A stretch of 64,000 bases of DNA, taken from an uncultured Oscillospiraceae bacterium (GTDB taxonomy: Bacteria > Bacillota > Clostridia > Oscillospirales > Oscillospiraceae). Each line of letters opens with the position of its first letter. Positions within the stretch are counted from its first letter, which is position 1. The notes beneath the pieces were generated by a model. It did not search any database. It was given only the letters and a program-made list of their open reading frames with translations, and had not been told where the DNA came from. This document shows positions 1-64,000 of the stretch, in pieces. The translations under genes were made by a program, and so were the position numbers. The DNA is taken from NCBI GenBank assembly GCA_910585815.1, contig CAJUFJ010000003.1, positions 17,696-81,695 on the forward strand. The letters run 5' to 3'.

Positions 1-1
1 T

Positions 2-784
2 ATGCCTGACACCCCCATGGTGGCCGTGTTCGACACCGCTTTCCATCAGACCATGCCCGCCGCCGCCTATATGTACGCCCTGCCCTATGAGTACTACGAG
101 AAGGACAAGGTCCGCCGCTACGGCTTCCACGGCACCTCCCACAAGTACGTCACCCAGCGGGCCGCCGAGATGCTGGGCAAGCCCATCGAGAGCCTGAAGC
201 TGATCTCCTGCCACCTGGGCAACGGCTCCTCCATCGCCGCCGTGGACGGCGGCAAGTCGGTGGACACCTCCATGGGCTTCACCCCCCTGGCCGGCCTGCC
301 CATGGGCACCCGCTGCGGCGACATCGACGCGGGCATCCTCCAGTACCTGATGAACAAGTACGGCATGGACATCGACAAGATGCTCAATGTGCTCAACAAG
401 AAGTCCGGCGTGGAGGGCCTGAGCTGCGTCAGCTCCGACTTCCGCGACCTGGAGAACGCCGCCGCCGAGGGCAATGAGAAGGCCGAGCTGGCTCAGAAGA
501 AATTTGCCTACGAGGTCCGCAAGTATGTGGGCGCTTACGCCGCCGCCATGGGCGGGGTGGACGCCGTCATCTTCACCGCCGGCGTGGGCGAGAACGACAA
601 GGTAATCCGCGCTATGGCCTGCCAGGGTCTGGAGTTCATGGGCCTGAAGCTGGACGAGACCGCCAACGACGTCCGGGGCAAGGAGACCGTTATCTCCGCC
701 GCCGACTCCAAGGTGAAGGTGCTGCTCATCCCCACCAATGAGGAACTGATGATCGCCATTGACACCGCCGCGTTGGCCAAGTAA
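2..784 (+). CDS. ackA: acetate kinase, C-terminal part (5' end cut by window edge)
   Basis: Translation carries acetate kinase motifs ([31 protein letters not shown]). The ORF is open at the window start and ends with TAA at 782-784. Confidence 0.93.
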
Positions 785-801
785 ACGAACCCCACCGAAA
801 A

Positions 802-827
802 GGCGGACGCAGCGCGTCCGCCTTTTT
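802..827 (+). terminator. intrinsic terminator after ackA
   Basis: GGCGGACGC-AGC-GCGTCCGCC hairpin followed by TTTTT. Confidence 0.7.
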
Positions 828-833
828 GCGTCA

Positions 834-863
834 TTGACAACGGTCGTGTCCATACACTATAAT
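834..863 (+). promoter_or_regulatory. sigma-A-like promoter
   Basis: TTGACA (834-839), 18-nt spacer, TATAAT (858-863). It lies upstream of the 901 ORF, which has an AAGGAG RBS. Confidence 0.55.
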
Positions 864-900
864 AAAAAACGACCAACCAGAATTTAAGGAGACGTACAGC

Positions 901-1233
901 ATGAAAGACATGATTGCATATTGCGGGCTAGACTGCGAGAAATGCGACGCATACCTTGCAACGATCCACGACGACCAGGCCCTGCGTGAAAAGACTGCGA
1001 AATTGTGGGCTGAGTTAAATCAAGCTCCCATTCTGCCGGAACATATCAACTGCCAGGGCTGCCGTGTTGCGGGGATAAAAACCGTATTTTGTGACAGTCT
1101 CTGCGGTATCCGTCAGTGCGCGCTGAAAAAGGGCGTGGCGACATGCGGCGACTGCCCGGAGCTGGAGAAATGTGAGATTGTTGGAATGGTCATCGCCAAT
1201 AACCCGGAAACCCTGAAAAATTTAAAAGGATAA
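901..1233 (+). CDS. DUF3795-like cysteine-rich protein
   Basis: N-terminus is YCGLDCEKCDAY, with several later CxxC-type cysteine pairs. Family assigned from memory. Confidence 0.75.
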   Translation: MKDMIAYCGLDCEKCDAYLATIHDDQALREKTAKLWAELNQAPILPEHINCQGCRVAGIKTVFCDSLCGIRQCALKKGVATCGDCPELEKCEIVGMVIANNPETLKNLKG

Positions 1234-1255
1234 AACAGCAGAACAGGAGGCCGGC

Positions 1256-1456
1256 ATGGATATCCACGTCAACGATATACTAAAGATGAAGAAGCCCCAC
1301 CCCTGCGGCAGCGGAGAGTGGCTGGTTCTGCGGGTGGGGATGGACTTCAAGATGCGCTGCCAGGGCTGCGGCCGGGAGGTCATGCTGCCCCGAAGCAAAG
1401 CGGAAAAAAACATCAAGAAGGTTTTCCGGGACGGCCAGAGCGTGGAAAACCTGTAA
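1256..1456 (+). CDS. DUF951-like small protein
   Basis: 66 aa containing KKPHPCGS...W and RCQGCGR motifs. An AGGAGG RBS lies upstream. Confidence 0.75.
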   Translation: MDIHVNDILKMKKPHPCGSGEWLVLRVGMDFKMRCQGCGREVMLPRSKAEKNIKKVFRDGQSVENL

Positions 1457-1475
1457 AGGAAAGGAGCCTTACTAT

Positions 1476-2363
1476 ATGCGCTACGACAGCGATTTACTGT
1501 ACCGGCCGCCGGGGGAGTGGAAAAGCTACCTGCTCCAGTGCACCATCGGCTGCTCCAACAACCAGTGCACCTTCTGCGGGATGTACAAGGAGAAAAAATT
1601 CCGCATCCGCCCGGTGGCGGACATTCTGGAGGACATCGACATGGCCCGGGACTACTACGGCCCGGAACTGCGGCGGGTGTTCCTCATGGACGGCGACGCC
1701 ATCATCATGAAGACGGAGGAGCTGCTCCAAATCCTCCATAAGCTCTACGACCGCTTCCCCAAGCTGGAGAAGGTGACCCTCTACGCCGGGCCCAAGAGCA
1801 CCCTGTCCAAGACGCCGGAGGAGCTGCGTACCCTCCACGAGGCCGGGCTGTCCCGGGCCTACCTGGGGGTGGAGAGCGGCAGCGACCGGGTGCTCCAGTT
1901 CATCCACAAGGGCTGTTCCGCCGAGCAGATGCTACTGGCCGGCCAGCGGCTGGTGGAGGCGGGCATCGACCTGTGGGTCACCATCATCCTGGGGATGACC
2001 GGGGCCAATGGGGAGGGGGGCGACTGGGAGGAACACATCCTGTCCACCGCCAAAATGATTAACGAGATGAAGCCCCGGCACCTGTCGGCCATGACCTTCG
2101 CCCCTGCCAAGGGCACCCCTTTGGGAGAGGACGTGCTGGCCGGCCGGTTTGAGGTCTGCTCCGCCGACCACGTGCTGGAGGAGTGCCACCTGCTCATTGA
2201 ACACCTGGATGTGGACCCGCTCCATTTCACCAGCAACCACGCCTCCAACTACCTGCCCCTGAAGGGCGGCCTGCCGGAGGATAGGGAAAAATTCCTGGAC
2301 ATGATCGACCAGGCCCTGGCAGGCAAAATCCGCCTGCGCAAGACGCTGAACCGGGGCATTTGA
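1476..2363 (+). CDS. radical SAM protein
   Basis: Cys cluster CTIGCSNNQCTFCG near the N-terminus, GGEP-like and TIM-barrel-like segments, RBS AAGGAAAGGAG. Confidence 0.85.
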   Translation: MRYDSDLLYRPPGEWKSYLLQCTIGCSNNQCTFCGMYKEKKFRIRPVADILEDIDMARDYYGPELRRVFLMDGDAIIMKTEELLQILHKLYDRFPKLEKVTLYAGPKSTLSKTPEELRTLHEAGLSRAYLGVESGSDRVLQFIHKGCSAEQMLLAGQRLVEAGIDLWVTIILGMTGANGEGGDWEEHILSTAKMINEMKPRHLSAMTFAPAKGTPLGEDVLAGRFEVCSADHVLEECHLLIEHLDVDPLHFTSNHASNYLPLKGGLPEDREKFLDMIDQALAGKIRLRKTLNRGI

Positions 2364-2377
2364 CCCCGAAAATCCTC

Positions 2378-2417
2378 CCGCCTCCCGGCCTGCTGGATCC
2401 GGGAGGCGGTCTTTGTT
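2378..2417 (+). terminator. intrinsic terminator
   Basis: CCGCCTCCCGG / CCGGGAGGCGG stem followed by TCTTTGTT. Confidence 0.7.
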
Positions 2418-2597
2418 CGGATACACGATTTCTGTCATTTTTTGGGTGGGACAGACGAAAGTGGAAGGAAACACGGTTATTCCTGTGAGTTTTGAACAAC
2501 TTATATAAGATAGCGCAGTCATTTCTAGTTAATTTTGCCCTTGCTTTGCATTTCGGAATTGGTTACAATGTGGTTACAAAAGTAACAGGGGTTGCTT

Positions 2598-2634
2598 TTG
2601 GTTGTCATAATTAGGGCCTTGGTTGTCATAATTT
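2598..2634 (+). promoter_or_regulatory. 15-bp direct repeat TTGGTTGTCATAATT x2; possible sporulation-sigma promoter
   Basis: Exact copies at 2598-2612 and 2619-2633. TCATAATT, 14 nt, CATAATTT resembles my recalled sigma-E-type -35/-10 layout. Confidence 0.3.
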
Positions 2635-2667
2635 TGACACAACTACAATCCAAAAGGAGTGCAGACA

Positions 2668-3681
2668 ATGAAGCGAAAGCTGATTTCTATTCTGCTCAGC
2701 ATCTTTGCCATGCTCCTCCTGATGGGCGCTGCCGCCAATCCTGACCCGGCAGCCGCCCTCGTGCCAGAGGAGGAGAGCACCGCTTCCACCGATGCGGCGC
2801 TTGAGACTGAAGCGCAATTGCCCGACGAAAACGCGGAGCAGGCAGAGGACGAGACCCCCGAGGAAACCCCCTCGGAGAGCGAGGACCCCTCCCAGGGGGA
2901 GGACCTTGGAGAGGGAGAGCCCCCTGTCGTTGTGCCGGCGGGAGACCCCAGCCTGCTCATTAACGGCCAGCCAGCCCCCCTGGAGCTGAACAAGGAGATG
3001 CAGAAGGGGACTACCTATGTGTCTCTGTCCGTCATGGCCCGGCAACTGGCGCCCAACGCCCAGATCAGCTGGAACGGCTCCGCCGCCACGGTGGTGACCG
3101 ATCAGCTGACCCTCACCGCCGAGGTGGGCCAGCTCTATGTGGTGGCCAACGGCCGGTATCTCTATACCCCTGAGCTGGTTCAGATCAATCATGCAAGTCA
3201 GGTCATCGTCCCCCTGCGGGTGGTGGCCAAGGCCTTCGACGCCGCAGTGGGCTACGACGCGGCCACCGGTCTGACCACCGTGACCAGCGGCTCGGGCGCT
3301 ATCCTCAACGGCGAGAGCTTCTATAACCCCGACGACCTGTTCTGGCTGTCCCGGGTGATTCACCGGGAGAGCGGCAATCAGCCCATGGAGGGTAGGATGG
3401 CGGTGGGCAATGTGGTGCTCAACCGGGTGTCTGACCCCATTTTCCCCGACACGGTAGAGGGGGTGCTGGCTCAGAAAAACCAGTTCAGCACCTACAAATC
3501 CGGGGTGCTGGCCGCCACGGAGCCCTCGGAAAACAGCACCATTGCCGCCAAGCTGGTTATGGACGGCGGCGTGGTGGAGGAGACCCAGGGTGCGCTGTTC
3601 TTCGACTCCGGCGTAAACAGCTGGGCCGCCCGGAACAAGCGGCACATCGCCACCATCGGCGGACACAAATTCTACGGCTAA
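2668..3681 (+). CDS. SleB-family cell wall hydrolase with signal peptide and copper-amine-oxidase-N-like stalk domain
   Basis: C-terminus has RVIHRESGNQPMEGRMAVGNVVLNRV (Hydrolase_2/SleB-like). The ATG at 2668 sits 8 nt after AAGGAG; the track ORF begins at a GTG at 2659. Confidence 0.85.
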   Translation: MKRKLISILLSIFAMLLLMGAAANPDPAAALVPEEESTASTDAALETEAQLPDENAEQAEDETPEETPSESEDPSQGEDLGEGEPPVVVPAGDPSLLINGQPAPLELNKEMQKGTTYVSLSVMARQLAPNAQISWNGSAATVVTDQLTLTAEVGQLYVVANGRYLYTPELVQINHASQVIVPLRVVAKAFDAAVGYDAATGLTTVTSGSGAILNGESFYNPDDLFWLSRVIHRESGNQPMEGRMAVGNVVLNRVSDPIFPDTVEGVLAQKNQFSTYKSGVLAATEPSENSTIAAKLVMDGGVVEETQGALFFDSGVNSWAARNKRHIATIGGHKFYG

Positions 3682-3685
3682 GCAG

Positions 3686-3720
3686 ATCAGGGATGCCTTT
3701 TTGGCATCCCTGATTTCTAT
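3686..3720 (+). terminator. intrinsic terminator
   Basis: ATCAGGGATGCC-TTTTT-GGCATCCCTGAT hairpin followed by a T-rich tail. Confidence 0.7.
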
Positions 3721-3754
3721 ATAAGAAAACAGGGACGTGTAAAACACGTCCCTG
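3721..3754 (-). terminator. intrinsic terminator for the minus-strand operon
   Basis: CAGGGACGTG / CACGTCCCTG hairpin. On the minus strand it is followed by TTTTCTTAT. Confidence 0.65.
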
Positions 3755-3764
3755 CTGTTCTCTC

Positions 3765-4343
3765 TTAAACCGCCTGCATCCGTCTGACGATATCAAGCAG
3801 GACGGTCAGCGGCTCCTTATCTTGGCTATCCTCCTGGCCCTGCCGGGCTAGTATGCTCTCCAGCCAGCGGACCAGGTCGCCGTCTGCGTCTTCCAGCGAC
3901 TGGAGCGGCTGGTTTTCACCGCCGATCACATAGGCTGAGCCGCATCCCATGCCGCCGGCCGCAAATGTTCCCGGGTCCATGTTCAGGATTCGCCACCCGT
4001 GATGTCCTAATTTCATTGCGTCAAAGCGAGACAGTGCGCCTGCCTCAATCAGGTCGTCCAGAAATGCGTCGTACTGGCCTTGGGTCATACTGCGGGGGTC
4101 GTACTTGTCGGCCAGAGCGGCGAGCTCCTGGTCGGACAGTCCGGTCCGGAGGGCAGTGCCCGCTGCACAGGTATCACAGTTGGGGGACTGTGAGGCGCCG
4201 CCCTTGCGGGCGCTGTCAGTCTGTTTCAGAATGTCGTCAAAATTTTTCGCGTGCCAGCTCCCGTCGGACCGCTGGGTCAGGTTCAGCTTCGTTTGGACCG
4301 GTGTGCCGTTACGGAACGCTACGGCTGTTAAAGTAATGTCCAT
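3765..4343 (-). CDS. hypothetical protein, paralog of the upstream ORF
   Basis: 192-aa ORF with a GGAGAAG RBS. It shares the LADKYDPRSMTQGQYDAFLDDLIEAG segment with 4374-4973. Confidence 0.6.
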   Translation of the reverse strand: MDITLTAVAFRNGTPVQTKLNLTQRSDGSWHAKNFDDILKQTDSARKGGASQSPNCDTCAAGTALRTGLSDQELAALADKYDPRSMTQGQYDAFLDDLIEAGALSRFDAMKLGHHGWRILNMDPGTFAAGGMGCGSAYVIGGENQPLQSLEDADGDLVRWLESILARQGQEDSQDKEPLTVLLDIVRRMQAV

Positions 4344-4373
4344 AAGTTTGCACTTCTCCGCAAATCGACTTCC

Positions 4374-4973
4374 TTATCTGAATTTCGATATCCCTATCAA
4401 ATCATATATCGGACTGGAGCTGGAAAAGATAACCGCACCTTGCGGAGAAAATGGACACGGCAGGGCGGTGGAGCATCCCTCCTGCCGGGCAATCCGAAAC
4501 ATCTGTATACGGTCCTCACGGTCCTTCTGGGCCTTCTGTTCGGGTTTCTCGGTATTACCGTCGGGGAAGTTACTCTCGTCCTTTTTGATAGGATGAAAGT
4601 CCCCCAAAAACCGTGCAACATTGAACGGCCCTGTGGGTGTTCTTGCAGGCTCAAACGATGCTTGCCACCCTGTAATGCATACACGTTCTCCCGGGTCGTA
4701 GTCCAGGGGTTTCGGACGTTCGACCAGTCCCTTATCAGCCAAAAAGTCAACAATATCCTTGTACTCCTGAGAAGTCATTTTGCTCATGTCGCATTTATCC
4801 GAAAGCGACTCAATTTCCTCTGCTGTAAGTTTGTTTTCTCCAGTTTTGGCCAGCTCAGACTCCTTTGCCAGGATATCCGAAAAAAAGCCCGGGATGGGAG
4901 TGACCATCAGTTTTTCTCTATCGAACCTGTAACCAGGCGCCGTGGCGTATAATGCTAAATCATAAGTGCTCAA
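4374..4973 (-). CDS. hypothetical protein, paralog of the downstream ORF
   Basis: 199-aa ORF containing LSDKCDMSKMTSQEYKDIVDFLADKG. It lies 15 nt downstream of the XRE gene. Confidence 0.6.
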   Translation of the reverse strand: MSTYDLALYATAPGYRFDREKLMVTPIPGFFSDILAKESELAKTGENKLTAEEIESLSDKCDMSKMTSQEYKDIVDFLADKGLVERPKPLDYDPGERVCITGWQASFEPARTPTGPFNVARFLGDFHPIKKDESNFPDGNTEKPEQKAQKDREDRIQMFRIARQEGCSTALPCPFSPQGAVIFSSSSPIYDLIGISKFR

Positions 4974-4988
4974 TTGAATTTTCTCCTT

Positions 4989-5510
4989 TCATGGTGACGG
5001 TTCTTCCTCCAGAAGACCTTTTACCGTCGTCTCTAACCAGTTTAATTCATCTTCAATGTCTGTGGGGGTCCGCTCCAGCTGGGCGGGGGGGAGGTCTTTT
5101 ATCATGACTTGTTCTCCCAGGTCCAGTTTTTCCTTCCGGGGGAGATTGAGACCAATCAAAACTCCCACGCCGACAAGCAGAACGGCCAGAAGTAGAGAAG
5201 CCAGCGCGGTGCGGGGTCTGAACACCCGGACCGGCAGGGGTGAGGGAGGCGGTGTCTCCTCCTGTATTTTTCCCTCTGGGACTTTTTCCTCTGTCTGCGC
5301 CGCCGGGACTGTAGTCTCATTTTGAATCAAGTCATCCAGCGGCACACCGTACACCTCGCTCAGGCTCACCAGATTGTCCAGCGTGGGGACCGCCGTTCCC
5401 ACCTCCCATCTTGATACGGCCTGACGGGAGACCTGCAGGGCCTCGGCCAGCTCCAGCTGTGTCAGTCCCTTTTCCTTCCGCAGCTGGGACAGCTTTTTCT
5501 TCAAGTCCAT
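4989..5510 (-). CDS. XRE-family HTH regulator with C-terminal transmembrane segment and extracytoplasmic tail
   Basis: N-terminus GLTQLELAEALQVSRQAVSRWE is an HTH_3 pattern. Hydrophobic stretch LASLLLAVLLVGVGVLIGL follows. Confidence 0.8.
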   Translation of the reverse strand: MDLKKKLSQLRKEKGLTQLELAEALQVSRQAVSRWEVGTAVPTLDNLVSLSEVYGVPLDDLIQNETTVPAAQTEEKVPEGKIQEETPPPSPLPVRVFRPRTALASLLLAVLLVGVGVLIGLNLPRKEKLDLGEQVMIKDLPPAQLERTPTDIEDELNWLETTVKGLLEEEPSP

Positions 5511-5766
5511 ATATGCTCACCTCGTCCAGTGTAGGGGTAGCGCCCCCAAAAGTAAACCGCATCCCCGTTGCATTGGGGCAACTGGCAGTTGCACAGGGCT
5601 TTTTTCTCCCATTATACCGAAAAGCCCGCCCAAGCACAAGCTGCGCCCGCATTTGCAGGTCCAACGGATTTTGGGCGAAGTTTTTTAAAATGGGGCTTTT
5701 CTTTTTGTATATTCATGTATATAATACTCTAGGAAGTTTATGGACCTGTATTAGGAGGCTGTACTG

Positions 5767-6258
5767 ATGACAAGAAGCAGTGCGAGAGAGATTGCCATTC
5801 ACATTATTTTCACCTTGGGCTTCGACACCCGCAGCGCCCAGGAGGTGCTGGACGCCGAACTGACCCGGGAGCGGTTCCGGGAGCTGGCAGAGGAGCTGCC
5901 CCTCTATGAGCAGTTCCCCAACGAGAAACAGGAGCGGTACATACGGGAGTTGGTCCAGGGGGTGTTCGCCCACGGGCCGGAGCTGGACGACTGCATCAGC
6001 CGCTACTCGGTGGGCTGGTCCTTTGCCCGCATCCCCCGTATGGCGGCGGCGGTGATGCGCACCGCCATGTATGAGGTTCTCTACATGCCCGACATCCCCA
6101 ACGCCGCCGCCATCAATGAGGCGGTGGAGATCGCCAAGCGGTATGAGCCGGCGGACGTGGTATCCTTCGTCAACGGCATCCTGGGCACCTTCGTCCGCAC
6201 GGAGTTTGAGGACACCCCGCCCCGGCCGGAGAAGAAGGCCCCGGAGGAGGAAGCGTGA
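5767..6258 (+). CDS. nusB: transcription antitermination factor NusB
   Basis: NusB-like sequence (SAREIAIHIIF..., AINEAVEIAKRY). RBS is AGGAGG. Confidence 0.9.
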   Translation: MTRSSAREIAIHIIFTLGFDTRSAQEVLDAELTRERFRELAEELPLYEQFPNEKQERYIRELVQGVFAHGPELDDCISRYSVGWSFARIPRMAAAVMRTAMYEVLYMPDIPNAAAINEAVEIAKRYEPADVVSFVNGILGTFVRTEFEDTPPRPEKKAPEEEA

Positions 6259-7184
6259 TGTCTGTTCTGGGGCTGGACACCAGCAACTACACCACCTCCG
6301 TCGCCCTCTTTGACGGGGAGACGGGGGTGAATCTCGGCCGCCTGCTGGAGGTGCGTCCCGGCGAGCTGGGCCTGCGGCAGAGCGACGCCCTGTTTCAGCA
6401 CGTGAAACACCTGCCCCAGCTGCTGGAGCAGCTGGAGATAGGGGACATCCGGGCGGTAGGGGCCTCCACCCGTCCCAGGGCGGTGGAGGGCTCCTACATG
6501 CCCTGCTTTCTGGCGGGGGAGAGCCAGGGCCGGGGGATTGCCGCCGCCTTGGGCGTCCCGTTCTATGCCCACTCCCACCAGCAGGGACACCTGGCTGCCG
6601 CCACCTGGTCTGCCGGGCGGATGGACCTCCTCAATGCCCCCTTTCTGGCCTGGCACCTGTCGGGGGGAACCACCGAGCTGCTGCTGGTAAGGCCGGAGGG
6701 GACCTCCGTCACCGCCGAAATCATCGGCGGCACCAGCGACCTGTCCGCCGGACAGCTCATCGACCGCACCGGCGTGCTGCTGGGGCTGCCATTCCCGGCG
6801 GGGAAGGCGCTGGACGGGCTGTATACCCAGGCGGATACCTGCTATGAGCCAAGGGTAAAGCTAAAAGACCTTACATTTTCTCTGTCCGGGATGGAGAACC
6901 AGGTGAAGGCCCTGGCGGAGGAGGGCGAGAAACCGGCCAACATTGCCCGCTTTGCCATCGACGCGGTTTCCAACGTGGTATGGCGCGCCACCCAGGAGGC
7001 CCAACAGCGTTACCTCGGCCTGCCGGTGCTGTGCTCCGGGGGCGTGGCCTCCAATTCCCAGCTGCGGGCGGGACTGACCAAGCTCTGTGGGGCCATTTTT
7101 GCCGAGCCCCGGTATTCCACCGACAACGCCATGGGGACTGCTATTCTCACCTGGCGGGCGCTGAAAGCGGGGGAGCGGTCATGA
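6255..7184 (+). CDS. Kae1/TsaD-like (peptidase M22 family) protein
   Basis: LGLDTSNYTTS, HSHQQGHL and SGGVASN motifs. It occupies the usual clostridial position between nusB and xseA. Confidence 0.8.
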   Translation: MMSVLGLDTSNYTTSVALFDGETGVNLGRLLEVRPGELGLRQSDALFQHVKHLPQLLEQLEIGDIRAVGASTRPRAVEGSYMPCFLAGESQGRGIAAALGVPFYAHSHQQGHLAAATWSAGRMDLLNAPFLAWHLSGGTTELLLVRPEGTSVTAEIIGGTSDLSAGQLIDRTGVLLGLPFPAGKALDGLYTQADTCYEPRVKLKDLTFSLSGMENQVKALAEEGEKPANIARFAIDAVSNVVWRATQEAQQRYLGLPVLCSGGVASNSQLRAGLTKLCGAIFAEPRYSTDNAMGTAILTWRALKAGERS

Positions 7185-8440
7185 GAGAGGACGCCATCCT
7201 GTCCCCCAGCCAGGTGGGGCAGTATCTGAAAAACATGATGGACCGGGACCATCTGCTCTCCCGGCTGCTGGTGCGGGGGGAGCTGTCCAACTACAAGATG
7301 TACCCCTCCGGGCACCACTATTTCACCCTGAAGGACGGGGAGGGGGCCCTGCGGTGCGTCATGTTCCGCAGCGACGCCCAGTCCCTGCGCTTTCGGCCGG
7401 AGAACGGGATGCAGGTGATTGCCGCCGGCCGGGTGACCGTCTTCCCGCGGGACGGCCAATACCAGATGTACTGCGCCCGACTCACCCCCGAGGGGGTGGG
7501 GGATCTGGCCCTGGCCTTCGAGCAGTTGAAGGAGAAGCTGGCCCGGGAAGGGCTCTTTGACCCGGCTCACAAGAAGGACATTCCAGTATTTCCCAGGAAA
7601 ATAGCCCTGATTACCTCCCCAGCCGGGGCGGCGGTGCGGGACATGATCCGCATTTTAGGGGCCCGCTGGCCTCTGGCGGAGGTGACGGTCATCCCTGTCC
7701 GTGTCCAGGGGGCGGAGGCCCCCCAGGAGATTGCCGCCGCCATCCGCTGGGCGGACGCCAACCAGGTGGCCGACCTGCTGATCACCGGGCGGGGGGGCGG
7801 CTCCATGGAGGACCTGTGGGCCTTCAACGAGGAGATCGTGGCCCGGGCCATCTACAGTGTGGACACCCCCATTATCTCCGCCGTGGGCCACGAGCCCGAT
7901 GTGACCATCGCCGACTTTGTGGCCGACCTGCGGGCGTCCACCCCGTCCAACGCCGCCGAGCTGGCGGTGCCCGACCAAAATGAGGTCTACGGAGCCCTTC
8001 TGGGGGTGGGGGAGCGGCTGGAGCGGGCCCTGGCCGTCCGGCTGACCCGGCACCGGCAGACGCTGGACCGCCTGACCGCCAGCCGTCCCATGACCGAGCC
8101 AGCCGCCTATTTTCGGGAGAAGCGCCTGCTGCTGGACTTTCAGAGCAGCCGCCTGGCCCACGGCCTGCGCAGCTCCGCCGCTGGACAGCGGGAGCGGCTG
8201 AGCCGGCTGTCGGCGGCGCTCCCCGGCAGCGCGGCCCGGGCTGTTACACAGCGCCGGGAGCGGCTCAACGCCTTGGCCGCCTCTCTGGACGCCCTGAGTC
8301 CCCTGAAGGTGCTGGGCCGGGGCTACGCCATCGCCCGGCGGGCGGACGGAAAGGCCGTGGTTTCCACCGGCGATGTGGCGCCCGGCGACAAGCTGAACCT
8401 GACCTTATCGGACGGCAGTGTAGACTGCCGGGTACTTTAA
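7181..8440 (+). CDS. xseA: exodeoxyribonuclease VII large subunit
   Basis: OB-fold N-terminus and an ITGRGGGSMEDLWAFN motif. The ATG at 7181 overlaps the previous stop (ATGA); the longer track ORF from 6980 is an upstream extension. Confidence 0.92.
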   Translation: MREDAILSPSQVGQYLKNMMDRDHLLSRLLVRGELSNYKMYPSGHHYFTLKDGEGALRCVMFRSDAQSLRFRPENGMQVIAAGRVTVFPRDGQYQMYCARLTPEGVGDLALAFEQLKEKLAREGLFDPAHKKDIPVFPRKIALITSPAGAAVRDMIRILGARWPLAEVTVIPVRVQGAEAPQEIAAAIRWADANQVADLLITGRGGGSMEDLWAFNEEIVARAIYSVDTPIISAVGHEPDVTIADFVADLRASTPSNAAELAVPDQNEVYGALLGVGERLERALAVRLTRHRQTLDRLTASRPMTEPAAYFREKRLLLDFQSSRLAHGLRSSAAGQRERLSRLSAALPGSAARAVTQRRERLNALAASLDALSPLKVLGRGYAIARRADGKAVVSTGDVAPGDKLNLTLSDGSVDCRVL

Positions 8441-8455
8441 AAAGGAGAGCAAGCA

Positions 8456-8692
8456 ATGGCCGCAAGAAAGAAACTGAATTTTGAGAGCTCCATGGCCCGG
8501 CTGGAGGAAATCGTGTCCCTTCTGGAGAAGGGGGACGCCCCCCTGGAGAAGGCCATGAGCCTCTTTGAGGAGGGGGCCGGGCTGCTGCGGGAGTGCACCA
8601 AGCAGCTGGACGAGGCGGAGCAGAAGGTCACCCTTCTCACCGCCGGAAAAGATGGAGAACTGAGAGAGGAGCCCTTCCCGGGCAAGGACTGA
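8456..8692 (+). CDS. xseB: exodeoxyribonuclease VII small subunit
   Basis: 78 aa with FESSMARLEEIVSLLEKGDAPLE, a typical XseB N-terminus. Confidence 0.9.
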   Translation: MAARKKLNFESSMARLEEIVSLLEKGDAPLEKAMSLFEEGAGLLRECTKQLDEAEQKVTLLTAGKDGELREEPFPGKD

Positions 8693-8693
8693 C

Positions 8694-9572
8694 ATGGAAA
8701 ACCACTTTACAGATAGAATGGCCCGGGACCGGGCGCTGATTGAGGATTATCTGGCCCGCGCCTTTGCCCGGGAGGTCCGCCATGCCGATTTGCAGGAGGC
8801 CATGGAGTACTCCCTGCTGGCCGGAGGCAAGCGCATCCGGCCCATCCTCACCCTGGAGACCTGCCGCCTGTGCGGCGGAGAGGCGGAGGCGGCTCTGCCC
8901 TTTGCCTGTGCGGTGGAGATGATTCATACCTATTCACTCATTCACGACGACCTGCCCGCCATGGACAACGACGACCTGCGCCGCGGCCGGCCCACCAGCC
9001 ACATCGTCTACGGGGAGGCCACCGCCATCCTGGCAGGGGACGCCCTCCTCACCGCCGCCTTTGGCCAGCTGACCCGGGCCAGCTTGCCCGCTGACCGGAT
9101 TGTTGCGGCGGTGGAATGTCTGTCCCATGCCGCTGGCTCGGTCGGCATGGTGGGAGGGCAGGCGCTGGACATGGCCGGAGAGGGCCGCGGCCTGGACCGC
9201 GGGGAGCTGGAGCTACTCCAGAGCCTGAAAACAGGTGCTCTCATCTCCGCCGCCGCCGAGTTGGGCTGTATCGCCGCCGGAGGGACCCAGGAGCAGCGGA
9301 CCCAGGTGTGGGCCTACGCCCAGGCCCTGGGCCGGGCCTTCCAGGTCCGGGATGACATGCTGGATGTCACCAGCTCCCAGGAGGAGCTGGGCAAGCCGGT
9401 GGGCTCCGACCAGGTGAATGAAAAAACCACCTTTGTCACCGTTCTGGGCCTGGAGGGCTGTGCAGCCCTGGTGGACCAGCTGACCCGGCAGGGGGTTGAG
9501 GCCCTCAGCGGGTTCGACGCCCCCGATTTCCACATCTGGCTGGCCCAATCCCTGGCCCAGCGGACTAAATAA
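8694..9572 (+). CDS. ispA: polyprenyl (farnesyl/geranylgeranyl) diphosphate synthase
   Basis: Two aspartate-rich motifs, LIHDDLPAMDND and FQVRDDMLD. Confidence 0.9.
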   Translation: MENHFTDRMARDRALIEDYLARAFAREVRHADLQEAMEYSLLAGGKRIRPILTLETCRLCGGEAEAALPFACAVEMIHTYSLIHDDLPAMDNDDLRRGRPTSHIVYGEATAILAGDALLTAAFGQLTRASLPADRIVAAVECLSHAAGSVGMVGGQALDMAGEGRGLDRGELELLQSLKTGALISAAAELGCIAAGGTQEQRTQVWAYAQALGRAFQVRDDMLDVTSSQEELGKPVGSDQVNEKTTFVTVLGLEGCAALVDQLTRQGVEALSGFDAPDFHIWLAQSLAQRTK

Positions 9573-9596
9573 CCCAATTGGGGGAGGAATCGCGCC

Positions 9597-11459
9597 TTGA
9601 CCGTACCCACAGTAAAAACACAATACAAGCCTGTCCTTTCCGATTTGACCGACCCGCAGGGGGAGGAGCTGTGCGCCCGGCTGCGCCGGGAGCTGGTGGA
9701 GGATGTGTCCAGGACCGGCGGCCATCTGGCCTCCAACCTGGGGGCGGTGGAGCTGACAGTGGCCCTCCACCGGGTGTTCGACACCTCGGTGGACCGGCTG
9801 GTCTTCGACGTGGGGCACCAGTGCTACGCCCACAAGCTCCTCACCGGGCGGACGCTGTCCACCCTGCGGCAGTATGGAGGGGTCGCTGGCTTCCCCAAGC
9901 CCGTCGAGAGCCCTCACGACGCCTTTATCGCCGGCCACGCCTCCAATTCGGTGGCGGTGGCCCTGGGCATGGCCCGGGCCCGGATCATGCTGGGGGAGGA
10001 CTATAAGGTGATCGCCCTTATTGGCGACGGCGCCCTCACCGGCGGCCTGGCCTATGAAGGGCTGTCCAACGCGGGGGAGTGCGGCCGGCAGATTCTGGTC
10101 ATTCTCAACGACAACGGCATGTCCATCACCCCCAACGTGGGCGGGGTGGCCGAACATCTGGCCAAACAGCGATTAAAGCCCCAGTACCTCACCTTTAAAA
10201 AGCACTACCGCCGTATCATGAACGCCACCGCCCCGGGCCGGGCGGTGTATCGGGTGACCCATCAGGTCAAGCAGGCGCTGAAGCAGTCCCTTCTGCCGTG
10301 CAGCATGTTTGAAAATATGGGGTTCCGCTACCTGGGCCCGGTGGACGGCCACAACCTGCCCTTTCTGACCAAAATTCTGCGGTACGCCAAGGATATCGAC
10401 GAGCCGGTGCTGCTCCACATCAAGACTGTAAAGGGGAAAGGCTTTCCGCCTGCTGAGGCGAATCCCGACGCCTTCCATGGCGTCCCCCCCTTTGATCCCC
10501 TTACCGGAAAGCTGAAGCGGGAGCCGGGAGAGAATTTTTCCGCCGTCTTTGGCCGTACCCTTGCCAGGCTGGCGGGGCAGGACCGGCGGGTGTGTGCCAT
10601 CACCGCCGCCATGACCGGGGGAACCGGTCTGGAGAAGTTCGCCCAGCGGTTCCCTGACCGCTTTTTTGACGTGGGCATTGCGGAGGGCTGCGCCGCCGCA
10701 ATGGCCGCCGGCATGGCCAAGCAGGGGGCGATCCCCGTCTTTGCGGTGTACTCCACCTTTTTGCAACGGGCCTATGACATGCTCCTCCACGATGTGGCCA
10801 TTGACAACCTCCATGTGGTGCTGGGGGTGGACCGGGCCGGTCTGGTGGGAGACGACGGTGAGACCCATCACGGCATCTTCGACACGGCCTATCTGGACTC
10901 CGTGCCCAATATGACCGTGCTGGCTCCGGCCAGCTTTGCCGAACTGGAGGTCATGCTGGAGCGTGCACTTTTCCGCCTGGAGGGCCCGGTGGCGGTGCGC
11001 TACCCCCGCGGCGGCGAGGGCCGGTATGTGGGCACCGCCGGAGAGGAGCCGGCAGCCGTCCTGCGCTCGGGAGACGACATTACCCTGGCCTCCTACGGCA
11101 CGGAAATCAACGAAGTTCTGGAGGCCGCTGACCTTCTGGAGCAGCAGGGCATCCGGACCGAGGTTGTAAAGCTGAACCAGCTTACGCCCCTTGTCCCGGA
11201 GGTGATAGAGCAGTCTGTCCGCAAGACAGGGACCCTCCTGTTCGCGGAGGAGCAGGGAGCCCGGGGCAGTGTGGGCCAGCGGCTGGCCGCCCGGCTGGAG
11301 GTGGCCGGTCTGCCCGCCCGGGTGGCCCTGGTCAACTGCGGCGACGGCTTTGTGCCCCACGGGGCGGCGGCCCTGCTGAAACGGGACCTGTCCCTGGACG
11401 GGGCGGGGCTCTGCAAAAAAGCGATGGAGGTGTTGGGCCGTGGCCAAACGGAGACTTGA
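9597..11459 (+). CDS. dxs: 1-deoxy-D-xylulose-5-phosphate synthase
   Basis: GGHLASNLG, GDGALTGG and transketolase-like domains. TTG start lies 9 nt after GGGAGGAA. Confidence 0.95.
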   Translation: MTVPTVKTQYKPVLSDLTDPQGEELCARLRRELVEDVSRTGGHLASNLGAVELTVALHRVFDTSVDRLVFDVGHQCYAHKLLTGRTLSTLRQYGGVAGFPKPVESPHDAFIAGHASNSVAVALGMARARIMLGEDYKVIALIGDGALTGGLAYEGLSNAGECGRQILVILNDNGMSITPNVGGVAEHLAKQRLKPQYLTFKKHYRRIMNATAPGRAVYRVTHQVKQALKQSLLPCSMFENMGFRYLGPVDGHNLPFLTKILRYAKDIDEPVLLHIKTVKGKGFPPAEANPDAFHGVPPFDPLTGKLKREPGENFSAVFGRTLARLAGQDRRVCAITAAMTGGTGLEKFAQRFPDRFFDVGIAEGCAAAMAAGMAKQGAIPVFAVYSTFLQRAYDMLLHDVAIDNLHVVLGVDRAGLVGDDGETHHGIFDTAYLDSVPNMTVLAPASFAELEVMLERALFRLEGPVAVRYPRGGEGRYVGTAGEEPAAVLRSGDDITLASYGTEINEVLEAADLLEQQGIRTEVVKLNQLTPLVPEVIEQSVRKTGTLLFAEEQGARGSVGQRLAARLEVAGLPARVALVNCGDGFVPHGAAALLKRDLSLDGAGLCKKAMEVLGRGQTET

Positions 11460-12252
11460 CGTTGCCATTACGGAGCTGGGGCTGGCGGAGAGCCGCCAGA
11501 AGGCCCAGGCCCTCATCATGGCCGGGGAGGTCTATGTTAACGGCCAGAAGCAGCTGAAGGCAGGGGCCAGCCTGGGGGAGGACGACGCCGTTGAGGTGCG
11601 GACCAAGCACCCGCTGCGCTATGTGAGCCGGGGCGGCTTGAAGCTGGAAAAGGCCATGTCCCTGTGGCCCATCAACCTCCAGGACAAAATCTGTGCCGAT
11701 ATCGGTGCCTCCACCGGCGGCTTCACCGACTGTATGCTTCAAAACGGGGCGAAGCTGGTGTATGCGGTGGACGTGGGCTACAATCAGCTGGACTGGAAGC
11801 TGCGCACCCACCCTCAGGTGGTGTGCATGGAGCGCACCAACGCCCGGTATCTCACCGCAGAACACATCCCGGAGCCCCTGGACTTTTTCTCCGTGGATGT
11901 CTCCTTTATTTCCCTGAACCTGATTCTGCCTGCCCTGCGTCCGCTGATGGGAGAGGGAGGGCAGGCGGTCTGCCTGGTAAAGCCCCAGTTTGAGGCCGGG
12001 AAGGACAAGGTGGGCAAGAAGGGGGTAGTCCGGGACCCGGCCGTCCATCTGGAGGTGCTGGAGCACTTTCTGGGGCATGCCGCCTCTGCCGGATTCGCTG
12101 TAAAGGACATTACCTTTTCACCAATCAAGGGCCCGGAGGGCAACATTGAGTATCTGGGCTATCTCCAGGCCGGAATGGGTCCCGCCTATGAGGGGGACCT
12201 GAAAGCTCTGGTAGAGCAGTCCCACAGTATCTGGAAGGAGGAGGGGCCGTGA
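11440..12252 (+). CDS. tlyA: TlyA-family rRNA 2'-O-methyltransferase
   Basis: S4-like N-terminus followed by the FtsJ-type DIGASTGGFTD motif. GTG start overlaps the dxs end. Confidence 0.9.
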   Translation: MAKRRLDVAITELGLAESRQKAQALIMAGEVYVNGQKQLKAGASLGEDDAVEVRTKHPLRYVSRGGLKLEKAMSLWPINLQDKICADIGASTGGFTDCMLQNGAKLVYAVDVGYNQLDWKLRTHPQVVCMERTNARYLTAEHIPEPLDFFSVDVSFISLNLILPALRPLMGEGGQAVCLVKPQFEAGKDKVGKKGVVRDPAVHLEVLEHFLGHAASAGFAVKDITFSPIKGPEGNIEYLGYLQAGMGPAYEGDLKALVEQSHSIWKEEGP

Positions 12253-13121
12253 AAATTGTACTCAGCTCCAACCCCTACCGGGACAAGGGGCTGCGGGTGG
12301 CGCTGGAGGCCAGACGGGTGCTGGAGCACGCCGGAGCCAAAACCGTGATGTGCCTGCCCTTTCAGCCCAAAAAAGGGGACAGGCTGGATCTGCCCCGGCA
12401 GCTGGCCCTCTCCCTGCTGGACAAGGAGCTTCCCACCGCCGACCTGCTTATCTGCTTCGGCGGGGATGGCACCATCCTCCACGCCGCTCGGGATGCCACC
12501 CTCCACGGAGTGCCCATTTTAGGCGTCAATCTGGGCAGTGTGGGCTTTATGGCGGAGCTGGAGCGCAGCGAGCTGCCCCTGCTGGCCCCTCTGGCCCACG
12601 GCATGTACACCATAGAGGAGCGGATGATGCTGGATGTGAAGGTGCTGCGGGGGGACAGGCTTATCAGTCAGGACACCGCACTCAACGACGCGGTCATTTC
12701 CAAGGGCTCCATGGCCCGGGTGGCCGAGATGGAAGTGCTGGCAGACCGTGTAAAGGTAACTGCCATTACAGGAGATGGCGTCATTGTGGCCACCCCCACC
12801 GGCTCCACCGCCTACTCCATGTCGGCGGGAGGGCCCATTGTGGAGCCCACCTCCAAAAGCATCATTGTCACCCCGGTCTGCGCCCACCAGCTGGCGGCGC
12901 GGGCCATGGTGCTGGCTCCGGAGCGAGTGGTGACTGTTCAGCTTCCCAGAGGGAATAGAAAGTATTTATACTTGTCAGTAGATGGCGGAAAAGCGGTCCG
13001 CCTGACAGGGGGCGACCGGGTGGAGATCGGCTGCTCCAGGCGGGCTACGCAGCTGGTCCGCCTGGCCGACCGCAGCTTTTATCAGATCATCAACCAGAAA
13101 CTGGGGGGACTGAGCCAATGA
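12249..13121 (+). CDS. nadK: NAD kinase
   Basis: GGDGT motif (CFGGDGTILHAAR) and TPTGSTAYSMSAGGP. Confidence 0.92.
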   Translation: MKIVLSSNPYRDKGLRVALEARRVLEHAGAKTVMCLPFQPKKGDRLDLPRQLALSLLDKELPTADLLICFGGDGTILHAARDATLHGVPILGVNLGSVGFMAELERSELPLLAPLAHGMYTIEERMMLDVKVLRGDRLISQDTALNDAVISKGSMARVAEMEVLADRVKVTAITGDGVIVATPTGSTAYSMSAGGPIVEPTSKSIIVTPVCAHQLAARAMVLAPERVVTVQLPRGNRKYLYLSVDGGKAVRLTGGDRVEIGCSRRATQLVRLADRSFYQIINQKLGGLSQ

Positions 13122-13570
13122 AGAACGTCCGGCAGAGTGAGATCTTGAATATCGTGCGGACCCGGGACATCGACACCCAGGAGCAGCTGCTGGAGGAGCT
13201 GCGGGCCCGGGGCTTTACCACCACCCAGGCCACCATTTCCCGGGATATCAAGGAGCTGCGGCTGGTGAAGGAGCTCACCGGCTCCGGCGGCTACCGGTAC
13301 GCTCTGTCGGAGCGAAAAACGGCCTCCACCTCCGACACCCGCCTGCGCAATATCTTTAAGGAGGGGGTCATCTCGGTGGATGTAGCCCAGAACATTGTGG
13401 TGGTGCGCACCATGCCCGGCCTGGCCTCCGCCGCCTGCTCCGCCCTGGACAACATGGAAATCGAAGGGGTGGTCGGAACGCTGGCCGGCGACGACACCGG
13501 CATCCTTATCATGCGGGACAACGCTCTGGCCCAGCAGTTCAGCAGTGAGGTCCACAAGCTGTTAAAATAG
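13118..13570 (+). CDS. argR: arginine repressor
   Basis: RQSEILNIVRTRDIDTQEQLL, ATISRDIKEL and GTLAGDDT motifs. Confidence 0.92.
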   Translation: MKNVRQSEILNIVRTRDIDTQEQLLEELRARGFTTTQATISRDIKELRLVKELTGSGGYRYALSERKTASTSDTRLRNIFKEGVISVDVAQNIVVVRTMPGLASAACSALDNMEIEGVVGTLAGDDTGILIMRDNALAQQFSSEVHKLLK

Positions 13571-13592
13571 AGAGAACAGGAGGGGAGGCGCT

Positions 13593-15284
13593 ATGCTCTC
13601 CTTGCTACACATCGAAAATATTGCCATTATCGAATCGGCTGATATCAGCTTTGACCGCGGTTTCAACGTGCTCACCGGTGAGACGGGCGCGGGCAAATCC
13701 ATTGTCATCGACGCCATCAGTGCTGTCCTGGGGGAGCGGACCAGCCGGGAGCTGATCCGCACCGGGGCCAAATCGGCGCTGGTGAACGCGGTGTTTACCG
13801 GCTCGCTGCCCCTGAAGTGGCTGGAGGACAACGGGTTCCCCATGGAGGGGGAGGAGCTGATGCTCCAGCGGGAAATTCAGGGGGACGGCCGCAACGCCTG
13901 CCGGGTAAACGGCCGGCCGCTGACGGTGGCCCAGCTCCGGGAGCTGGGGCGGCAGATGCTGAACATCCACGGCCAGCACGACGGCCAGCAGCTGCTGGAC
14001 CCGGACTGCCACCTGGGCTATCTGGACAGCTTCGGCAAGACGGCCCCTCTGCTGGAGGACTACCAGACTGCCTACCGCTCTATGGCGGAGCTGCGCAAAC
14101 AGATTACCGCCCTGGAGATGGACGAGGCGGAGCGGTCCCGCCGGGTGGACACGCTGGAGTATCAGATCAAGGAGCTGGAGCGGGCCGAGCTGCGTCCCGG
14201 CGAGGATGAGGAGCTGGACGCCCGAAAACAGCTGCTGCGCAGCTCCGGCAAGCTGATGGAGGCCATTCAGGAGGCCATCTATGCGCTGTCCGGCGGCGAG
14301 GACGGCCAAGGGGCCTGCGACCTTATCAGCGAGGCGGAGGGCGCCATCCGCTCGGTCACCCGGCTGGGTCCCCAGCTGGAGGAGCTGGGGGAGAAGCTCA
14401 CCAGCCTGCGCTACGCTGCCGACGATGCGGCAGAGACCGTCCGGGACTTTGCCGACGAGTTTGATTTCTCACCGGAGGAGCTGGACCAGCTGGAGAGCCG
14501 GCTGGACGTGATCTACCGCCTGAAAAAGAAATACGGCCCCACCGTGGCCGACATGCTGGACTATCTGGAGAAATGCAAGGCAGAGCTGGAGCAAATCCAG
14601 GACGCCGACGACACCATCCAGAAGCTGGAAAAGGAGCTGGACAAGGCCCGAAAAGAGGCCCGGAAGCGGGGGGAGGCCCTGTCCAAGGCCCGGAAAAAGG
14701 CGGCGGACAGCCTTCAGAAGCGGGTGCAGGAGGAGCTGCGTCAGCTGGACATGCCCAAGGTGCAGTTTGTGGCCGAATTTGCCCCCAGTCCCGGCCAGGA
14801 CGGAATGGACGACACTGGCATGGACCAGGTGCAGTTCCTCATGTCCGCCAACCTGGGGGAGGCGCTGAAGCCCATCCAGAAGGTGGCCTCCGGCGGTGAG
14901 CTGGCCCGGATCATGCTGGCCCTGAAAAACGTGCTGGCTGAGGACGACGGCATCGGCAGCCTGGTCTTCGACGAGGTGGACACCGGCGTGTCCGGCCGGG
15001 CGGCCCAGAAGGTGGCCGAGAAGATGGCCGACGTGGCCCGGCGCAAGCAGGTGCTGTGCGTCACCCATCTGCCCCAGATCGCCGCTATGGCAGACACCCA
15101 CTTCTCGGTGGAGAAGGGGGAGAAGAAGGGCCGCACCTTCACCAATGTGGAGCGGCTGGAGCAGGAGGGGCGGGTAGACGAGCTGGCCCGTCTCATCGGC
15201 GGGGCCGCTGTCACCGACTCCCTGCGTGCCAGCGCCTCCGAGCTGCTGGCTCAGGCGGAGGCCTACCGGAGTCAGAAAAAATAA
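13593..15284 (+). CDS. recN: DNA repair protein RecN
   Basis: Walker A GETGAGKS, long coiled coil, and SGGELARIMLAL signature. Confidence 0.95.
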   Translation: MLSLLHIENIAIIESADISFDRGFNVLTGETGAGKSIVIDAISAVLGERTSRELIRTGAKSALVNAVFTGSLPLKWLEDNGFPMEGEELMLQREIQGDGRNACRVNGRPLTVAQLRELGRQMLNIHGQHDGQQLLDPDCHLGYLDSFGKTAPLLEDYQTAYRSMAELRKQITALEMDEAERSRRVDTLEYQIKELERAELRPGEDEELDARKQLLRSSGKLMEAIQEAIYALSGGEDGQGACDLISEAEGAIRSVTRLGPQLEELGEKLTSLRYAADDAAETVRDFADEFDFSPEELDQLESRLDVIYRLKKKYGPTVADMLDYLEKCKAELEQIQDADDTIQKLEKELDKARKEARKRGEALSKARKKAADSLQKRVQEELRQLDMPKVQFVAEFAPSPGQDGMDDTGMDQVQFLMSANLGEALKPIQKVASGGELARIMLALKNVLAEDDGIGSLVFDEVDTGVSGRAAQKVAEKMADVARRKQVLCVTHLPQIAAMADTHFSVEKGEKKGRTFTNVERLEQEGRVDELARLIGGAAVTDSLRASASELLAQAEAYRSQKK

Positions 15285-15297
15285 AGGAGAGGGACAT

Positions 15298-15789
15298 ATG
15301 TTTCGTGCGATGCGCAGAAAAAAACAGCTGCTGTCCTTGGAGGAGACTACAGCCGTGCTGAACAGGGGAACCTCCGGGGTGCTGGCCCTGTCGGGAGACG
15401 GGGGCTATCCCTATGCCGTCCCCATCAGCTACGTGTACGATGGGGAAAAGCTCTATTTTCACTGTGCAAAAAGCGGTCACAAGCTGGATGCCATCCGAAG
15501 AAATGAGAAGGCATCCTTCTGTGTAATTGACCAGAACCAGATCGTCCCGGAGGAGTACACCACCTATTTTCGCAGTGTCATTGCCTTCGGGCGTATCCGT
15601 ATTCTGGAGGATGAAACGGAGAAGCGGGCAGCTATTGAGAAGCTGGCCCTCAAATATACCCCGGACGGCACGGCTGAGGACAGGGAGGCGGCTATTCGGC
15701 GGGAGTGGGAACCGATGTGCATGCTGGAAATGGAAATTGACCATATCACTGGCAAGGAGGCCATTGAGCTGGTCCGGGGCCGGAACTAG
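15298..15789 (+). CDS. pyridoxamine 5'-phosphate oxidase family protein, Nim (5-nitroimidazole reductase)-like
   Basis: MFRAMRRKKQ...GTSGVLAL.GDGGYPYAVP...YFHCAKSGHK resembles Nim proteins as I recall them. The ATG at 15298 follows an AAGGAGAG RBS. Confidence 0.8.
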   Translation: MFRAMRRKKQLLSLEETTAVLNRGTSGVLALSGDGGYPYAVPISYVYDGEKLYFHCAKSGHKLDAIRRNEKASFCVIDQNQIVPEEYTTYFRSVIAFGRIRILEDETEKRAAIEKLALKYTPDGTAEDREAAIRREWEPMCMLEMEIDHITGKEAIELVRGRN

Positions 15790-15797
15790 AACAAAAT

Positions 15798-15828
15798 ACA
15801 GGGCGCACAGCAAAGCTGTGCGCCCTGT
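15798..15828. terminator. bidirectional terminator hairpin
   Basis: ACAGGGCGCACAGC-AAA-GCTGTGCGCCCTGT lies between two convergent genes. Confidence 0.65.
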
Positions 15829-15839
15829 TTCGTTTCGTG

Positions 15840-17279
15840 TCAGGTGGGGATGGTGAAGAAGCTCTGGAGCTGGCCATAGAGGATGAAGGCCATACCCAGG
15901 GGGGCGATCGCGCAGATGCAGACAACGAAGAAGGAGTACAGGCCCTTGCTCATCTTATGGCCCTCCTGCTCCACCTCATTCCGGATCAGCTTGGGACGGA
16001 CGAGCCAGCCAATCACAATGGACATAAGCAGAGCGCCCAAAGGCATAGCCACGCCCTCAGAGATAAAGTCCATAAAGTCCAGCCAGGAGGCGCCCAGGTT
16101 ACGGCCGGTCTCGTTGAAGGGAATCCACAGGCCGTTGGCGCCCAGGCCGTCGGCGGCCACCAGGGCGGCCTCGGCAAAGACGACCAGGCAGACAATGGTA
16201 ACCAGCTTGGCCCGCTTGGGGGTATGGCCCTTCAAGGCAACACGGTCAGACAGGAAGGTGACCAGCACCTCCAGCAGAGCGATGGCAGAGGTAATGGCTG
16301 CCAGGATGACCAGCAGATAGAACAACACACCAAACAGGGGGCCGGTGGGACCCATGGCGTTGAACACGTCCTGAAGGGTGATGAACAGCAGGGCGGGGCC
16401 CGCCTTGGCGGAGTCGGGGCCGCCAAGGGCAAAGGCGGCGGGCAGAACGGCCATACCGGCCATAACCGCCACAATGGTGTCAGAGATAATGATAATCAGG
16501 GAGTTTTTTACCAGGCTCTCCTTCTTGCTCAGGTAGGAGCCGTAGGTGACGGTGATGCCCATGGCCAGGGACAGGGAGAAGAACATCTGCCCGCCGGCGG
16601 CAGAGAGCACGCCGAGGAAGCCCTTCAGGCTGGTGAGCGGGGTCAGGTCGGGGGCAAACATAAAGGACAGGCCCTCGCCGGCTCCAGGCAGGGTGACAGC
16701 CCGGGCAATCACGATAACCAGCATGATGAACAGGGCGGGCATACCGACTTTGTTAAACTTCTCGATGCCGTCCTTGATGCCGCCCCGGATGATAAGGAAG
16801 CAGATGAAGATAAAGATGAAGGTGAACGCCACAGCGCCAAACTGGTTGGAGCGCACAGCGGCAAAGGAGTCGCCGCCGGACATGCCGGCCGCAGCCGCTA
16901 CGCTAAAGGCCAGGTCGGCCATGTTCAGAGACATATACTCGATGCAGTAAGCGCCCAGCACGGTGTAGAAGCTGAGAATCAGGAAAGGGGAGAGCATGGC
17001 CAAAAAGCCCAGGAAGGTACCCATGGGACCGGCGGCCTGCTGATAGCTCACCAGAACGCTGCGGCCTGCCCGCCGACCGATAGCCAGCTCGCAGAGCATA
17101 ATGCTGAAGCCCACTGTGGCGGCCAGGATCAGATAGATAACCAAAAAGGCAAACCCGCCGTTGGCTCCCATTTTATAGGGAAAGCCCCAGATGTTGCCCA
17201 GGCCCACCGCGGAGCCCACGGCAGCCATGAGGAAGCCCAGGTTGCTGCCCCATTCTCCTCTGTGATGATGTTGTTCCAT
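15840..17279 (-). CDS. sodium-dependent transporter (SNF / neurotransmitter:sodium symporter family)
   Basis: N-terminus has W.S..GF.LAA.GSAVGLGN.W.FPY, with about 11-12 hydrophobic segments. Confidence 0.9.
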   Translation of the reverse strand: MEQHHHRGEWGSNLGFLMAAVGSAVGLGNIWGFPYKMGANGGFAFLVIYLILAATVGFSIMLCELAIGRRAGRSVLVSYQQAAGPMGTFLGFLAMLSPFLILSFYTVLGAYCIEYMSLNMADLAFSVAAAAGMSGGDSFAAVRSNQFGAVAFTFIFIFICFLIIRGGIKDGIEKFNKVGMPALFIMLVIVIARAVTLPGAGEGLSFMFAPDLTPLTSLKGFLGVLSAAGGQMFFSLSLAMGITVTYGSYLSKKESLVKNSLIIIISDTIVAVMAGMAVLPAAFALGGPDSAKAGPALLFITLQDVFNAMGPTGPLFGVLFYLLVILAAITSAIALLEVLVTFLSDRVALKGHTPKRAKLVTIVCLVVFAEAALVAADGLGANGLWIPFNETGRNLGASWLDFMDFISEGVAMPLGALLMSIVIGWLVRPKLIRNEVEQEGHKMSKGLYSFFVVCICAIAPLGMAFILYGQLQSFFTIPT

Positions 17280-17329
17280 AATTTCCTCCTGTTTACAATT
17301 TATTCACACTGAAATGCCAGTTAAACGCC

Positions 17330-17358
17330 ATTTTACCAGAATTATCCGTCCCCGTCAA
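17330..17358 (-). promoter_or_regulatory. sigma-A-like promoter for the SNF transporter
   Basis: On the minus strand: TTGACG, 17 nt, TAAAAT. Confidence 0.5.
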
Positions 17359-17440
17359 CGGTGAAAGTGATAAAATTGGGCGAAAAAAGCGGGGATTTGT
17401 GAGGAAAAAGCCGAGGAAGCGCATAAAAACCAAGTGACCA

Positions 17441-17468
17441 TTGCACTTTTTCCAGAGTTTAGTATAAT
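17441..17468 (+). promoter_or_regulatory. sigma-A-like promoter for malic enzyme
   Basis: TTGCAC, 16 nt, TATAAT. Confidence 0.5.
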
Positions 17469-17515
17469 AGAATCTGTGAAAACTATACTTATTTCAGCAG
17501 AAAGGGAGCGTTCAC

Positions 17516-18688
<1,173 letters not shown>

Positions 18689-18706
18689 TGGAAAGGGGAT
18701 ACGTCA

Positions 18707-19324
18707 ATGAAAGAGGGAACACACCTCACGCTGAAAGACGGGCGGGAAATCCTCTTGCAGGACGATGAGGACATTTTTCTGTCGGTTCGCTCCGGTCATG
18801 AGACACTTTCCTTCTATCCGTTTACTTGCCCGTCGGGAGGCTATGGCGGCGGGACGCTGCTGCTGTCGCCCTCGGAACAGTACCTGATTTTTTCCTTTTT
18901 CTCGGGACAATCGGAGGAGGGCTTCAGCCTGTTCCATATTGAGGACAGCCGCCTGGTCCCGCTGTTTGAGTCGGAGTACTTCTACGGCGAGGGGGCAAGC
19001 TACCTGTTCTCCGATGACGAGGGGGTCCTTTTTCAGTCATTGCTGGGCGGCTTCGGCCCCTGGTACGTCGAGGACGCCTATCAAGATGAGGAGGGCGCGC
19101 CTTATTTCCGGTATGGAGAAATCAATATCCTGGATGTGAAATCCAAATCCCTCAGCAGGCACAAATTTCATGTCTATCCGTCCGAAACCTGGGTGGAGGA
19201 GATAGACGGCCCCTCTGCTATCTCTAAAATCACGGGCGGCGATACGCTGCACATCGCAATGCCCTGGGGAGAGGAAACGCTGACGCTCCCTCTGGCGGAT
19301 ACCATTGTTTTTAGACCAGAGTAA
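18707..19324 (+). CDS. hypothetical protein
   Basis: 205-aa ORF in tight spacing after the malic enzyme gene. No family recognised. Confidence 0.6.
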   Translation: MKEGTHLTLKDGREILLQDDEDIFLSVRSGHETLSFYPFTCPSGGYGGGTLLLSPSEQYLIFSFFSGQSEEGFSLFHIEDSRLVPLFESEYFYGEGASYLFSDDEGVLFQSLLGGFGPWYVEDAYQDEEGAPYFRYGEINILDVKSKSLSRHKFHVYPSETWVEEIDGPSAISKITGGDTLHIAMPWGEETLTLPLADTIVFRPE

Positions 19325-19333
19325 GGAGGAATT

Positions 19334-19858
19334 ATGAGCGTATTTTTCTACGGCTGTATCACCCTGGACGGCTATCTGGCCGACAAAAACCACGGGCTGT
19401 CCTGGCTCCACGAGACGGGCAGCCCGGACGAGACGGACTGCGACCGCTTCTACCAGGGGATGGACGTTGCCATCATGGGCAGGCGGACCTTTGAGGAGAT
19501 CGCCCAACTGGAGGACGCCGCCAGTTTTTACCCCACCACGGAAAACTATGTCTTCACCCACGCCGACAGCCTGCCCCAGAAGGGGTTTATCCCGGTGAGG
19601 GGAGACGTCGCGGAGTTTGTGGCGGGGCTGGGACCGGATAAAAATATCTGGATCATCGGCGGAAACACCATCCTGGCTCCGTTGCTGGAGCGGGACATGG
19701 TGGACCATCTGATTGTCCAGGTCGCCCCCGTCTTGCTGGGGGAGGGGATACCGCTGTTTACCCAGAAGGAGGGACAGATGCGGTTCCATCTGGATGAGGT
19801 GAGACAGTACGGGCAGTTCGCGGAGTTGGTTTTCAGCCGAAGCGAACACGAAGTGTGA
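19334..19858 (+). CDS. dihydrofolate reductase family protein (RibD C-terminal-like)
   Basis: CITLDGYLAD, MGRRTFE and IIGG patterns. Confidence 0.8.
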   Translation: MSVFFYGCITLDGYLADKNHGLSWLHETGSPDETDCDRFYQGMDVAIMGRRTFEEIAQLEDAASFYPTTENYVFTHADSLPQKGFIPVRGDVAEFVAGLGPDKNIWIIGGNTILAPLLERDMVDHLIVQVAPVLLGEGIPLFTQKEGQMRFHLDEVRQYGQFAELVFSRSEHEV

Positions 19859-19868
19859 GGCGCCCCGG

Positions 19869-20519
19869 ATGGAACATCTTTTCAAAAAAGTCGACACCCA
19901 AGGGATCACCTATTTAGAGCTGCTGTCCGGAAGCCGTGAGTGGTACTGGGGCACGGACTACATACACGGCGACCTGTATGAGGCGGAGGAGCTGTTCCGG
20001 GATGGGTACCCTGTGAGCCGGAACAAGCTGCTGTTCGTCCATGACCCGGACGGAACGGTGGTCCAGCCGGTCATTGCGCAGAAGGGTCAGTATCTGGGGC
20101 GTCCAATCTGTTATGACGGCAGGATCGCAATCCTGATGGTTGATTTCCCCGCCGGGCAGATTATTGTCATGCAGTTTGACGGTGCACTTGAGCACATGAT
20201 AGAGCGGACTGAGCTTCCCCTGTCCGCGGTGAAAAACTGCTATAATCTGATGCTGGAAACCGCGCCGCTGATGGTGACGCGGCAGGGGAACGAGGATACC
20301 TTTCAAATTCTGTGGCCGGAACAGGTATCTTTTGAAATCGGCGAGAGGGAATCCTTCTGGATTCGGCATGGTGACAAGCTGTATTTTTCCACATGGCAGG
20401 AGGAACCGGAGTATCAGGAGGAGGTCATTGTGCGGAAACTGGAGACGGGGGAGATCATCGACCGTTTTCCAGGGAGCTCTATGACTATGCCGGACGGCCG
20501 ATTGTGGGTTTTAACCTGA
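19869..20519 (+). CDS. hypothetical protein
   Basis: 216-aa ORF. No family recognised. Confidence 0.6.
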   Translation: MEHLFKKVDTQGITYLELLSGSREWYWGTDYIHGDLYEAEELFRDGYPVSRNKLLFVHDPDGTVVQPVIAQKGQYLGRPICYDGRIAILMVDFPAGQIIVMQFDGALEHMIERTELPLSAVKNCYNLMLETAPLMVTRQGNEDTFQILWPEQVSFEIGERESFWIRHGDKLYFSTWQEEPEYQEEVIVRKLETGEIIDRFPGSSMTMPDGRLWVLT

Positions 20520-20536
20520 AATGCTCTGATTTCCGG

Positions 20537-20565
20537 TTGACAAAGAAAAAAAACTGTGGTAGAGT
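20537..20565 (+). promoter_or_regulatory. sigma-A-like promoter of the T-box leader
   Basis: TTGACA, 17 nt, TG-n-TAGAGT. Confidence 0.6.
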
Positions 20566-20571
20566 ATGTAC

Positions 20572-20836
20572 CACTGCGAAGAAAAGGACAAGTAGCACCG
20601 CGATTTCCCGCACAGAGAGCCCCTGGTTTGGTGGAACAGGGGAGGGGAGCGCCCTGTGAATACCCCTTGGAGCAGCCGCCCGAACCGCGCAGGCGCAGTA
20701 GGGGACAGGCCGGGCCGCGCCCGTTATAGCGCCGGAGCTTCAGGCTCTATGAGGCTCGTCCCGCGAGGGACGGGCGAACCAGAGGTGGTACCGCGTGATT
20801 ACGCCCTCTGTCCGGTTTCCGGGCAGGGGGCTTTTT
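20572..20836 (+). promoter_or_regulatory. T-box riboswitch leader, probable Tyr (UAC) specifier
   Basis: AGTA 20591-94, AGAGAG 20614-19, distal loop GGTTTGGTGGAA, GAA-TAC 20658-63, T-box core AACCAGAGGTGGTACCGCG 20777-95, and a 13-bp terminator stem plus T5 at 20803-20836. Confidence 0.8.
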
Positions 20837-20853
20837 GTAAGGAAGTGATTGTT

Positions 20854-21714
20854 TTGTCAGCGCGTCAAAGAGGAACGCTGTGCGTGTTCCTGGCCGCTGT
20901 GCTGTACAGCATCGGGGGACTGTTTATTAAGCTGATCCCCTGGGGCGGCATGGCAATCAACGGCGGCCGCACCGCCGTCGCTCTGGTAGTGATCGGACTG
21001 TACCTTAAACTGACCGGCCACAGGCCCAAAATGAACCTGTGGGTGCTGGTGGGGGCGCTGGCCGTCTGCGGCACCAACATCCTTTTTTCCATCGCCAACA
21101 AGCTGACCACCGCCGGAAATGCCATTGTGCTCCAGTTTACCGCGCCTATTTTCGTCATTTTGTTCTCGGTCCTCTTTTTCGGCAAACGGCCCCAACGGCT
21201 GGATATGCTGGCCTGCGGGCTGGTGCTGGGGGGCGTGCTGTTGTTTTTCATCGACAGCCTGTCAGCAGGGGGGATGCTGGGCAATGTGTTGGCTCTGCTG
21301 TCCGGGATATCCTACGCCGGCGTGTTCCTGATGAACGACATGCCCGACAGCGACCCCATCTCCTCCGTCTTCTGGGGCGACATCATCAGCGCGGTGGTGG
21401 GCCTGCCATTTCTAGGGTACGAGACGGACTTTTCCGGAAACATCTTCGTCGCCCTGCTGGTGCTGGGGGTGTTCCAGGTGGCTCTGGCCTATATTTTGAT
21501 GGTGGAGGGCCTGAAAACCACTCCGCCTGTCACCGCCAGCCTGGTCTCCGGCATCGAGCCGGTGCTCAACCCCATTCTGGTGGCAGTGTTTTACCACGAG
21601 ATGATCGGCCCTGTCGCTCTGGTGGGGGCCATGGTGGTGGTGGGCAGCGTGGTGCTGTACAATGTGATGCTGGCCCGGCACGCAGAGCCATCAGAGACAG
21701 GGGGCGCGCTATGA
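20854..21714 (+). CDS. DMT-superfamily (EamA) permease
   Basis: About ten hydrophobic segments in a two-EamA-repeat layout. TTG at 20854 lies 8 nt after AAGGAAG (GTG at 20845 is an alternative). The track ORF from 20656 runs through the T-box leader. Confidence 0.85.
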   Translation: MSARQRGTLCVFLAAVLYSIGGLFIKLIPWGGMAINGGRTAVALVVIGLYLKLTGHRPKMNLWVLVGALAVCGTNILFSIANKLTTAGNAIVLQFTAPIFVILFSVLFFGKRPQRLDMLACGLVLGGVLLFFIDSLSAGGMLGNVLALLSGISYAGVFLMNDMPDSDPISSVFWGDIISAVVGLPFLGYETDFSGNIFVALLVLGVFQVALAYILMVEGLKTTPPVTASLVSGIEPVLNPILVAVFYHEMIGPVALVGAMVVVGSVVLYNVMLARHAEPSETGGAL

Positions 21715-22154
21715 ACAAATTTCAATTTTTCTGGGATACCATGGAACTGTGCGACTGGTCCCACGAGGGAGACGACGGCCAGGTACTGAGGCCTGTCATC
21801 CAGTATTTGGCGCAGCAGGAGGACGACAGGATTTTTCAGTTCGACGATCTCATGTCTGAGCTCCTGTATGGGCTGGATACCCAAAAGCTGGCAGCTCAGT
21901 GTGAAAAAGCGGAGCCTCTTATGAGTGACGATTCTTTTTTGTACTCCCGCTGTGTGGCTCTGGTTAACGGCCCTGGCTACTATGAAAAGGCGAAGCAGGG
22001 GGGAGCAAAGGAGATATGGAACATGGAATTTGAAGCGCTCCTCTACGTTCCGTCGCGTGCCTGGGCCCTGAAGCACAAAAAACCGGAGGAGGATTATCCC
22101 CATACTGCTCCCTTGAGCTATGAGACCGGCAGCAACCGGGAACAATGGAAGTAA
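21711..22154 (+). CDS. DUF4240-like protein
   Basis: MNKFQFFWDTMELC...SDDSFLYSRCVALVNG pattern. The ATGA overlaps the EamA stop. Confidence 0.75.
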   Translation: MNKFQFFWDTMELCDWSHEGDDGQVLRPVIQYLAQQEDDRIFQFDDLMSELLYGLDTQKLAAQCEKAEPLMSDDSFLYSRCVALVNGPGYYEKAKQGGAKEIWNMEFEALLYVPSRAWALKHKKPEEDYPHTAPLSYETGSNREQWK

Positions 22155-22183
22155 ACTATAAATGATAAAGGAGAGACAACAAC

Positions 22184-23407
22184 ATGACCTGTTATGAAGA
22201 ACTGAAGGCCCGCGGGCTTATCGCCCAGGTGACCAATGAGGAAGAAATTTCCAAGATGATCAACGAGGGGAAGGCGGTATTTTACATCGGCTTCGACCCC
22301 ACTGCCGACTCCCTCCACGTGGGCCACTTTATGGCCCTGTGCCTGATGAAGCGGCTGCAAATGGCGGGCAACCGGCCCATCGCCCTCATCGGCGGAGGTA
22401 CCGGCATGATCGGCGACCCCTCCGGCCGCACCGACATGCGCTCCATGATGACCGAGGAGACCATCTGCCACAACTGCGACTGCTTCAAGAAGCAGATGGA
22501 GCGGTTCATCGAGTTCGGCGAGGGCAAGGCTATGATGATTAACAACGCCGATTGGTTGATGAAGCTGAACTATATCGAGGTCCTGCGGGACGTAGGGGCC
22601 TGCTTCTCGGTGAACAACATGCTCCGGGCCGAGTGCTACAAGCAGCGGATGGAGAAGGGGCTGTCCTTCCTGGAGTTCAACTATATGATTATGCAGTCCT
22701 ACGACTTCTACTACCTGTTCCAGAACTACGGCTGCAACATGCAGTTCGGCGGCGACGACCAGTGGTCCAACATGCTGGGCGGCACCGAGCTTATCCGCCG
22801 CAAGCTGGGCAAGGACGCCCACGCCATGACCATCACCCTGCTGCTCAACTCCGAGGGCAAGAAGATGGGCAAGACCGCCAAGGGCGCGGTGTGGCTGGAC
22901 CCCAACAAGACCAGCCCCTATGAGTTTTACCAGTACTGGCGCAACGTGGGGGACAGCGACGTGCTCAAGTGCCTGCGGATGCTCACCTTCCTGCCCCTGG
23001 AGCAGATCGACGAGATGGACCAGTGGAAGGGCAGCCAACTGAATACTGCCAAGGAGATTCTGGCCCTCGAGCTGACCAAGCTGGTCCACGGGGAGGAGGA
23101 GGCTGTCAAGGCCCAGGAGGCCGCCAAGGCCCTGTTTGTGGGGGGCGGCGATATGTCCAACGTGCCCGCCACCCAACTCACCGAGGCCGACCTCACCGAC
23201 GGCGCCATCGGCGTGCTGGACCTGATGGTTAAATGTAAACTGGCCCCCTCCAAAAAAGAGGCCCGCCGCTTGGTGGAGCAGGGCGGGGTGGAAGTCAACG
23301 GCGAGAAGGTGGCCGCCGCGACCGTCAGTTACACCGCCGGCGACCTGTCCGGCGACGGCCTGATGATCAAAAAAGGCAAAAAGGTGTATCACCGGGCCCA
23401 TATGTAA
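22184..23407 (+). CDS. tyrS: tyrosine--tRNA ligase
   Basis: HVGH (HIGH) motif, KMGKT (KMSKS) motif and a C-terminal S4-like domain. Confidence 0.96.
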
Positions 23408-23425
23408 TATGATAAGGAGCTTTTT

Positions 23426-23878
23426 ATGGGACTTTCCTTGATTTTTTGCGCAGGCGGCCAGGCCGAGGATACAAAGAAGATGCTGGAAGCTCTTGAGGCG
23501 GCAGATTACCAGGCGTTAAACCAGCGGATGGCCCGAAAGGCAGATTTTTCTCTGCACCTGCTCCCCAGAGATTTACAGACTCTGTCGGAGTGTGCGGCCG
23601 CCTTTTCTTCCCGGGAAGCGGCCCCATTCCGTGAGGGTTTGACCTGTTACTTTGATGCGGAAGACCGCGGGTTTTTCATCGTCTCCGAGGCGTGGGAGCA
23701 GTATATAGCCGCTATTGAAGCAAAGGGTGCAAAACCCTTGGCAGAAGCGTGGTATCAGGCCATGGGCCTAAAGGAATCGTTACCGCCAGAGGCAATAGCC
23801 GCAGTGAAAGATTTAATTGAGTTATGTCAATATGCGGGGCAGACCGGGAATCCGGTGGTACACATCTGGGCTGCATAG
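23426..23878 (+). CDS. hypothetical protein, possibly DUF1877/YfbM-like
   Basis: 150 aa. The MGLSLIF start and C-terminal ...GNPVVHIWAA resemble YfbM-type proteins. This is weak recall. Confidence 0.55.
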   Translation: MGLSLIFCAGGQAEDTKKMLEALEAADYQALNQRMARKADFSLHLLPRDLQTLSECAAAFSSREAAPFREGLTCYFDAEDRGFFIVSEAWEQYIAAIEAKGAKPLAEAWYQAMGLKESLPPEAIAAVKDLIELCQYAGQTGNPVVHIWAA

Positions 23879-23883
23879 AAAAA

Positions 23884-24342
23884 ATGACTGAATTATACCC
23901 AAGAATAAAAGATGCCCTGCTGAAAATCAACTTTGTTGAGCGGTATGAAAAATTATCCGCCCGCTTCAGTGCGGCCAAAACACTGTCGGATGATCGCTTG
24001 ATTTATTTGGATGGGGAAAAAGTGATGGCGATGATCCGGGCGGCAGGATATTCGCCGCAGTTTGACACCAGAGAGAAATTTTACAGAATCAAAGAGGAAC
24101 ACATCGGAAAATACTCGTTTAATATCCACATTATCCTGCGGTATGGCGTTGCTGAACTGGTCTGGGTGGTGAAGGAGGACGGCGTCCTGCTCCTTGGCGC
24201 TCCTTGGAGTACGTATTCCAGACGATTGATTGATGTGAACTACCGCATCAAAAACCCGGTTTTTGGAACATATGAGGATTTGAAAGAGATTTTAAAAATT
24301 GTATTTGAGATGTACGAGGACTTTAAGCGTGCTTTAATGTGA
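23884..24342 (+). CDS. hypothetical protein
   Basis: AT-richer ORF. The ATG at 23884 lies just after the previous stop. Confidence 0.55.
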   Translation: MTELYPRIKDALLKINFVERYEKLSARFSAAKTLSDDRLIYLDGEKVMAMIRAAGYSPQFDTREKFYRIKEEHIGKYSFNIHIILRYGVAELVWVVKEDGVLLLGAPWSTYSRRLIDVNYRIKNPVFGTYEDLKEILKIVFEMYEDFKRALM

Positions 24343-24390
24343 TTGTGCGAGGTATTATAAGGGGAGAGGTGCAAAGCGCCTCTCCCTGTT

Positions 24391-24813
24391 TTATCGCAGC
24401 AGCGGCATACTGCCGGTGAGCTGATTCACTTTTTTCTTTGGCCCGCAGACAGCCACGCCAAAATACTGTAATGCCTCCTCCGGGACCTGTTCCATTTTGC
24501 AGATAAACTCCTCGTAGGTCCTGCATCCCTGAGCCAGGTCGGAAAAATCAACGACAGCCAGCTCCTGAAACTCCGGCTGGTAGAGTTTTTCTCGTACCGC
24601 TTTGATGGTCTCTGGGGAACCTCTCAGAATCGGAACCGGGAACTCGATAATTCCCAGATGCAGGTTGCCACTCCGGTCCACAACATCTGTGCCCACTACC
24701 TCCGGCAGCTGCTTCCCAAGGGTAATGCCCATAATCGCCGCTGTATTTGCAATCAGGCCCAAGGGCAGGCTTTCATCAAGAATCATAACACATTTTTCAT
24801 TTTTCCAGTCCAT
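24391..24813 (-). CDS. DUF2000-like protein
   Basis: KCVMILDESLPLGLIANTAAIMGITLG pattern. Confidence 0.75.
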   Translation of the reverse strand: MDWKNEKCVMILDESLPLGLIANTAAIMGITLGKQLPEVVGTDVVDRSGNLHLGIIEFPVPILRGSPETIKAVREKLYQPEFQELAVVDFSDLAQGCRTYEEFICKMEQVPEEALQYFGVAVCGPKKKVNQLTGSMPLLR

Positions 24814-24827
24814 TTCAAACCCTCTTT

Positions 24828-25646
24828 CTATTTTTTCCTGGAGAAAATATTTCGGTAGGCTCCGGGGGACAGGCCGAGGAAACGGTCAAAATAATTGGTA
24901 AAGTGGCTCTGGTCTGAAAAGCCGGTTTGCAGAGCCGCCTCAATGGGGGGAACCCCCTGCTCCAGCAGCTTTTTTGCCTGGCCCACGCGGACATTTTCAA
25001 GATAGCGGTAAGGTGTAACGCCCTTCAGTCTGGTAAAGGCCCGGAGCAGGGTAGAGCGACTCAGTCCGGCACAGCTGCAAAGCTGATCCAAACAGATATG
25101 TTTCGAGTGATTCTGCTGGATAAACCGGCACACCCGCTGGATTTCCTCACTGTACCGGGGGATACAGCAGGGGAGAGGCTGCCCGTACTTCTGAACCAGC
25201 AGCGCCGTGAGCAGCAGCAGATTCTCCCTCTTGTCGCCCTCCCTGGAGCCGCTGAGAACCAGATCGTGGAGGGTACGCAGACAACTGGCTGTCTCGCTGT
25301 CAAAAATCACATTTTGGGAAAAGACGGGTGGGGCCTGTTTGTCGTCGAGCTCTCCTAAAAGGCTCAGCATTACATCTCTGGAGATGTTAAACCCCCGATA
25401 GTCCAATGTACCGTCGTCACTCTGCACACAGGCGTGGCTGTCGCCAGGATTAAAAATCAGGATATGTCCGGGCCGAACGGCGTACTCCTGATTCTTGCAG
25501 GTAAGGGTGCGCTGTCCGGATTCTATATACCCAATGACATAGTACTCGTGAAAATGGCCGGGGAAGGGCCGCACAAATCCCTCAAAGCGGTAGGCTTCAA
25601 TTTGAAGGTCTTCGTCGTATACCACAGTTCTTATCTCTCGTTTCAT
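24828..25646 (-). CDS. AraC-family transcriptional regulator (cupin N-terminus)
   Basis: C-terminal HTH_18 region (LLRAFTRLKGVTPYRYL...GFSDQSHFTNYF). The ATG at 25646 follows AAGGAGG. Confidence 0.85.
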   Translation of the reverse strand: MKREIRTVVYDEDLQIEAYRFEGFVRPFPGHFHEYYVIGYIESGQRTLTCKNQEYAVRPGHILIFNPGDSHACVQSDDGTLDYRGFNISRDVMLSLLGELDDKQAPPVFSQNVIFDSETASCLRTLHDLVLSGSREGDKRENLLLLTALLVQKYGQPLPCCIPRYSEEIQRVCRFIQQNHSKHICLDQLCSCAGLSRSTLLRAFTRLKGVTPYRYLENVRVGQAKKLLEQGVPPIEAALQTGFSDQSHFTNYFDRFLGLSPGAYRNIFSRKK

Positions 25647-25762
25647 ACCTGCCTCCTTGCGGTCCATTATACCAGCCGTTGCCGCCGCTGGCTTGTAAAA
25701 TATCTTCAAATTATAAAAAAGAACCGGAAATCAGCTTGTCCGGTCTCCGGTTTACACGTCCA

Positions 25763-26431
25763 CTATTTGATTCCCAGCAGACCAGCCTGCATATTGGATA
25801 CCCAAAGGACCTCCGCCTGCTGAAAGCCGCACTGCCGCAGCAGTTCCAAGTGCTCTGCAATGGTGATGGGAAAATACTCCTTCCCATATCGGCCTATATG
25901 CTCATCACAGCTGGCCGCGCTCTTTCCTTGAGACAGCTGGTAGGACCTCCAGCGGTTCAGAAACAAATGCTTCCCCGCTTCGCTGTAGGGCGCAAAATTT
26001 TCAAATGTTACAAAAATACCGTTGGGACACAGATTTTTATAACATTTTTCAAGGGCTTTTCTTCGGTCCTCCTTATTGAAATAGTGAAATACCATGATTG
26101 CCGTAATGACATCAAAGGGAGCCGTTTCATCAAAATCCAGAAAGGAGGACAAAATGAACCGCGTTCTGTCTCCTGCAAACCGTTTTTTCGCAATTTCTAT
26201 CATCTTTTCTGCGCTGTCACAGAATACAAAGCGGTCTATGTCGAGGGTTTCAAGAGCGGCTTCCGCCATTTTCCCGGTCCCGCACCCGATGTCAAGCCAG
26301 GCAAGGGGACTGTTAAACTGGATTTTTACAATATCCACCACCTGCTTATAAAAATCCTTGTAATATGGGAGCGTTTTCCTGATTTCTTCGTCATATTTTG
26401 CCGCACAAAAGGCAGAAACATTGTCATTCAC
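25763..26431 (-). CDS. class I SAM-dependent methyltransferase
   Basis: LDIGCGTG motif I with downstream motifs; CmoA-like overall. Confidence 0.85.
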   Translation of the reverse strand: MNDNVSAFCAAKYDEEIRKTLPYYKDFYKQVVDIVKIQFNSPLAWLDIGCGTGKMAEAALETLDIDRFVFCDSAEKMIEIAKKRFAGDRTRFILSSFLDFDETAPFDVITAIMVFHYFNKEDRRKALEKCYKNLCPNGIFVTFENFAPYSEAGKHLFLNRWRSYQLSQGKSAASCDEHIGRYGKEYFPITIAEHLELLRQCGFQQAEVLWVSNMQAGLLGIK

Positions 26432-26582
26432 GTTTTATATCCTCCCAATCAGTATTGCTTCATTATATCGCCTCCACCGCATTTTAACAAGATTATCGGA
26501 CGGCAGGGGAGTATACTTTTGTTGACCGTACATTGCAACTGTGCTATACTACTAAACAACCTTTGGATTTTTGGAGAAAATT

Positions 26583-27005
26583 ATGGTAAGAACATTTCAG
26601 GCCGGCGATTTAGACACTGTCATGTCCATCTGGCTGAACGCCAATATAGAAGCCCATCATTTTGTTGACCCGGAATACTGGAGAAGCTGCTACAACACGG
26701 TCAAAGCCATGATCCCACAGGCGGAGGTTTACGTTGCGGAAGACGACCGTAGAATCAACGGCTTTATCGGCATTGCAGGCGACTACATCGCGGGCATATT
26801 TGTAGACAGCTCAGCCAGGACGGGCGGGATCGGCAGTCAGCTGCTCGACCATGCCAAAGAGAACCGGCAGAAGCTGAGCCTGAGCGTCTACAAAAAGAAT
26901 GTAACTGCGGTGTCGTTTTATCGCAAGCGAGGTTTTCAAATCGACGCAGAGGGCGTTGACCCACAGACGTCGGAATCAGAGTACACCATGAGCTGGAATA
27001 GATAG
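26583..27005 (+). CDS. GNAT-family N-acetyltransferase
   Basis: The R.GGIGSQLL..A segment is an acetyl-CoA binding pattern. A TTGACC-17-TATACT promoter lies at 26522-26550. Confidence 0.85.
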   Translation: MVRTFQAGDLDTVMSIWLNANIEAHHFVDPEYWRSCYNTVKAMIPQAEVYVAEDDRRINGFIGIAGDYIAGIFVDSSARTGGIGSQLLDHAKENRQKLSLSVYKKNVTAVSFYRKRGFQIDAEGVDPQTSESEYTMSWNR

Positions 27006-27044
27006 AAAGGAGGGACGCCGGGACCTCAGATCCTCCCAGATTAC

Positions 27045-27076
27045 CAGGTCAACAAAATAAAAATTTTGTTGACCTG
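27045..27076. repeat. perfect 14-bp inverted repeat
   Basis: CAGGTCAACAAAAT-AAAA-ATTTTGTTGACCTG lies immediately upstream of the recombinase gene. Confidence 0.6.
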
Positions 27077-27088
27077 AGTGGAGGCGAA

Positions 27089-28120
27089 TTGCTGTTATTT
27101 GAGGAATCCGGCCTGTCTATGGACTACCGCACTGAAGCGCCGCCTATTCTCCGGGACTTTCTGGTCTACCACGAGACCATTCAGGGACATTCCCGCCGGA
27201 CGGTTGACGAATACTGCTTAGACCTGCGGAACTTTTTCCGCTTCCTGAAACAGAACAAACGCCCGGCATTCAAAGATGTCCCACTGGACGATATCTCCAT
27301 TGACGATGTGGACCTGTCTCTGGTCCGGGACGTCACTCTGACGGATATCTATTCCTACATGAACTACCTGTCCCGGGACCGCGGCCTGAACAACACGTCC
27401 CGGGCCCGCAAGGTGGCCACCATCCGGTCCTTTTACAAATACCTTACCAACAAGGCCAAGCTGCTGGAGACCAACCCCGTCCAGGACCTAGATTCGCCCA
27501 GGTTGAAGAAATCCCTGCCGAAATACCTGAATCTGGATGAAAGTCTGGACCTTTTGGACAGTGTAGACGGCAAAAACGCCAATCGGGATTATTGCATTTT
27601 GACCCTGTTCCTCAACTGCGGCCTGCGTATCTCTGAGCTGGTTGGGCTAAATAAAACAGATGTTAGGGGCGATCAGCTGCGGGTACTGGGCAAAGGTAAC
27701 AAGGAGCGGATGCTGTATCTGAACGACGCCTGTCAGCGGGCGCTGGCAGACTGGCTCGATGAGCGGGACGCCATGACCTTGGTGGACCAGAACGCCCTGT
27801 TTGTCACCCTCCAGAACCGCCGTCGCATCTCCACCGCGGCGGTCCACAAGCTGGTGAAAAAGCACCTGGCCGCCGCCGGGCTGGACAGCACCCAGTACTC
27901 CTCCCACAAGCTGCGCCACACCGCCGCTACGCTGATGCTGCAAAACGGCGTGGATGTACGTACCCTTCAGGAGGTGCTGGGCCACGACCACCTGAACACC
28001 ACGCAAATCTACACCCATGTGGACAACGAGGACCTGCGCACTGCCGCCAGAGCCAATCCGCTGGGTGGGGTCCGGCAAAAGAAGAAGCCGAAAAAATCTA
28101 AAAATGGAGAGGAAACGTGA
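27089..28120 (+). CDS. tyrosine recombinase (XerC/XerD-like integrase family)
   Basis: SAM-like N-domain, LRHTAAT...LGHDHLNTTQIYTHV catalytic region and a Lys-rich tail. Start is uncertain (TTG 27089 or ATG 27119). Confidence 0.85.
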   Translation: MLLFEESGLSMDYRTEAPPILRDFLVYHETIQGHSRRTVDEYCLDLRNFFRFLKQNKRPAFKDVPLDDISIDDVDLSLVRDVTLTDIYSYMNYLSRDRGLNNTSRARKVATIRSFYKYLTNKAKLLETNPVQDLDSPRLKKSLPKYLNLDESLDLLDSVDGKNANRDYCILTLFLNCGLRISELVGLNKTDVRGDQLRVLGKGNKERMLYLNDACQRALADWLDERDAMTLVDQNALFVTLQNRRRISTAAVHKLVKKHLAAAGLDSTQYSSHKLRHTAATLMLQNGVDVRTLQEVLGHDHLNTTQIYTHVDNEDLRTAARANPLGGVRQKKKPKKSKNGEET

Positions 28121-28129
28121 GGTTTTTTT

Positions 28130-28495
28130 ATGTATACACTCTATTTTATCGTCGTCATGCTGGCCCCCGTGGCCATGGTGATTGTGGGGCTGATGTGGAA
28201 AATTTCCCCTCCCCCCTATCAGGCCAAGGGTCTGGCCTACAGCACCGAGCTGACCCGAAAGGACCCGGACGCCTGGACCGCGGCCCACCGCCACTGCGCC
28301 AGGCTGTGGATGCGCACCGGGATTATCAGCGGCGGAGCCAGCGCCTTTTTGATGGTTCTCTTTCGGGAGAGCTACTCCTCCTTTTGGATGTGGCTTATTG
28401 TGGGGCAGATGGCGCTGTTCTGCGTGTCGGTGTTTATGATCGACCTGCTACTGAAAAATACCTTTGAAAAGGATGAAAAAAACAATGATTTATAA
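28130..28495 (+). CDS. small membrane protein, SdpI/YhfL-like
   Basis: Three or four hydrophobic segments and a W..AHR pattern. Weak recall. Confidence 0.5.
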   Translation: MYTLYFIVVMLAPVAMVIVGLMWKISPPPYQAKGLAYSTELTRKDPDAWTAAHRHCARLWMRTGIISGGASAFLMVLFRESYSSFWMWLIVGQMALFCVSVFMIDLLLKNTFEKDEKNNDL

Positions 28496-28496
28496 G

Positions 28497-28528
28497 AAAA
28501 CCGCCTGTCTTAGCTGACAGGCGGTTTT
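28497..28528. terminator. bidirectional terminator
   Basis: AAAA-CCGCCTGTC-TTAGCT-GACAGGCGG-TTTT lies between convergent genes. Confidence 0.7.
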
Positions 28529-28531
28529 CCT

Positions 28532-29662
28532 TTACATCTCAATCAATTCATACGCTCTGGAGCCTAAGCCGATCTTCTCGGCGTGCTCCAGGCAGCTGCG
28601 CCACTCCGACTCCGGGGTGGAGTTGATAAAGTGGTCGTGGTGGTCGTGGAACTCCGGGTCGGCCAGGTGCTTGGCCAGCTGGCTGCCGGGCATGGGCTGG
28701 GCGGCCAGGCAGGCGTCCACACAGGCCTGGTCCAAAGCCAGGGGGTCGGTGGAGACGAACATGCCGATATTGGGCAAGATGGGCACGTCGTTCTCCCCGT
28801 GGCAGTCGCAGTTGGGGGACACATCCACAATCAGAGAGATGTGGAACTGGGGCCGGCCGTCCACCACCGCCTTGGTGTACTCCGCCATACGGCAGTTGAG
28901 GGCCGCCTGGGCGTTGTCGTTGGTGAAGTAGATGGCATCGAAGTTGCAGGCCCCCAGGCAGCGGCCGCAGCCCACGCAGTGGGCGTCGTCCACCCGCATC
29001 TTCCAGGTCTGCTCGTCAAAGACCAGTCCCCCGTTGGCGCACTCTCTCTGGCAGCGCATACAGCCCCGGCACCGCTTCTGGCTGATTTTGGGCTTTCCGC
29101 TGGCGTGCTGCTCCTTCTTCCCCGCCCGGGAGCCGCAGCCCATGCCTATGTTCTTGATGGTGCCGCCAAAGCCGGTCATCTCGTGGCCCTTGAAGTGGGT
29201 CAGGCTGATAAATACGTCGGCGTCCATGATGGCCCGGCCGATCTTGGCCTTTTCCACGTATTCGCCCCCCTCCACAGGGACTTCCACGTCGTCAGTACCC
29301 TTCAAGCCGTCGCCGATGAGGATGGGACAGCCCACGGTAAGAGGGGTAAAGCCGTTCTGCCAGGCGCACTCCAGGTGCTCCAGGGCGTTCTTCCGGCTGC
29401 CGGGGTACATGGTGTTGCAGTCAGTGAGGAAGGGCCTGCCCCCCAGCTCCTTGACCACGTCCACCACCGCTCGGGCATAGTTGGGCCGCAGATAGCTGAT
29501 GTTGCCCAGCTCGCCGAAGTGCATCTTAATGGCCACAAACTTGCCGTCCAAGTCCAGGTCAGCGATCCCCGCCTTCTTCATCAGCTTTTTCAGCTTGGTG
29601 GGCAGGCCGTCGCCAAAGGCCTCAGTGTGGAAATCAGTAAAATAAACCTTTGCTTTTTCCAT
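28532..29662 (-). CDS. DUF362 domain protein with 2x[4Fe-4S] ferredoxin insert
   Basis: CRGCMRCQRECANG and CVGCGRCLGACNFD cysteine clusters. The N-terminus is DUF362-like. Confidence 0.85.
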   Translation of the reverse strand: MEKAKVYFTDFHTEAFGDGLPTKLKKLMKKAGIADLDLDGKFVAIKMHFGELGNISYLRPNYARAVVDVVKELGGRPFLTDCNTMYPGSRKNALEHLECAWQNGFTPLTVGCPILIGDGLKGTDDVEVPVEGGEYVEKAKIGRAIMDADVFISLTHFKGHEMTGFGGTIKNIGMGCGSRAGKKEQHASGKPKISQKRCRGCMRCQRECANGGLVFDEQTWKMRVDDAHCVGCGRCLGACNFDAIYFTNDNAQAALNCRMAEYTKAVVDGRPQFHISLIVDVSPNCDCHGENDVPILPNIGMFVSTDPLALDQACVDACLAAQPMPGSQLAKHLADPEFHDHHDHFINSTPESEWRSCLEHAEKIGLGSRAYELIEM

Positions 29663-29732
29663 GATTGCCTCTCCTTCTAAGTAAATGTGGTAGAACTATA
29701 TCATATGAAGTGCCCTTTAAGTCAAGAGGAAA

Positions 29733-30674
29733 TTATGATTTTTCCCGTCTGCTCTCCAAAATCCCCGGAATGATGGCGCATAGGGAGCCGACCACAATGA
29801 GCACGATACCAAGGAACATGTTTTGGGTAATCTCCTCCCCGTGGACCGCCCAGCCTAAAATAGGCGACAGGGCGGGCTTGAAAAAGTAAACCAGCGACAC
29901 CACGCTGGCCGGCTGGTACTCCATGGCCAGAAAGTAGGCGCAGAAGCCAATCCCCGCAACCCCCACGGATACAAAGAGGACGTAGGGCAGATTTTGCAGG
30001 GTATAACCCGCAAAGACGGGGATGTTGGCGAAGCTCTCTAGGCCAACATCCTGAAACAACTGGGCTACCATCGGGATGTGGGAGAGCAGAATAAAGGCCA
30101 GCACAATCAGGCTGCCGAACAGGAAACCGAAGCATGTGACCACCGCCCCGCCGAACTCTGCCACCTTCCGCTTGCCCATCACTCCGTACAGGGAAAATAG
30201 CAAAGTGGACAGCAGGGCCAGGGCGGCGCCGGTCATGTTTACCCTGGTGTTCCAGGGGCTGATGATCACCACTGTGCCAATGATCTCCAGGGTCAGGGCG
30301 GCAATATGGCGGGGTTTGATAGGCTCTTTTAACAGGAAAAAGGCCAGAAACGCCACAAAAACCGGGTTACAGCTGAACATCAGCGCCGATACCGAGGAGC
30401 CGGTATAGCTCACCGCCATCTGCAAAATGGGCATACAGAGGGCAATACCGATAAGGCCCAGCAGGGCAAAATAGGCCATGGACTTGCCGTCCAGACGCTT
30501 CCCCCGCTTTTTCAGATTGTGCAGGGCCACCGGCAGCAGGAACACAAAGCCAATGGCAAACCGGCACAATGTCAGCTGGACCGGGTTGATCTGCCCGGCG
30601 ATGAATTTCAGCACCACCTCGAAGGAGGTGAACATCACCACCGCAATGGCGATATAGAAATAGCCCTTCTTCAT
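29733..30674 (-). CDS. DMT-superfamily (EamA) permease
   Basis: Ten hydrophobic segments. It lies 22 nt downstream of ligA on the same strand. Confidence 0.85.
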   Translation of the reverse strand: MKKGYFYIAIAVVMFTSFEVVLKFIAGQINPVQLTLCRFAIGFVFLLPVALHNLKKRGKRLDGKSMAYFALLGLIGIALCMPILQMAVSYTGSSVSALMFSCNPVFVAFLAFFLLKEPIKPRHIAALTLEIIGTVVIISPWNTRVNMTGAALALLSTLLFSLYGVMGKRKVAEFGGAVVTCFGFLFGSLIVLAFILLSHIPMVAQLFQDVGLESFANIPVFAGYTLQNLPYVLFVSVGVAGIGFCAYFLAMEYQPASVVSLVYFFKPALSPILGWAVHGEEITQNMFLGIVLIVVGSLCAIIPGILESRREKS

Positions 30675-30696
30675 GGGAAACCTCCCCCCTTCTCTC

Positions 30697-33355
<2,659 letters not shown>

Positions 33356-33373
33356 GCGCGTCCTCTCCTTTGT

Positions 33374-34081
33374 TCATTGCTGTCCTAACTGTAAATAGGT
33401 ATCCGGCACCTTGCCCACGATTACCGTCTCAGCCACACACAGCCGGGTGTGGAGGGCGGTCTCCACCTCCCCGCCGGGGAGCAGTAGGGTCATGGGGACG
33501 TCCACCTCCAGCCAGATGCGGTGGAGGGTCTGGTTCACCCCGGCGGAGGTGAACTGGCTGTCGAACTCCGCCCGCACCGTGCCTACTGTCATGGTCTTCG
33601 CCTTCAGCGCCGGACCCTTGGCCCACAGGGGCTCCAGGTCAAAGAGGCTGCCTAGGGGCACCTGGACGTCGGACACGTCCACCCCCTTCAGCGCATCCAG
33701 GATAGCGGCGGTGAGCTCCGACCGGAGCAGGTTCATCCGGGCCATGTCTGTGGTCAGGGCGGTGATGGCGCCCCCCTCGTCCCGCTGGATGGTGACAAAA
33801 TCGACGTAGCTCACTTGACGGGCGGCCAGGTCGGCGGTGACGGCGTTTTCCACCACGGCAGTCATGTTGTTTTGCGCCTGGGCGGCGGCAATCTCCGCCA
33901 CCACCGGGCGCAGCTTGTTCTCCAGCAGGGCAATCACCGATGCCGCCACCACCAGGGCCACCCCCAAGGTAAGAAGTACTGGGGGGATTCGCGGCGCGGG
34001 GCCGGAGCCCGTCCAAACCGGCCGCCGGCGCCTTATCGGCCTGCGCATACTCCGGACAAACTCCCGCCGCCAGGGCCCCAT
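33374..34081 (-). CDS. yunB: sporulation protein YunB-like
   Basis: N-terminal TM segment plus SAGVNQTLHRIWLEV and VIVGKVPDTY motifs. Confidence 0.75.
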   Translation of the reverse strand: MGPWRREFVRSMRRPIRRRRPVWTGSGPAPRIPPVLLTLGVALVVAASVIALLENKLRPVVAEIAAAQAQNNMTAVVENAVTADLAARQVSYVDFVTIQRDEGGAITALTTDMARMNLLRSELTAAILDALKGVDVSDVQVPLGSLFDLEPLWAKGPALKAKTMTVGTVRAEFDSQFTSAGVNQTLHRIWLEVDVPMTLLLPGGEVETALHTRLCVAETVIVGKVPDTYLQLGQQ

Positions 34082-34138
34082 ATCCTCACCCCCCTATTAT
34101 AAGGTAAGGATATTCTAAAGCCGGCTTGGCCTATGCAT

Positions 34139-34465
34139 CTACCAGTCCCGTTCCCGGATGGCCTCCTCCACGTCGATTGGAATACCAAACCACTCCAAAA
34201 TGTAGCCCACAGTTGTCCCGATACAGTCGCGGGCCACGGTCTCGATCTCGCTGTCGTTCTCGTCAAATTCATCTTGCAGGTCGTTCACCGCACAGACCGC
34301 CTCGTCCAGCTTCTCCTGGATGACCTCAGTGTCAGTTTCGCCGCGCTCCAGTATGTCAATAACCTTCTGAAGCTCCGCCTTCACCTTGTCCACCAGAAAA
34401 TCAGGGTAGTACTCGTCCTGGTACATTTCATCCAACAGCTTATAGTTCGAGTCAAACGCTTTCAT
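34139..34465 (-). CDS. DUF5713-like protein
   Basis: YYPDFLVDK...DSEIETVARDCIG...RDW pattern. Confidence 0.7.
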   Translation of the reverse strand: MKAFDSNYKLLDEMYQDEYYPDFLVDKVKAELQKVIDILERGETDTEVIQEKLDEAVCAVNDLQDEFDENDSEIETVARDCIGTTVGYILEWFGIPIDVEEAIRERDW

Positions 34466-34505
34466 TTCTGTTCTCCTTTTTCATGAAATGTGTTTTGCTC
34501 TTTTG

Positions 34506-35095
34506 TTACTCAACGTCAAAGGTCATTTCTTCTTCATCATAAAGTTCGCCCGCAAAAAAGCAGCGCGCTAAATCTTCAAAGCTTTGAAAAAACGGAAGCG
34601 CCCACTTTAGAATATCTGCTCTGGTCTCCTCTTTTGGCGTTGGACGTACCCGCGCCATGTCCACTTGATACACCTGCTCGGTTTGCAAATCCAATAAAAC
34701 GTATTTTTCTTCATCGTATAAACCCAAATAGAGGAAACCTGTTCCGATAAATATTTCATTCTCCCTTTCAAATTCACGCAAATCAGTATTTGGAAACATG
34801 AACGGGAGCTGTAGAATTCTAGTTGAAATATCTTCTTCAATCTCCATCTCACGCCACCTGCCGGTCTCTTCACAGTAGGTTTGTGAAAAGTCACCCAGCA
34901 GCTTTCCCGTAATAAATGGGACAGAGAATATATAAGATTGAAAATAGTCTTTCACCGCAGCTGGTATGGTGATTGGAGCTTGTTTTCAAGCTCGACTATA
35001 TCTTGGTCAGAAATTGTTGATCTTTCCAGCTTTACCTCTGGATGCCTATGGCCAAATGCTTCTATCGCAATTTGGATGTTATTTTTTTCTTCCAT
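34506..35095 (-). pseudogene. SMI1/KNR4 (SUKH)-like gene split by a frameshift
   Basis: A 47-aa ORF (35095-34952) ends ...DIVELENKLQSPYQLR*. It overlaps the GTG start (34955) of the 149-aa ORF. The other frame reads KQAPITIPAAVKDYFQSY, the usual SUKH-type motif. Confidence 0.5.
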
Positions 35096-35117
35096 TGTAC
35101 GCCTCCCCTTGAGACTG

Positions 35118-35648
35118 TCATTTTATAAAATAGTCAACTTCCTGATCCAATAACGCTAAAAAATCGGAAAGAGAATCTGCTATTTTGTAGGCAGGCGAAA
35201 GGTAATATATGGCGCCATCGGCAACTCCCATATAAAGCAAGCTATCTTCTTCCCCGAAAAGGCAGAATGCCAGAAGCTTATTTTCTTCTAAGTTTTCCCA
35301 CGCAATTTGGCGGTAAGTGATAAAATCATCAGGTATTTCTTCATGATCCGGCTCAAAATATAAATCTAAAATTTCTTCTGGAGCAAGGACTCTGTAAATT
35401 CCTTTCTTTTGCTTCAGATTGAACCAAAGAAAACCATACCCGAAGTTTTTATAAAATGTTCTCAATTCTTCAGGAATTTCTATCTCTAATTGATTCAGAA
35501 GCTTGTACAAAATAGTGCTTTTCATTGCGGCACGCAGATATATCATCCCAGTTTTGATGCACATACGTTTTGAACTGTTCATCCATCGCGGTTGTCTCCT
35601 CTCAATCAGGAAGTGCCCAGCAGCATTTTCACAAAATCTCAATTTCAC
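35118..35648 (-). CDS. SMI1/KNR4 (SUKH)-like protein
   Basis: LEIEIPEELRTFYKNFGYG motif. Start is uncertain; the internal ATG at 35525 (MKSTILYK) is plausible. Confidence 0.65.
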   Translation of the reverse strand: MKLRFCENAAGHFLIERRQPRWMNSSKRMCIKTGMIYLRAAMKSTILYKLLNQLEIEIPEELRTFYKNFGYGFLWFNLKQKKGIYRVLAPEEILDLYFEPDHEEIPDDFITYRQIAWENLEENKLLAFCLFGEEDSLLYMGVADGAIYYLSPAYKIADSLSDFLALLDQEVDYFIK

Positions 35649-35946
35649 TTATCTGATGCATCTGATTGTCCACAATAGATACCGAGAATAAGACTTGTTT
35701 GATATCTGCCAAGCTGTGCGCTAACAAATGATATATTTTGCAGGCATCATTTTCTTCCTGCCCACTGCTGAAATAGCAGTCATAAAAAGCGTCTAAATCG
35801 TGGGGAAAATCCATAGAATCAAACTTAATTGTTTGAACTTGCTCCATTAGCCACTGCTCTATTTCCGTCTGATTTGTTAAAGCCATTTCCAAAATGTCGC
35901 AAACATCGTCTATCGCATTAGCAGAACGAAAACTAACCTTTACCAT
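35629..35946 (-). CDS. hypothetical protein
   Basis: AT-rich ORF. The ATG at 35946 avoids overlap with the upstream gene end at 35951. Confidence 0.5.
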   Translation of the reverse strand: MVKVSFRSANAIDDVCDILEMALTNQTEIEQWLMEQVQTIKFDSMDFPHDLDAFYDCYFSSGQEENDACKIYHLLAHSLADIKQVLFSVSIVDNQMHQISEIEIL

Positions 35947-35950
35947 GCAA

Positions 35951-37210
35951 TCACCTGCTAAATGAATCCCCAAGCAGCTCCTGAACCGCCAGCAGAACGC
36001 CCAGCCGCCCGGACTCGAAGGTGAGCCCCCCCTGGAGGTAGACGGTATAGGGCTCCCGCATGGGGGCGTCGGCGGACAGCTCGATGGACGCCCCCTGGAT
36101 AAAGGCCCCCGCCGCCATGATGACCTGGCAGTCGTAGCCCGGCATATCCCAGGGCTCCGGGGTGACGTAGGAGTCCACCGGCGCGCCGAACTGGATGCCC
36201 TTACAGAACTTTTTCAGGGCTTCCGGCTCCCGCATGTGGATCATCTGGATGATGTCGTGGCGGACCGCCGAGGAGTGTGGCTGGGTCTCGTAGCCCAGCA
36301 GCTCCATCACCTTTGCGGCGAAGACGGCGGTTTTCACCGCCTGGGCCACCGTGTGGGAGGCCAGGAACAGCCCCTGGTAGAGCAGCCGGTTCTGGCCCAG
36401 AGTGCAGCCGCACTCCCCACCGATGCCGGGCACGGTGAGCCGCATAGCGGCCCCCTCCACCAGGTCCCGCCGGCCGGCGATATAGCCTCCGGTGGGGGCG
36501 AGGCCGCCGCCGGGATTTTTAATCAGAGAGCCCACCACCAAGTCGGCCCCCACATGGGTGGGCTCGATGGCCTCCACAAACTCGCCGTAGCAGTTATCCA
36601 CCAGAATGGCGGCGCTGGGGTTGGCCTCCTTAATCACACGGCACATCTCCCCGATCTCCTCCACCGACAGGGAGGCGCGGGTGGAATACCCCTTGGAGCG
36701 CTGGATCAGCACCGCCTTTACGCGGGGGTCGGCGGCGGCTCTGGCCATCTCGTCCAGGTCTGGTTTGTTGTCAAGGAGTTCTACTTGCCTATACTCCACG
36801 CCGTAGTCTTTCAGGGAGCCATGGCCCTTGTCCACCGCCCCCACTACCCCCAACAGAGTGTCGTAGGGCGCGCCCACGGCGGACAACAGCACATCACCAC
36901 TTTTCAGGGCTCCAAACAGGGCGCAGGCGATGGCATGGGTGCCGTTAACGAACTGGATGCGCACCAGTGCGGCCTCGGTGCCGAAGATATCGGCGTAGAT
37001 TTCGTCCAGCTTGTCCCGGCCCAGGTCATCGTAGCCGTAGCCAGTGGTGCCGGCAAAATAGCCATCTGCCACCCGGTGCTTTTGAAAGGCAGCCAGCACC
37101 CGGGCGGTGTTCTCCTGGGCGATGGCGTCAATGAGGGAAAATTCCTCGGTCAGCTGGCCCTGGGCCTGGTCACCCAGGGCTTTGACGCGGTCATTTATCT
37201 GTAAAAGCAT
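35951..37210 (-). CDS. methionine gamma-lyase family (YnbB-like) PLP enzyme
   Basis: GTTGYGYDD.GRD near the N-terminus and a Cys/Met-metabolism PLP fold pattern. Confidence 0.85.
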   Translation of the reverse strand: MLLQINDRVKALGDQAQGQLTEEFSLIDAIAQENTARVLAAFQKHRVADGYFAGTTGYGYDDLGRDKLDEIYADIFGTEAALVRIQFVNGTHAIACALFGALKSGDVLLSAVGAPYDTLLGVVGAVDKGHGSLKDYGVEYRQVELLDNKPDLDEMARAAADPRVKAVLIQRSKGYSTRASLSVEEIGEMCRVIKEANPSAAILVDNCYGEFVEAIEPTHVGADLVVGSLIKNPGGGLAPTGGYIAGRRDLVEGAAMRLTVPGIGGECGCTLGQNRLLYQGLFLASHTVAQAVKTAVFAAKVMELLGYETQPHSSAVRHDIIQMIHMREPEALKKFCKGIQFGAPVDSYVTPEPWDMPGYDCQVIMAAGAFIQGASIELSADAPMREPYTVYLQGGLTFESGRLGVLLAVQELLGDSFSR

Positions 37211-37236
37211 TTCACTTGTCAGTCCTTCTGTTTCAA

Positions 37237-38622
37237 TTATAAATCATTCACCAGCCGTTTAAACGCCTTGCCGCGTTCCATGAAGTTCTTAAAGCGGTCG
37301 AAGGCGGCGCAGGCCGGGGACAGCACCACCACATCTCCCTCCCGGGCAATCTCTCGGGCGGCGGATACGGCGGCAGCCAGGTCGTCGGTCTCAACGAGCC
37401 GCAGGCCGCTTTCCATATAGCCCTCGGCCTCCTCTACCGCCTTCTTGATGGCGGGGGCGGTATCGCCGGTGAGAATCAGGGCCTTGACTTGGCGAACAAT
37501 CTCCACCCCAAGCTGAGTAAAGGGGACACCCTTGTCATATCCGCCGGCAATTAGAATCAGCTTCTGGTCGAAGGAGTCCAGGCAGGCCATGGTGCGGGTG
37601 GGGCTGGTGCCGATGGAGTCGTTATAGTAGCGGACCCCGTCCAGTTCCCGCACCAACTCGATGCGGTGCTCCACCCCGGTAAACCGCTGGGCCACTGCCC
37701 GGACGCACTTGTCGGGGACGATGCCGTCCACCGCGGCGATAGCGGCCATGTAGTTCTCGATGTTGTGCACGCCGGGAATCTGAATGTCCGTCAGCGGCAG
37801 GACCTCCCTGCTGCCCATGTGGTTGGTCAGCCAGATAGCGCCGTCCCGAAGGTACACCCCCTCCTCCAGCTTCTGCTTGCGGCTAAACAGCATCGCCTGT
37901 CCGACAGCGGTCTTGGCCAGGGACCGGGTGATGTCATTGTCGTAGTTGAAGATGGCCCGGTCCTCCGGCTTCTGATGGCAGAAGATATTCAGCTTGGCTC
38001 TTGTGTACTCCTCCATGGTGTGGTGGTAGTCCAGATGGTTGGGGGACAGATTGGTGAACACCGCTACATTGGGACTGCGGTCCATACTCATCAGCTGGAA
38101 GGAGGACAGCTCCACCGCCGCCACGTCCTCTGCGGTCATACCATCCACATCGGGCAGCAGGGGCCGGCCGATATTGCCCCCCAGATAGACGTTGAGGCCC
38201 GCCTCCTTTAAAAACTCGCTGATAAGGGTGGTGGTGGTGGTCTTACCGTCGCTGCCCGTCACACCGATAATCCTGCAGGGGCACAGCCGGAAAAACAGCT
38301 CCATCTCAGAGGTGAGGATACTCCCCCCCTCCAACGCCTTTTGCAGTTCCGGTGTGTTGGGACTGAGGCCGGGAGTGCGGAAAATGACGTCAGCCCGGTG
38401 TATTTTAGCCAGGTAGTCGGAGCCCAGCCGCAGCTTGGCCCCCAGGCTCTCCAGCTCAGAGGCCTGCTCCTCCACGCGCTCCCGGGGGGACTTATCGCAA
38501 ACCGTCACCTTCAGCTCCGCCCGCAGGAGCATACGAATCAGCGGGGTATTGCTCACGCCCATGCCGATTACGGCAATGGACTTGCCCCGCAGGCTCTCCA
38601 AATATTCAGACATGGTGGACAT
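37237..38622 (-). CDS. murD: UDP-N-acetylmuramoylalanine--D-glutamate ligase
   Basis: GMGVSN Rossmann N-terminus and GVTGSDGKTTTT P-loop. The ATG at 38622 follows GGAAGGAGG. Confidence 0.93.
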   Translation of the reverse strand: MSTMSEYLESLRGKSIAVIGMGVSNTPLIRMLLRAELKVTVCDKSPRERVEEQASELESLGAKLRLGSDYLAKIHRADVIFRTPGLSPNTPELQKALEGGSILTSEMELFFRLCPCRIIGVTGSDGKTTTTTLISEFLKEAGLNVYLGGNIGRPLLPDVDGMTAEDVAAVELSSFQLMSMDRSPNVAVFTNLSPNHLDYHHTMEEYTRAKLNIFCHQKPEDRAIFNYDNDITRSLAKTAVGQAMLFSRKQKLEEGVYLRDGAIWLTNHMGSREVLPLTDIQIPGVHNIENYMAAIAAVDGIVPDKCVRAVAQRFTGVEHRIELVRELDGVRYYNDSIGTSPTRTMACLDSFDQKLILIAGGYDKGVPFTQLGVEIVRQVKALILTGDTAPAIKKAVEEAEGYMESGLRLVETDDLAAAVSAAREIAREGDVVVLSPACAAFDRFKNFMERGKAFKRLVNDL

Positions 38623-38746
38623 AGAACGTCCTCCTTCCATAATTTTCTTCCGATTAAATATATTACCATATTCCCCCGGATAATTCAATCATAACCACAG
38701 AGAAAAGCCCGCGCGGTATCATACCGTGCGGGCCGTTCTTCCGTCT

Positions 38747-39178
38747 TTATGCCAGTTGCAATTCCCGAATCTCCTGGCTGTGGCGCTTCACCACCAGCTC
38801 CAGCACCTCGGTTCTGTCCTTGAGAGGGTCGTACTCCTCGTTTGGAACAAAGCGGTCCCAAAGGGCCTGCTGGCCCTCCAGAAGCAAATTCATGGTCCGC
38901 TTCTGCTCTGTGTCCATGTAGATGCGGATGCCGTTTACCTTTTCTTCCAGCTCCTCCGTCCGGCTCTCCAGCTTATCCATTCCCAGCTCCAGCTGTTTGA
39001 TTCGGGACTCCAGCTGGTCCATTCTGCTCTCCAGGCGGTCTATATTCAATTCCAGCCGGTCCATTCTGCTGTCCAGGCGCTGGATGCTGCCCTTCAGCTC
39101 GCAAATATCCTGGCGGACAGGGTCCAGCTTGGCCTCTATGACCTGGCCAATGGCTTGAAGCAGCTCCTGATCTGTCAT
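38747..39178 (-). CDS. coiled-coil protein with 14-residue tandem repeats
   Basis: LDSRMDRLELNIDR / LESRMDQLESRIKQ / LELGMDKLESRTEE correspond to 42-bp DNA repeats around 38970-39090. A terminator hairpin lies downstream at about 38712-38742. Confidence 0.65.
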   Translation of the reverse strand: MTDQELLQAIGQVIEAKLDPVRQDICELKGSIQRLDSRMDRLELNIDRLESRMDQLESRIKQLELGMDKLESRTEELEEKVNGIRIYMDTEQKRTMNLLLEGQQALWDRFVPNEEYDPLKDRTEVLELVVKRHSQEIRELQLA

Positions 39179-39197
39179 GGTACTCTCTCCTTATCTG

Positions 39198-40094
39198 TCA
39201 CGCCCGGGGGTGGGCCTTTTTGTATACATCCTTGATTTTCTGGTTAATCAGCTTGGAGTAAATCTGAGTGGACGAGATATCCGCATGGCCCAGCATCTCC
39301 TGAATGGACCGCAGGTCGGCCCCGTTCTCCAGCAAGTGGGCGGCGAAGGAATGGCGCAGGGTGTGGGGCGTAATGTCCTTCTGAATGCCCGCCTTCTCCT
39401 GATAATATTTAATCAGCTTCCAGAAGCCCTGACGGCTCATCCGCTCGCCGCTCATGTTCACAAAAAGGGCCGTCTCATCCACCGAATCCACCAGCTGGGG
39501 CCGCACGCTGTTTATATACTCCCCCAAGGCCCGGATCGCCGTGGGATACAGGGGGATGACGCGCTCCCGGCCCTTGCTGAAGCATTTCAGCACCCCGCCG
39601 GGCAGGTTCAGGTCGTCCACATCCAGCTCGATGAGCTCGCTGACCCGGATGCCCGTGGCATAGAGCAGCTCCAGCATGGCCCGGTCCCGGTAGCCCTTTA
39701 AATCGGTGCATTCGGGCTGTTCTAAAAACAGCTCCACCTCTTTGCTGGTAAGCACCTGAGGCAGCTTGCGCTCCACCCTGGCGGGGGCCACCCCCTTCGC
39801 CGGATTCTGGCCCACATATCCCTTGCCAATCAGGCAGGTGTAAAAGGACTTGATGGAGGCCACCGACCGGGTGACAGTGGCAGGGGACTTCCCCCGCTTC
39901 ACCAGGGAGTTGGCATAGTCCTCCACGTCGCGGGCCACCACCTGGGTGAGGTCCACCCCCCGGCCATCCATCGCCGTGGCAAACTGGTTGACGTCACGGA
40001 GGTAGGAGCTGACTGTGTTGGCCGAGGCCTGCTTTTCAATTTTTAAAAAGTCCTCATAGGCCAACAGCAGTTCAGACACGTCCACAACTCCCAA
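39198..40094 (-). CDS. xerD: tyrosine recombinase XerD-like
   Basis: LRHSFAAHLLENGADLRSIQEMLGHADISSTQIY catalytic region and a SAM-like N-domain. Confidence 0.88.
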   Translation of the reverse strand: MGVVDVSELLLAYEDFLKIEKQASANTVSSYLRDVNQFATAMDGRGVDLTQVVARDVEDYANSLVKRGKSPATVTRSVASIKSFYTCLIGKGYVGQNPAKGVAPARVERKLPQVLTSKEVELFLEQPECTDLKGYRDRAMLELLYATGIRVSELIELDVDDLNLPGGVLKCFSKGRERVIPLYPTAIRALGEYINSVRPQLVDSVDETALFVNMSGERMSRQGFWKLIKYYQEKAGIQKDITPHTLRHSFAAHLLENGADLRSIQEMLGHADISSTQIYSKLINQKIKDVYKKAHPRA

Positions 40095-40109
40095 CCTTTG
40101 TTACAGATG

Positions 40110-40742
40110 TTACAGAATCACGCGGGACAATCCTCGCAGCAGCACCGGGACCACCCAGTACTCCAGCAGGCCGGCCCCCAGGGTCAGGCCCGTGCACACA
40201 CCGGCCCGGCACCAGCAGCCCCCGCTGTTCAGGGGCGTGCCTCCCCGGCCCTCTCCCACAGACCGGCGCAGCAGCTGCTGTGCCGAGAGGAGCCCCGGAA
40301 CCCCCGTCAAAAACATGGCGGGCGCCCACAGCAGGGCGGGCAGGCCAGACAGAACGAGGGCCGGAAGCAGTCCCCTTCCCCCGAACACCCGGCAGAAGCA
40401 GGCCGCCGAAAAGGAGAGAAAGAACCCCCGCACACCAAAGAGCACCGGCAGACCCACAACGCCTAGAGCGGTCACGCTGAGGATCAGGGCGGCCAGCAGA
40501 TACTTTACCTGCCCCCAGAGCACCGTCCAGAGGCCACGGGGGAGGCTGCCATCCCGGGCCAGCGCCAGATAGCCGGTCAGATAGCTGCCCAGCTCCTCCG
40601 CGCCAGCCCCGCCGGACAGCCCGGCCAGCAGACAGCCGGCGGCCCCTCCGACGAAAAAAGCGACGGCCAGCAGGGCCAGGGCGCCGCTCTGCTCCGACGG
40701 CAAGTCCCACTTTTTGCGGATCCTCATTCCCATAGATGTCAC
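40110..40742 (-). CDS. spoIIM: stage II sporulation protein M-like membrane protein
   Basis: About 210 aa with about five TM segments, directly upstream of xerD as in many Firmicutes. Confidence 0.7.
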   Translation of the reverse strand: MTSMGMRIRKKWDLPSEQSGALALLAVAFFVGGAAGCLLAGLSGGAGAEELGSYLTGYLALARDGSLPRGLWTVLWGQVKYLLAALILSVTALGVVGLPVLFGVRGFFLSFSAACFCRVFGGRGLLPALVLSGLPALLWAPAMFLTGVPGLLSAQQLLRRSVGEGRGGTPLNSGGCWCRAGVCTGLTLGAGLLEYWVVPVLLRGLSRVIL

Positions 40743-40878
40743 CTCAGCAACAGCCTATGAGAGGGGTGAAAAAAATAGACGTGGATTTCACCCTTCGGGC
40801 ACTCCCTACTATAGCGCGTTCCGCTCCTTTTCGCAAGGGGGTTTTGCGATTTTCTCCATTTTTGCCAATTCTATCAAC

Positions 40879-40906
40879 TTGTTATGTAAATTGCATTATG
40901 TAAACT
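40879..40906. other. dif-like element (exact XerD half-site only)
   Basis: TTATGTAAACT (40896-40906) equals the XerD arm of B. subtilis dif as I recall it. The left arm TTGTTATGTAA matches poorly and instead repeats TTATGTAAA directly. Confidence 0.3.
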
Positions 40907-41011
40907 ACGCAACCAAAGAAGTACCGAGGCCCGGCTTGCAGGCCTCGGTACGGCTAAATCTGGTGTTTTTGAAGGTATTCGGCGCTAGATATTGGCGAAA
41001 CCCCCGGGGCT

Positions 41012-42436
41012 TTAGCGATTACAAAGATTACATTCCGTATTATTACAATCTGTATTCTGTCGTTCTAACAACCCTGCGGCAATGGCGTTCAGGGCGATAG
41101 CGCACTCCAGACGCTTGCGCTCCATTGCGCAGGCAACCTCGTTTGACCTTGTTATGTCGCCATTGACAAGCAGATTGGAGGCAGAACACCCCCCGCTGCA
41201 ATAGAATCTGGCCCAGCACTCCCGGCAGGCCGGACGGGTATACACATTCTGTTGGGCAAATTGACCAGAGATCGCCATGTCAAAGGAGGAATCGTGGACG
41301 CTGCCCATGCGGAACTCCTCTTTTCCCACAAACTGATGACAGGGGTAGATATCCCCGTCGGGGGTGATGGCCACATATTCGCAGCCCGCGCCGCAGCCCC
41401 TCAGCCGCTTGATCACGCAGGGCCCCTGGGCCAGGTCCACATTGAAGTGGAAGAAATTCAGGTCCTTCCGGTCCATCAGCGCCCGGGCCAGCTTCTCATA
41501 CTCCTCCCCTACCCTGCTCAGGTCCTCCTCCCGTATGGCAAAGGGGTCGTCGGCAGGACCGCTGCACGGCTCCACCGACACATGGCGGAAGCCCAGATCC
41601 CCCATGTGGAGCACATCTTTGGAAAAATCCAGATTGTCCCGGGTGAAGGTGCCCCGGACATAGTAATCCTTCGTCCCGCGCCCGGCCACCAGCTTTTGAA
41701 ATTTGGGGACGATGATCTCATAGCTGCCCTTCCCATTCACCGTGGGGCGCATCCGGTCGTTCACCTCTCCCCTGCCGTCCAGGGACAGAACCACGTTGGA
41801 CATCTCCCGGTTGATGTAGTCGATGGTCTCGTCGTCCAGGAGGATGCCGTTGGTTGTGATTGTAAAGCGAAACACCTTGTCATGCTTTTCCTCCAGAGAC
41901 CGGGCGTACTCCACCGTCCGCTTCACCGTGTCCATAGCCATCAGGGGCTCGCCGCCGAAGAAGTCCACCTCGATGTTCCGCCGCTTGCCCGACTTGGCCA
42001 CCACCCAGTCGATGGCCTTTTTCGCGGTGTCGAAGCTCATGGTCATCCGTTGGCCGGTGCCGAAGTCACCGGTGGAGGCGAAGCAGTACTTGCACCGCAG
42101 GTTGCAGTCGTGGGACACATGGAGGCACAAGGCCTTCACCACCGCCGCCTTGGGCAGGGCCATGGCGGCCTCGGGGTCCAGATAGTCGTCGGTGGTAAAG
42201 AGCAGTCCGGCGTTTTGCAGCACCCGCAGCTCCTGCCAGGCCTCCTCCAGCTCCGCGGGGTCATATTGGGACAGCCGGTCCACCAATTCCCGGGGGACCC
42301 TCCCCTCCCCTATCGGCCCCTCGCCCACGGCTGAGAGTAAATCATAGGTCAGCTTGTCCAAAACGTGGACCGCTCCGCTGTTTACATCCGCCGCCAGGTA
42401 CTGCCCCAGGGCGGTAAAAGCATGTACAGTTTTCAT
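41012..42436 (-). CDS. scfB: SCIFF peptide maturase (radical SAM/SPASM thioether-forming enzyme)
   Basis: CNLRCKYCF radical SAM motif, a C-terminal SPASM cysteine cluster, and size near 470 aa. Confidence 0.9.
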   Translation of the reverse strand: MKTVHAFTALGQYLAADVNSGAVHVLDKLTYDLLSAVGEGPIGEGRVPRELVDRLSQYDPAELEEAWQELRVLQNAGLLFTTDDYLDPEAAMALPKAAVVKALCLHVSHDCNLRCKYCFASTGDFGTGQRMTMSFDTAKKAIDWVVAKSGKRRNIEVDFFGGEPLMAMDTVKRTVEYARSLEEKHDKVFRFTITTNGILLDDETIDYINREMSNVVLSLDGRGEVNDRMRPTVNGKGSYEIIVPKFQKLVAGRGTKDYYVRGTFTRDNLDFSKDVLHMGDLGFRHVSVEPCSGPADDPFAIREEDLSRVGEEYEKLARALMDRKDLNFFHFNVDLAQGPCVIKRLRGCGAGCEYVAITPDGDIYPCHQFVGKEEFRMGSVHDSSFDMAISGQFAQQNVYTRPACRECWARFYCSGGCSASNLLVNGDITRSNEVACAMERKRLECAIALNAIAAGLLERQNTDCNNTECNLCNR

Positions 42437-42460
42437 AGTTTTTTCTCCTGTTCTGATGTA

Positions 42461-43048
42461 TTAAATGTAATAATCCTCAAATTCGATGGTTCCAAATTCG
42501 GTCAGCTCATATCGTTTCCCTGTCAATCGGGCCAGCACTTCTTCGGAAAACTCTGTAAAGGCGTTTGCCGTGACACCGGAATAGTCCATGCCGGAGCACC
42601 AGAGAAACACCTGCCCATAGGTCCCGTTCTTCCCCGGGTCACAGTCCAGAATCAAATACCAGCTCCCCTCATATTCGGTGAAGGGAATCCAGTGTTTCCG
42701 CCAGATATAGGGCTTGATCTTGTCCTCCGTCACCCACTCCAACGGCTCCGTCTCCTTTTCAAAGAGCTCGTTCATCATCTGCCAGGTCTCGAGGATGCCG
42801 GTGACGGACAGAAATGGATTGTACCCAAGGAGAGGGATTTCTGTGTTCCGGTCCCGCACCGCCTCCTCGGTATTCCGCTGGCCGTTCATGGTGGACAGAT
42901 AGTCACGAAAGTCCTGAGGCAGCTCCACCCCCACCGCCTTCTCCAGGCGCTGTATCTCCAAAGCATCGGCGGGTGGGTTGACGCTTGCGTAAATGTCCTC
43001 GGAAGCCAGCTTGATCTGTTTCAAAATTTCACGCCACACCTGTTCCAT
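42461..43048 (-). CDS. SMI1/KNR4 (SUKH)-like protein
   Basis: IQRLEKAVGVELPQDFRDYLSTMNGQ motif and later WIPFTEYEGSWYLILD. The ATG at 43048 is preferred; the track ORF starts at TTG 43054. Confidence 0.7.
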   Translation of the reverse strand: MEQVWREILKQIKLASEDIYASVNPPADALEIQRLEKAVGVELPQDFRDYLSTMNGQRNTEEAVRDRNTEIPLLGYNPFLSVTGILETWQMMNELFEKETEPLEWVTEDKIKPYIWRKHWIPFTEYEGSWYLILDCDPGKNGTYGQVFLWCSGMDYSGVTANAFTEFSEEVLARLTGKRYELTEFGTIEFEDYYI

Positions 43049-43050
43049 TC

Positions 43051-43488
43051 TCAAATAACCTCCCCGTAGTAGGCGAACATCCGCTCATAAAAGGAACGAG
43101 TCTGTTCTTCGTCTCCCCAGGAGAGAGGATCGTCGGCATAGCTCAATGTCCAAAACGGCTCCTGGTTGTAAAGCCTGCCGGGAAGGCTCTCCCATACAGA
43201 ATGCATTTTACTTCCGAACTGTCGGAGGTCTGTGCACCTGTCATAGCAGTCCCTGAGCTTTTCCATCAAGGCCCGCCCAAAGGTCTCCGGGTGCAGGCCG
43301 AGATAACCATAGTCCGCCCGTGTTCGGATATAGATGACCGCTTCTTGAATGTCGGTCTCGCACTCCAGGTCCAGTAGCGTCCTGTCGTCCGGGTGCTCCA
43401 AAAACAGGGCGTGCAGCCGCTCCTGGTATTCCTCCTCTGTGACGATCCCCTCATAGAGCAGGATGGCGTACGCCAGCAGTTCTTCCAA
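43051..43488 (-). CDS. hypothetical protein
   Basis: 145-aa ORF. Its stop overlaps the next start region. No family recognised. Confidence 0.55.
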   Translation of the reverse strand: MEELLAYAILLYEGIVTEEEYQERLHALFLEHPDDRTLLDLECETDIQEAVIYIRTRADYGYLGLHPETFGRALMEKLRDCYDRCTDLRQFGSKMHSVWESLPGRLYNQEPFWTLSYADDPLSWGDEEQTRSFYERMFAYYGEVI

Positions 43489-43503
43489 AGCGACGCCCCC
43501 CTT

Positions 43504-44013
43504 TCAGTTGTTGCAGATGTGACAGCCAAAGATGGACAGCAGGGTTTGATGCCTGGAACACCTGGGAAACCCGGACATCACCGGGTCAGACGGGTCTGAT
43601 TCCGCCAGCCATTCCTCCAGAGCGCCCGGCTGAATTTGCGAGAGGCCGGATATCAACTCCGAAAAGTGGTCCAGGCAGGGAAACAGCATGTCCTCATTGG
43701 GACGGTAGTCCAGCTTTTCCCAGCCCAGCCGCTCCTTTGCCCCCGAGACCACCCGGAGCAGAAACGCCCTGTCTTCCTCAAAGGTGTTGGAATCCCAGGG
43801 CATCTCCCACAGGTCGAAATCTACCGTTCCTGCCCCCATCCTGCTCTGGTCCTTCTCCGCCAGCCATACGATCAGCCGTTTTTCAGAGACGGTCCTCGCC
43901 AATGCCGAGCCGCTGAGGACCAGAACATTCACAAAGACATCGGTCAGTCCGTTGCTCATTTGCAGAAGCTCACGGCCGCAGGACTGGGGATTGATTCCAA
44001 TTGTGTTTGCCAT
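43504..44013 (-). CDS. hypothetical protein
   Basis: The ATG at 44013 follows GGGAGGA. No family recognised. Confidence 0.55.
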   Translation of the reverse strand: MANTIGINPQSCGRELLQMSNGLTDVFVNVLVLSGSALARTVSEKRLIVWLAEKDQSRMGAGTVDFDLWEMPWDSNTFEEDRAFLLRVVSGAKERLGWEKLDYRPNEDMLFPCLDHFSELISGLSQIQPGALEEWLAESDPSDPVMSGFPRCSRHQTLLSIFGCHICNN

Positions 44014-44040
44014 ATGTCCTCCCAACTAACTGGACACAGC

Positions 44041-44071
44041 AAAAAGGCAGGCGCGAACGCGCCCGCCCTTT
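44041..44071 (-). terminator. hairpin + T-run directly after scfA
   Basis: On the minus strand: GGCGGGCGC-GTTC-GCGCCTGCC followed by TTTTT. Confidence 0.7.
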
Positions 44072-44084
44072 TCGGCTCTGTGAT

Positions 44085-44225
44085 TTACTTGTTCTCACAC
44101 TTCTGGTTGGCGACGGTGCAGGAAGTCTTGCAGGCGGACTGGCAAGAGGTCTGGCACTCGCCGCAACCGCCCTTGGCGGCGCTGGCCTTCAGGGTGGCCC
44201 CGTTCAGCGTCTGGATATGTTTCAT
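44085..44225 (-). CDS. scfA: SCIFF ribosomal peptide (six cysteines in forty-five residues)
   Basis: Hand translation gives MKHIQTLNGATLKASAAKGGCGECQTSCQSACKTSCTVANQKCENK: 46 aa with six Cys. RBS is AGGAGGAG. It is too short for the ORF track. Confidence 0.92.
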   Translation of the reverse strand: MKHIQTLNGATLKASAAKGGCGECQTSCQSACKTSCTVANQKCENK

Positions 44226-44309
44226 TTTAATTTCTCCTCCTGTTTGGTTTGCTTACAGCATTTTCTGCCATAGTAGAGGTATTATAACACAGTGCTCTGG
44301 AAATTTCAA

Positions 44310-44732
44310 TCATCTTCTGCGTTTTTTCTTGGGCTTTCTTCCCAGCAGTCCGGGAATTGCCCCGCCGCACAGGCAGGCGCACAGGATTCCCGCCCCTCCG
44401 TTGGCAACGGATGCCCCCTGATAGACGATAAATCCAGCCGTCAGCAGCAGAAGAAACAGCACGGCGCCCACCCCCAGACCCGCTAGCAGGGACCGGCCCT
44501 CCACATGGCGGACCGCATAGATCCCGCCTGCAAAGGCGCCCAGGGCGCAGGCAGCCAGCACCGCCCCGTACATGGCCTCCACCGGCACCAGGCCCACTGA
44601 CACCAGCACTGCACAGATCAGCAGCACCAGAATGGTCACCACTCCGGCCAGCACGCCTCCCTTGAGCACCTCACACATGGCGTTGAGCCACTGGCTGCCC
44701 ATCTCCTTCGGCCGCCGCTCCTTTTTCTTCAT
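44310..44732 (-). CDS. TIGR04086-like small membrane protein
   Basis: Four hydrophobic segments and a KKKRRR tail, in the usual position between yajC and scfA. The ATG at 44732 follows GGGGAGGG. Confidence 0.7.
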   Translation of the reverse strand: MKKKERRPKEMGSQWLNAMCEVLKGGVLAGVVTILVLLICAVLVSVGLVPVEAMYGAVLAACALGAFAGGIYAVRHVEGRSLLAGLGVGAVLFLLLLTAGFIVYQGASVANGGAGILCACLCGGAIPGLLGRKPKKKRRR

Positions 44733-44798
44733 AAAACACACCCTCCCCACGGTTTGGTAAAACCTATGCGGGGAGGGTGAAAGACATGCCTGTTTCTT

Positions 44799-45080
44799 TT
44801 AGGTAGTCGGCTGGTTGGAAGCCACATTCTTGGTGGACACAGCCCACTTGGTAAACTCGATGCGCACCCGGTCGGCGCCGGTCTCGATTACGATGGTGCT
44901 CTCGTCCACCTTACAGATGGTGCCGACTACCCCGCCGATGGTGGTGATGACGTCGCCCACCTTCAGGGAATCCCGCAGGTTCTGTGCCTCCTTCTTCCGC
45001 TTGTTCTCCGGGCGGATCATGAAAAAGTACATCATGGCGAACATCAGAACAATCATCAAAATAAAGCTGGGATCAATCAT
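44799..45080 (-). CDS. yajC: preprotein translocase subunit YajC
   Basis: MYFFMIRPENKRKKE...LKVGD.V.T.GG pattern. The ATG at 45080 follows GGAGGA. Confidence 0.88.
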   Translation of the reverse strand: MIDPSFILMIVLMFAMMYFFMIRPENKRKKEAQNLRDSLKVGDVITTIGGVVGTICKVDESTIVIETGADRVRIEFTKWAVSTKNVASNQPTT

Positions 45081-45199
45081 AAATCTTTCCTCCAATAATT
45101 ACTGCAAAATTAAGTCGGTCAACAGAATAACTATTTGACACAGTGAAAAGTATTATAGCGGATAATCTCCCGATTGACAAGCCCTTTTGTCAAATTTCT

Positions 45200-46339
45200 C
45201 TAATCCTCCTGACAGGGCCGGTCCAACAGGCCGGAGTATTGCGCCCGGAAGTCGGAGAAGGTCCCGGCGTCCAGGGTCTCCCGGATGCGGGCCATCAGCT
45301 CATTGTAGAAGTGCAGGTTGTGAAGCACCGCCAGCCGCATGGCCAGCATCTCCCCCGCCGTCAGCAGGTGGCGCAGGTAGGCCCGGGAGAAGGACCGGCA
45401 GGCGGGACAGGTACACGTGGGGTCAATGGGCCGCTCGTCCAGCTTGAATTTCTCATTTTTGATGTTGATGGTCCCCTGCCAGGTGTACAGCTTGCCATGG
45501 CGGGCGTTCCGGGCGGGCATGACGCAGTCGAAGAAGTCGATCCCCCGGGCTACCCCCTCGATGATGTTGGACGGGGTCCCCACCCCCATCAGGTAACGGG
45601 GCTTTTCCCGGGGCATGTGGGGCTCCACCGCGTCGATAATGTCGTACATCACTTGGGTGGGCTCCCCCACCGCCAGGCCACCGATGGCGTAGCCGTCGCA
45701 GTTCACCTTGGCGATCTCCTCCATGTGCCAGACCCGCAGATCGGCATAAGTCCCCCCCTGGTTGATGCCGAACAGCTGCTGCTGGGGGTTCACCGTATCT
45801 GACAGGCTGTTCAGCTTGTCATGCTCTGTCACGCAACGTTCCAGCCACCGGGCTGTCCGCTCACAGGAGGCCTTTACATACTCGTAGGGGGAGGGATTTT
45901 CCACGCACTCGTCAAAAGCCATGGCGATGTCGCTGCCCAGGTTGGACTGGATGCGCATGGACTCCTCCGGGCCCATGAAGATACGCCGGCCGTCGATGTG
46001 GGAGGCGAAGGTGACCCCCTCCTCCTTGATCTTCCGCAGGCCGGACAGGGAAAAGACCTGGAACCCTCCGCTGTCGGTGAGCATGGGGCCGTCCCAGCCC
46101 ATAAATTTGTGGAGCCCGCCCATCTGACGGACTACCCCGTCCCCGGGGCGCAGATGGAGGTGGTAGGTGTTGGACAGCTCCACCTGACAGCCAATCTCCT
46201 TCAGGTCGTGGGCAGACACCGCCCCCTTGATGGCCCCCTGGGTGCCCACATTCATGAACACCGGGGTCTGGACCACCCCGTGGGCGCAGGTGAAGACACC
46301 CCGCCGGGCGCTTCCCTCTTTTTTCAAAACTTTAAACAC
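45200..46339 (-). CDS. tgt: tRNA-guanosine(34) transglycosylase
   Basis: TPVFMNVGT, LTDSGGFQ and a Zn site C.C..C...H (CTCPACR...H). Confidence 0.95.
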   Translation of the reverse strand: MFKVLKKEGSARRGVFTCAHGVVQTPVFMNVGTQGAIKGAVSAHDLKEIGCQVELSNTYHLHLRPGDGVVRQMGGLHKFMGWDGPMLTDSGGFQVFSLSGLRKIKEEGVTFASHIDGRRIFMGPEESMRIQSNLGSDIAMAFDECVENPSPYEYVKASCERTARWLERCVTEHDKLNSLSDTVNPQQQLFGINQGGTYADLRVWHMEEIAKVNCDGYAIGGLAVGEPTQVMYDIIDAVEPHMPREKPRYLMGVGTPSNIIEGVARGIDFFDCVMPARNARHGKLYTWQGTINIKNEKFKLDERPIDPTCTCPACRSFSRAYLRHLLTAGEMLAMRLAVLHNLHFYNELMARIRETLDAGTFSDFRAQYSGLLDRPCQED

Positions 46340-46352
46340 GCAAAAACTCCTT

Positions 46353-46853
46353 TTACCTTGTAATACCTGCTTCCTGCAAAAAGTCAGTTACAAATTGCTC
46401 CAGCTTGTCTGTGTGCAGGTCCGGAACCTCGTCTACATGCCAGCCCAATTTAAACCGTCCTGAATCACCATAGGGGTAATACTTTCCATGATAAACATAG
46501 TAAGGAAAGTTGATTTTTTCCCTCAAATGTCCCCGGTGGAACAAAAGCTCGCATCCGCTTGCAATGACGCCATGTTTGTATTCCTCAATAAAGATGTTGT
46601 CGATAAAGTCGTCGTCAATAACTGAGGGGTCCTCCGCAATATGGAGCTCGGCCAGGATGGTCTCAAACAGGTCGTGGGTCCGCTCCCAGTTGAAGCCGCC
46701 GGCTGCCTCCAGCAGAGCCGGACTGCTATAACCAGCTTCAAGCATATCCAACGCCCATAGGGTCAGGTGATCGTCCCACCTATGCTTTAAAATCCCCGTA
46801 CGGCAGTCATCGTAGTATTTTTCCAAAATATGCCCCAAATAATAATATTTCAT
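46353..46853 (-). CDS. hypothetical protein inserted between queA and tgt
   Basis: 166-aa AT-richer ORF. No family recognised. Confidence 0.55.
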   Translation of the reverse strand: MKYYYLGHILEKYYDDCRTGILKHRWDDHLTLWALDMLEAGYSSPALLEAAGGFNWERTHDLFETILAELHIAEDPSVIDDDFIDNIFIEEYKHGVIASGCELLFHRGHLREKINFPYYVYHGKYYPYGDSGRFKLGWHVDEVPDLHTDKLEQFVTDFLQEAGITR

Positions 46854-46874
46854 CGAAAATCTTGAGCCCCCTCC

Positions 46875-47897
46875 TCACGAAATAAACATCGCATCACCAA
46901 AAGAAAAGAAGCGATATTTCTCCCGCACCGCCTCCTCGTAGGCCGCCAGGACATGCTCCCGTCCCGCCAGGGCGGACACCAGCATGATGAGGGTGGACTG
47001 CGGCAGATGGAAATTGGTGATGAGGGCATCCAGCACCTTGAATTTATACCCCGGATAGATAAAGATACTGGTCCAGCCGGAGCACTCCGACATGGTCCCG
47101 TCCTCCGCCGCGAAGCTCTCCACCGTGCGGCAGGAGGTGGTGCCCACGCAGATGACCCGCCCGCCATTTCGTTTTGTCTCGTTGATGATATCGGCGGTCT
47201 CCTGGCTGATCTGGCAAAATTCGGAATGCATCTCGTGGTCCGCGATATCCTCCGCCTTCACAGGGCGGAAGGTCCCAAGGCCAACATGGAGTGTAACGTA
47301 GCAAACCTTTACACCCATCCCCCCCACCTGCTCCAGCAGCTCCGGGGTAAAATGGAGCCCGGCAGTGGGGGCGGCGGCGGAGCCCACCACCCTGGAGTAG
47401 ACCGTCTGATACCGCTCCTGGTCCTGAAGCTCCGCCTTGATATAGGGCGGCAGAGGCATCCGGCCCAGCTGCTCCAGAATCTCCAGGAAAATCCCCTGGT
47501 AGTGGAACCGGACCGCCCGTTTTCCGTCGTTCAGCTCCTCCTCCACGGTGGCGGTGAGCTGTCCATCTCCAAATATTACCCGGGTCCCCGGCTTTAGCTT
47601 CCGCCCCGGCCGGACCAGACACTCCCACAGGTCGCCGCCTCTATCGACAAGGAGAAGTACTTCACAGGCTCCTCCGGTAGGACGGTGGCCGATAAGCCGG
47701 GCGGGGAGCACCCGGGAGTCGTTCAGCACCAGGCAGTCCCCCGGCCGGAGGAACCGGGGCAGGTCGTAAAAGTGGTGGTGTTCGACGGCCCCGCTCTCCC
47801 TGTCCAGGGTGAGCAGACGGGAGGCGTCCCGCCGTTCCAGGGGGGTCTGGGCGATGAGCTCCTCAGGGAGCTGGAAATCAAAATCAGAAGTTTTCAA
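46875..47897 (-). CDS. queA: S-adenosylmethionine:tRNA ribosyltransferase-isomerase
   Basis: [14 protein letters not shown]-terminus and [11 protein letters not shown] motif. Confidence 0.95.
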
Positions 47898-47911
47898 GGC
47901 TTACATCCTTT

Positions 47912-49684
47912 TCAGTACGTTGTAATTTGAACGCCGGGGAGATAAAAGGTGACAATTTCATCGTAAGTAAAGCCCCGGCGAGCCATGGCGTTGGCGCCGA
48001 ACTGGCTCAGGCCGATCTGATGGCCCCAGCCGCCGCCGTTGAAGGTGTAGGTGTCCCCGGAGACGGTTACCGTCCCGCTCCCGGGCTGGGGCGCGGAGGT
48101 GTTCCCGCTGGACCCGCTCCCCTCCAGCTGAGACACCGAGCCGGTGCCGGAGATGATATAGGCGCTCCCGCCGATCTGAGACAGTGAGCCATTTCCGGTA
48201 ATGACATACTTGCCCTCCAGACTGTCCGCCGCCCCGGAGCCGTTGATGGAGATATCCCCCGGCTGCTCCGGCGGCTGCGTGCCCGTGGTCCCGGCACCGT
48301 TGACGGTAAAGCGGATGGAATCCACTCCGAAGCGGCTGCGGATATTGCCGGCGCTGATGGTGTTGCTCTGGCCATTCTTCCAGTGGACTACCGCCTTAAT
48401 CACGTTGCCCAGCTTGGAGTAGGTCAGCTCCAGGCTTTTTACCGAAGTCCCTGTTCCCATGCCGGCCTTCTGGAGCTGCTGTGTCAGCTGGGCGGCGGTG
48501 TAGTTCACCGTCCAGGGGCAGTGGGAATTGCGGTCGTTCAGGTCGGCCTCGTAGGGGTCCTCCACCCCCTGGAGGTATGGGTGCTCGGTGGTGGTGTTGG
48601 TGCCCCAGACATAGTTGGCGTCCTCACTGGCCCCGCCGAAGCTGGAGGAGTAGGGGGTCTCGGCCAGGCGGCCGTTGTATTTAATCACCAGCCCCGCCGT
48701 TTCGGCCACCGCCCGCATACTCACCTCACTGGGACCGTAGTCCGCCTTATTGCTGCCCATGCCGTGGTAGACCTGGCAGTTGGCGGAGGTGCAGATGTCA
48801 AAGCCGTAGCTGTTGTGCTTGTTGAGATTTTTCAGCACATAGGTGCGGGCGCACATGGCCTGAGCCTTCAGGGCCTCCAGCGGCCAATCCCGGCCCATCT
48901 CATAGCAGATGACGCCGTTCACATAGTCCTCCAGCCCCACCACGTTGACCACGGTGAGGTTGCCGCCGGTCTGCCGGTGGTACTGGAAGCCCCCCCGGTA
49001 TTTGTACCCGTCAAACCAGGTGCGGGTCTCCCCCGCCCCGGTCACATCGGGCTGGATGGCCAGCTTTCCCGACTGGCCGCAGTCGTACTGGAACAAAATC
49101 TGATTGGTGCCTGTTTTGACCACGCTCATGCCGTAGGAGCTGGTGCCCACCACGGTGCCGCCCAGCCCGGCCGCCTCGGCCTCCTCCTTGGAGGCATACG
49201 CCCCCACCCGGACCTGATAGGTCCCATCGATCCAGGCCGCAAAGCCACCGCTGTAGCCGGACGCCGCCGCCTCGGCCTCCCCGTAGCTGCTATAGCTGCC
49301 GGGAATCTGCACATGGTAGCACCCCACCAGAACACCGCCCCCCTCGGAGGAATAGCGGCTGCCGTCATAGCGCAGATTCTGGGTCTTCAGCACCGAAACG
49401 GCGATGGTGTTCCGGTCTGTGCGCGCCAGCTCCACAAAATTGAGATTCCCGTCATAGTAGCCGAAGCGGTAGCCCCAGCCAAAGCCCTGGCTGTTGTTGT
49501 TCTCCAGATTGGCGGATTCCAGCTCTCCGGTGGGCACGTGGCTGCTGGTGGAGGCCAAGCCCACCCGAATCATAATCTCCCCGTTCTGGTTGGTGGCCAC
49601 CGCCCCCGCCGGAGGGACAGACAGGCACAGGGTCAAAAGGGCGGCGGCAAGCTGCATAAATCTTTTTCTCATAATGTACTCCAT
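47912..49684 (-). CDS. SpoIID/LytB domain protein
   Basis: Signal peptide and the SpoIID-type region YVNGVICYEMG...EALKAQAMCARTY...SSFGG. An alternative start lies at 49672. Confidence 0.85.
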   Translation of the reverse strand: MEYIMRKRFMQLAAALLTLCLSVPPAGAVATNQNGEIMIRVGLASTSSHVPTGELESANLENNNSQGFGWGYRFGYYDGNLNFVELARTDRNTIAVSVLKTQNLRYDGSRYSSEGGGVLVGCYHVQIPGSYSSYGEAEAAASGYSGGFAAWIDGTYQVRVGAYASKEEAEAAGLGGTVVGTSSYGMSVVKTGTNQILFQYDCGQSGKLAIQPDVTGAGETRTWFDGYKYRGGFQYHRQTGGNLTVVNVVGLEDYVNGVICYEMGRDWPLEALKAQAMCARTYVLKNLNKHNSYGFDICTSANCQVYHGMGSNKADYGPSEVSMRAVAETAGLVIKYNGRLAETPYSSSFGGASEDANYVWGTNTTTEHPYLQGVEDPYEADLNDRNSHCPWTVNYTAAQLTQQLQKAGMGTGTSVKSLELTYSKLGNVIKAVVHWKNGQSNTISAGNIRSRFGVDSIRFTVNGAGTTGTQPPEQPGDISINGSGAADSLEGKYVITGNGSLSQIGGSAYIISGTGSVSQLEGSGSSGNTSAPQPGSGTVTVSGDTYTFNGGGWGHQIGLSQFGANAMARRGFTYDEIVTFYLPGVQITTY

Positions 49685-49711
49685 TTCTCTGGTTTCCCGG
49701 TTGTATTTCTA

Positions 49712-49741
49712 TTGACAACATGGTTGAAACCATGGTAGGAT
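49712..49741 (+). promoter_or_regulatory. sigma-A-like promoter with palindromic spacer
   Basis: TTGACA (49712-17), 18-nt spacer, TG-n-TAGGAT (49733-41). The spacer contains CATGGTT-GAA-AACCATG. Confidence 0.5.
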
Positions 49742-49747
49742 AGCAAC

Positions 49748-49841
49748 AATGTGGAGGGCCGCGGCTTTGCGCAAGCAAATTGCCCTCCCCGACATTATAG
49801 TACAAAATCAGCCGCTTGAAAAGCCGCTGATTTATTTTTTT
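49748..49841 (+). promoter_or_regulatory. candidate transcription-attenuator leader upstream of asd
   Basis: GGAGGGC/GCCCTCC hairpin at 49753-49788, then an 11-bp stem at 49807-49831 followed by TTTATTTTTTT. There is no upstream plus-strand gene for it to terminate. Confidence 0.45.
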
Positions 49842-49925
49842 CATTTGTTTCTATTTGGAAGCCAAATTCATCTATTTTTGTACCCGGACATAGAATGTCC
49901 TGAACTGATATGGAGGTTGTTGAAC

Positions 49926-51023
49926 ATGGAAAAATATAAAGTAGGTATCATCGGCGCCACCGGCATGGTGGGCCAGCGGTTTGTCACCCTGATGGAGAAC
50001 CACCCCTGGTTCCAGCTCACCGCTCTGGCTGCCAGCCCCCGCTCCGCCGGCAAGCCCTATGAACAGGCCGTGGCCGGCCGCTGGGCCATGAAGTCCCCCA
50101 TCCCCCAGGAGGCCAAGGCCCTGGTGGTGCTGGACGCCCAGGCCGACGTGGACAGGATCGCCGGCATGGTGGACTTCGTCTTCTGCGCGGTGGATATGAA
50201 AAAGGACGAAATTCGCGCCCTGGAGGAGCGGTACGCCAAGGCCGAGTGCCCTGTCGTCTCCAACAACTCCGCCAACCGCTGGACCGAGGACGTGCCCATG
50301 GTGGTGCCCGAGCTCAACGCCGAACATATCAGGATTATTGACGCCCAGCGCAAGCGTCTGGGCACCAAGCGGGGCTTTATCGCCGTCAAGTCCAACTGCT
50401 CCATCCAGAGCTACACCCCCCTGCTCACCCCCCTGATGCGGGCGGGCTACGAGGTGGACAGCGTACTGGCCTGCACCTATCAGGCCATTTCCGGCGCGGG
50501 AAAAACCTTCGAGCGCTGGCCCGAAATGGTGGATAACCTCATCCCCTACATCGGCGGTGAGGAGGAAAAGAGCGAGCAGGAGCCCCTGAAGGTGTGGGGT
50601 CACATTGAGGGCGGCAGGATCGTCAAGGCTGCCGGCCCCGCCATCACCACCCAGTGTCTCCGGGTGCCCGTGTCCGACGGCCACACCGCCGCCGTGTTCG
50701 TCCGCTTCAAGGAGGGCAAAAAGCCCACGGAGGAGCAGATCAAGGACATCTGGAAGAACTTCAAGGGCCGGGCTCAGGAGCTGGACCTCCCCTCCGCCCC
50801 CAAGCAGTTTATCCACTACTTCGAGGAGCCCGACCGTCCCCAGGCCAGAACCGACCGGGAGCTGGAGGGCGGCATGGCTATCTCCGCCGGACGCCTGCGC
50901 CCCGACAGCCAGTACGACTACAAATTTGTGGGCCTGTCCCACAACACCCTGCGCGGCGCAGCCGGTGGCAGCGTCCTGCTGGCCGAGCTGCTGTGTGCCG
51001 AGGGGTATATTGACCACAGATAA
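49926..51023 (+). CDS. asd: aspartate-semialdehyde dehydrogenase
   Basis: GIIGATGMVGQRF N-terminus and the active-site region SNCSIQ. The ATG at 49926 follows TGGAGG; the track ORF from 49749 is an in-frame upstream extension. Confidence 0.93.
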   Translation: MEKYKVGIIGATGMVGQRFVTLMENHPWFQLTALAASPRSAGKPYEQAVAGRWAMKSPIPQEAKALVVLDAQADVDRIAGMVDFVFCAVDMKKDEIRALEERYAKAECPVVSNNSANRWTEDVPMVVPELNAEHIRIIDAQRKRLGTKRGFIAVKSNCSIQSYTPLLTPLMRAGYEVDSVLACTYQAISGAGKTFERWPEMVDNLIPYIGGEEEKSEQEPLKVWGHIEGGRIVKAAGPAITTQCLRVPVSDGHTAAVFVRFKEGKKPTEEQIKDIWKNFKGRAQELDLPSAPKQFIHYFEEPDRPQARTDRELEGGMAISAGRLRPDSQYDYKFVGLSHNTLRGAAGGSVLLAELLCAEGYIDHR

Positions 51024-51277
51024 TGCAGATTCAATATACCAAGTGGCAGACACAGCGCAGAAGTCTGCCGGACAAAATATTTCTGTCAACTGGAATCCTG
51101 GTAAAGGCCTGCTCCAGGCTAAATTTAACCTGGCAGATTCGTAATCTAGCGGAGGCGGCAGAGCGGGGCGAGTTTTATTTCCAGTTGAACGTCCCCAAAG
51201 GGTGCAGGTTCAGTCCGGAGTTGCGGCAGTTCCTAAAAGAACACAAAAATACAAAGGTGAAAAGAGTGGAGCGGTAA
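51023..51277 (+). CDS. questionable small ORF / possible gene remnant
   Basis: 84-aa ORF whose TAA overlaps the next ATG (TAAATG). There is no clear RBS and no family was recognised. Confidence 0.3.
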   Translation: MQIQYTKWQTQRRSLPDKIFLSTGILVKACSRLNLTWQIRNLAEAAERGEFYFQLNVPKGCRFSPELRQFLKEHKNTKVKRVER

Positions 51278-51727
51278 ATGGGGCTGTATCTGTGCATATT
51301 TGATGAAGCCGGAGATGATATCTGCGGTGTAGAGGTTGGGCTTTATCAATATTTTGGAGATTTCAGGGCCACAGTGGATCAATATACTAACAAGGGTTTG
51401 ATTTCTCTGTTTGTGAAACCCGGCAGAAAGATATTTTCATCCCCAATGTCCACTTTATTGAACCATTCTGACTGTGACGGCAGTTGGAGCGTCCAGGACT
51501 GCAAGCTTCTGAAAGCGGAATTGGAAGAAATCAAGCAGGTTTTTTGTGAAGAACCTCCCTCCGCTAAAATAATTGCTTCCAAGCAAGACATTTTTCAGTT
51601 TTTCGGAATAACACCCAAAAATCTGTTTGAGTGTTTTGTAGATTCAGACTGCGAATTTTTAATTGACAGATTGATTGAGTTGTGCAATTTAGCCATGGAA
51701 AAAAACAGACCAATCATGTTTCAATAA
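51278..51727 (+). CDS. immunity-protein-like (Imm70-like) protein
   Basis: MGLYLCIFDE...VGLYQYFGDFR...LLNHSDCDGSW pattern as I recall for Imm70. AT-rich. Confidence 0.55.
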   Translation: MGLYLCIFDEAGDDICGVEVGLYQYFGDFRATVDQYTNKGLISLFVKPGRKIFSSPMSTLLNHSDCDGSWSVQDCKLLKAELEEIKQVFCEEPPSAKIIASKQDIFQFFGITPKNLFECFVDSDCEFLIDRLIELCNLAMEKNRPIMFQ

Positions 51728-51757
51728 TCTTGAGCTCACCAGAAAGGATGTATTTTT

Positions 51758-52645
51758 ATGAGAACTCCAGTCTTCACCGGCTCCTGCCCCGCCCTGGTGA
51801 CCCCCTTTGACGACCACGGCACCATCAACTACGACGCCTTCGGCAAGCTGATTGACGCTCAGATTGAATCCGGCGTGGACGCGGTGTGCGTCTGCGGCAC
51901 CACCGGCGAGTCGGCCACCATGTCCATCCGGGAGCACATCGCCGCCGTGGAGTTCTGCGTCAAGCGGGTGGACCACCGGGTGAAGGTGATCGCCGGCGCA
52001 GGCTCTAACGACACCTCCGCTGCCGTCTACCTGTCCCAGCACGCCCAGGACTCGGGCGCCGACGCCCTGCTCCACGTCACCCCCTACTACAACAAGGCCA
52101 GCCAGACCGGTCTCATCAAGCACTACGAGTACATCGCCGACCGCACCGAGCTGCCCATTATCATGTACAACGTGCCCAGCCGCACCGGCGTGTCCTTCAC
52201 CGCCGACACCTATAAGATTTTGTCGGAAAACCCCAAAATCAACGGCGTGAAGGAGGCCAGCGGAAACTTCTCCCTCCTGGCCCACACCCGCTACCTCTGC
52301 CCCGACGACTTCTACATCTGGTCGGGCAACGACGACCAGGTGGTCCCCATGATGGCCCTGGGGGCCAAGGGGGTCATCTCGGTGGCCAGCAACATCATCC
52401 CCGAAGTCATGGTGGAGATGAGTCACCTCTGTCTGGACAACGACTTTGCCGCCGCCTCTCAGCTCCAGATCAAGTACATGGACCTGATCGATGCCCTGTT
52501 CTGCGAGGTCAACCCCATCCCCATCAAGGCCGCTATGAATTTGATGGGCATGGAAGCTGGTCCCCTGCGCCTGCCCTTGTGCGACATGTCGGAGAAGAAT
52601 CTGGCCGTCCTCCGTGCCTCCATGGAGCGGATGGGTCTGCTGTAA
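51758..52645 (+). CDS. dapA: 4-hydroxy-tetrahydrodipicolinate synthase
   Basis: GTTGES, YNVP.RT and KEASG motifs. Confidence 0.95.
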   Translation: MRTPVFTGSCPALVTPFDDHGTINYDAFGKLIDAQIESGVDAVCVCGTTGESATMSIREHIAAVEFCVKRVDHRVKVIAGAGSNDTSAAVYLSQHAQDSGADALLHVTPYYNKASQTGLIKHYEYIADRTELPIIMYNVPSRTGVSFTADTYKILSENPKINGVKEASGNFSLLAHTRYLCPDDFYIWSGNDDQVVPMMALGAKGVISVASNIIPEVMVEMSHLCLDNDFAAASQLQIKYMDLIDALFCEVNPIPIKAAMNLMGMEAGPLRLPLCDMSEKNLAVLRASMERMGLL

Positions 52646-52714
52646 AAACTCCCTCAGTCACCGCCGAGGCGGTGACAGCTCCCTCAGAGAGAGAGCCATC
52701 GAAAGGAGCATACT

Positions 52715-53470
52715 ATGCTGAAGATAATCATTTCCGGCTGCAACGGCCATATGGGCCGGGTGGTGGAGGCCCTGTGCGCCAACGATCCTGCGGTGGAGGT
52801 GTTCGCCGGCTTCGATGTGCTGGGCGCCTCCGACCGGGACTTTCCCGTCTACACCTCCCCCGCCCAGTTCGCCGGCCAGGCCGACGCGGTGATCGACTTC
52901 TCCTCCCCCGCCGCTCTGGACGGCCTGTTGGAGTTTGCCAAAGCCCGAAAGATCCCCCTGGTGCTGGCCACCACCGGCTACTCCCCGGAGCAGGTGGCTC
53001 AGGTGGGGGCCGCCGCCTGTGACGTGCCCATCTTCCGCTCCGCCAACATGTCTTTGGGCATCAATGTGCTGCTGGAGCTGGTGAAGAAGGCCGCTTCCGT
53101 CCTGGGGGACAGCTACGACATCGAGATTGTGGAGCGCCACCACCGCCGGAAGGTGGACGCCCCCTCGGGCACCGCCCTGATGATCGCCGACGCGGCGGCC
53201 CAGTCCTGCGGCCACGAGACGGAATACGTCTACGAGCGCCACTCCACCCGCCAGCCCCGGGACAAGAAGGAGATCGGCATCTCCGCCGTCCGGGGCGGCA
53301 CCATCGTGGGGGAGCATGAGATCATCTTCGCCGGCCACGACGAGATTATGGAAATCAAGCACACCGCCCTCTCCCGGGAAATCTTCGCCCAGGGGGCGGT
53401 GGAGGCCGCCAAGTTTATCGCCAGCGTGGAAAAGCCGGGACTGTATGACATGAGCTGTCTGGTGAAATAG
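52715..53470 (+). CDS. dapB: 4-hydroxy-tetrahydrodipicolinate reductase
   Basis: GCNGHMGR N-terminus and the E.HH..K.DAPSGTA motif. Confidence 0.95.
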   Translation: MLKIIISGCNGHMGRVVEALCANDPAVEVFAGFDVLGASDRDFPVYTSPAQFAGQADAVIDFSSPAALDGLLEFAKARKIPLVLATTGYSPEQVAQVGAAACDVPIFRSANMSLGINVLLELVKKAASVLGDSYDIEIVERHHRRKVDAPSGTALMIADAAAQSCGHETEYVYERHSTRQPRDKKEIGISAVRGGTIVGEHEIIFAGHDEIMEIKHTALSREIFAQGAVEAAKFIASVEKPGLYDMSCLVK

Positions 53471-53477
53471 TCAAAAA

Positions 53478-53510
53478 CAGTGTGTGGACCCGCTCCACAC
53501 GCTGTTTTTT
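53478..53510 (+). terminator. intrinsic terminator after dapB
   Basis: CAGTGTGTGGA-CCCGC-TCCACACGCTG followed by TTTTTT. Confidence 0.75.
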
Positions 53511-53594
53511 CCCTTCGCAACCTAAAGTTGCGCGATAGTTTGTAGCGGCAACGGCACTTTTGAGGTAAAATCGGTCCAAGAAAGGAGGTGCGAT

Positions 53595-53930
53595 ATGAGA
53601 AACGCAATCTTTTTTACTCTGGTCATGCTCCCCCTGACTGCGCTGCTGATTTACCTGCTGGTCCTCATCATCCGGGCGCTGCGCAAGTACATAAAAAGCG
53701 CGCCCATCCGGGAGGAAAACAGGGCCGTCCGCGGCTCCCTGGCGGAAAAGCTGCGGGAGCACCGGGTCCGCTGTAAGATGACCCAGGAGTTTGTGGCCGA
53801 GGCGCTGGGCGTCAGCCGTCAGGCGGTGAGCAAATGGGAAAACGGCGCGTCGGACCCCTCTACCGCCAATTTGATCGCTTTGGCGAAGCTCTACGGGGTA
53901 TCGCCGGAGGAGCTTCTGGAGGGACTGTAA
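53595..53930 (+). CDS. XRE-family HTH protein with N-terminal TM segment
   Basis: Hydrophobic N-terminus, then MTQEFVAEALGVSRQAVSKWENG. Confidence 0.8.
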   Translation: MRNAIFFTLVMLPLTALLIYLLVLIIRALRKYIKSAPIREENRAVRGSLAEKLREHRVRCKMTQEFVAEALGVSRQAVSKWENGASDPSTANLIALAKLYGVSPEELLEGL

Positions 53931-54027
53931 CAGATTGACAGGAGCGGCTTTGCGCCGCTCCTGCTTCCCTTTTTCTTGTTTTTTCTATCGGTTTATGTTA
54001 TAATTCTGGCACTTGGGAGGCGAAAGG

Positions 54028-54453
54028 ATGAAAACTATTCAGGAGCTGGAGCAGTATCTGGAGGAGAACTGCTACAATTTTGACAGCATCACCATCGGCC
54101 GCCACTACGCCTACGAGGGCCTGGTGGTGAAAAACTGCGCCCTGGGGTACTGTCTGTTCTCGTCGGAACGGGGCCATGAGACCCTGCTCAAAGCCTTCCA
54201 AACCGAGGAGGAGCTGGTAACCTACACCTTGTCCTACCTGGACAGGGACCCCTGGTACAAAGCCCACATCGTTGCGTTTACCTTTGACCAACAGCAGATT
54301 CAAAAGGCGGAAAGTGAGTTAAAATGGATGAGAATCCGATACAAACGCAACGATATCCCATACCGCGCAGGACAGACCGCCTACCGAATCTTTGTGTACG
54401 GGCGGGATATCCTTCGTCTGGAGCAGTTTAAGCGACAGTACATGCAGCGCTAA
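54028..54453 (+). CDS. hypothetical protein
   Basis: The ATG at 54028 is preferred; the track ORF starts at TTG 54013. No family recognised. Confidence 0.55.
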   Translation: MKTIQELEQYLEENCYNFDSITIGRHYAYEGLVVKNCALGYCLFSSERGHETLLKAFQTEEELVTYTLSYLDRDPWYKAHIVAFTFDQQQIQKAESELKWMRIRYKRNDIPYRAGQTAYRIFVYGRDILRLEQFKRQYMQR

Positions 54454-54465
54454 CGGGAGTCTTTT

Positions 54466-54843
54466 ATGGACATAATCAAGAAAATCAGGAAACTGTATCA
54501 GGGCAATATTCTGCTCCACCCACCGTATCTGGGAGAAAACACCGAGGAAATCCCGGAAAAACTCCTGTCCATTCTGCGCATCAGCAACGGGATTAGTGAG
54601 ACGATAGTCCACCCCAAGTCCGGCGAAAAAATTGTGATTGAATGGATTATCTACCCCTATGAGATGATGGTGAGCGACACCGCTTTTTATCGGACGGAAT
54701 ATCAAGTGGAGGGCATTGTATTTTCTGGTGACGGGGCCGGAAACCCCTATTTGCTCAAATCAAACGGGACGGTCACGCAGTTCGATGGAATAGACGGCAC
54801 GGAGACCGAAAAGGCGCATTCCCTTGAGGATTTTTTTGGCTGA
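54466..54843 (+). CDS. SMI1/KNR4 (SUKH)-like protein
   Basis: IPEKLLSILRISNG and FSGDGAGNPYLL motifs. Confidence 0.65.
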   Translation: MDIIKKIRKLYQGNILLHPPYLGENTEEIPEKLLSILRISNGISETIVHPKSGEKIVIEWIIYPYEMMVSDTAFYRTEYQVEGIVFSGDGAGNPYLLKSNGTVTQFDGIDGTETEKAHSLEDFFG

Positions 54844-54924
54844 ATTGGGGATTCATAAACTCTACGGAGCGTCGATTGCTTTTTCCTCAAAGACCTGTTA
54901 CCCTGTCTTCAGGAGGTGGAACAC

Positions 54925-55503
54925 ATGGACCAGACCAAAACCGGCGGGCTCATCCGGGCCCTGCGCACCCAAAAGGGACTGACCCAGAAGGCCCTGGCCG
55001 AGGCCATCGGCGTGGGCGACAAGGCGGTCAGTAAGTGGGAGCGGGGCCTGGGGTGCCCCGATGTGTCCCTCCTTCCGGAACTATCACGGTTTTTGGGCGT
55101 CGGGCTGGAGGCCCTGCTCTCCGGAGCGTTGGACGCCAACGACCAGGAAAGAGGAAATATGAAAAAACTAAACTTCTACGTCTGCCCCGACTGCGGCAAC
55201 CTCATCACTGCCGCCACCGAGGTGGGCGTGTCCTGCTGCGGCAGGACGCTGCTCCCGCTGGAGCCCCAAAAGCCGGAGGAGCCGCTGTCGGTGGAGAAGA
55301 TCGACGACAGCTGGTTTGTCTCCTCCTCCCACCCCATGACCAAGGACCACTACGTCTCCTTCGTGGCCCTGCTCACCGGAGACACCCTGTTCCTCCGCCG
55401 GCTCTACCCCGAGTGGGACCTGCAAACCCGCATCCCCGCCTTCGGCCACGGGATTCTGCTGTGGTACTGCACCAAACATGGGCTGTTTCGTCAACTGTTG
55501 TAA
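54925..55503 (+). CDS. XRE-HTH fused to a desulfoferrodoxin (2Fe superoxide reductase)-like module
   Basis: N-terminus LTQKALAEAIGVGDKAVSKWERG, then CPDCGN...CCG (desulforedoxin-like), then HPMTKDHY and YCTKHG (centre II-like). The ATG at 54925 lies 8 nt after AGGAGG. Confidence 0.8.
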   Translation: MDQTKTGGLIRALRTQKGLTQKALAEAIGVGDKAVSKWERGLGCPDVSLLPELSRFLGVGLEALLSGALDANDQERGNMKKLNFYVCPDCGNLITAATEVGVSCCGRTLLPLEPQKPEEPLSVEKIDDSWFVSSSHPMTKDHYVSFVALLTGDTLFLRRLYPEWDLQTRIPAFGHGILLWYCTKHGLFRQLL

Positions 55504-55515
55504 TTTTAGTAAGAG

Positions 55516-55869
55516 GTGACTGTATTGGAACTGGACGATGTATTGGTGATTGCCCTGGTTCTATTCAATCTCCTGCTCTCGATTCATCGAATCAGACAGC
55601 GGAATTTACAAACCAAATCAGAGGGAGAGCCATTCCTGAAAGAACATGTCCAGCTCCAGTCGAAGTCTAAACAGGGCTGGCTTAACAAATGGATCACAGA
55701 GGTCCTGTATCTCCATTTTCAGGTTCTCGACCGCGATGCCGTTTTGACCTGTAAAGTTTCGCAAAATGTGTGGGACCAATTTCAAAAAGGAGATCAGGGT
55801 CTTCTCTCCCATCAGGGAGGAATCTTTGTCTCTTTTACACGGGATTTTGACGGTAAAATTATAACCTGA
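55516..55869 (+). CDS. DUF2500-like protein
   Basis: N-terminal TM segment and the KGDQGLLSHQGGIFVSFTRD motif. GTG start. Confidence 0.65.
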   Translation: MTVLELDDVLVIALVLFNLLLSIHRIRQRNLQTKSEGEPFLKEHVQLQSKSKQGWLNKWITEVLYLHFQVLDRDAVLTCKVSQNVWDQFQKGDQGLLSHQGGIFVSFTRDFDGKIIT

Positions 55870-55902
55870 CTACGTACCGGTTAAGTTTTATCAAATTGCG
55901 AT

Positions 55903-56304
55903 GTGACAGCACTCACAGGTATTATCAAGGAGGAATTAAATTTGGAATTTTCCATTTTCTTGATATTTACTGCAATTATTTGTACTCCCATCTTTCTGTT
56001 TGGTCATCGCATGGACAACCTGCACGACAAATCAAAGGGTGAACCGGTTTTGACCGAAAAAGCCCGGCTGCACGCAAAGGAAGAATATGGAAAATATGGC
56101 GGTATAAAATACCTCAATTTTTATATCCCTGAAAGGGATACCGTTGTTGTGTGCAAAGTCCCAGATAATATTTGGACATATCTTCCAAAAGGAGATTGGG
56201 GTATGCTTTGTCATCAAGGCGGAACCTTTTTCTCCTTTACACGGGACTGTAACGGAGAAGTCATAACCGCCAATACCATACACGGCAACAGCCTGAATGA
56301 ATAA
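55903..56304 (+). CDS. DUF2500-like protein (tandem paralog)
   Basis: TM segment and the KGDWGMLCHQGGTFFSFTRD motif. GTG start; the start is uncertain. Confidence 0.6.
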   Translation: MTALTGIIKEELNLEFSIFLIFTAIICTPIFLFGHRMDNLHDKSKGEPVLTEKARLHAKEEYGKYGGIKYLNFYIPERDTVVVCKVPDNIWTYLPKGDWGMLCHQGGTFFSFTRDCNGEVITANTIHGNSLNE

Positions 56305-56316
56305 AGGAGAGCTACC

Positions 56317-57060
56317 ATGTCCGACCAATTCATCCGCACCCGCCTGCTGGTGGGAGACGCGCCGTTGGAGCGGCTGCAAAACGCCAAGGTCGCCGTTTTC
56401 GGCGTGGGGGGCGTAGGGGGCTACGCCGTTGAGGCACTGGCACGGTCAGGTGTAGGTACTTTACACCTCTACGACGACGATACCGTCTCCGAGAGCAACC
56501 TGAACCGGCAGCTCGCCGCCCTCCACTCCACCATCGGCCAGCCCAAGGCGGAGGTGATGGCCCGGCGAGTCCGGGACATCAACCCCACCTGTCAGGTGGA
56601 GGCCATCCGCCTGTTTTACCTCCCCCAGAACGCGGATCAGGTGGATTTATCCCCATACGACTACGTGGTGGACTGCATAGACACGGTAGCCGCCAAGCTG
56701 GAGCTAGTGACAAGGTGTAACGCCTTACAGGCAAAAATCATCTCCGCCATGGGCACCGGCAACAAATTTGACCCCTCCGCCCTGGTGGTCACCGACATCT
56801 CCAAGACCCAGGGCTGTCCCCTGGCCCGCACCATGCGCAAGGAGCTGCGGAAACGGGGCATTCACCATTTGAAGGTGGTCTACTCCACCGAGCTGCCCGC
56901 CCCTCCCCTGCGCTCTGCGGACTACGAGCCGCCGCAGACCACCGAAACCCGCCCCGGCTCCGCCGCCCGGCGGGACACTCCGGGCTCCACCCCCTTCGTC
57001 CCCGCCGCTGCCGGCCTGCTGCTGGCCTCGACAGTCGTGCGGGAGATAGGCGGATTTTGA
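56317..57060 (+). CDS. tcdA: tRNA threonylcarbamoyladenosine dehydratase (ThiF family)
   Basis: VAVFGVGGVGGYAVEALARSGVG Rossmann motif; TcdA/CsdL-like. Confidence 0.9.
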   Translation: MSDQFIRTRLLVGDAPLERLQNAKVAVFGVGGVGGYAVEALARSGVGTLHLYDDDTVSESNLNRQLAALHSTIGQPKAEVMARRVRDINPTCQVEAIRLFYLPQNADQVDLSPYDYVVDCIDTVAAKLELVTRCNALQAKIISAMGTGNKFDPSALVVTDISKTQGCPLARTMRKELRKRGIHHLKVVYSTELPAPPLRSADYEPPQTTETRPGSAARRDTPGSTPFVPAAAGLLLASTVVREIGGF

Positions 57061-57147
57061 GCAAATCAAACCGTGCCGGTCGCTGACTGGCACGGTTTGT
57101 ATGTTTTTCGCCTTTTTCGGAGATACTAGCCCCGTTTTAGAGGAGGG

Positions 57148-57333
57148 ATGATTTTGAGCCTCATTGCCTGCACCGACCCCTGCGTCTATCAGAAGGAGGG
57201 CTACTGCTCCCTGTCCCGGGCGGCCTCCGCCGGGGAGCCGGGGCAGTCCAGGTGCATCAACTTTGTACCAACCCAGCCCCTACAGCAGCGCGGCCATAGC
57301 CTCCCGGATGTTGGCCACCCGGATCAGCTCTAA
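57148..57333 (+). CDS. small cysteine-motif protein
   Basis: LIACTDPCVYQKEGYCSL...RCINFVP resembles a small conserved clostridial protein I recall. TTG at 57154 has better RBS spacing. The tail overlaps the radA 3' end. Confidence 0.45.
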   Translation: MILSLIACTDPCVYQKEGYCSLSRAASAGEPGQSRCINFVPTQPLQQRGHSLPDVGHPDQL

Positions 57334-58650
57334 CCCCTCGGGGACCGCCAGCTTGCCCTGGGCGCGCTTTGGAATCATGCACTTTGTAAAGCCTAAACGC
57401 TTTACCTCTGCCAGCCGCTGGCCCAGGGCGCTGGCCGCCCGGAGTTCGCCGGTAAGGCCCACCTCCCCGATGGCGGCCAGGTCGTTGGGGACGGGCCTGT
57501 CCCGAAAGCTGGATGCCAGAGCCAGAATGGCGGCCAGATCGGCGGCGGGCTCCTCCAGATACAGCCCGCCAATCACGTTGACATACGCGTCGCAGCCGCC
57601 CACCATCAGGCCGCCCCGCTTCTCCAGAACGGCCAGCAGCAGCATGGAGCGGCTGTAGTCAAAGCCGTTGCTCACCCGCCGGGGGTTGCCCAGGCTGGAG
57701 GGCACCACCAGGGCCTGAATCTCCGCCAGCACCGGCCGCACCCCCTCCATCACGCAGGTGACACAGGTGCCGGGGGAGTCGGTAGGCCGGCCGGCCAGCA
57801 TGGCTTCGGAGGGGTTGGGCACCTCCGTGAGTCCCACATCCTCCATCTCAAAGACGCCGATCTCGTTGGTGGCACCGAAGCGGTTTTTGGCCGCCCGGAG
57901 GATGCGGTAGGCCATGTGCCGCTCCCCCTCGAAATAGAGGACGCAGTCCACCATATGCTCCAGCACCTTGGGCCCGGCGATGGACCCCTCCTTGTTCACA
58001 TGTCCGATGACAAAAACGGTAATATTCTCCCCCTTGGCCAGCTGCATCAGTGTCAAGGTACATTCCTTTACCTGGCTTACGCTGCCTGGGGCGGAGGTCA
58101 CATCCCCGTGGTACAGGGTCTGGATGGAGTCCACAATGAGCACGTCGGGCTGGAGCTGGTGAACGGCGTCCACCAGGTTCTCCAGGTTGGTCTCCGCCAG
58201 CAGGTAGAGCCCCTCTCCCCGCACTCTCAGCCGCTCCGCCCGCAGCTTGATCTGCCGCTCCGACTCCTCCCCCGATACATACAGCACCTTGGCGAAGCGG
58301 CACAGATTGTCGCAGATTTGCAGCATCAGGGTGGACTTGCCGATGCCCGGCGCGCCGCCCACCAGCACCAAGGAACCCTTTACCGCTCCCCCGCCCAGCA
58401 CCCGGTCCAGCTCCCCCATGCCGGTGGCAAAGCGCAGTTCGTCGGTGGTCTCCACCTCCTTCATGGGCCGGGGGCGGTTGATGGCCACCCCGGTTACGGA
58501 GCCCCCCTTCACCGGCCCGGACCGCTTGGCGGGCTTCTCCGCCGGCTGCTCCACAATGGTGTTCCACGCCCTGCACGCCGGGCACTGCCCCGCCCACTTG
58601 GGCAGCTCGTTGCCGCAGTCGGTGCAGTAAAATAAAGTCTTAGCTTTCAT
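57280..58650 (-). CDS. radA: DNA repair protein RadA
   Basis: N-terminal Zn finger CTDCGNELPKWAGQCPAC, Walker A GAPGIGKST, KNRFG motif and a Lon-like C-terminus. Confidence 0.95.
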   Translation of the reverse strand: MKAKTLFYCTDCGNELPKWAGQCPACRAWNTIVEQPAEKPAKRSGPVKGGSVTGVAINRPRPMKEVETTDELRFATGMGELDRVLGGGAVKGSLVLVGGAPGIGKSTLMLQICDNLCRFAKVLYVSGEESERQIKLRAERLRVRGEGLYLLAETNLENLVDAVHQLQPDVLIVDSIQTLYHGDVTSAPGSVSQVKECTLTLMQLAKGENITVFVIGHVNKEGSIAGPKVLEHMVDCVLYFEGERHMAYRILRAAKNRFGATNEIGVFEMEDVGLTEVPNPSEAMLAGRPTDSPGTCVTCVMEGVRPVLAEIQALVVPSSLGNPRRVSNGFDYSRSMLLLAVLEKRGGLMVGGCDAYVNVIGGLYLEEPAADLAAILALASSFRDRPVPNDLAAIGEVGLTGELRAASALGQRLAEVKRLGFTKCMIPKRAQGKLAVPEGLELIRVANIREAMAALL

Positions 58651-58664
58651 ATGTTCTCCTTTGT
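58584..58664. repeat. copy 1 of duplicated radA RBS + first 22 codons (functional copy)
   Basis: Aligns with 59296-59380. It contains a 32-nt identical core, CCCGCCCACTTGGGCAGCTCGTTGCCGCAGTC, plus GTGCAGTAAAATA and the TGTTCTCCTTTGT RBS region. Confidence 0.85.
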
Positions 58665-59270
58665 TCAGAGCAACTTTTTGTTGTTTTCGCCCACTGCTTC
58701 GATCAGCCGGCCTTTTTCAAACACAGCAATTGTACCCACTGGAAAGTGCAGGATACTGATGGCCTGCTCGCAGAACCGGCGCAGCTGGTAGGTATACGCC
58801 TTGGCATAGTCCTCCAAGCTAGACGGCCCACTGAAGAAAACGGACGTGCAGGTCCAGCCGGAATCGCCGTTTTCTGGAGCGGTGTCTCGAATCATGTAGA
58901 TTCTGTCCGCGCTCAGCGCCCCTGTCTCAACAATCAGCGTATCCTGAAAGGTTGTTTCCAACGGTTGAATCCCCGCATGGCTGATTGCTTTAGACTGCTC
59001 CTTAAAGTAGGTCAGTGCCAGGGACAAGTCCGGGGTACTGTCTTCAAAGGGATTTTTAGTATAATCCAGAGCGAAAAGTTGGTATTGTCCCTCTTTTTCC
59101 ACCACACGAAAGTAGTTCCATCCAATTTGGAGCAGTTCTCCGTCCCGCAATACGTTGTATTGTTCCTCCTGATTGCGGATGATTCGGGCCAGGAATTCCG
59201 CCGCTGTGCTCAAAGCCGCATCGGCCAAAAAGAAATACTCCTTATGGCCAATCTGATATTGGTACCGCAT
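58665..59270 (-). CDS. hypothetical protein with DUF2185 (Imm33)-like C-terminal region
   Basis: C-terminal ...PENGDSGWTC... motif. The ATG at 59270 follows GAGAAGGGG. Its stop abuts the radA RBS. Confidence 0.6.
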   Translation of the reverse strand: MRYQYQIGHKEYFFLADAALSTAAEFLARIIRNQEEQYNVLRDGELLQIGWNYFRVVEKEGQYQLFALDYTKNPFEDSTPDLSLALTYFKEQSKAISHAGIQPLETTFQDTLIVETGALSADRIYMIRDTAPENGDSGWTCTSVFFSGPSSLEDYAKAYTYQLRRFCEQAISILHFPVGTIAVFEKGRLIEAVGENNKKLL

Positions 59271-59293
59271 ATTTTGTCCCCTTCTCTTTTGCT

Positions 59294-59362
59294 TTACTGG
59301 CCCGCCCACTTGGGCAGCTCGTTGCCGCAGTCAGTGCAGTAAAATAGGGTTTTTGCCTTCAT
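59294..59362 (-). pseudogene. radA 5' stub (22 codons + stop)
   Basis: Encodes MKAKTLFYCTDCGNELPKWAGQ*, identical in protein to RadA residues 1-22 but with synonymous DNA differences. Confidence 0.8.
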
Positions 59363-59380
59363 GGATCTGTTCTCCTTTGT
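59296..59380. repeat. copy 2 of duplicated radA RBS + first 22 codons
   Basis: See copy 1. The offset between copies is about 712-716 bp. Confidence 0.85.
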
Positions 59381-59397
59381 GTGACGGTTATAGTATT

Positions 59398-59856
59398 TCA
59401 AACACGCTTTTTCATCACATCATAGCATAAAAAGTCATGGTTATCGGTGGGAAGCATGTGGTAGCTGACCGCCTCATATCCCCGTTTCAGATACATCCCT
59501 TTCGCCGGGAACGAGGCAGCCAGAACAATCTCGGAGGCCTGACCGGAGACCGTTTTCTCTGCATAATCAAGCATTTCCGTGCCATACCCTTTTCCCTGAA
59601 ACGCAGGCAAAACAAATAACCGGCATATCTCATTCCCCGATACCGTAACAGTGCCTACAACATTCCCCGCTGCGTCCTGACAGAGAAACACCTGATTCTG
59701 TTCAATATCATGGACAATATTGGCCTCGCTGTGATGCTTAAGGAAAAAATCCACCGCTCCCCTGGGGTAATAATGGGGATATACCTCAGATATTGTGCTT
59801 TCAACAACATATTTTACCGTGTTCAGATCGGACAGGACCGCTTGTCTCAGGCACAT
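59398..59856 (-). CDS. GNAT-family N-acetyltransferase
   Basis: LFVLPAFQGKGYGTEML acetyl-CoA binding pattern. Confidence 0.85.
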   Translation of the reverse strand: MCLRQAVLSDLNTVKYVVESTISEVYPHYYPRGAVDFFLKHHSEANIVHDIEQNQVFLCQDAAGNVVGTVTVSGNEICRLFVLPAFQGKGYGTEMLDYAEKTVSGQASEIVLAASFPAKGMYLKRGYEAVSYHMLPTDNHDFLCYDVMKKRV

Positions 59857-59915
59857 TTTTGTTCACCGCCGCCGTCTCATTTTCAGCCTGATTTTACCAC
59901 AAACAGCGCCCGGAT

Positions 59916-60623
59916 TCAAGGGGCAGTCAGCCATGCGGCGGCGATGACGGCGGACAGCCTGCGCTGGTAGTCCTCGTCCCGAAGCATGGCTTCCTCCTCC
60001 GGGTTGGTGAGAAATCCACACTCGATGAGGATGGCGGGACAGGTGACGTGATTCATTATGTAAACTGTATCGGGAATCTGCTTTACAGCCCGCTCATTTT
60101 CAGGCTGTAGGGCGGCTTTTATGCTGTTCTGGAAGTGCTCCGCCAGCTCCTGAGACCCCTCGGTGGGGGCGTAAAAGACGTGGGTCCCGTGGTAGCGGCT
60201 GCCGGGGTAGGTGTTCTGGTGGATGCTGAGCAGGGTCCCCCCCTCCACCGCCTCAACGGCCGCCACCCGGTTCTTCAGATCGGACCGCTTTTTCTCCCGC
60301 AGGGTGCCGGCGCCGCTGTCATGGAGGGAAACGTCTTCCTCCCGGAGCAGGATGGGGTCCACCCCGTACAGGCCCAGCACATCCCGCAGCTTGAGCACGA
60401 TAGCCAGGTTGATTTTGCTCTCCGGGACGCCGGTAATGGACACCGCCCCCCCGTCCTCCCCGCCGTGGCCGGCGTCCAACACCAGCGGGCCGGTCCGCTG
60501 AACGGCCGACGGCTCCATGGCCGGCTCCACCAGGCTGTTCAGCCGGCCCAGGGCCAGCGCCAGCAGCACCACTGTGCCAATGAGCGCCCCGGCCAGCAGG
60601 ATACCTTTTTTCAATACGACCAC
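59916..60623 (-). CDS. cwlD: N-acetylmuramoyl-L-alanine amidase, CwlD-like
   Basis: TM N-terminus, LDAGHGGEDGGA and SIHQN motifs (Amidase_3). Confidence 0.85.
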   Translation of the reverse strand: MVVLKKGILLAGALIGTVVLLALALGRLNSLVEPAMEPSAVQRTGPLVLDAGHGGEDGGAVSITGVPESKINLAIVLKLRDVLGLYGVDPILLREEDVSLHDSGAGTLREKKRSDLKNRVAAVEAVEGGTLLSIHQNTYPGSRYHGTHVFYAPTEGSQELAEHFQNSIKAALQPENERAVKQIPDTVYIMNHVTCPAILIECGFLTNPEEEAMLRDEDYQRRLSAVIAAAWLTAP

Positions 60624-60762
60624 CTCCTCCCTATCCTATGGGCGCCGACTTGTCCCCTATGCGTGTACCCATCGGCCGCCGAACTCATAGAATGGACTGA
60701 GGGGGATGCTGTGCGCTCCCCGCGCCCGTCCTCCTTGGATTGAATGAAGGAGGGAATTTCCC

Positions 60763-61260
60763 TTGTTTATGGAAAATAATACCGGTTCCCGGTCCGCTGC
60801 CGCGCAAAACGGGGCGCAGACCACCCCGGCCAGCTGCCCGGAGCCCAACGGCACCCTGCCGTCCTGCGCGGGGCTGGCGGTGCCCTATGTGCCCTTCCAG
60901 CAGAATAACCCGCAGAAATACGCTCAGACCGAGGCCCTGAGCAACGGCACCCTGTTCCCCGGCCTGAACCTGCCCTTCCGCCTGGCGGTGGAGGGCTCCA
61001 CCCTGCCCGCCACCCCCCTGGCCGAGCTCCAGGCCCTGGAGTTTGTGGTGCTGGAGCTCAACCTCTACCTGGACACCCACCGGGACGACACCGAGGCCTT
61101 TGCCCTGTTTAAGCAGTTCTCCGCCATGGAGAAGGCGGCCAAAGCGGCCTATGAGTCCAAATACGGCCCCATCACCAAGGAGACCGCCGCCGCCGCTGAC
61201 AGCTACCAGTGGCTGTCCGACCCCTGGCCCTGGAATTTTGCGCAGAATGAGGTGAAGTAA
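60763..61260 (+). CDS. fused CotJA-CotJB-like spore coat protein
   Basis: The N-half LAVPYVPFQ...EALSNGTLFPGLNLPF is CotJA-like. The C-half LELNLYLDTHRDD...KYGPI...DPWPWNF is CotJB-like. TTG start lies 8 nt after GAAGGAGGG. Confidence 0.75.
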   Translation: MFMENNTGSRSAAAQNGAQTTPASCPEPNGTLPSCAGLAVPYVPFQQNNPQKYAQTEALSNGTLFPGLNLPFRLAVEGSTLPATPLAELQALEFVVLELNLYLDTHRDDTEAFALFKQFSAMEKAAKAAYESKYGPITKETAAAADSYQWLSDPWPWNFAQNEVK

Positions 61261-61761
61261 ATGTTTCATTATGAGAAAAAACTGCAATTTCCGGTGAAGA
61301 TCGCCACCCCAAACCCCAAGCTGGCCGCCTTTATCATCAGCCAGTACGGCGGGCCCGACGGCGAACTGGGGGCCTCCATGCGCTACCTGTCCCAGCGGTA
61401 CGCCATGCCCTACGCCGAGGCCAAGGGCTTACTCACCGACATTGGTACGGAGGAGCTGGGCCATATGGAGATGGTGGCGGCCATCGTCCACCAGCTGACC
61501 CGGAACCTCAGCGACGAGGAGGTCCGGGCCAACCCGTCCTTTGCCCCCTACTTCGTGGACCACACCACCGGGGTCTACCCCACCGCCGCCTCCGGCTTCC
61601 CCTGGAGCGCCGGCTCCATCCAGTCCACCGGCGACGTCATCGCTGACCTGACCGAGGACCTGGCCGCGGATGAGGCGATGGTGGAAGTGCAACATGACCG
61701 GAAACCGTTGAGAACACTGGATTGTTGGTGGGACAAGCCTTTTCCGGCGGCGATGGTGTAA
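61261..61761 (+). CDS. cotJC: CotJC / manganese-catalase-family protein, C-terminally divergent/truncated
   Basis: YEKKLQFPVKIATPNP...GELGASMRYLSQRY...GTEELGHMEMVA is typical. After ...LTEDLAAD (about 61670) the sequence no longer resembles the family. Confidence 0.75.
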   Translation: MFHYEKKLQFPVKIATPNPKLAAFIISQYGGPDGELGASMRYLSQRYAMPYAEAKGLLTDIGTEELGHMEMVAAIVHQLTRNLSDEEVRANPSFAPYFVDHTTGVYPTAASGFPWSAGSIQSTGDVIADLTEDLAADEAMVEVQHDRKPLRTLDCWWDKPFPAAMV

Positions 61762-61874
61762 GGACAACCTGATAAAATTTTTGATGGGACAAGCTGTTTC
61801 CAAGGTAAAGATTTTGATTTCAGTAGGAGGACACATACAGGTATCCTCCTGCCGCATTATCATTTTCCCTTCCC

Positions 61875-61930
61875 TGTAGGAAAATCTTAAGAAAATCCGT
61901 AGAGAAATTTGAGAAAATTACTGGTATAAT
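61875..61930 (+). promoter_or_regulatory. operator array + promoter upstream of the vanR-like gene
   Basis: Four 11-bp-phased units, TGTAGGAAAAT / CTTAAGAAAAT / CCGTAGAGAAA / TTTGAGAAAAT, are followed by TGGTATAAT (-10 at 61925-30). Confidence 0.5.
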
Positions 61931-61966
61931 AAGTTCAAATCCGTCTTTAGAACAAGGAGCAACAAA

Positions 61967-62668
61967 ATGAGCACTCATATTTTAGTGGTAGATGATGAAA
62001 AAGAACTGGCTGATGTGATAGAGCTTTATCTCACCAACGATGGCTATACTGTCCATAAATTTTACACCGGCGCGGAAGCCCTGGACTGTATTGAACATAC
62101 CCATTTAGACCTGGCAATTTTGGATGTGATGCTCCCGGACGCGGATGGCTTTCAAATCTGCAAAAAGATCAGAGAAACCTCCTACTACCCTGTCATTATG
62201 CTGACCGCAAAGGCGGCGGACGGGGACAAGATCATGGGGCTGACCATCGGAGCTGACGATTACATCACAAAACCCTTTAATCCTTTGGAAGTCGTTGCCA
62301 GGGTAAAGACCCAGCTTCGACGGTATATGCACTATAACAATCCTCCAGCAAAGCCGGAAAAACCGGCCCATGAATACGATATTCGAGGGCTTGTCATTAA
62401 CAAGGACAATCACAAATGCTTCCTGTTTGGGAGAGAATTGCAGCTGACCCCTATCGAGTTTTCCATCCTCTGGTATCTCTGCGAGCGGCAGGGAATTGTC
62501 GTTTCTTCCGAAGAATTGTTCGAGGCAGTATGGGGCGAGAAATTCCTGCAAAATAACAATACTGTCATGGCCCACATCGGGCGGCTGCGGGAGAAAATGG
62601 GCGAACCAGCCAGAAACCCTAAATTCATCAAAACCGTATGGGGGGTAGGGTATACCATTGAAAAATAA
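61967..62668 (+). CDS. OmpR-family response regulator, VanR-like
   Basis: ILVVDDE...LDLAILDVMLPDADG...GLTIGADDYITKPFNPLE plus a winged-helix C-terminus. Close in pattern to VanR as recalled. Confidence 0.88.
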   Translation: MSTHILVVDDEKELADVIELYLTNDGYTVHKFYTGAEALDCIEHTHLDLAILDVMLPDADGFQICKKIRETSYYPVIMLTAKAADGDKIMGLTIGADDYITKPFNPLEVVARVKTQLRRYMHYNNPPAKPEKPAHEYDIRGLVINKDNHKCFLFGRELQLTPIEFSILWYLCERQGIVVSSEELFEAVWGEKFLQNNNTVMAHIGRLREKMGEPARNPKFIKTVWGVGYTIEK

Positions 62669-63776
62669 AGCTAACCACGAGTTTCGCCAGCTCCGTGTTA
62701 AGATTTTTCTCCGCACCATCGCTATGCTGGTGATTTCCGCCTCTATAGTCTACATCACATACTCTGTTCTCCTGCGGGGCAACTTTGCGAACCTGATGAT
62801 GGCCCTTCTGCAAAATATTTTTGGCATGGACTACGATGCGGCCCTTAATCTATATGACCGGATATTCCGAAGCCACATGGACGCTATCATTTTGCTGTCT
62901 ATTCTTGTCGTATTTATTTGCCTGCTTTCCGTTTTTCTCCATTGGATCACCAGATATTTTGAGGAAATCAACAAGGGGATGGAAACGCTGCTCCAAGATG
63001 CTCCCGGAGAAATCTCCCTGTCCCCGGAGCTGCTTTCCATTGAGCGGAAAATGAATATCGCAAAGCATACCTTTGACCGGCAGAAAAGCGATATGCTGAT
63101 TTCCGAACAGAAAAAGAATGATCTTGTCATGTATCTGGCTCACGACTTGAAAACGCCCCTGGCCTCCTCTATCAGCTACCTGAACCTACTGCGGGACGAA
63201 AAGCAGATTTCGGAGGAATTGCGTGAAAAGTATCTTTTCATTTCTCTTTCCAAGGCGGAGCGTTTGGAGGACTTAATCAACGAGTTTTTGGAAATCGCCA
63301 AATATAACCTGTCCACAATCACGCTGCAATATCGGGAAATCAATCTGACCCGCCTCCTGGAGCAGCTTGTCTATGAGTTTCAGCCGATTTTAGAAGAAAA
63401 GGGCCTGACCTGCCGTCTTGTGGCGGCAGACGATATCATGCTGAACTGTGACGCCGACAAGATGCAGAGGGTATTTGACAATCTTTTGCGAAATGCCGTC
63501 GTTTACAGCTACGACCAAACGGAGATCACCATTGAGGCCGAAAGAGGCGATAGTGGGGTTACGTTACAATTTTCCAATCACGGCGGGACAATTCCAAAAG
63601 AAAAGCTGGAACGGATTTTTGAGCAGTTTTACAGGCTGGACACAGGGCGCGGTACAGACGGGGCCGGGTTGGGCCTTGCGATTGCCAAGCAAATCGTTGC
63701 GCTCCACAAGGGGACAATTGCGGCGGAGAGCAGGGACGGCCTGACGGTTTTTACTGTAACACTTCCTGTTTTGTAG
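62658..63776 (+). CDS. sensor histidine kinase, VanS-like
   Basis: Two TM segments, an H-box MYLAHDLKTPL, an N-box DNLLRNAVVYS and a G-box GAGLGLAIAK. TTG start overlaps the regulator end. Confidence 0.88.
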   Translation: MKNKANHEFRQLRVKIFLRTIAMLVISASIVYITYSVLLRGNFANLMMALLQNIFGMDYDAALNLYDRIFRSHMDAIILLSILVVFICLLSVFLHWITRYFEEINKGMETLLQDAPGEISLSPELLSIERKMNIAKHTFDRQKSDMLISEQKKNDLVMYLAHDLKTPLASSISYLNLLRDEKQISEELREKYLFISLSKAERLEDLINEFLEIAKYNLSTITLQYREINLTRLLEQLVYEFQPILEEKGLTCRLVAADDIMLNCDADKMQRVFDNLLRNAVVYSYDQTEITIEAERGDSGVTLQFSNHGGTIPKEKLERIFEQFYRLDTGRGTDGAGLGLAIAKQIVALHKGTIAAESRDGLTVFTVTLPVL

Positions 63777-63816
63777 GAAAATTGTTAGAAAATTCGTAGG
63801 GAAAACGCAAAACAAA
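63772..63816 (+). promoter_or_regulatory. second copy of the operator array
   Basis: TGTAGGAAAAT / TGTTAGAAAAT / TCGTAGGGAAA mirror the 61875 array. The array overlaps the kinase stop codon. Confidence 0.5.
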
Positions 63817-63862
63817 CATCAGCGGTTTTGGTATGATAGAACCAAAACCGCTGATGCTTTTT
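63817..63862 (+). terminator. strong intrinsic terminator after the kinase gene
   Basis: Perfect 16-bp stem CATCAGCGGTTTTGGT / ACCAAAACCGCTGATG with an 8-nt loop, followed by CTTTTT. Confidence 0.75.
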
Positions 63863-63877
63863 ATGGGAGGAACATCT

Positions 63878-64000
63878 ATGTTTATGATAAGAGAAATCCT
63901 GGGCTATTGTATCATCAGCGCCGTTTGCCTTTTGGGGATGGCCGTTCTCTATGCGCCCGTCTGCTTTTTGCTCCGAAACCGGGTGCCGCCGGCAAAACAG
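63878..64000 (+). CDS. membrane protein, 5' part only (cut by window end)
   Basis: The ATG lies 7 nt after GGGAGG. The hydrophobic N-terminus is MFMIREILGYCIISAVCLLGMAVLYAPVCF. Identity unknown. Confidence 0.5.
   Translation, partial: MFMIREILGYCIISAVCLLGMAVLYAPVCFLLRNRVPPAKQ

Follow-up and report, generated by a model that had tools for sequence, protein, structure and literature searches.

A duplicated radA 5' end flanking an Imm33-like gene in an Oscillospiraceae genome, probably the scar of an illegitimate join

For Vibrio T6SS arrays and Rhs loci, a model has been put forward in which one side pairs at a homologous anchor, the other is joined illegitimately, and an orphan immunity gene is kept (PMC5361080). 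The radA locus described here, found in a 64-kb stretch of DNA (the window), resembles the effector-immunity arrays of the Vibrio cholerae T6SS and the C-terminal displacement of Rhs/CDI loci in several respects: a conserved gene as anchor, a putatively illegitimate other end, an older immunity gene that is kept, a stub of the conserved gene, and an apparent later shuffling of alleles by homologous recombination (PMC5361080). It differs from these systems in having no toxin gene and just one displaced unit; moreover, because radA, a housekeeping DNA-repair gene, lies downstream, its 5' end is duplicated and not its 3' end.

Elements of the SXT/R391 family also insert within the 5' part of a conserved coding sequence, that of prfC, which stays functional because the incoming DNA supplies a new 5' end (PMC2791158). 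SXT, however, spans ~100 kb, encodes its own tyrosine integrase and Xis, and uses a short att core, whereas the radA unit measures 712 bp, holds one gene and no recombinase, and has a repeat of 67-80 nt of plain gene homology. CIMEs, known from streptococcal ICE families, are integrase-less stretches flanked by att sites that belong to a known ICE, and they are moved by its integrase. The radA unit is likewise small, recombinase-less and flanked by direct repeats of its target, but no ICE or integrase matching the radA site, as CIMEs would need, was found. Orphan Imm33 (DUF2185) genes and polyimmunity loci (Zhang et al. 2012, PMC3482391) share with our locus the Imm33-like domain and the lack of a cognate toxin beside the gene; the gene in the window, in contrast, is not arrayed, and is tightly linked to radA in every lineage where it was found.

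The radA repeat and its surroundings

The minus-strand order of the locus is GNAT gene, radA stub, 25-nt 5'UTR, Imm33-like gene, second RBS and intact radA, the stub being the radA leader and radA nt 1-67 closed by TAA. The features are as follows (L numbers, here and below, denote loci and contigs of relatives):

57280..58650, minus strand: intact radA (sms), 456 aa; TIGR00416 595.6 bits (cut-off 403); Pfam Zn_ribbon_LapB, AAA_25, Lon_C
58584..58664, minus strand: radA-fused repeat copy, RBS ACAAAGGAGAAC plus radA nt 1-67; codons 2-6 AAA GCT AAG ACT TTA
58665..59270, minus strand: Imm33-like gene, 201 aa, C-terminal part matching PF24719; GC 0.51, against 0.65-0.70 in radA
59271..59295, minus strand: 5'UTR of the Imm33-like gene, AAAGCAAAAGAGAAGGGGACAAAAT; the same in every contig with a stub, homologous to the UTRs of the stub-less L095 and L098
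59295..59296, minus strand: putative illegitimate junction, radA nt 67 followed by AAAGCAAAAG; T59296 (radA nt 67) is the last radA-derived base and A59295 the first of the Imm33 UTR; homology to empty sites stops exactly here; junction identical in the window, L009, L100-L105, L109, L112 and L113
59294..59362, minus strand: radA stub, codons 1-22 then TAA (59296-59294); native radA 5' end of a GNAT-type locus, matching the empty-site radA of L005-7 and L110/111
59363..59397, minus strand: native radA leader and RBS CACACAAAGGAGAACAGATCC, now preceding the stub
59398..59856, minus strand: GNAT acetyltransferase gene in the promoter-to-RBS slot; GC 0.47; Pfam Acetyltransf_10, E = 4.5e-14
59891..59919, minus strand: promoter-like site TTGAAT-17-TAAAAT with an upstream TG, conserved in relatives as TGTGGTAAAAT / TGTGATAAAAT
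59916..60623, minus strand: CwlD-like N-acetylmuramoyl-L-alanine amidase; Pfam Amidase_3; TIGR02883 spore_cwlD 179 bits, below the cut-off of 221.55

An earlier note, made from the sequence alone, had described direct repeats with a 32-nt core and 13 further identical nucleotides, synonymous changes in codons 2-6 and an indel, all of which a repeat search and translation confirmed. The 67-nt repeat (58584-58650 and 59296-59362) is 90% identical at a spacing of 712 nt and the RBS block (58649-58664 and 59365-59380) 94% identical at a spacing of 716 nt, which gives an indel of 4 nt. In the alignment, the core and the 13 identical nucleotides are separated by one mismatch; both copies translate to MKAKTLFYCTDCGNELPKWAGQ, so the differences in codons 2-6 are all synonymous. 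The core, GACTGCGGCAACGAGCTGCCCAAGTGGGCGGG, occurs twice in the window (0.00 expected from 100 shuffles), and this is the sole direct repeat of at least 40 nt with more than 76% identity in the 64 kb. The note had also read the lower copy correctly as the start of an intact radA and the upper one as ending in a stop codon, with a single Imm33-like gene between them: one ORF (59270..58665) separates the copies, and its TGA is followed immediately by ACAAAGGAGAAC and the radA ATG. The equivalog match together with an intact N-terminal C4 zinc ribbon (CTDCGNELPKWAGQCPAC) identifies the downstream gene as radA/sms.

The two copies are of different origin, as the note had suspected. Empty sites of relatives carry the leader and first codons of the stub type; the stub is thus the local radA start, and it is the radA-fused copy that travels with the Imm33-like gene. 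The leader before the stub differs from the empty-site leader (L005-7, L110 and L111) only in 2 nt directly before the ATG (GATCC vs GGTCT), and the stub of L112 is pristine, matching its host radA exactly over nt 1-67. The radA-fused copy accompanies the Imm33-like gene in all lineages examined, and its 5' codon type (AAA GCN AAG ACN TTA) is also found in L009, L100, L095-97, L093 and L098.

Upstream, the amidase is the conserved neighbour of radA across the family, with synteny in ~60 of the 80 species-level loci compared. The GNAT protein has its nearest outside relatives at 64-69% identity, e.g. in [Clostridium] hylemonae. No convincing terminator was found between the GNAT gene and radA, and the promoter-like site at 59919-59891 probably drives co-transcription of GNAT, stub, Imm33 and radA. 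Other small genes of the cwlD-radA interval in relatives are located between promoter and RBS and have no radA stub, so the scar does not show how they moved, contrary to the note's suggestion that it might serve as a guide to the movement of the other small cassettes.

The Imm33-like gene

PF24719 matches residues 91-187 of the predicted protein with 33.5 bits (cut-off 27). The N-terminal ~90 aa had no family match, and an NCBIfam search with the protein gave no hit; a homologue with 34% identity carries PF09951 as well. The AF2 model (pLDDT 73) is confident in the N-terminal domain and weak in the C-terminal half, and a Foldseek search of this model against PDB gave no match with E < 0.1. 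The best hints, PUR-alpha and a SuFu homologue, reached a probability of at most 0.41 and were not used to infer a function. In every locus the gene lies between radA and either the GNAT gene or the amidase, and neither a cognate toxin gene (HNH-fold nuclease) nor a polyimmunity array was found beside it in any locus. At best, it is a putative orphan immunity gene. SUKH and Imm70 genes, further small genes of the immunity type, occur near the locus in the same genome.

Homologues with identities down to 50% are all located directly upstream of radA: all nine clusters found (9/9) adjoin it, each with a stop-RBS-ATG spacer of 14 nt and a C-terminus of the form ..N.KLL. Relative to the window, the identities of amidase, RadA and Imm33 are 70, 89 and 50% in L085, and 84, 91 and 80% in L093. 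By these values, divergence of the Imm33-like gene tracks that of the host; its constant position and this divergence make the gene look like an old resident. Its GC content is atypical (0.48-0.55) even in lineages where it is presumed old, which also fits repeated acquisition. The alleles are chimeric, that of L112 combining an L009-like 5' end with a window-like middle.

Empty, occupied and stub-less radA loci

We found empty sites in close relatives (L005-L007, L110, L111 and L015), so occupancy varies, as an alignment of radA loci proposed in the note was meant to reveal. The GNAT-radA layout is seen in L005-7, L021, L110 and L111. A second layout, with the Imm33-like gene before radA and no stub, occurs in four lineages (L085-92, L093/94, L098/99 and L095-97, the last with a DUF4259 gene upstream). 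Both layouts from which the window's arrangement could be composed are thus present in related genomes, as expected for a scar of illegitimate recombination. Homology to the empty sites breaks off sharply at radA nt 67 and restarts 18 nt before the second ATG.

The note had proposed that a cassette entered radA bringing a replacement 5' end. The part that stands is that radA is intact and that empty sites exist; the "replacement", however, is not an attP. Since every homologue directly precedes radA, in four lineages without any stub, it is the contiguous native radA start of the lineages that carry the Imm33-like gene.

Empty L110 and occupied L113 are 99.4% identical over 1086 nt, with 459 of 459 GNAT positions identical, from which the presence/absence polymorphism is judged to be recent. 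Occupied sites have the GNAT upstream context in the window, L009, L101-105, L109, L112 and L113. L100 represents a second context, with a different cassette and a leader of the slot type, and its empty counterpart L015 has an identical leader. Despite these two contexts, the junction CAGT/AAAGCAAAAGAGAAGGGGAC is identical in every occupied contig, as expected of a single origin. At the junction, at most 1-4 nt are shared (CAGT vs the TAAT / TTAA of L095 / L098), the UTRs compared being those of relatives and not of the exact parent.

The best nucleotide match of the window alternates by segment among L005, L007, L009 and L011, indicating that the cwlD-radA locus is a recombination mosaic. For this reason we rejected the flanks, over 12 kb, as a pointer to the direction of the event. 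In the empty L026, a stretch of the leader considered as a relic of the 3' end of the Imm33-like gene (30 nt at 83% identity, E = 0.14) was non-significant. Loci that suggested a larger element at the site (L030, L032, L035 and others, with no amidase within 5 kb upstream of radA) merely differ in synteny and contain no stubs.

Origin and meaning of the stub

We consider the stub to be probably the scar of a single illegitimate recombination that fused two long-standing cwlD-radA layouts, after which homologous recombination spread or removed the module. Layout 1 is promoter, GNAT (or another small gene), leader and radA; layout 2, promoter, Imm33-like gene, 14 nt with the RBS, and radA. The founding join would have set radA nt 67 of layout 1 directly before the Imm33 5'UTR of layout 2, at the UTR's first base, with ordinary homologous pairing on the opposite side of the exchange, i.e., homology-facilitated illegitimate recombination. 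Either the Imm33 unit came into a GNAT-radA locus, or a GNAT-plus-stub fragment came into an Imm33-radA locus; the two directions yield the same product. That product retains both accessory genes and an intact radA, whose translation would now begin with the RBS and first codons found beside the Imm33-like gene in every case.

The resulting module (stub, UTR, Imm33, RBS, radA) would have a left arm of 67-80 nt and the entire radA as right arm. Being homologous to any related radA on both sides, it could be moved between genomes by a RecA-type double crossover, and recombination between the direct repeats would delete it precisely. Transfer together with precise deletion would yield both the presence/absence among near-identical relatives and the two upstream contexts. 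Spread to the second context, on the other hand, needs a crossover within ~67-80 nt, which is short for RecA-type recombination; it also presumes that DNA can enter these Oscillospiraceae, by natural competence or in another way. A site-specific system, too, would leave the same junction in several contexts.

Such a system is the main alternative to weigh: a mobile single-gene cassette, in the form of a 712-bp circle (UTR, Imm33-like gene, RBS and radA nt 1-67), integrating site-specifically at the core in radA codons 10-22 with a recombinase in trans, as for a cis-mobilisable element. Exactly one gene flanked by direct repeats, near-identical relatives that are empty or occupied, one junction in two upstream contexts and a target 5' end restored as by SXT/R391 at prfC (PMC2791158) are all consistent with it, and the repeats and the empty site of relatives do look like attL, attR and attB. 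The note had likewise invoked the logic of integrative elements, although seeing no adjacent integrase, and the latter observation is the one that was upheld: no recombinase gene lies in the unit or within 6 kb of it. The only tyrosine recombinases in the 64 kb are XerD (39201-40100) and a XerC-like gene (27002-28117), ~18.5 and ~30.5 kb away and both conserved orthologues in relatives, and no serine recombinase was found in the window. Nor is the site used recurrently, as the note had asked of the 32-nt core: none of the 80 species-level loci has other cargo at radA codon 22, the Imm33-like gene being the only one associated with a stub, and the core had 0 matches in viral contigs and none in plasmids. 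The one "phage" hit, MT839280, proved to be an unverified bacterial fragment of 4.4 kb that contains cotJ, cwlD and a radA with an ordinary start. Core positions in stubs mutate freely. In the stub-less lineages, whose divergence tracks the host, the radA piece is contiguous with full-length radA, hence the first stub cannot stem from excision there. The locus does not behave as that of a site-specific integrative element with a recombinase and a recurrent site, and we regard the cassette as unlikely. We rate only slightly higher, and still as improbable, a Campbell-type integration, in which repeat recombination in a stub-bearing donor produces a small circle, which one RecA-dependent crossover then inserts into radA of a new host, at the gene's 5' end. 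Repeats of 67 nt with 90-100% identity would make exactly such a circle, and the product of reintegration is indistinguishable from what is observed; yet a 712-bp non-replicating circle must pass between cells, a linear double crossover with stub and radA arms gives the same product with fewer assumptions, and the origin of the first stub is left unexplained.

The two other alternatives have far less in their favour. A maintained stub, regulating the Imm33-like gene or radA, e.g. as a leader peptide or translational-coupling ORF, would agree with the intact 22-codon ORF of the window, L102, L109, L112 and L113, with its strong RBS and its stop 23 nt before the Imm33 ATG. However, the stubs of L009, L101 and L103-105 have a GTG start and a 1-nt deletion (A5 to A4) that shifts the frame, that of L100 is likewise frameshifted, codons 19-21 vary freely among relatives (GGG, GGC, GGT, GAG-ACA, ACG), and stub-less loci express the same gene pair. 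The stub is decaying and has no function of its own, and we hold a regulatory role to be very improbable. That the duplication is an assembly artefact, an outcome that the note had named as fatal to its reading, is next to impossible. The short-read contigs L039, L095 and L097 do break exactly at radA codon 22, so the repeat does disturb assemblers; many independent assemblies of different projects, however, span the full structure, with copies that vary from one to another. The arrangement is present in 23 contigs with an identical Imm33-like protein, in L009 (a species-representative MAG), in the metagenome contigs L101-L105, and in the short contigs L100, L109, L112 and L113. The repeat is a genuine recombination scar.

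A broader reading, which we find unlikely, is that the cwlD-radA leader of the clade is a dedicated gene-capture platform with a trans-acting site-specific recombinase. Single promoter-less genes of low GC would be exchanged at short conserved boundary motifs, the Imm33 unit and stub being one more product. The slot boundaries read ..AAATCG/GAATTTA.GGAG on the left and stop..AAATTCC/AGTTTAT on the right (slash at the boundary), and joined end to end they would give the palindrome AAATTC-N-GAATTT. By eye, nothing at these boundaries matched dif arms convincingly, as a dif-like or Xer-type site would. If true, this would be an integron-like system without an adjacent integrase.

Under the fusion of two layouts that we prefer, the mechanism is ordinary and the example clean, and no dedicated mobile-element enzyme is required. 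For annotation, the repeat should be regarded as the source of radA "genes" of 22 codons in these taxa, and of contigs that break at codon 22 of radA. The 67-nt copy of the target would act as a built-in homology arm, through which a single immunity-like gene could be gained or lost in related species by ordinary recombination, with no mobile-element enzymes. At the level of sequence, the locus illustrates how a gut commensal can stack accessory genes before an essential-type gene and still keep that gene intact. In related species, the promoter-to-RBS leader of radA is the settling place of many different small foreign genes, and promoter-less genes may in general be acquired by this route.

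The duplicated start of radA

Besides an intact radA, the window holds a dead copy of the radA 5' end (nt 1-67, then TAA), hereafter the stub, upstream of an Imm33-like gene. All genes of the locus are on the minus strand.

Features of the radA-stub locus, in 5' to 3' order on the minus strand
60623..59916, minus: CwlD-like amidase (Pfam Amidase_3; TIGR02883 179 bits, below cut-off)
59919..59891, minus: promoter-like site TTGAAT-17-TAAAAT, with TG upstream
59856..59398, minus: GNAT acetyltransferase gene
59397..59363, minus: leader and RBS before the stub
59362..59294, minus: stub, a 22-codon ORF (MKAKTLFYCTDCGNELPKWAGQ) ending in TAA
25 nt, minus: untranslated stretch between stub and Imm33-like gene
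59270..58665, minus: Imm33-like gene, 201 codons (C-terminal half is Pfam Imm33-like PF24719, 33.5 bits, cut-off 27)
14 nt, minus: RBS-containing spacer between Imm33-like gene and radA
58650..57280, minus: intact radA (TIGR00416 595.6 bits, cut-off 403)

A repeat search of the window identified a direct repeat of 67 nt (58584-58650 and 59296-59362, 90% identity), with the RBS block repeated too, and no comparable direct repeat elsewhere in the 64 kb. Its 32-nt identical core occurs twice in the window, with zero occurrences expected. GC is ~0.47-0.55 across 58650-59880, against 0.65-0.71 in radA and the amidase gene. The layout of repeat and genes in the earlier note was correct for every detail checked. 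At the other end of radA, a Cys-rich 61-codon ORF (MILSLIACTDPCVYQKEGYCSL..; 57148-57333, plus strand) is convergent with it, with a 54-nt overlap at the radA 3' end; this ORF is kept in most of 80 related loci (tblastn, 41-92% identity), and may thus be a real small gene.

Identical Imm33-like, RadA and GNAT proteins were each found on 23 contigs in unchanged arrangement. Since the arrangement recurs on these and on further metagenome contigs, an assembly artefact is excluded in practice. Some short-read contigs start or end exactly at radA codon 22 (L039:1, L095:1197, L097:1094), as would happen if the assembly graph were split by the 67-nt repeat or by stub-bearing strains occurring together; the MAG holding L039 also holds a second radA contig, L023.

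Empty, occupied and stub-less loci

A RadA scan of one genome per species yielded 80 loci from Lawsonibacter, Colidextribacter, Pseudoflavonifractor and Flintibacter-type Oscillospiraceae. Six-frame searches of these detected a second, truncated zinc-ribbon start nowhere but in the lineage of the window and the related locus L009. In three species (L005-L007, RadA 98-99% identical) radA directly follows GNAT; in an alignment, the leader and opening codons of these loci (..CACACAAAGGAGAACAGGTCT ATG AAG GCA AAA ACC CTA..) match the window's stub, unlike its radA-fused copy (..TGAACAAAGGAGAACAT ATG AAA GCT AAG ACT TTA..). Homology between empty and occupied sites ends exactly after radA nt 67 (CAGT) and restarts 18 nt ahead of the second ATG. 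One and the same GNAT protein, P0010, has radA next downstream in L110 and L111, and stub and Imm33 in L109, L112 and L113. Over 1086 nt, L110 and L113 share 99.4% identity (GNAT genes, 459/459), and the L112 stub equals nt 1-67 of its host radA with zero changes. Scanning metagenomes for the junction sequence gave five further contigs, all five with GNAT-stub-Imm33-radA. Related genomes do hold empty sites (L005-L007, L110, L111, and L015 in another context), and the central inference of the earlier note holds: one repeat copy is foreign and radA was kept intact.

All occupied contigs share one identical junction, CAGT|AAAGCAAAAGAGAAGGGGACAAAAT-ATG. Its upstream context is GNAT in most of them; L100 has a different small gene, then a different, slot-type leader. 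L015 carries this same leader before an intact radA, and so is the empty counterpart for the L100 context. Differences between stubs are mutations of the sort expected of dead sequence. In the stubs of L009, L101 and L103-105, GTG replaces ATG and an A5 to A4 change shifts the frame; that of L100 is frameshifted, that of L102 has three core substitutions, and codons 19-21 vary (GGG, GGC, GGT, GAG-ACA or ACG).

The Imm33-like gene is not new to the radA locus. Among 5.8 billion proteins searched, homologues formed only nine clusters (95 to 34% identity), and every homologue with readable context adjoins radA on its upstream side, all with the 14-nt stop-RBS-ATG spacer and with ..N.KLL conserved at the C-terminus. 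Four of these Imm33-radA lineages have no stub.

Stub-less Imm33-radA lineages (identity of the Imm33-like protein; gene order)
L085-L092 (50%): amidase, 217 nt, Imm33, radA
L093/94 and L098/99 (80%): amidase, promoter, Imm33, radA
L095-97 (86%): promoter, DUF4259 gene, Imm33, radA

Divergence of the Imm33-like gene tracks that of its neighbours: amidase, RadA and Imm33 identities to the window are 70, 89 and 50% for L085, and 84, 91 and 80% for L093. In the stub-less lineages, the radA downstream of Imm33 starts with the AAA GCN AAG ACN TTA type. The "replacement" 5' end of the window's radA is therefore their ordinary radA start, native to genomes with Imm33 upstream, and no element-borne attachment site. 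In another MAG (L011:1-140), the Imm33-like gene is cut at about residue 28 and fused to unrelated sequence at the contig start, which is another rearrangement within this gene.

Imm33 alleles behind the identical junction are up to 12-13% different and chimeric: that of L112 is L009-like in its 5' part and window-like in the middle, and the allele of stub-less L095 is 96.5% identical to that of stub-bearing L009. Over 12 kb, the best nucleotide match of the window switches segment-wise among four species; evidently, homologous exchange among these species is frequent at the radA locus. Compared with L009, L100 and L112, the window's Imm33-like gene (58665-59270) is nearly identical in the UTR and first ~75 nt, with 79-94% nucleotide identity in the N-terminal half and 90-95% in the C-terminal half; this unevenness suggests either breakpoints of recombination or an N-terminal domain under diversifying selection.

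Origin and spread of the stub

The stub is probably a scar of illegitimate recombination, with an orphan immunity-type gene retained. As the stub-less locus has no left repeat, the first stub could not arise by excision from it, and with that origin ruled out an illegitimate join is required. Beyond the anatomy of the locus, we infer every step of the mechanism. The simplest founding event would be homology-facilitated illegitimate recombination between the GNAT-radA and Imm33-radA layouts. The resident radA may have been the pairing partner of a UTR-Imm33-RBS-radA fragment whose free left end was joined after resident nt 67; or a cwlD-GNAT-leader-radA(1-67) fragment may have paired in cwlD, its free right end being joined to the resident Imm33 UTR. 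The observed product results equally from both directions, and the sequence fits both. With radA homology on both sides, the module could then enter further genomes by ordinary double crossover, the stub pairing with the recipient radA start and radA with radA. Recombination between the repeats would cause loss, restoring a radA with a stub-type 5' end, exactly the look of the empty sites. Such spread and loss would together explain why one identical junction occurs in two contexts, why near-isogenic contigs can be empty or occupied, and why the alleles are mosaic. A model of this kind has been put forward for arrays of orphan immunity genes at Vibrio T6SS clusters and at Rhs loci (PMC5361080); here, by comparison, the scar sits at a housekeeping gene's 5' end and itself provides a homology arm.

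Identical junctions and clean empty sites would also be produced by a site-specific cassette moved by a recombinase acting in trans, a reading that resembles the restoration of prfC by SXT (PMC2791158) and that we consider quite improbable. The integrative-element mechanism implied by the earlier note lacks support, as no recombinase gene lies in the unit or within 6 kb, and the only two in the window both have close orthologues in relatives.

Recombinase genes in the window
39201-40100, minus: XerD (344 bits, cut-off 329.6), 18 kb from radA
27002-28117, plus: XerC-like gene, 30 kb from radA

Nor did the 32-nt core behave as the recurrent attachment site once suggested: the radA site held other cargo in 0 of 80 species, the core was not found in viral contigs or plasmids, and it is itself mutated in stubs. 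A looped-out circle of 712 bp, inserted by a RecA-dependent Campbell mechanism, could give the same product, yet this route is less economical than a linear double crossover, and we hold it unlikely. That the stub is a functional leader peptide is scarcely credible because of the broken stubs. In more distant relatives, radA has an XerC-like orthologue as its immediate downstream neighbour (L085-92) or an XerD-like gene as its immediate upstream neighbour (L032).

The variable slot and the role of the Imm33-like protein

Between promoter and RBS, the leader of radA forms a hypervariable slot. We surveyed the amidase-to-radA interval in L008-L029, L095, L100 and L015; in the closest species it spans 71 nt to >1.2 kb. 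GNAT occupies the slot in the window (59363-59915), L008 has an empty slot with a 96-nt leader, and about ten other species have one different low-GC (0.35-0.41) gene each, between a conserved promoter (TGTGATAAAAT) and a conserved leader and RBS. These include DUF7677, DUF6487 (twice), DUF4259, small membrane proteins and unknowns. The slot has a recurring left boundary (..ATAAATCG|GAATTTA.GGAG.., in short AAATCG|GAATTTA) and right boundary (stop..(A)AATTCC or AAATCG|AGTTTAT..). This pattern would be accounted for by selection favouring insertions between promoter and RBS that are expressed and do no harm or, less probably, by a site-specific cassette mechanism that placed the slot genes. None of them, across the ten or so species, has a radA stub, so the Imm33 scar says nothing on their arrival and is no guide to the movement of other small cassettes, as had been proposed.

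Two further low-GC islets lie among high-GC genes of the window, one (54013-54843) and the other (55516-56304) containing, in one case, a 146-aa ORF and a SUKH / SMI1_KNR4 gene, and in the other, two DUF2500 paralogues. Both are patchily present in relatives, and no flanking repeats were seen. Among ten compared loci, the SUKH gene was found in none, and DUF2500a has a 99.4% identical match in L011 only. By cotJA/B, a Mn-catalase (cotJC-like) gene is cut at about 32, 63, 138 or 150 residues, varying by relative (window 61261-61761 and 61800-63800; L005, L008, L010, L085-L092, L106). Foreign DNA follows the cut, with phage-like genes and TnpV in L085-92, and with a serine recombinase of 562 aa in L106 / MT839280; in the window, the 3' end adjoins a low-GC island with a two-component system, VanZ and ABC genes. 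The site resembles a hotspot of integration inside a sporulation gene.

Imm33 and DUF2185 were defined as immunity domains tied to HNH-fold nuclease toxins (PMC3482391). No toxin gene lies beside the Imm33-like gene at the locus, which makes it at best an orphan immunity gene. In its AlphaFold model (pLDDT 73), which has no significant PDB match, the N-terminal beta-beta-alpha-beta domain is confident and the C-terminal half weak. The persistent tight spacing before radA suggests that the gene is co-expressed with this DNA-repair gene; more speculatively, such co-expression would suit protection against a DNase toxin.
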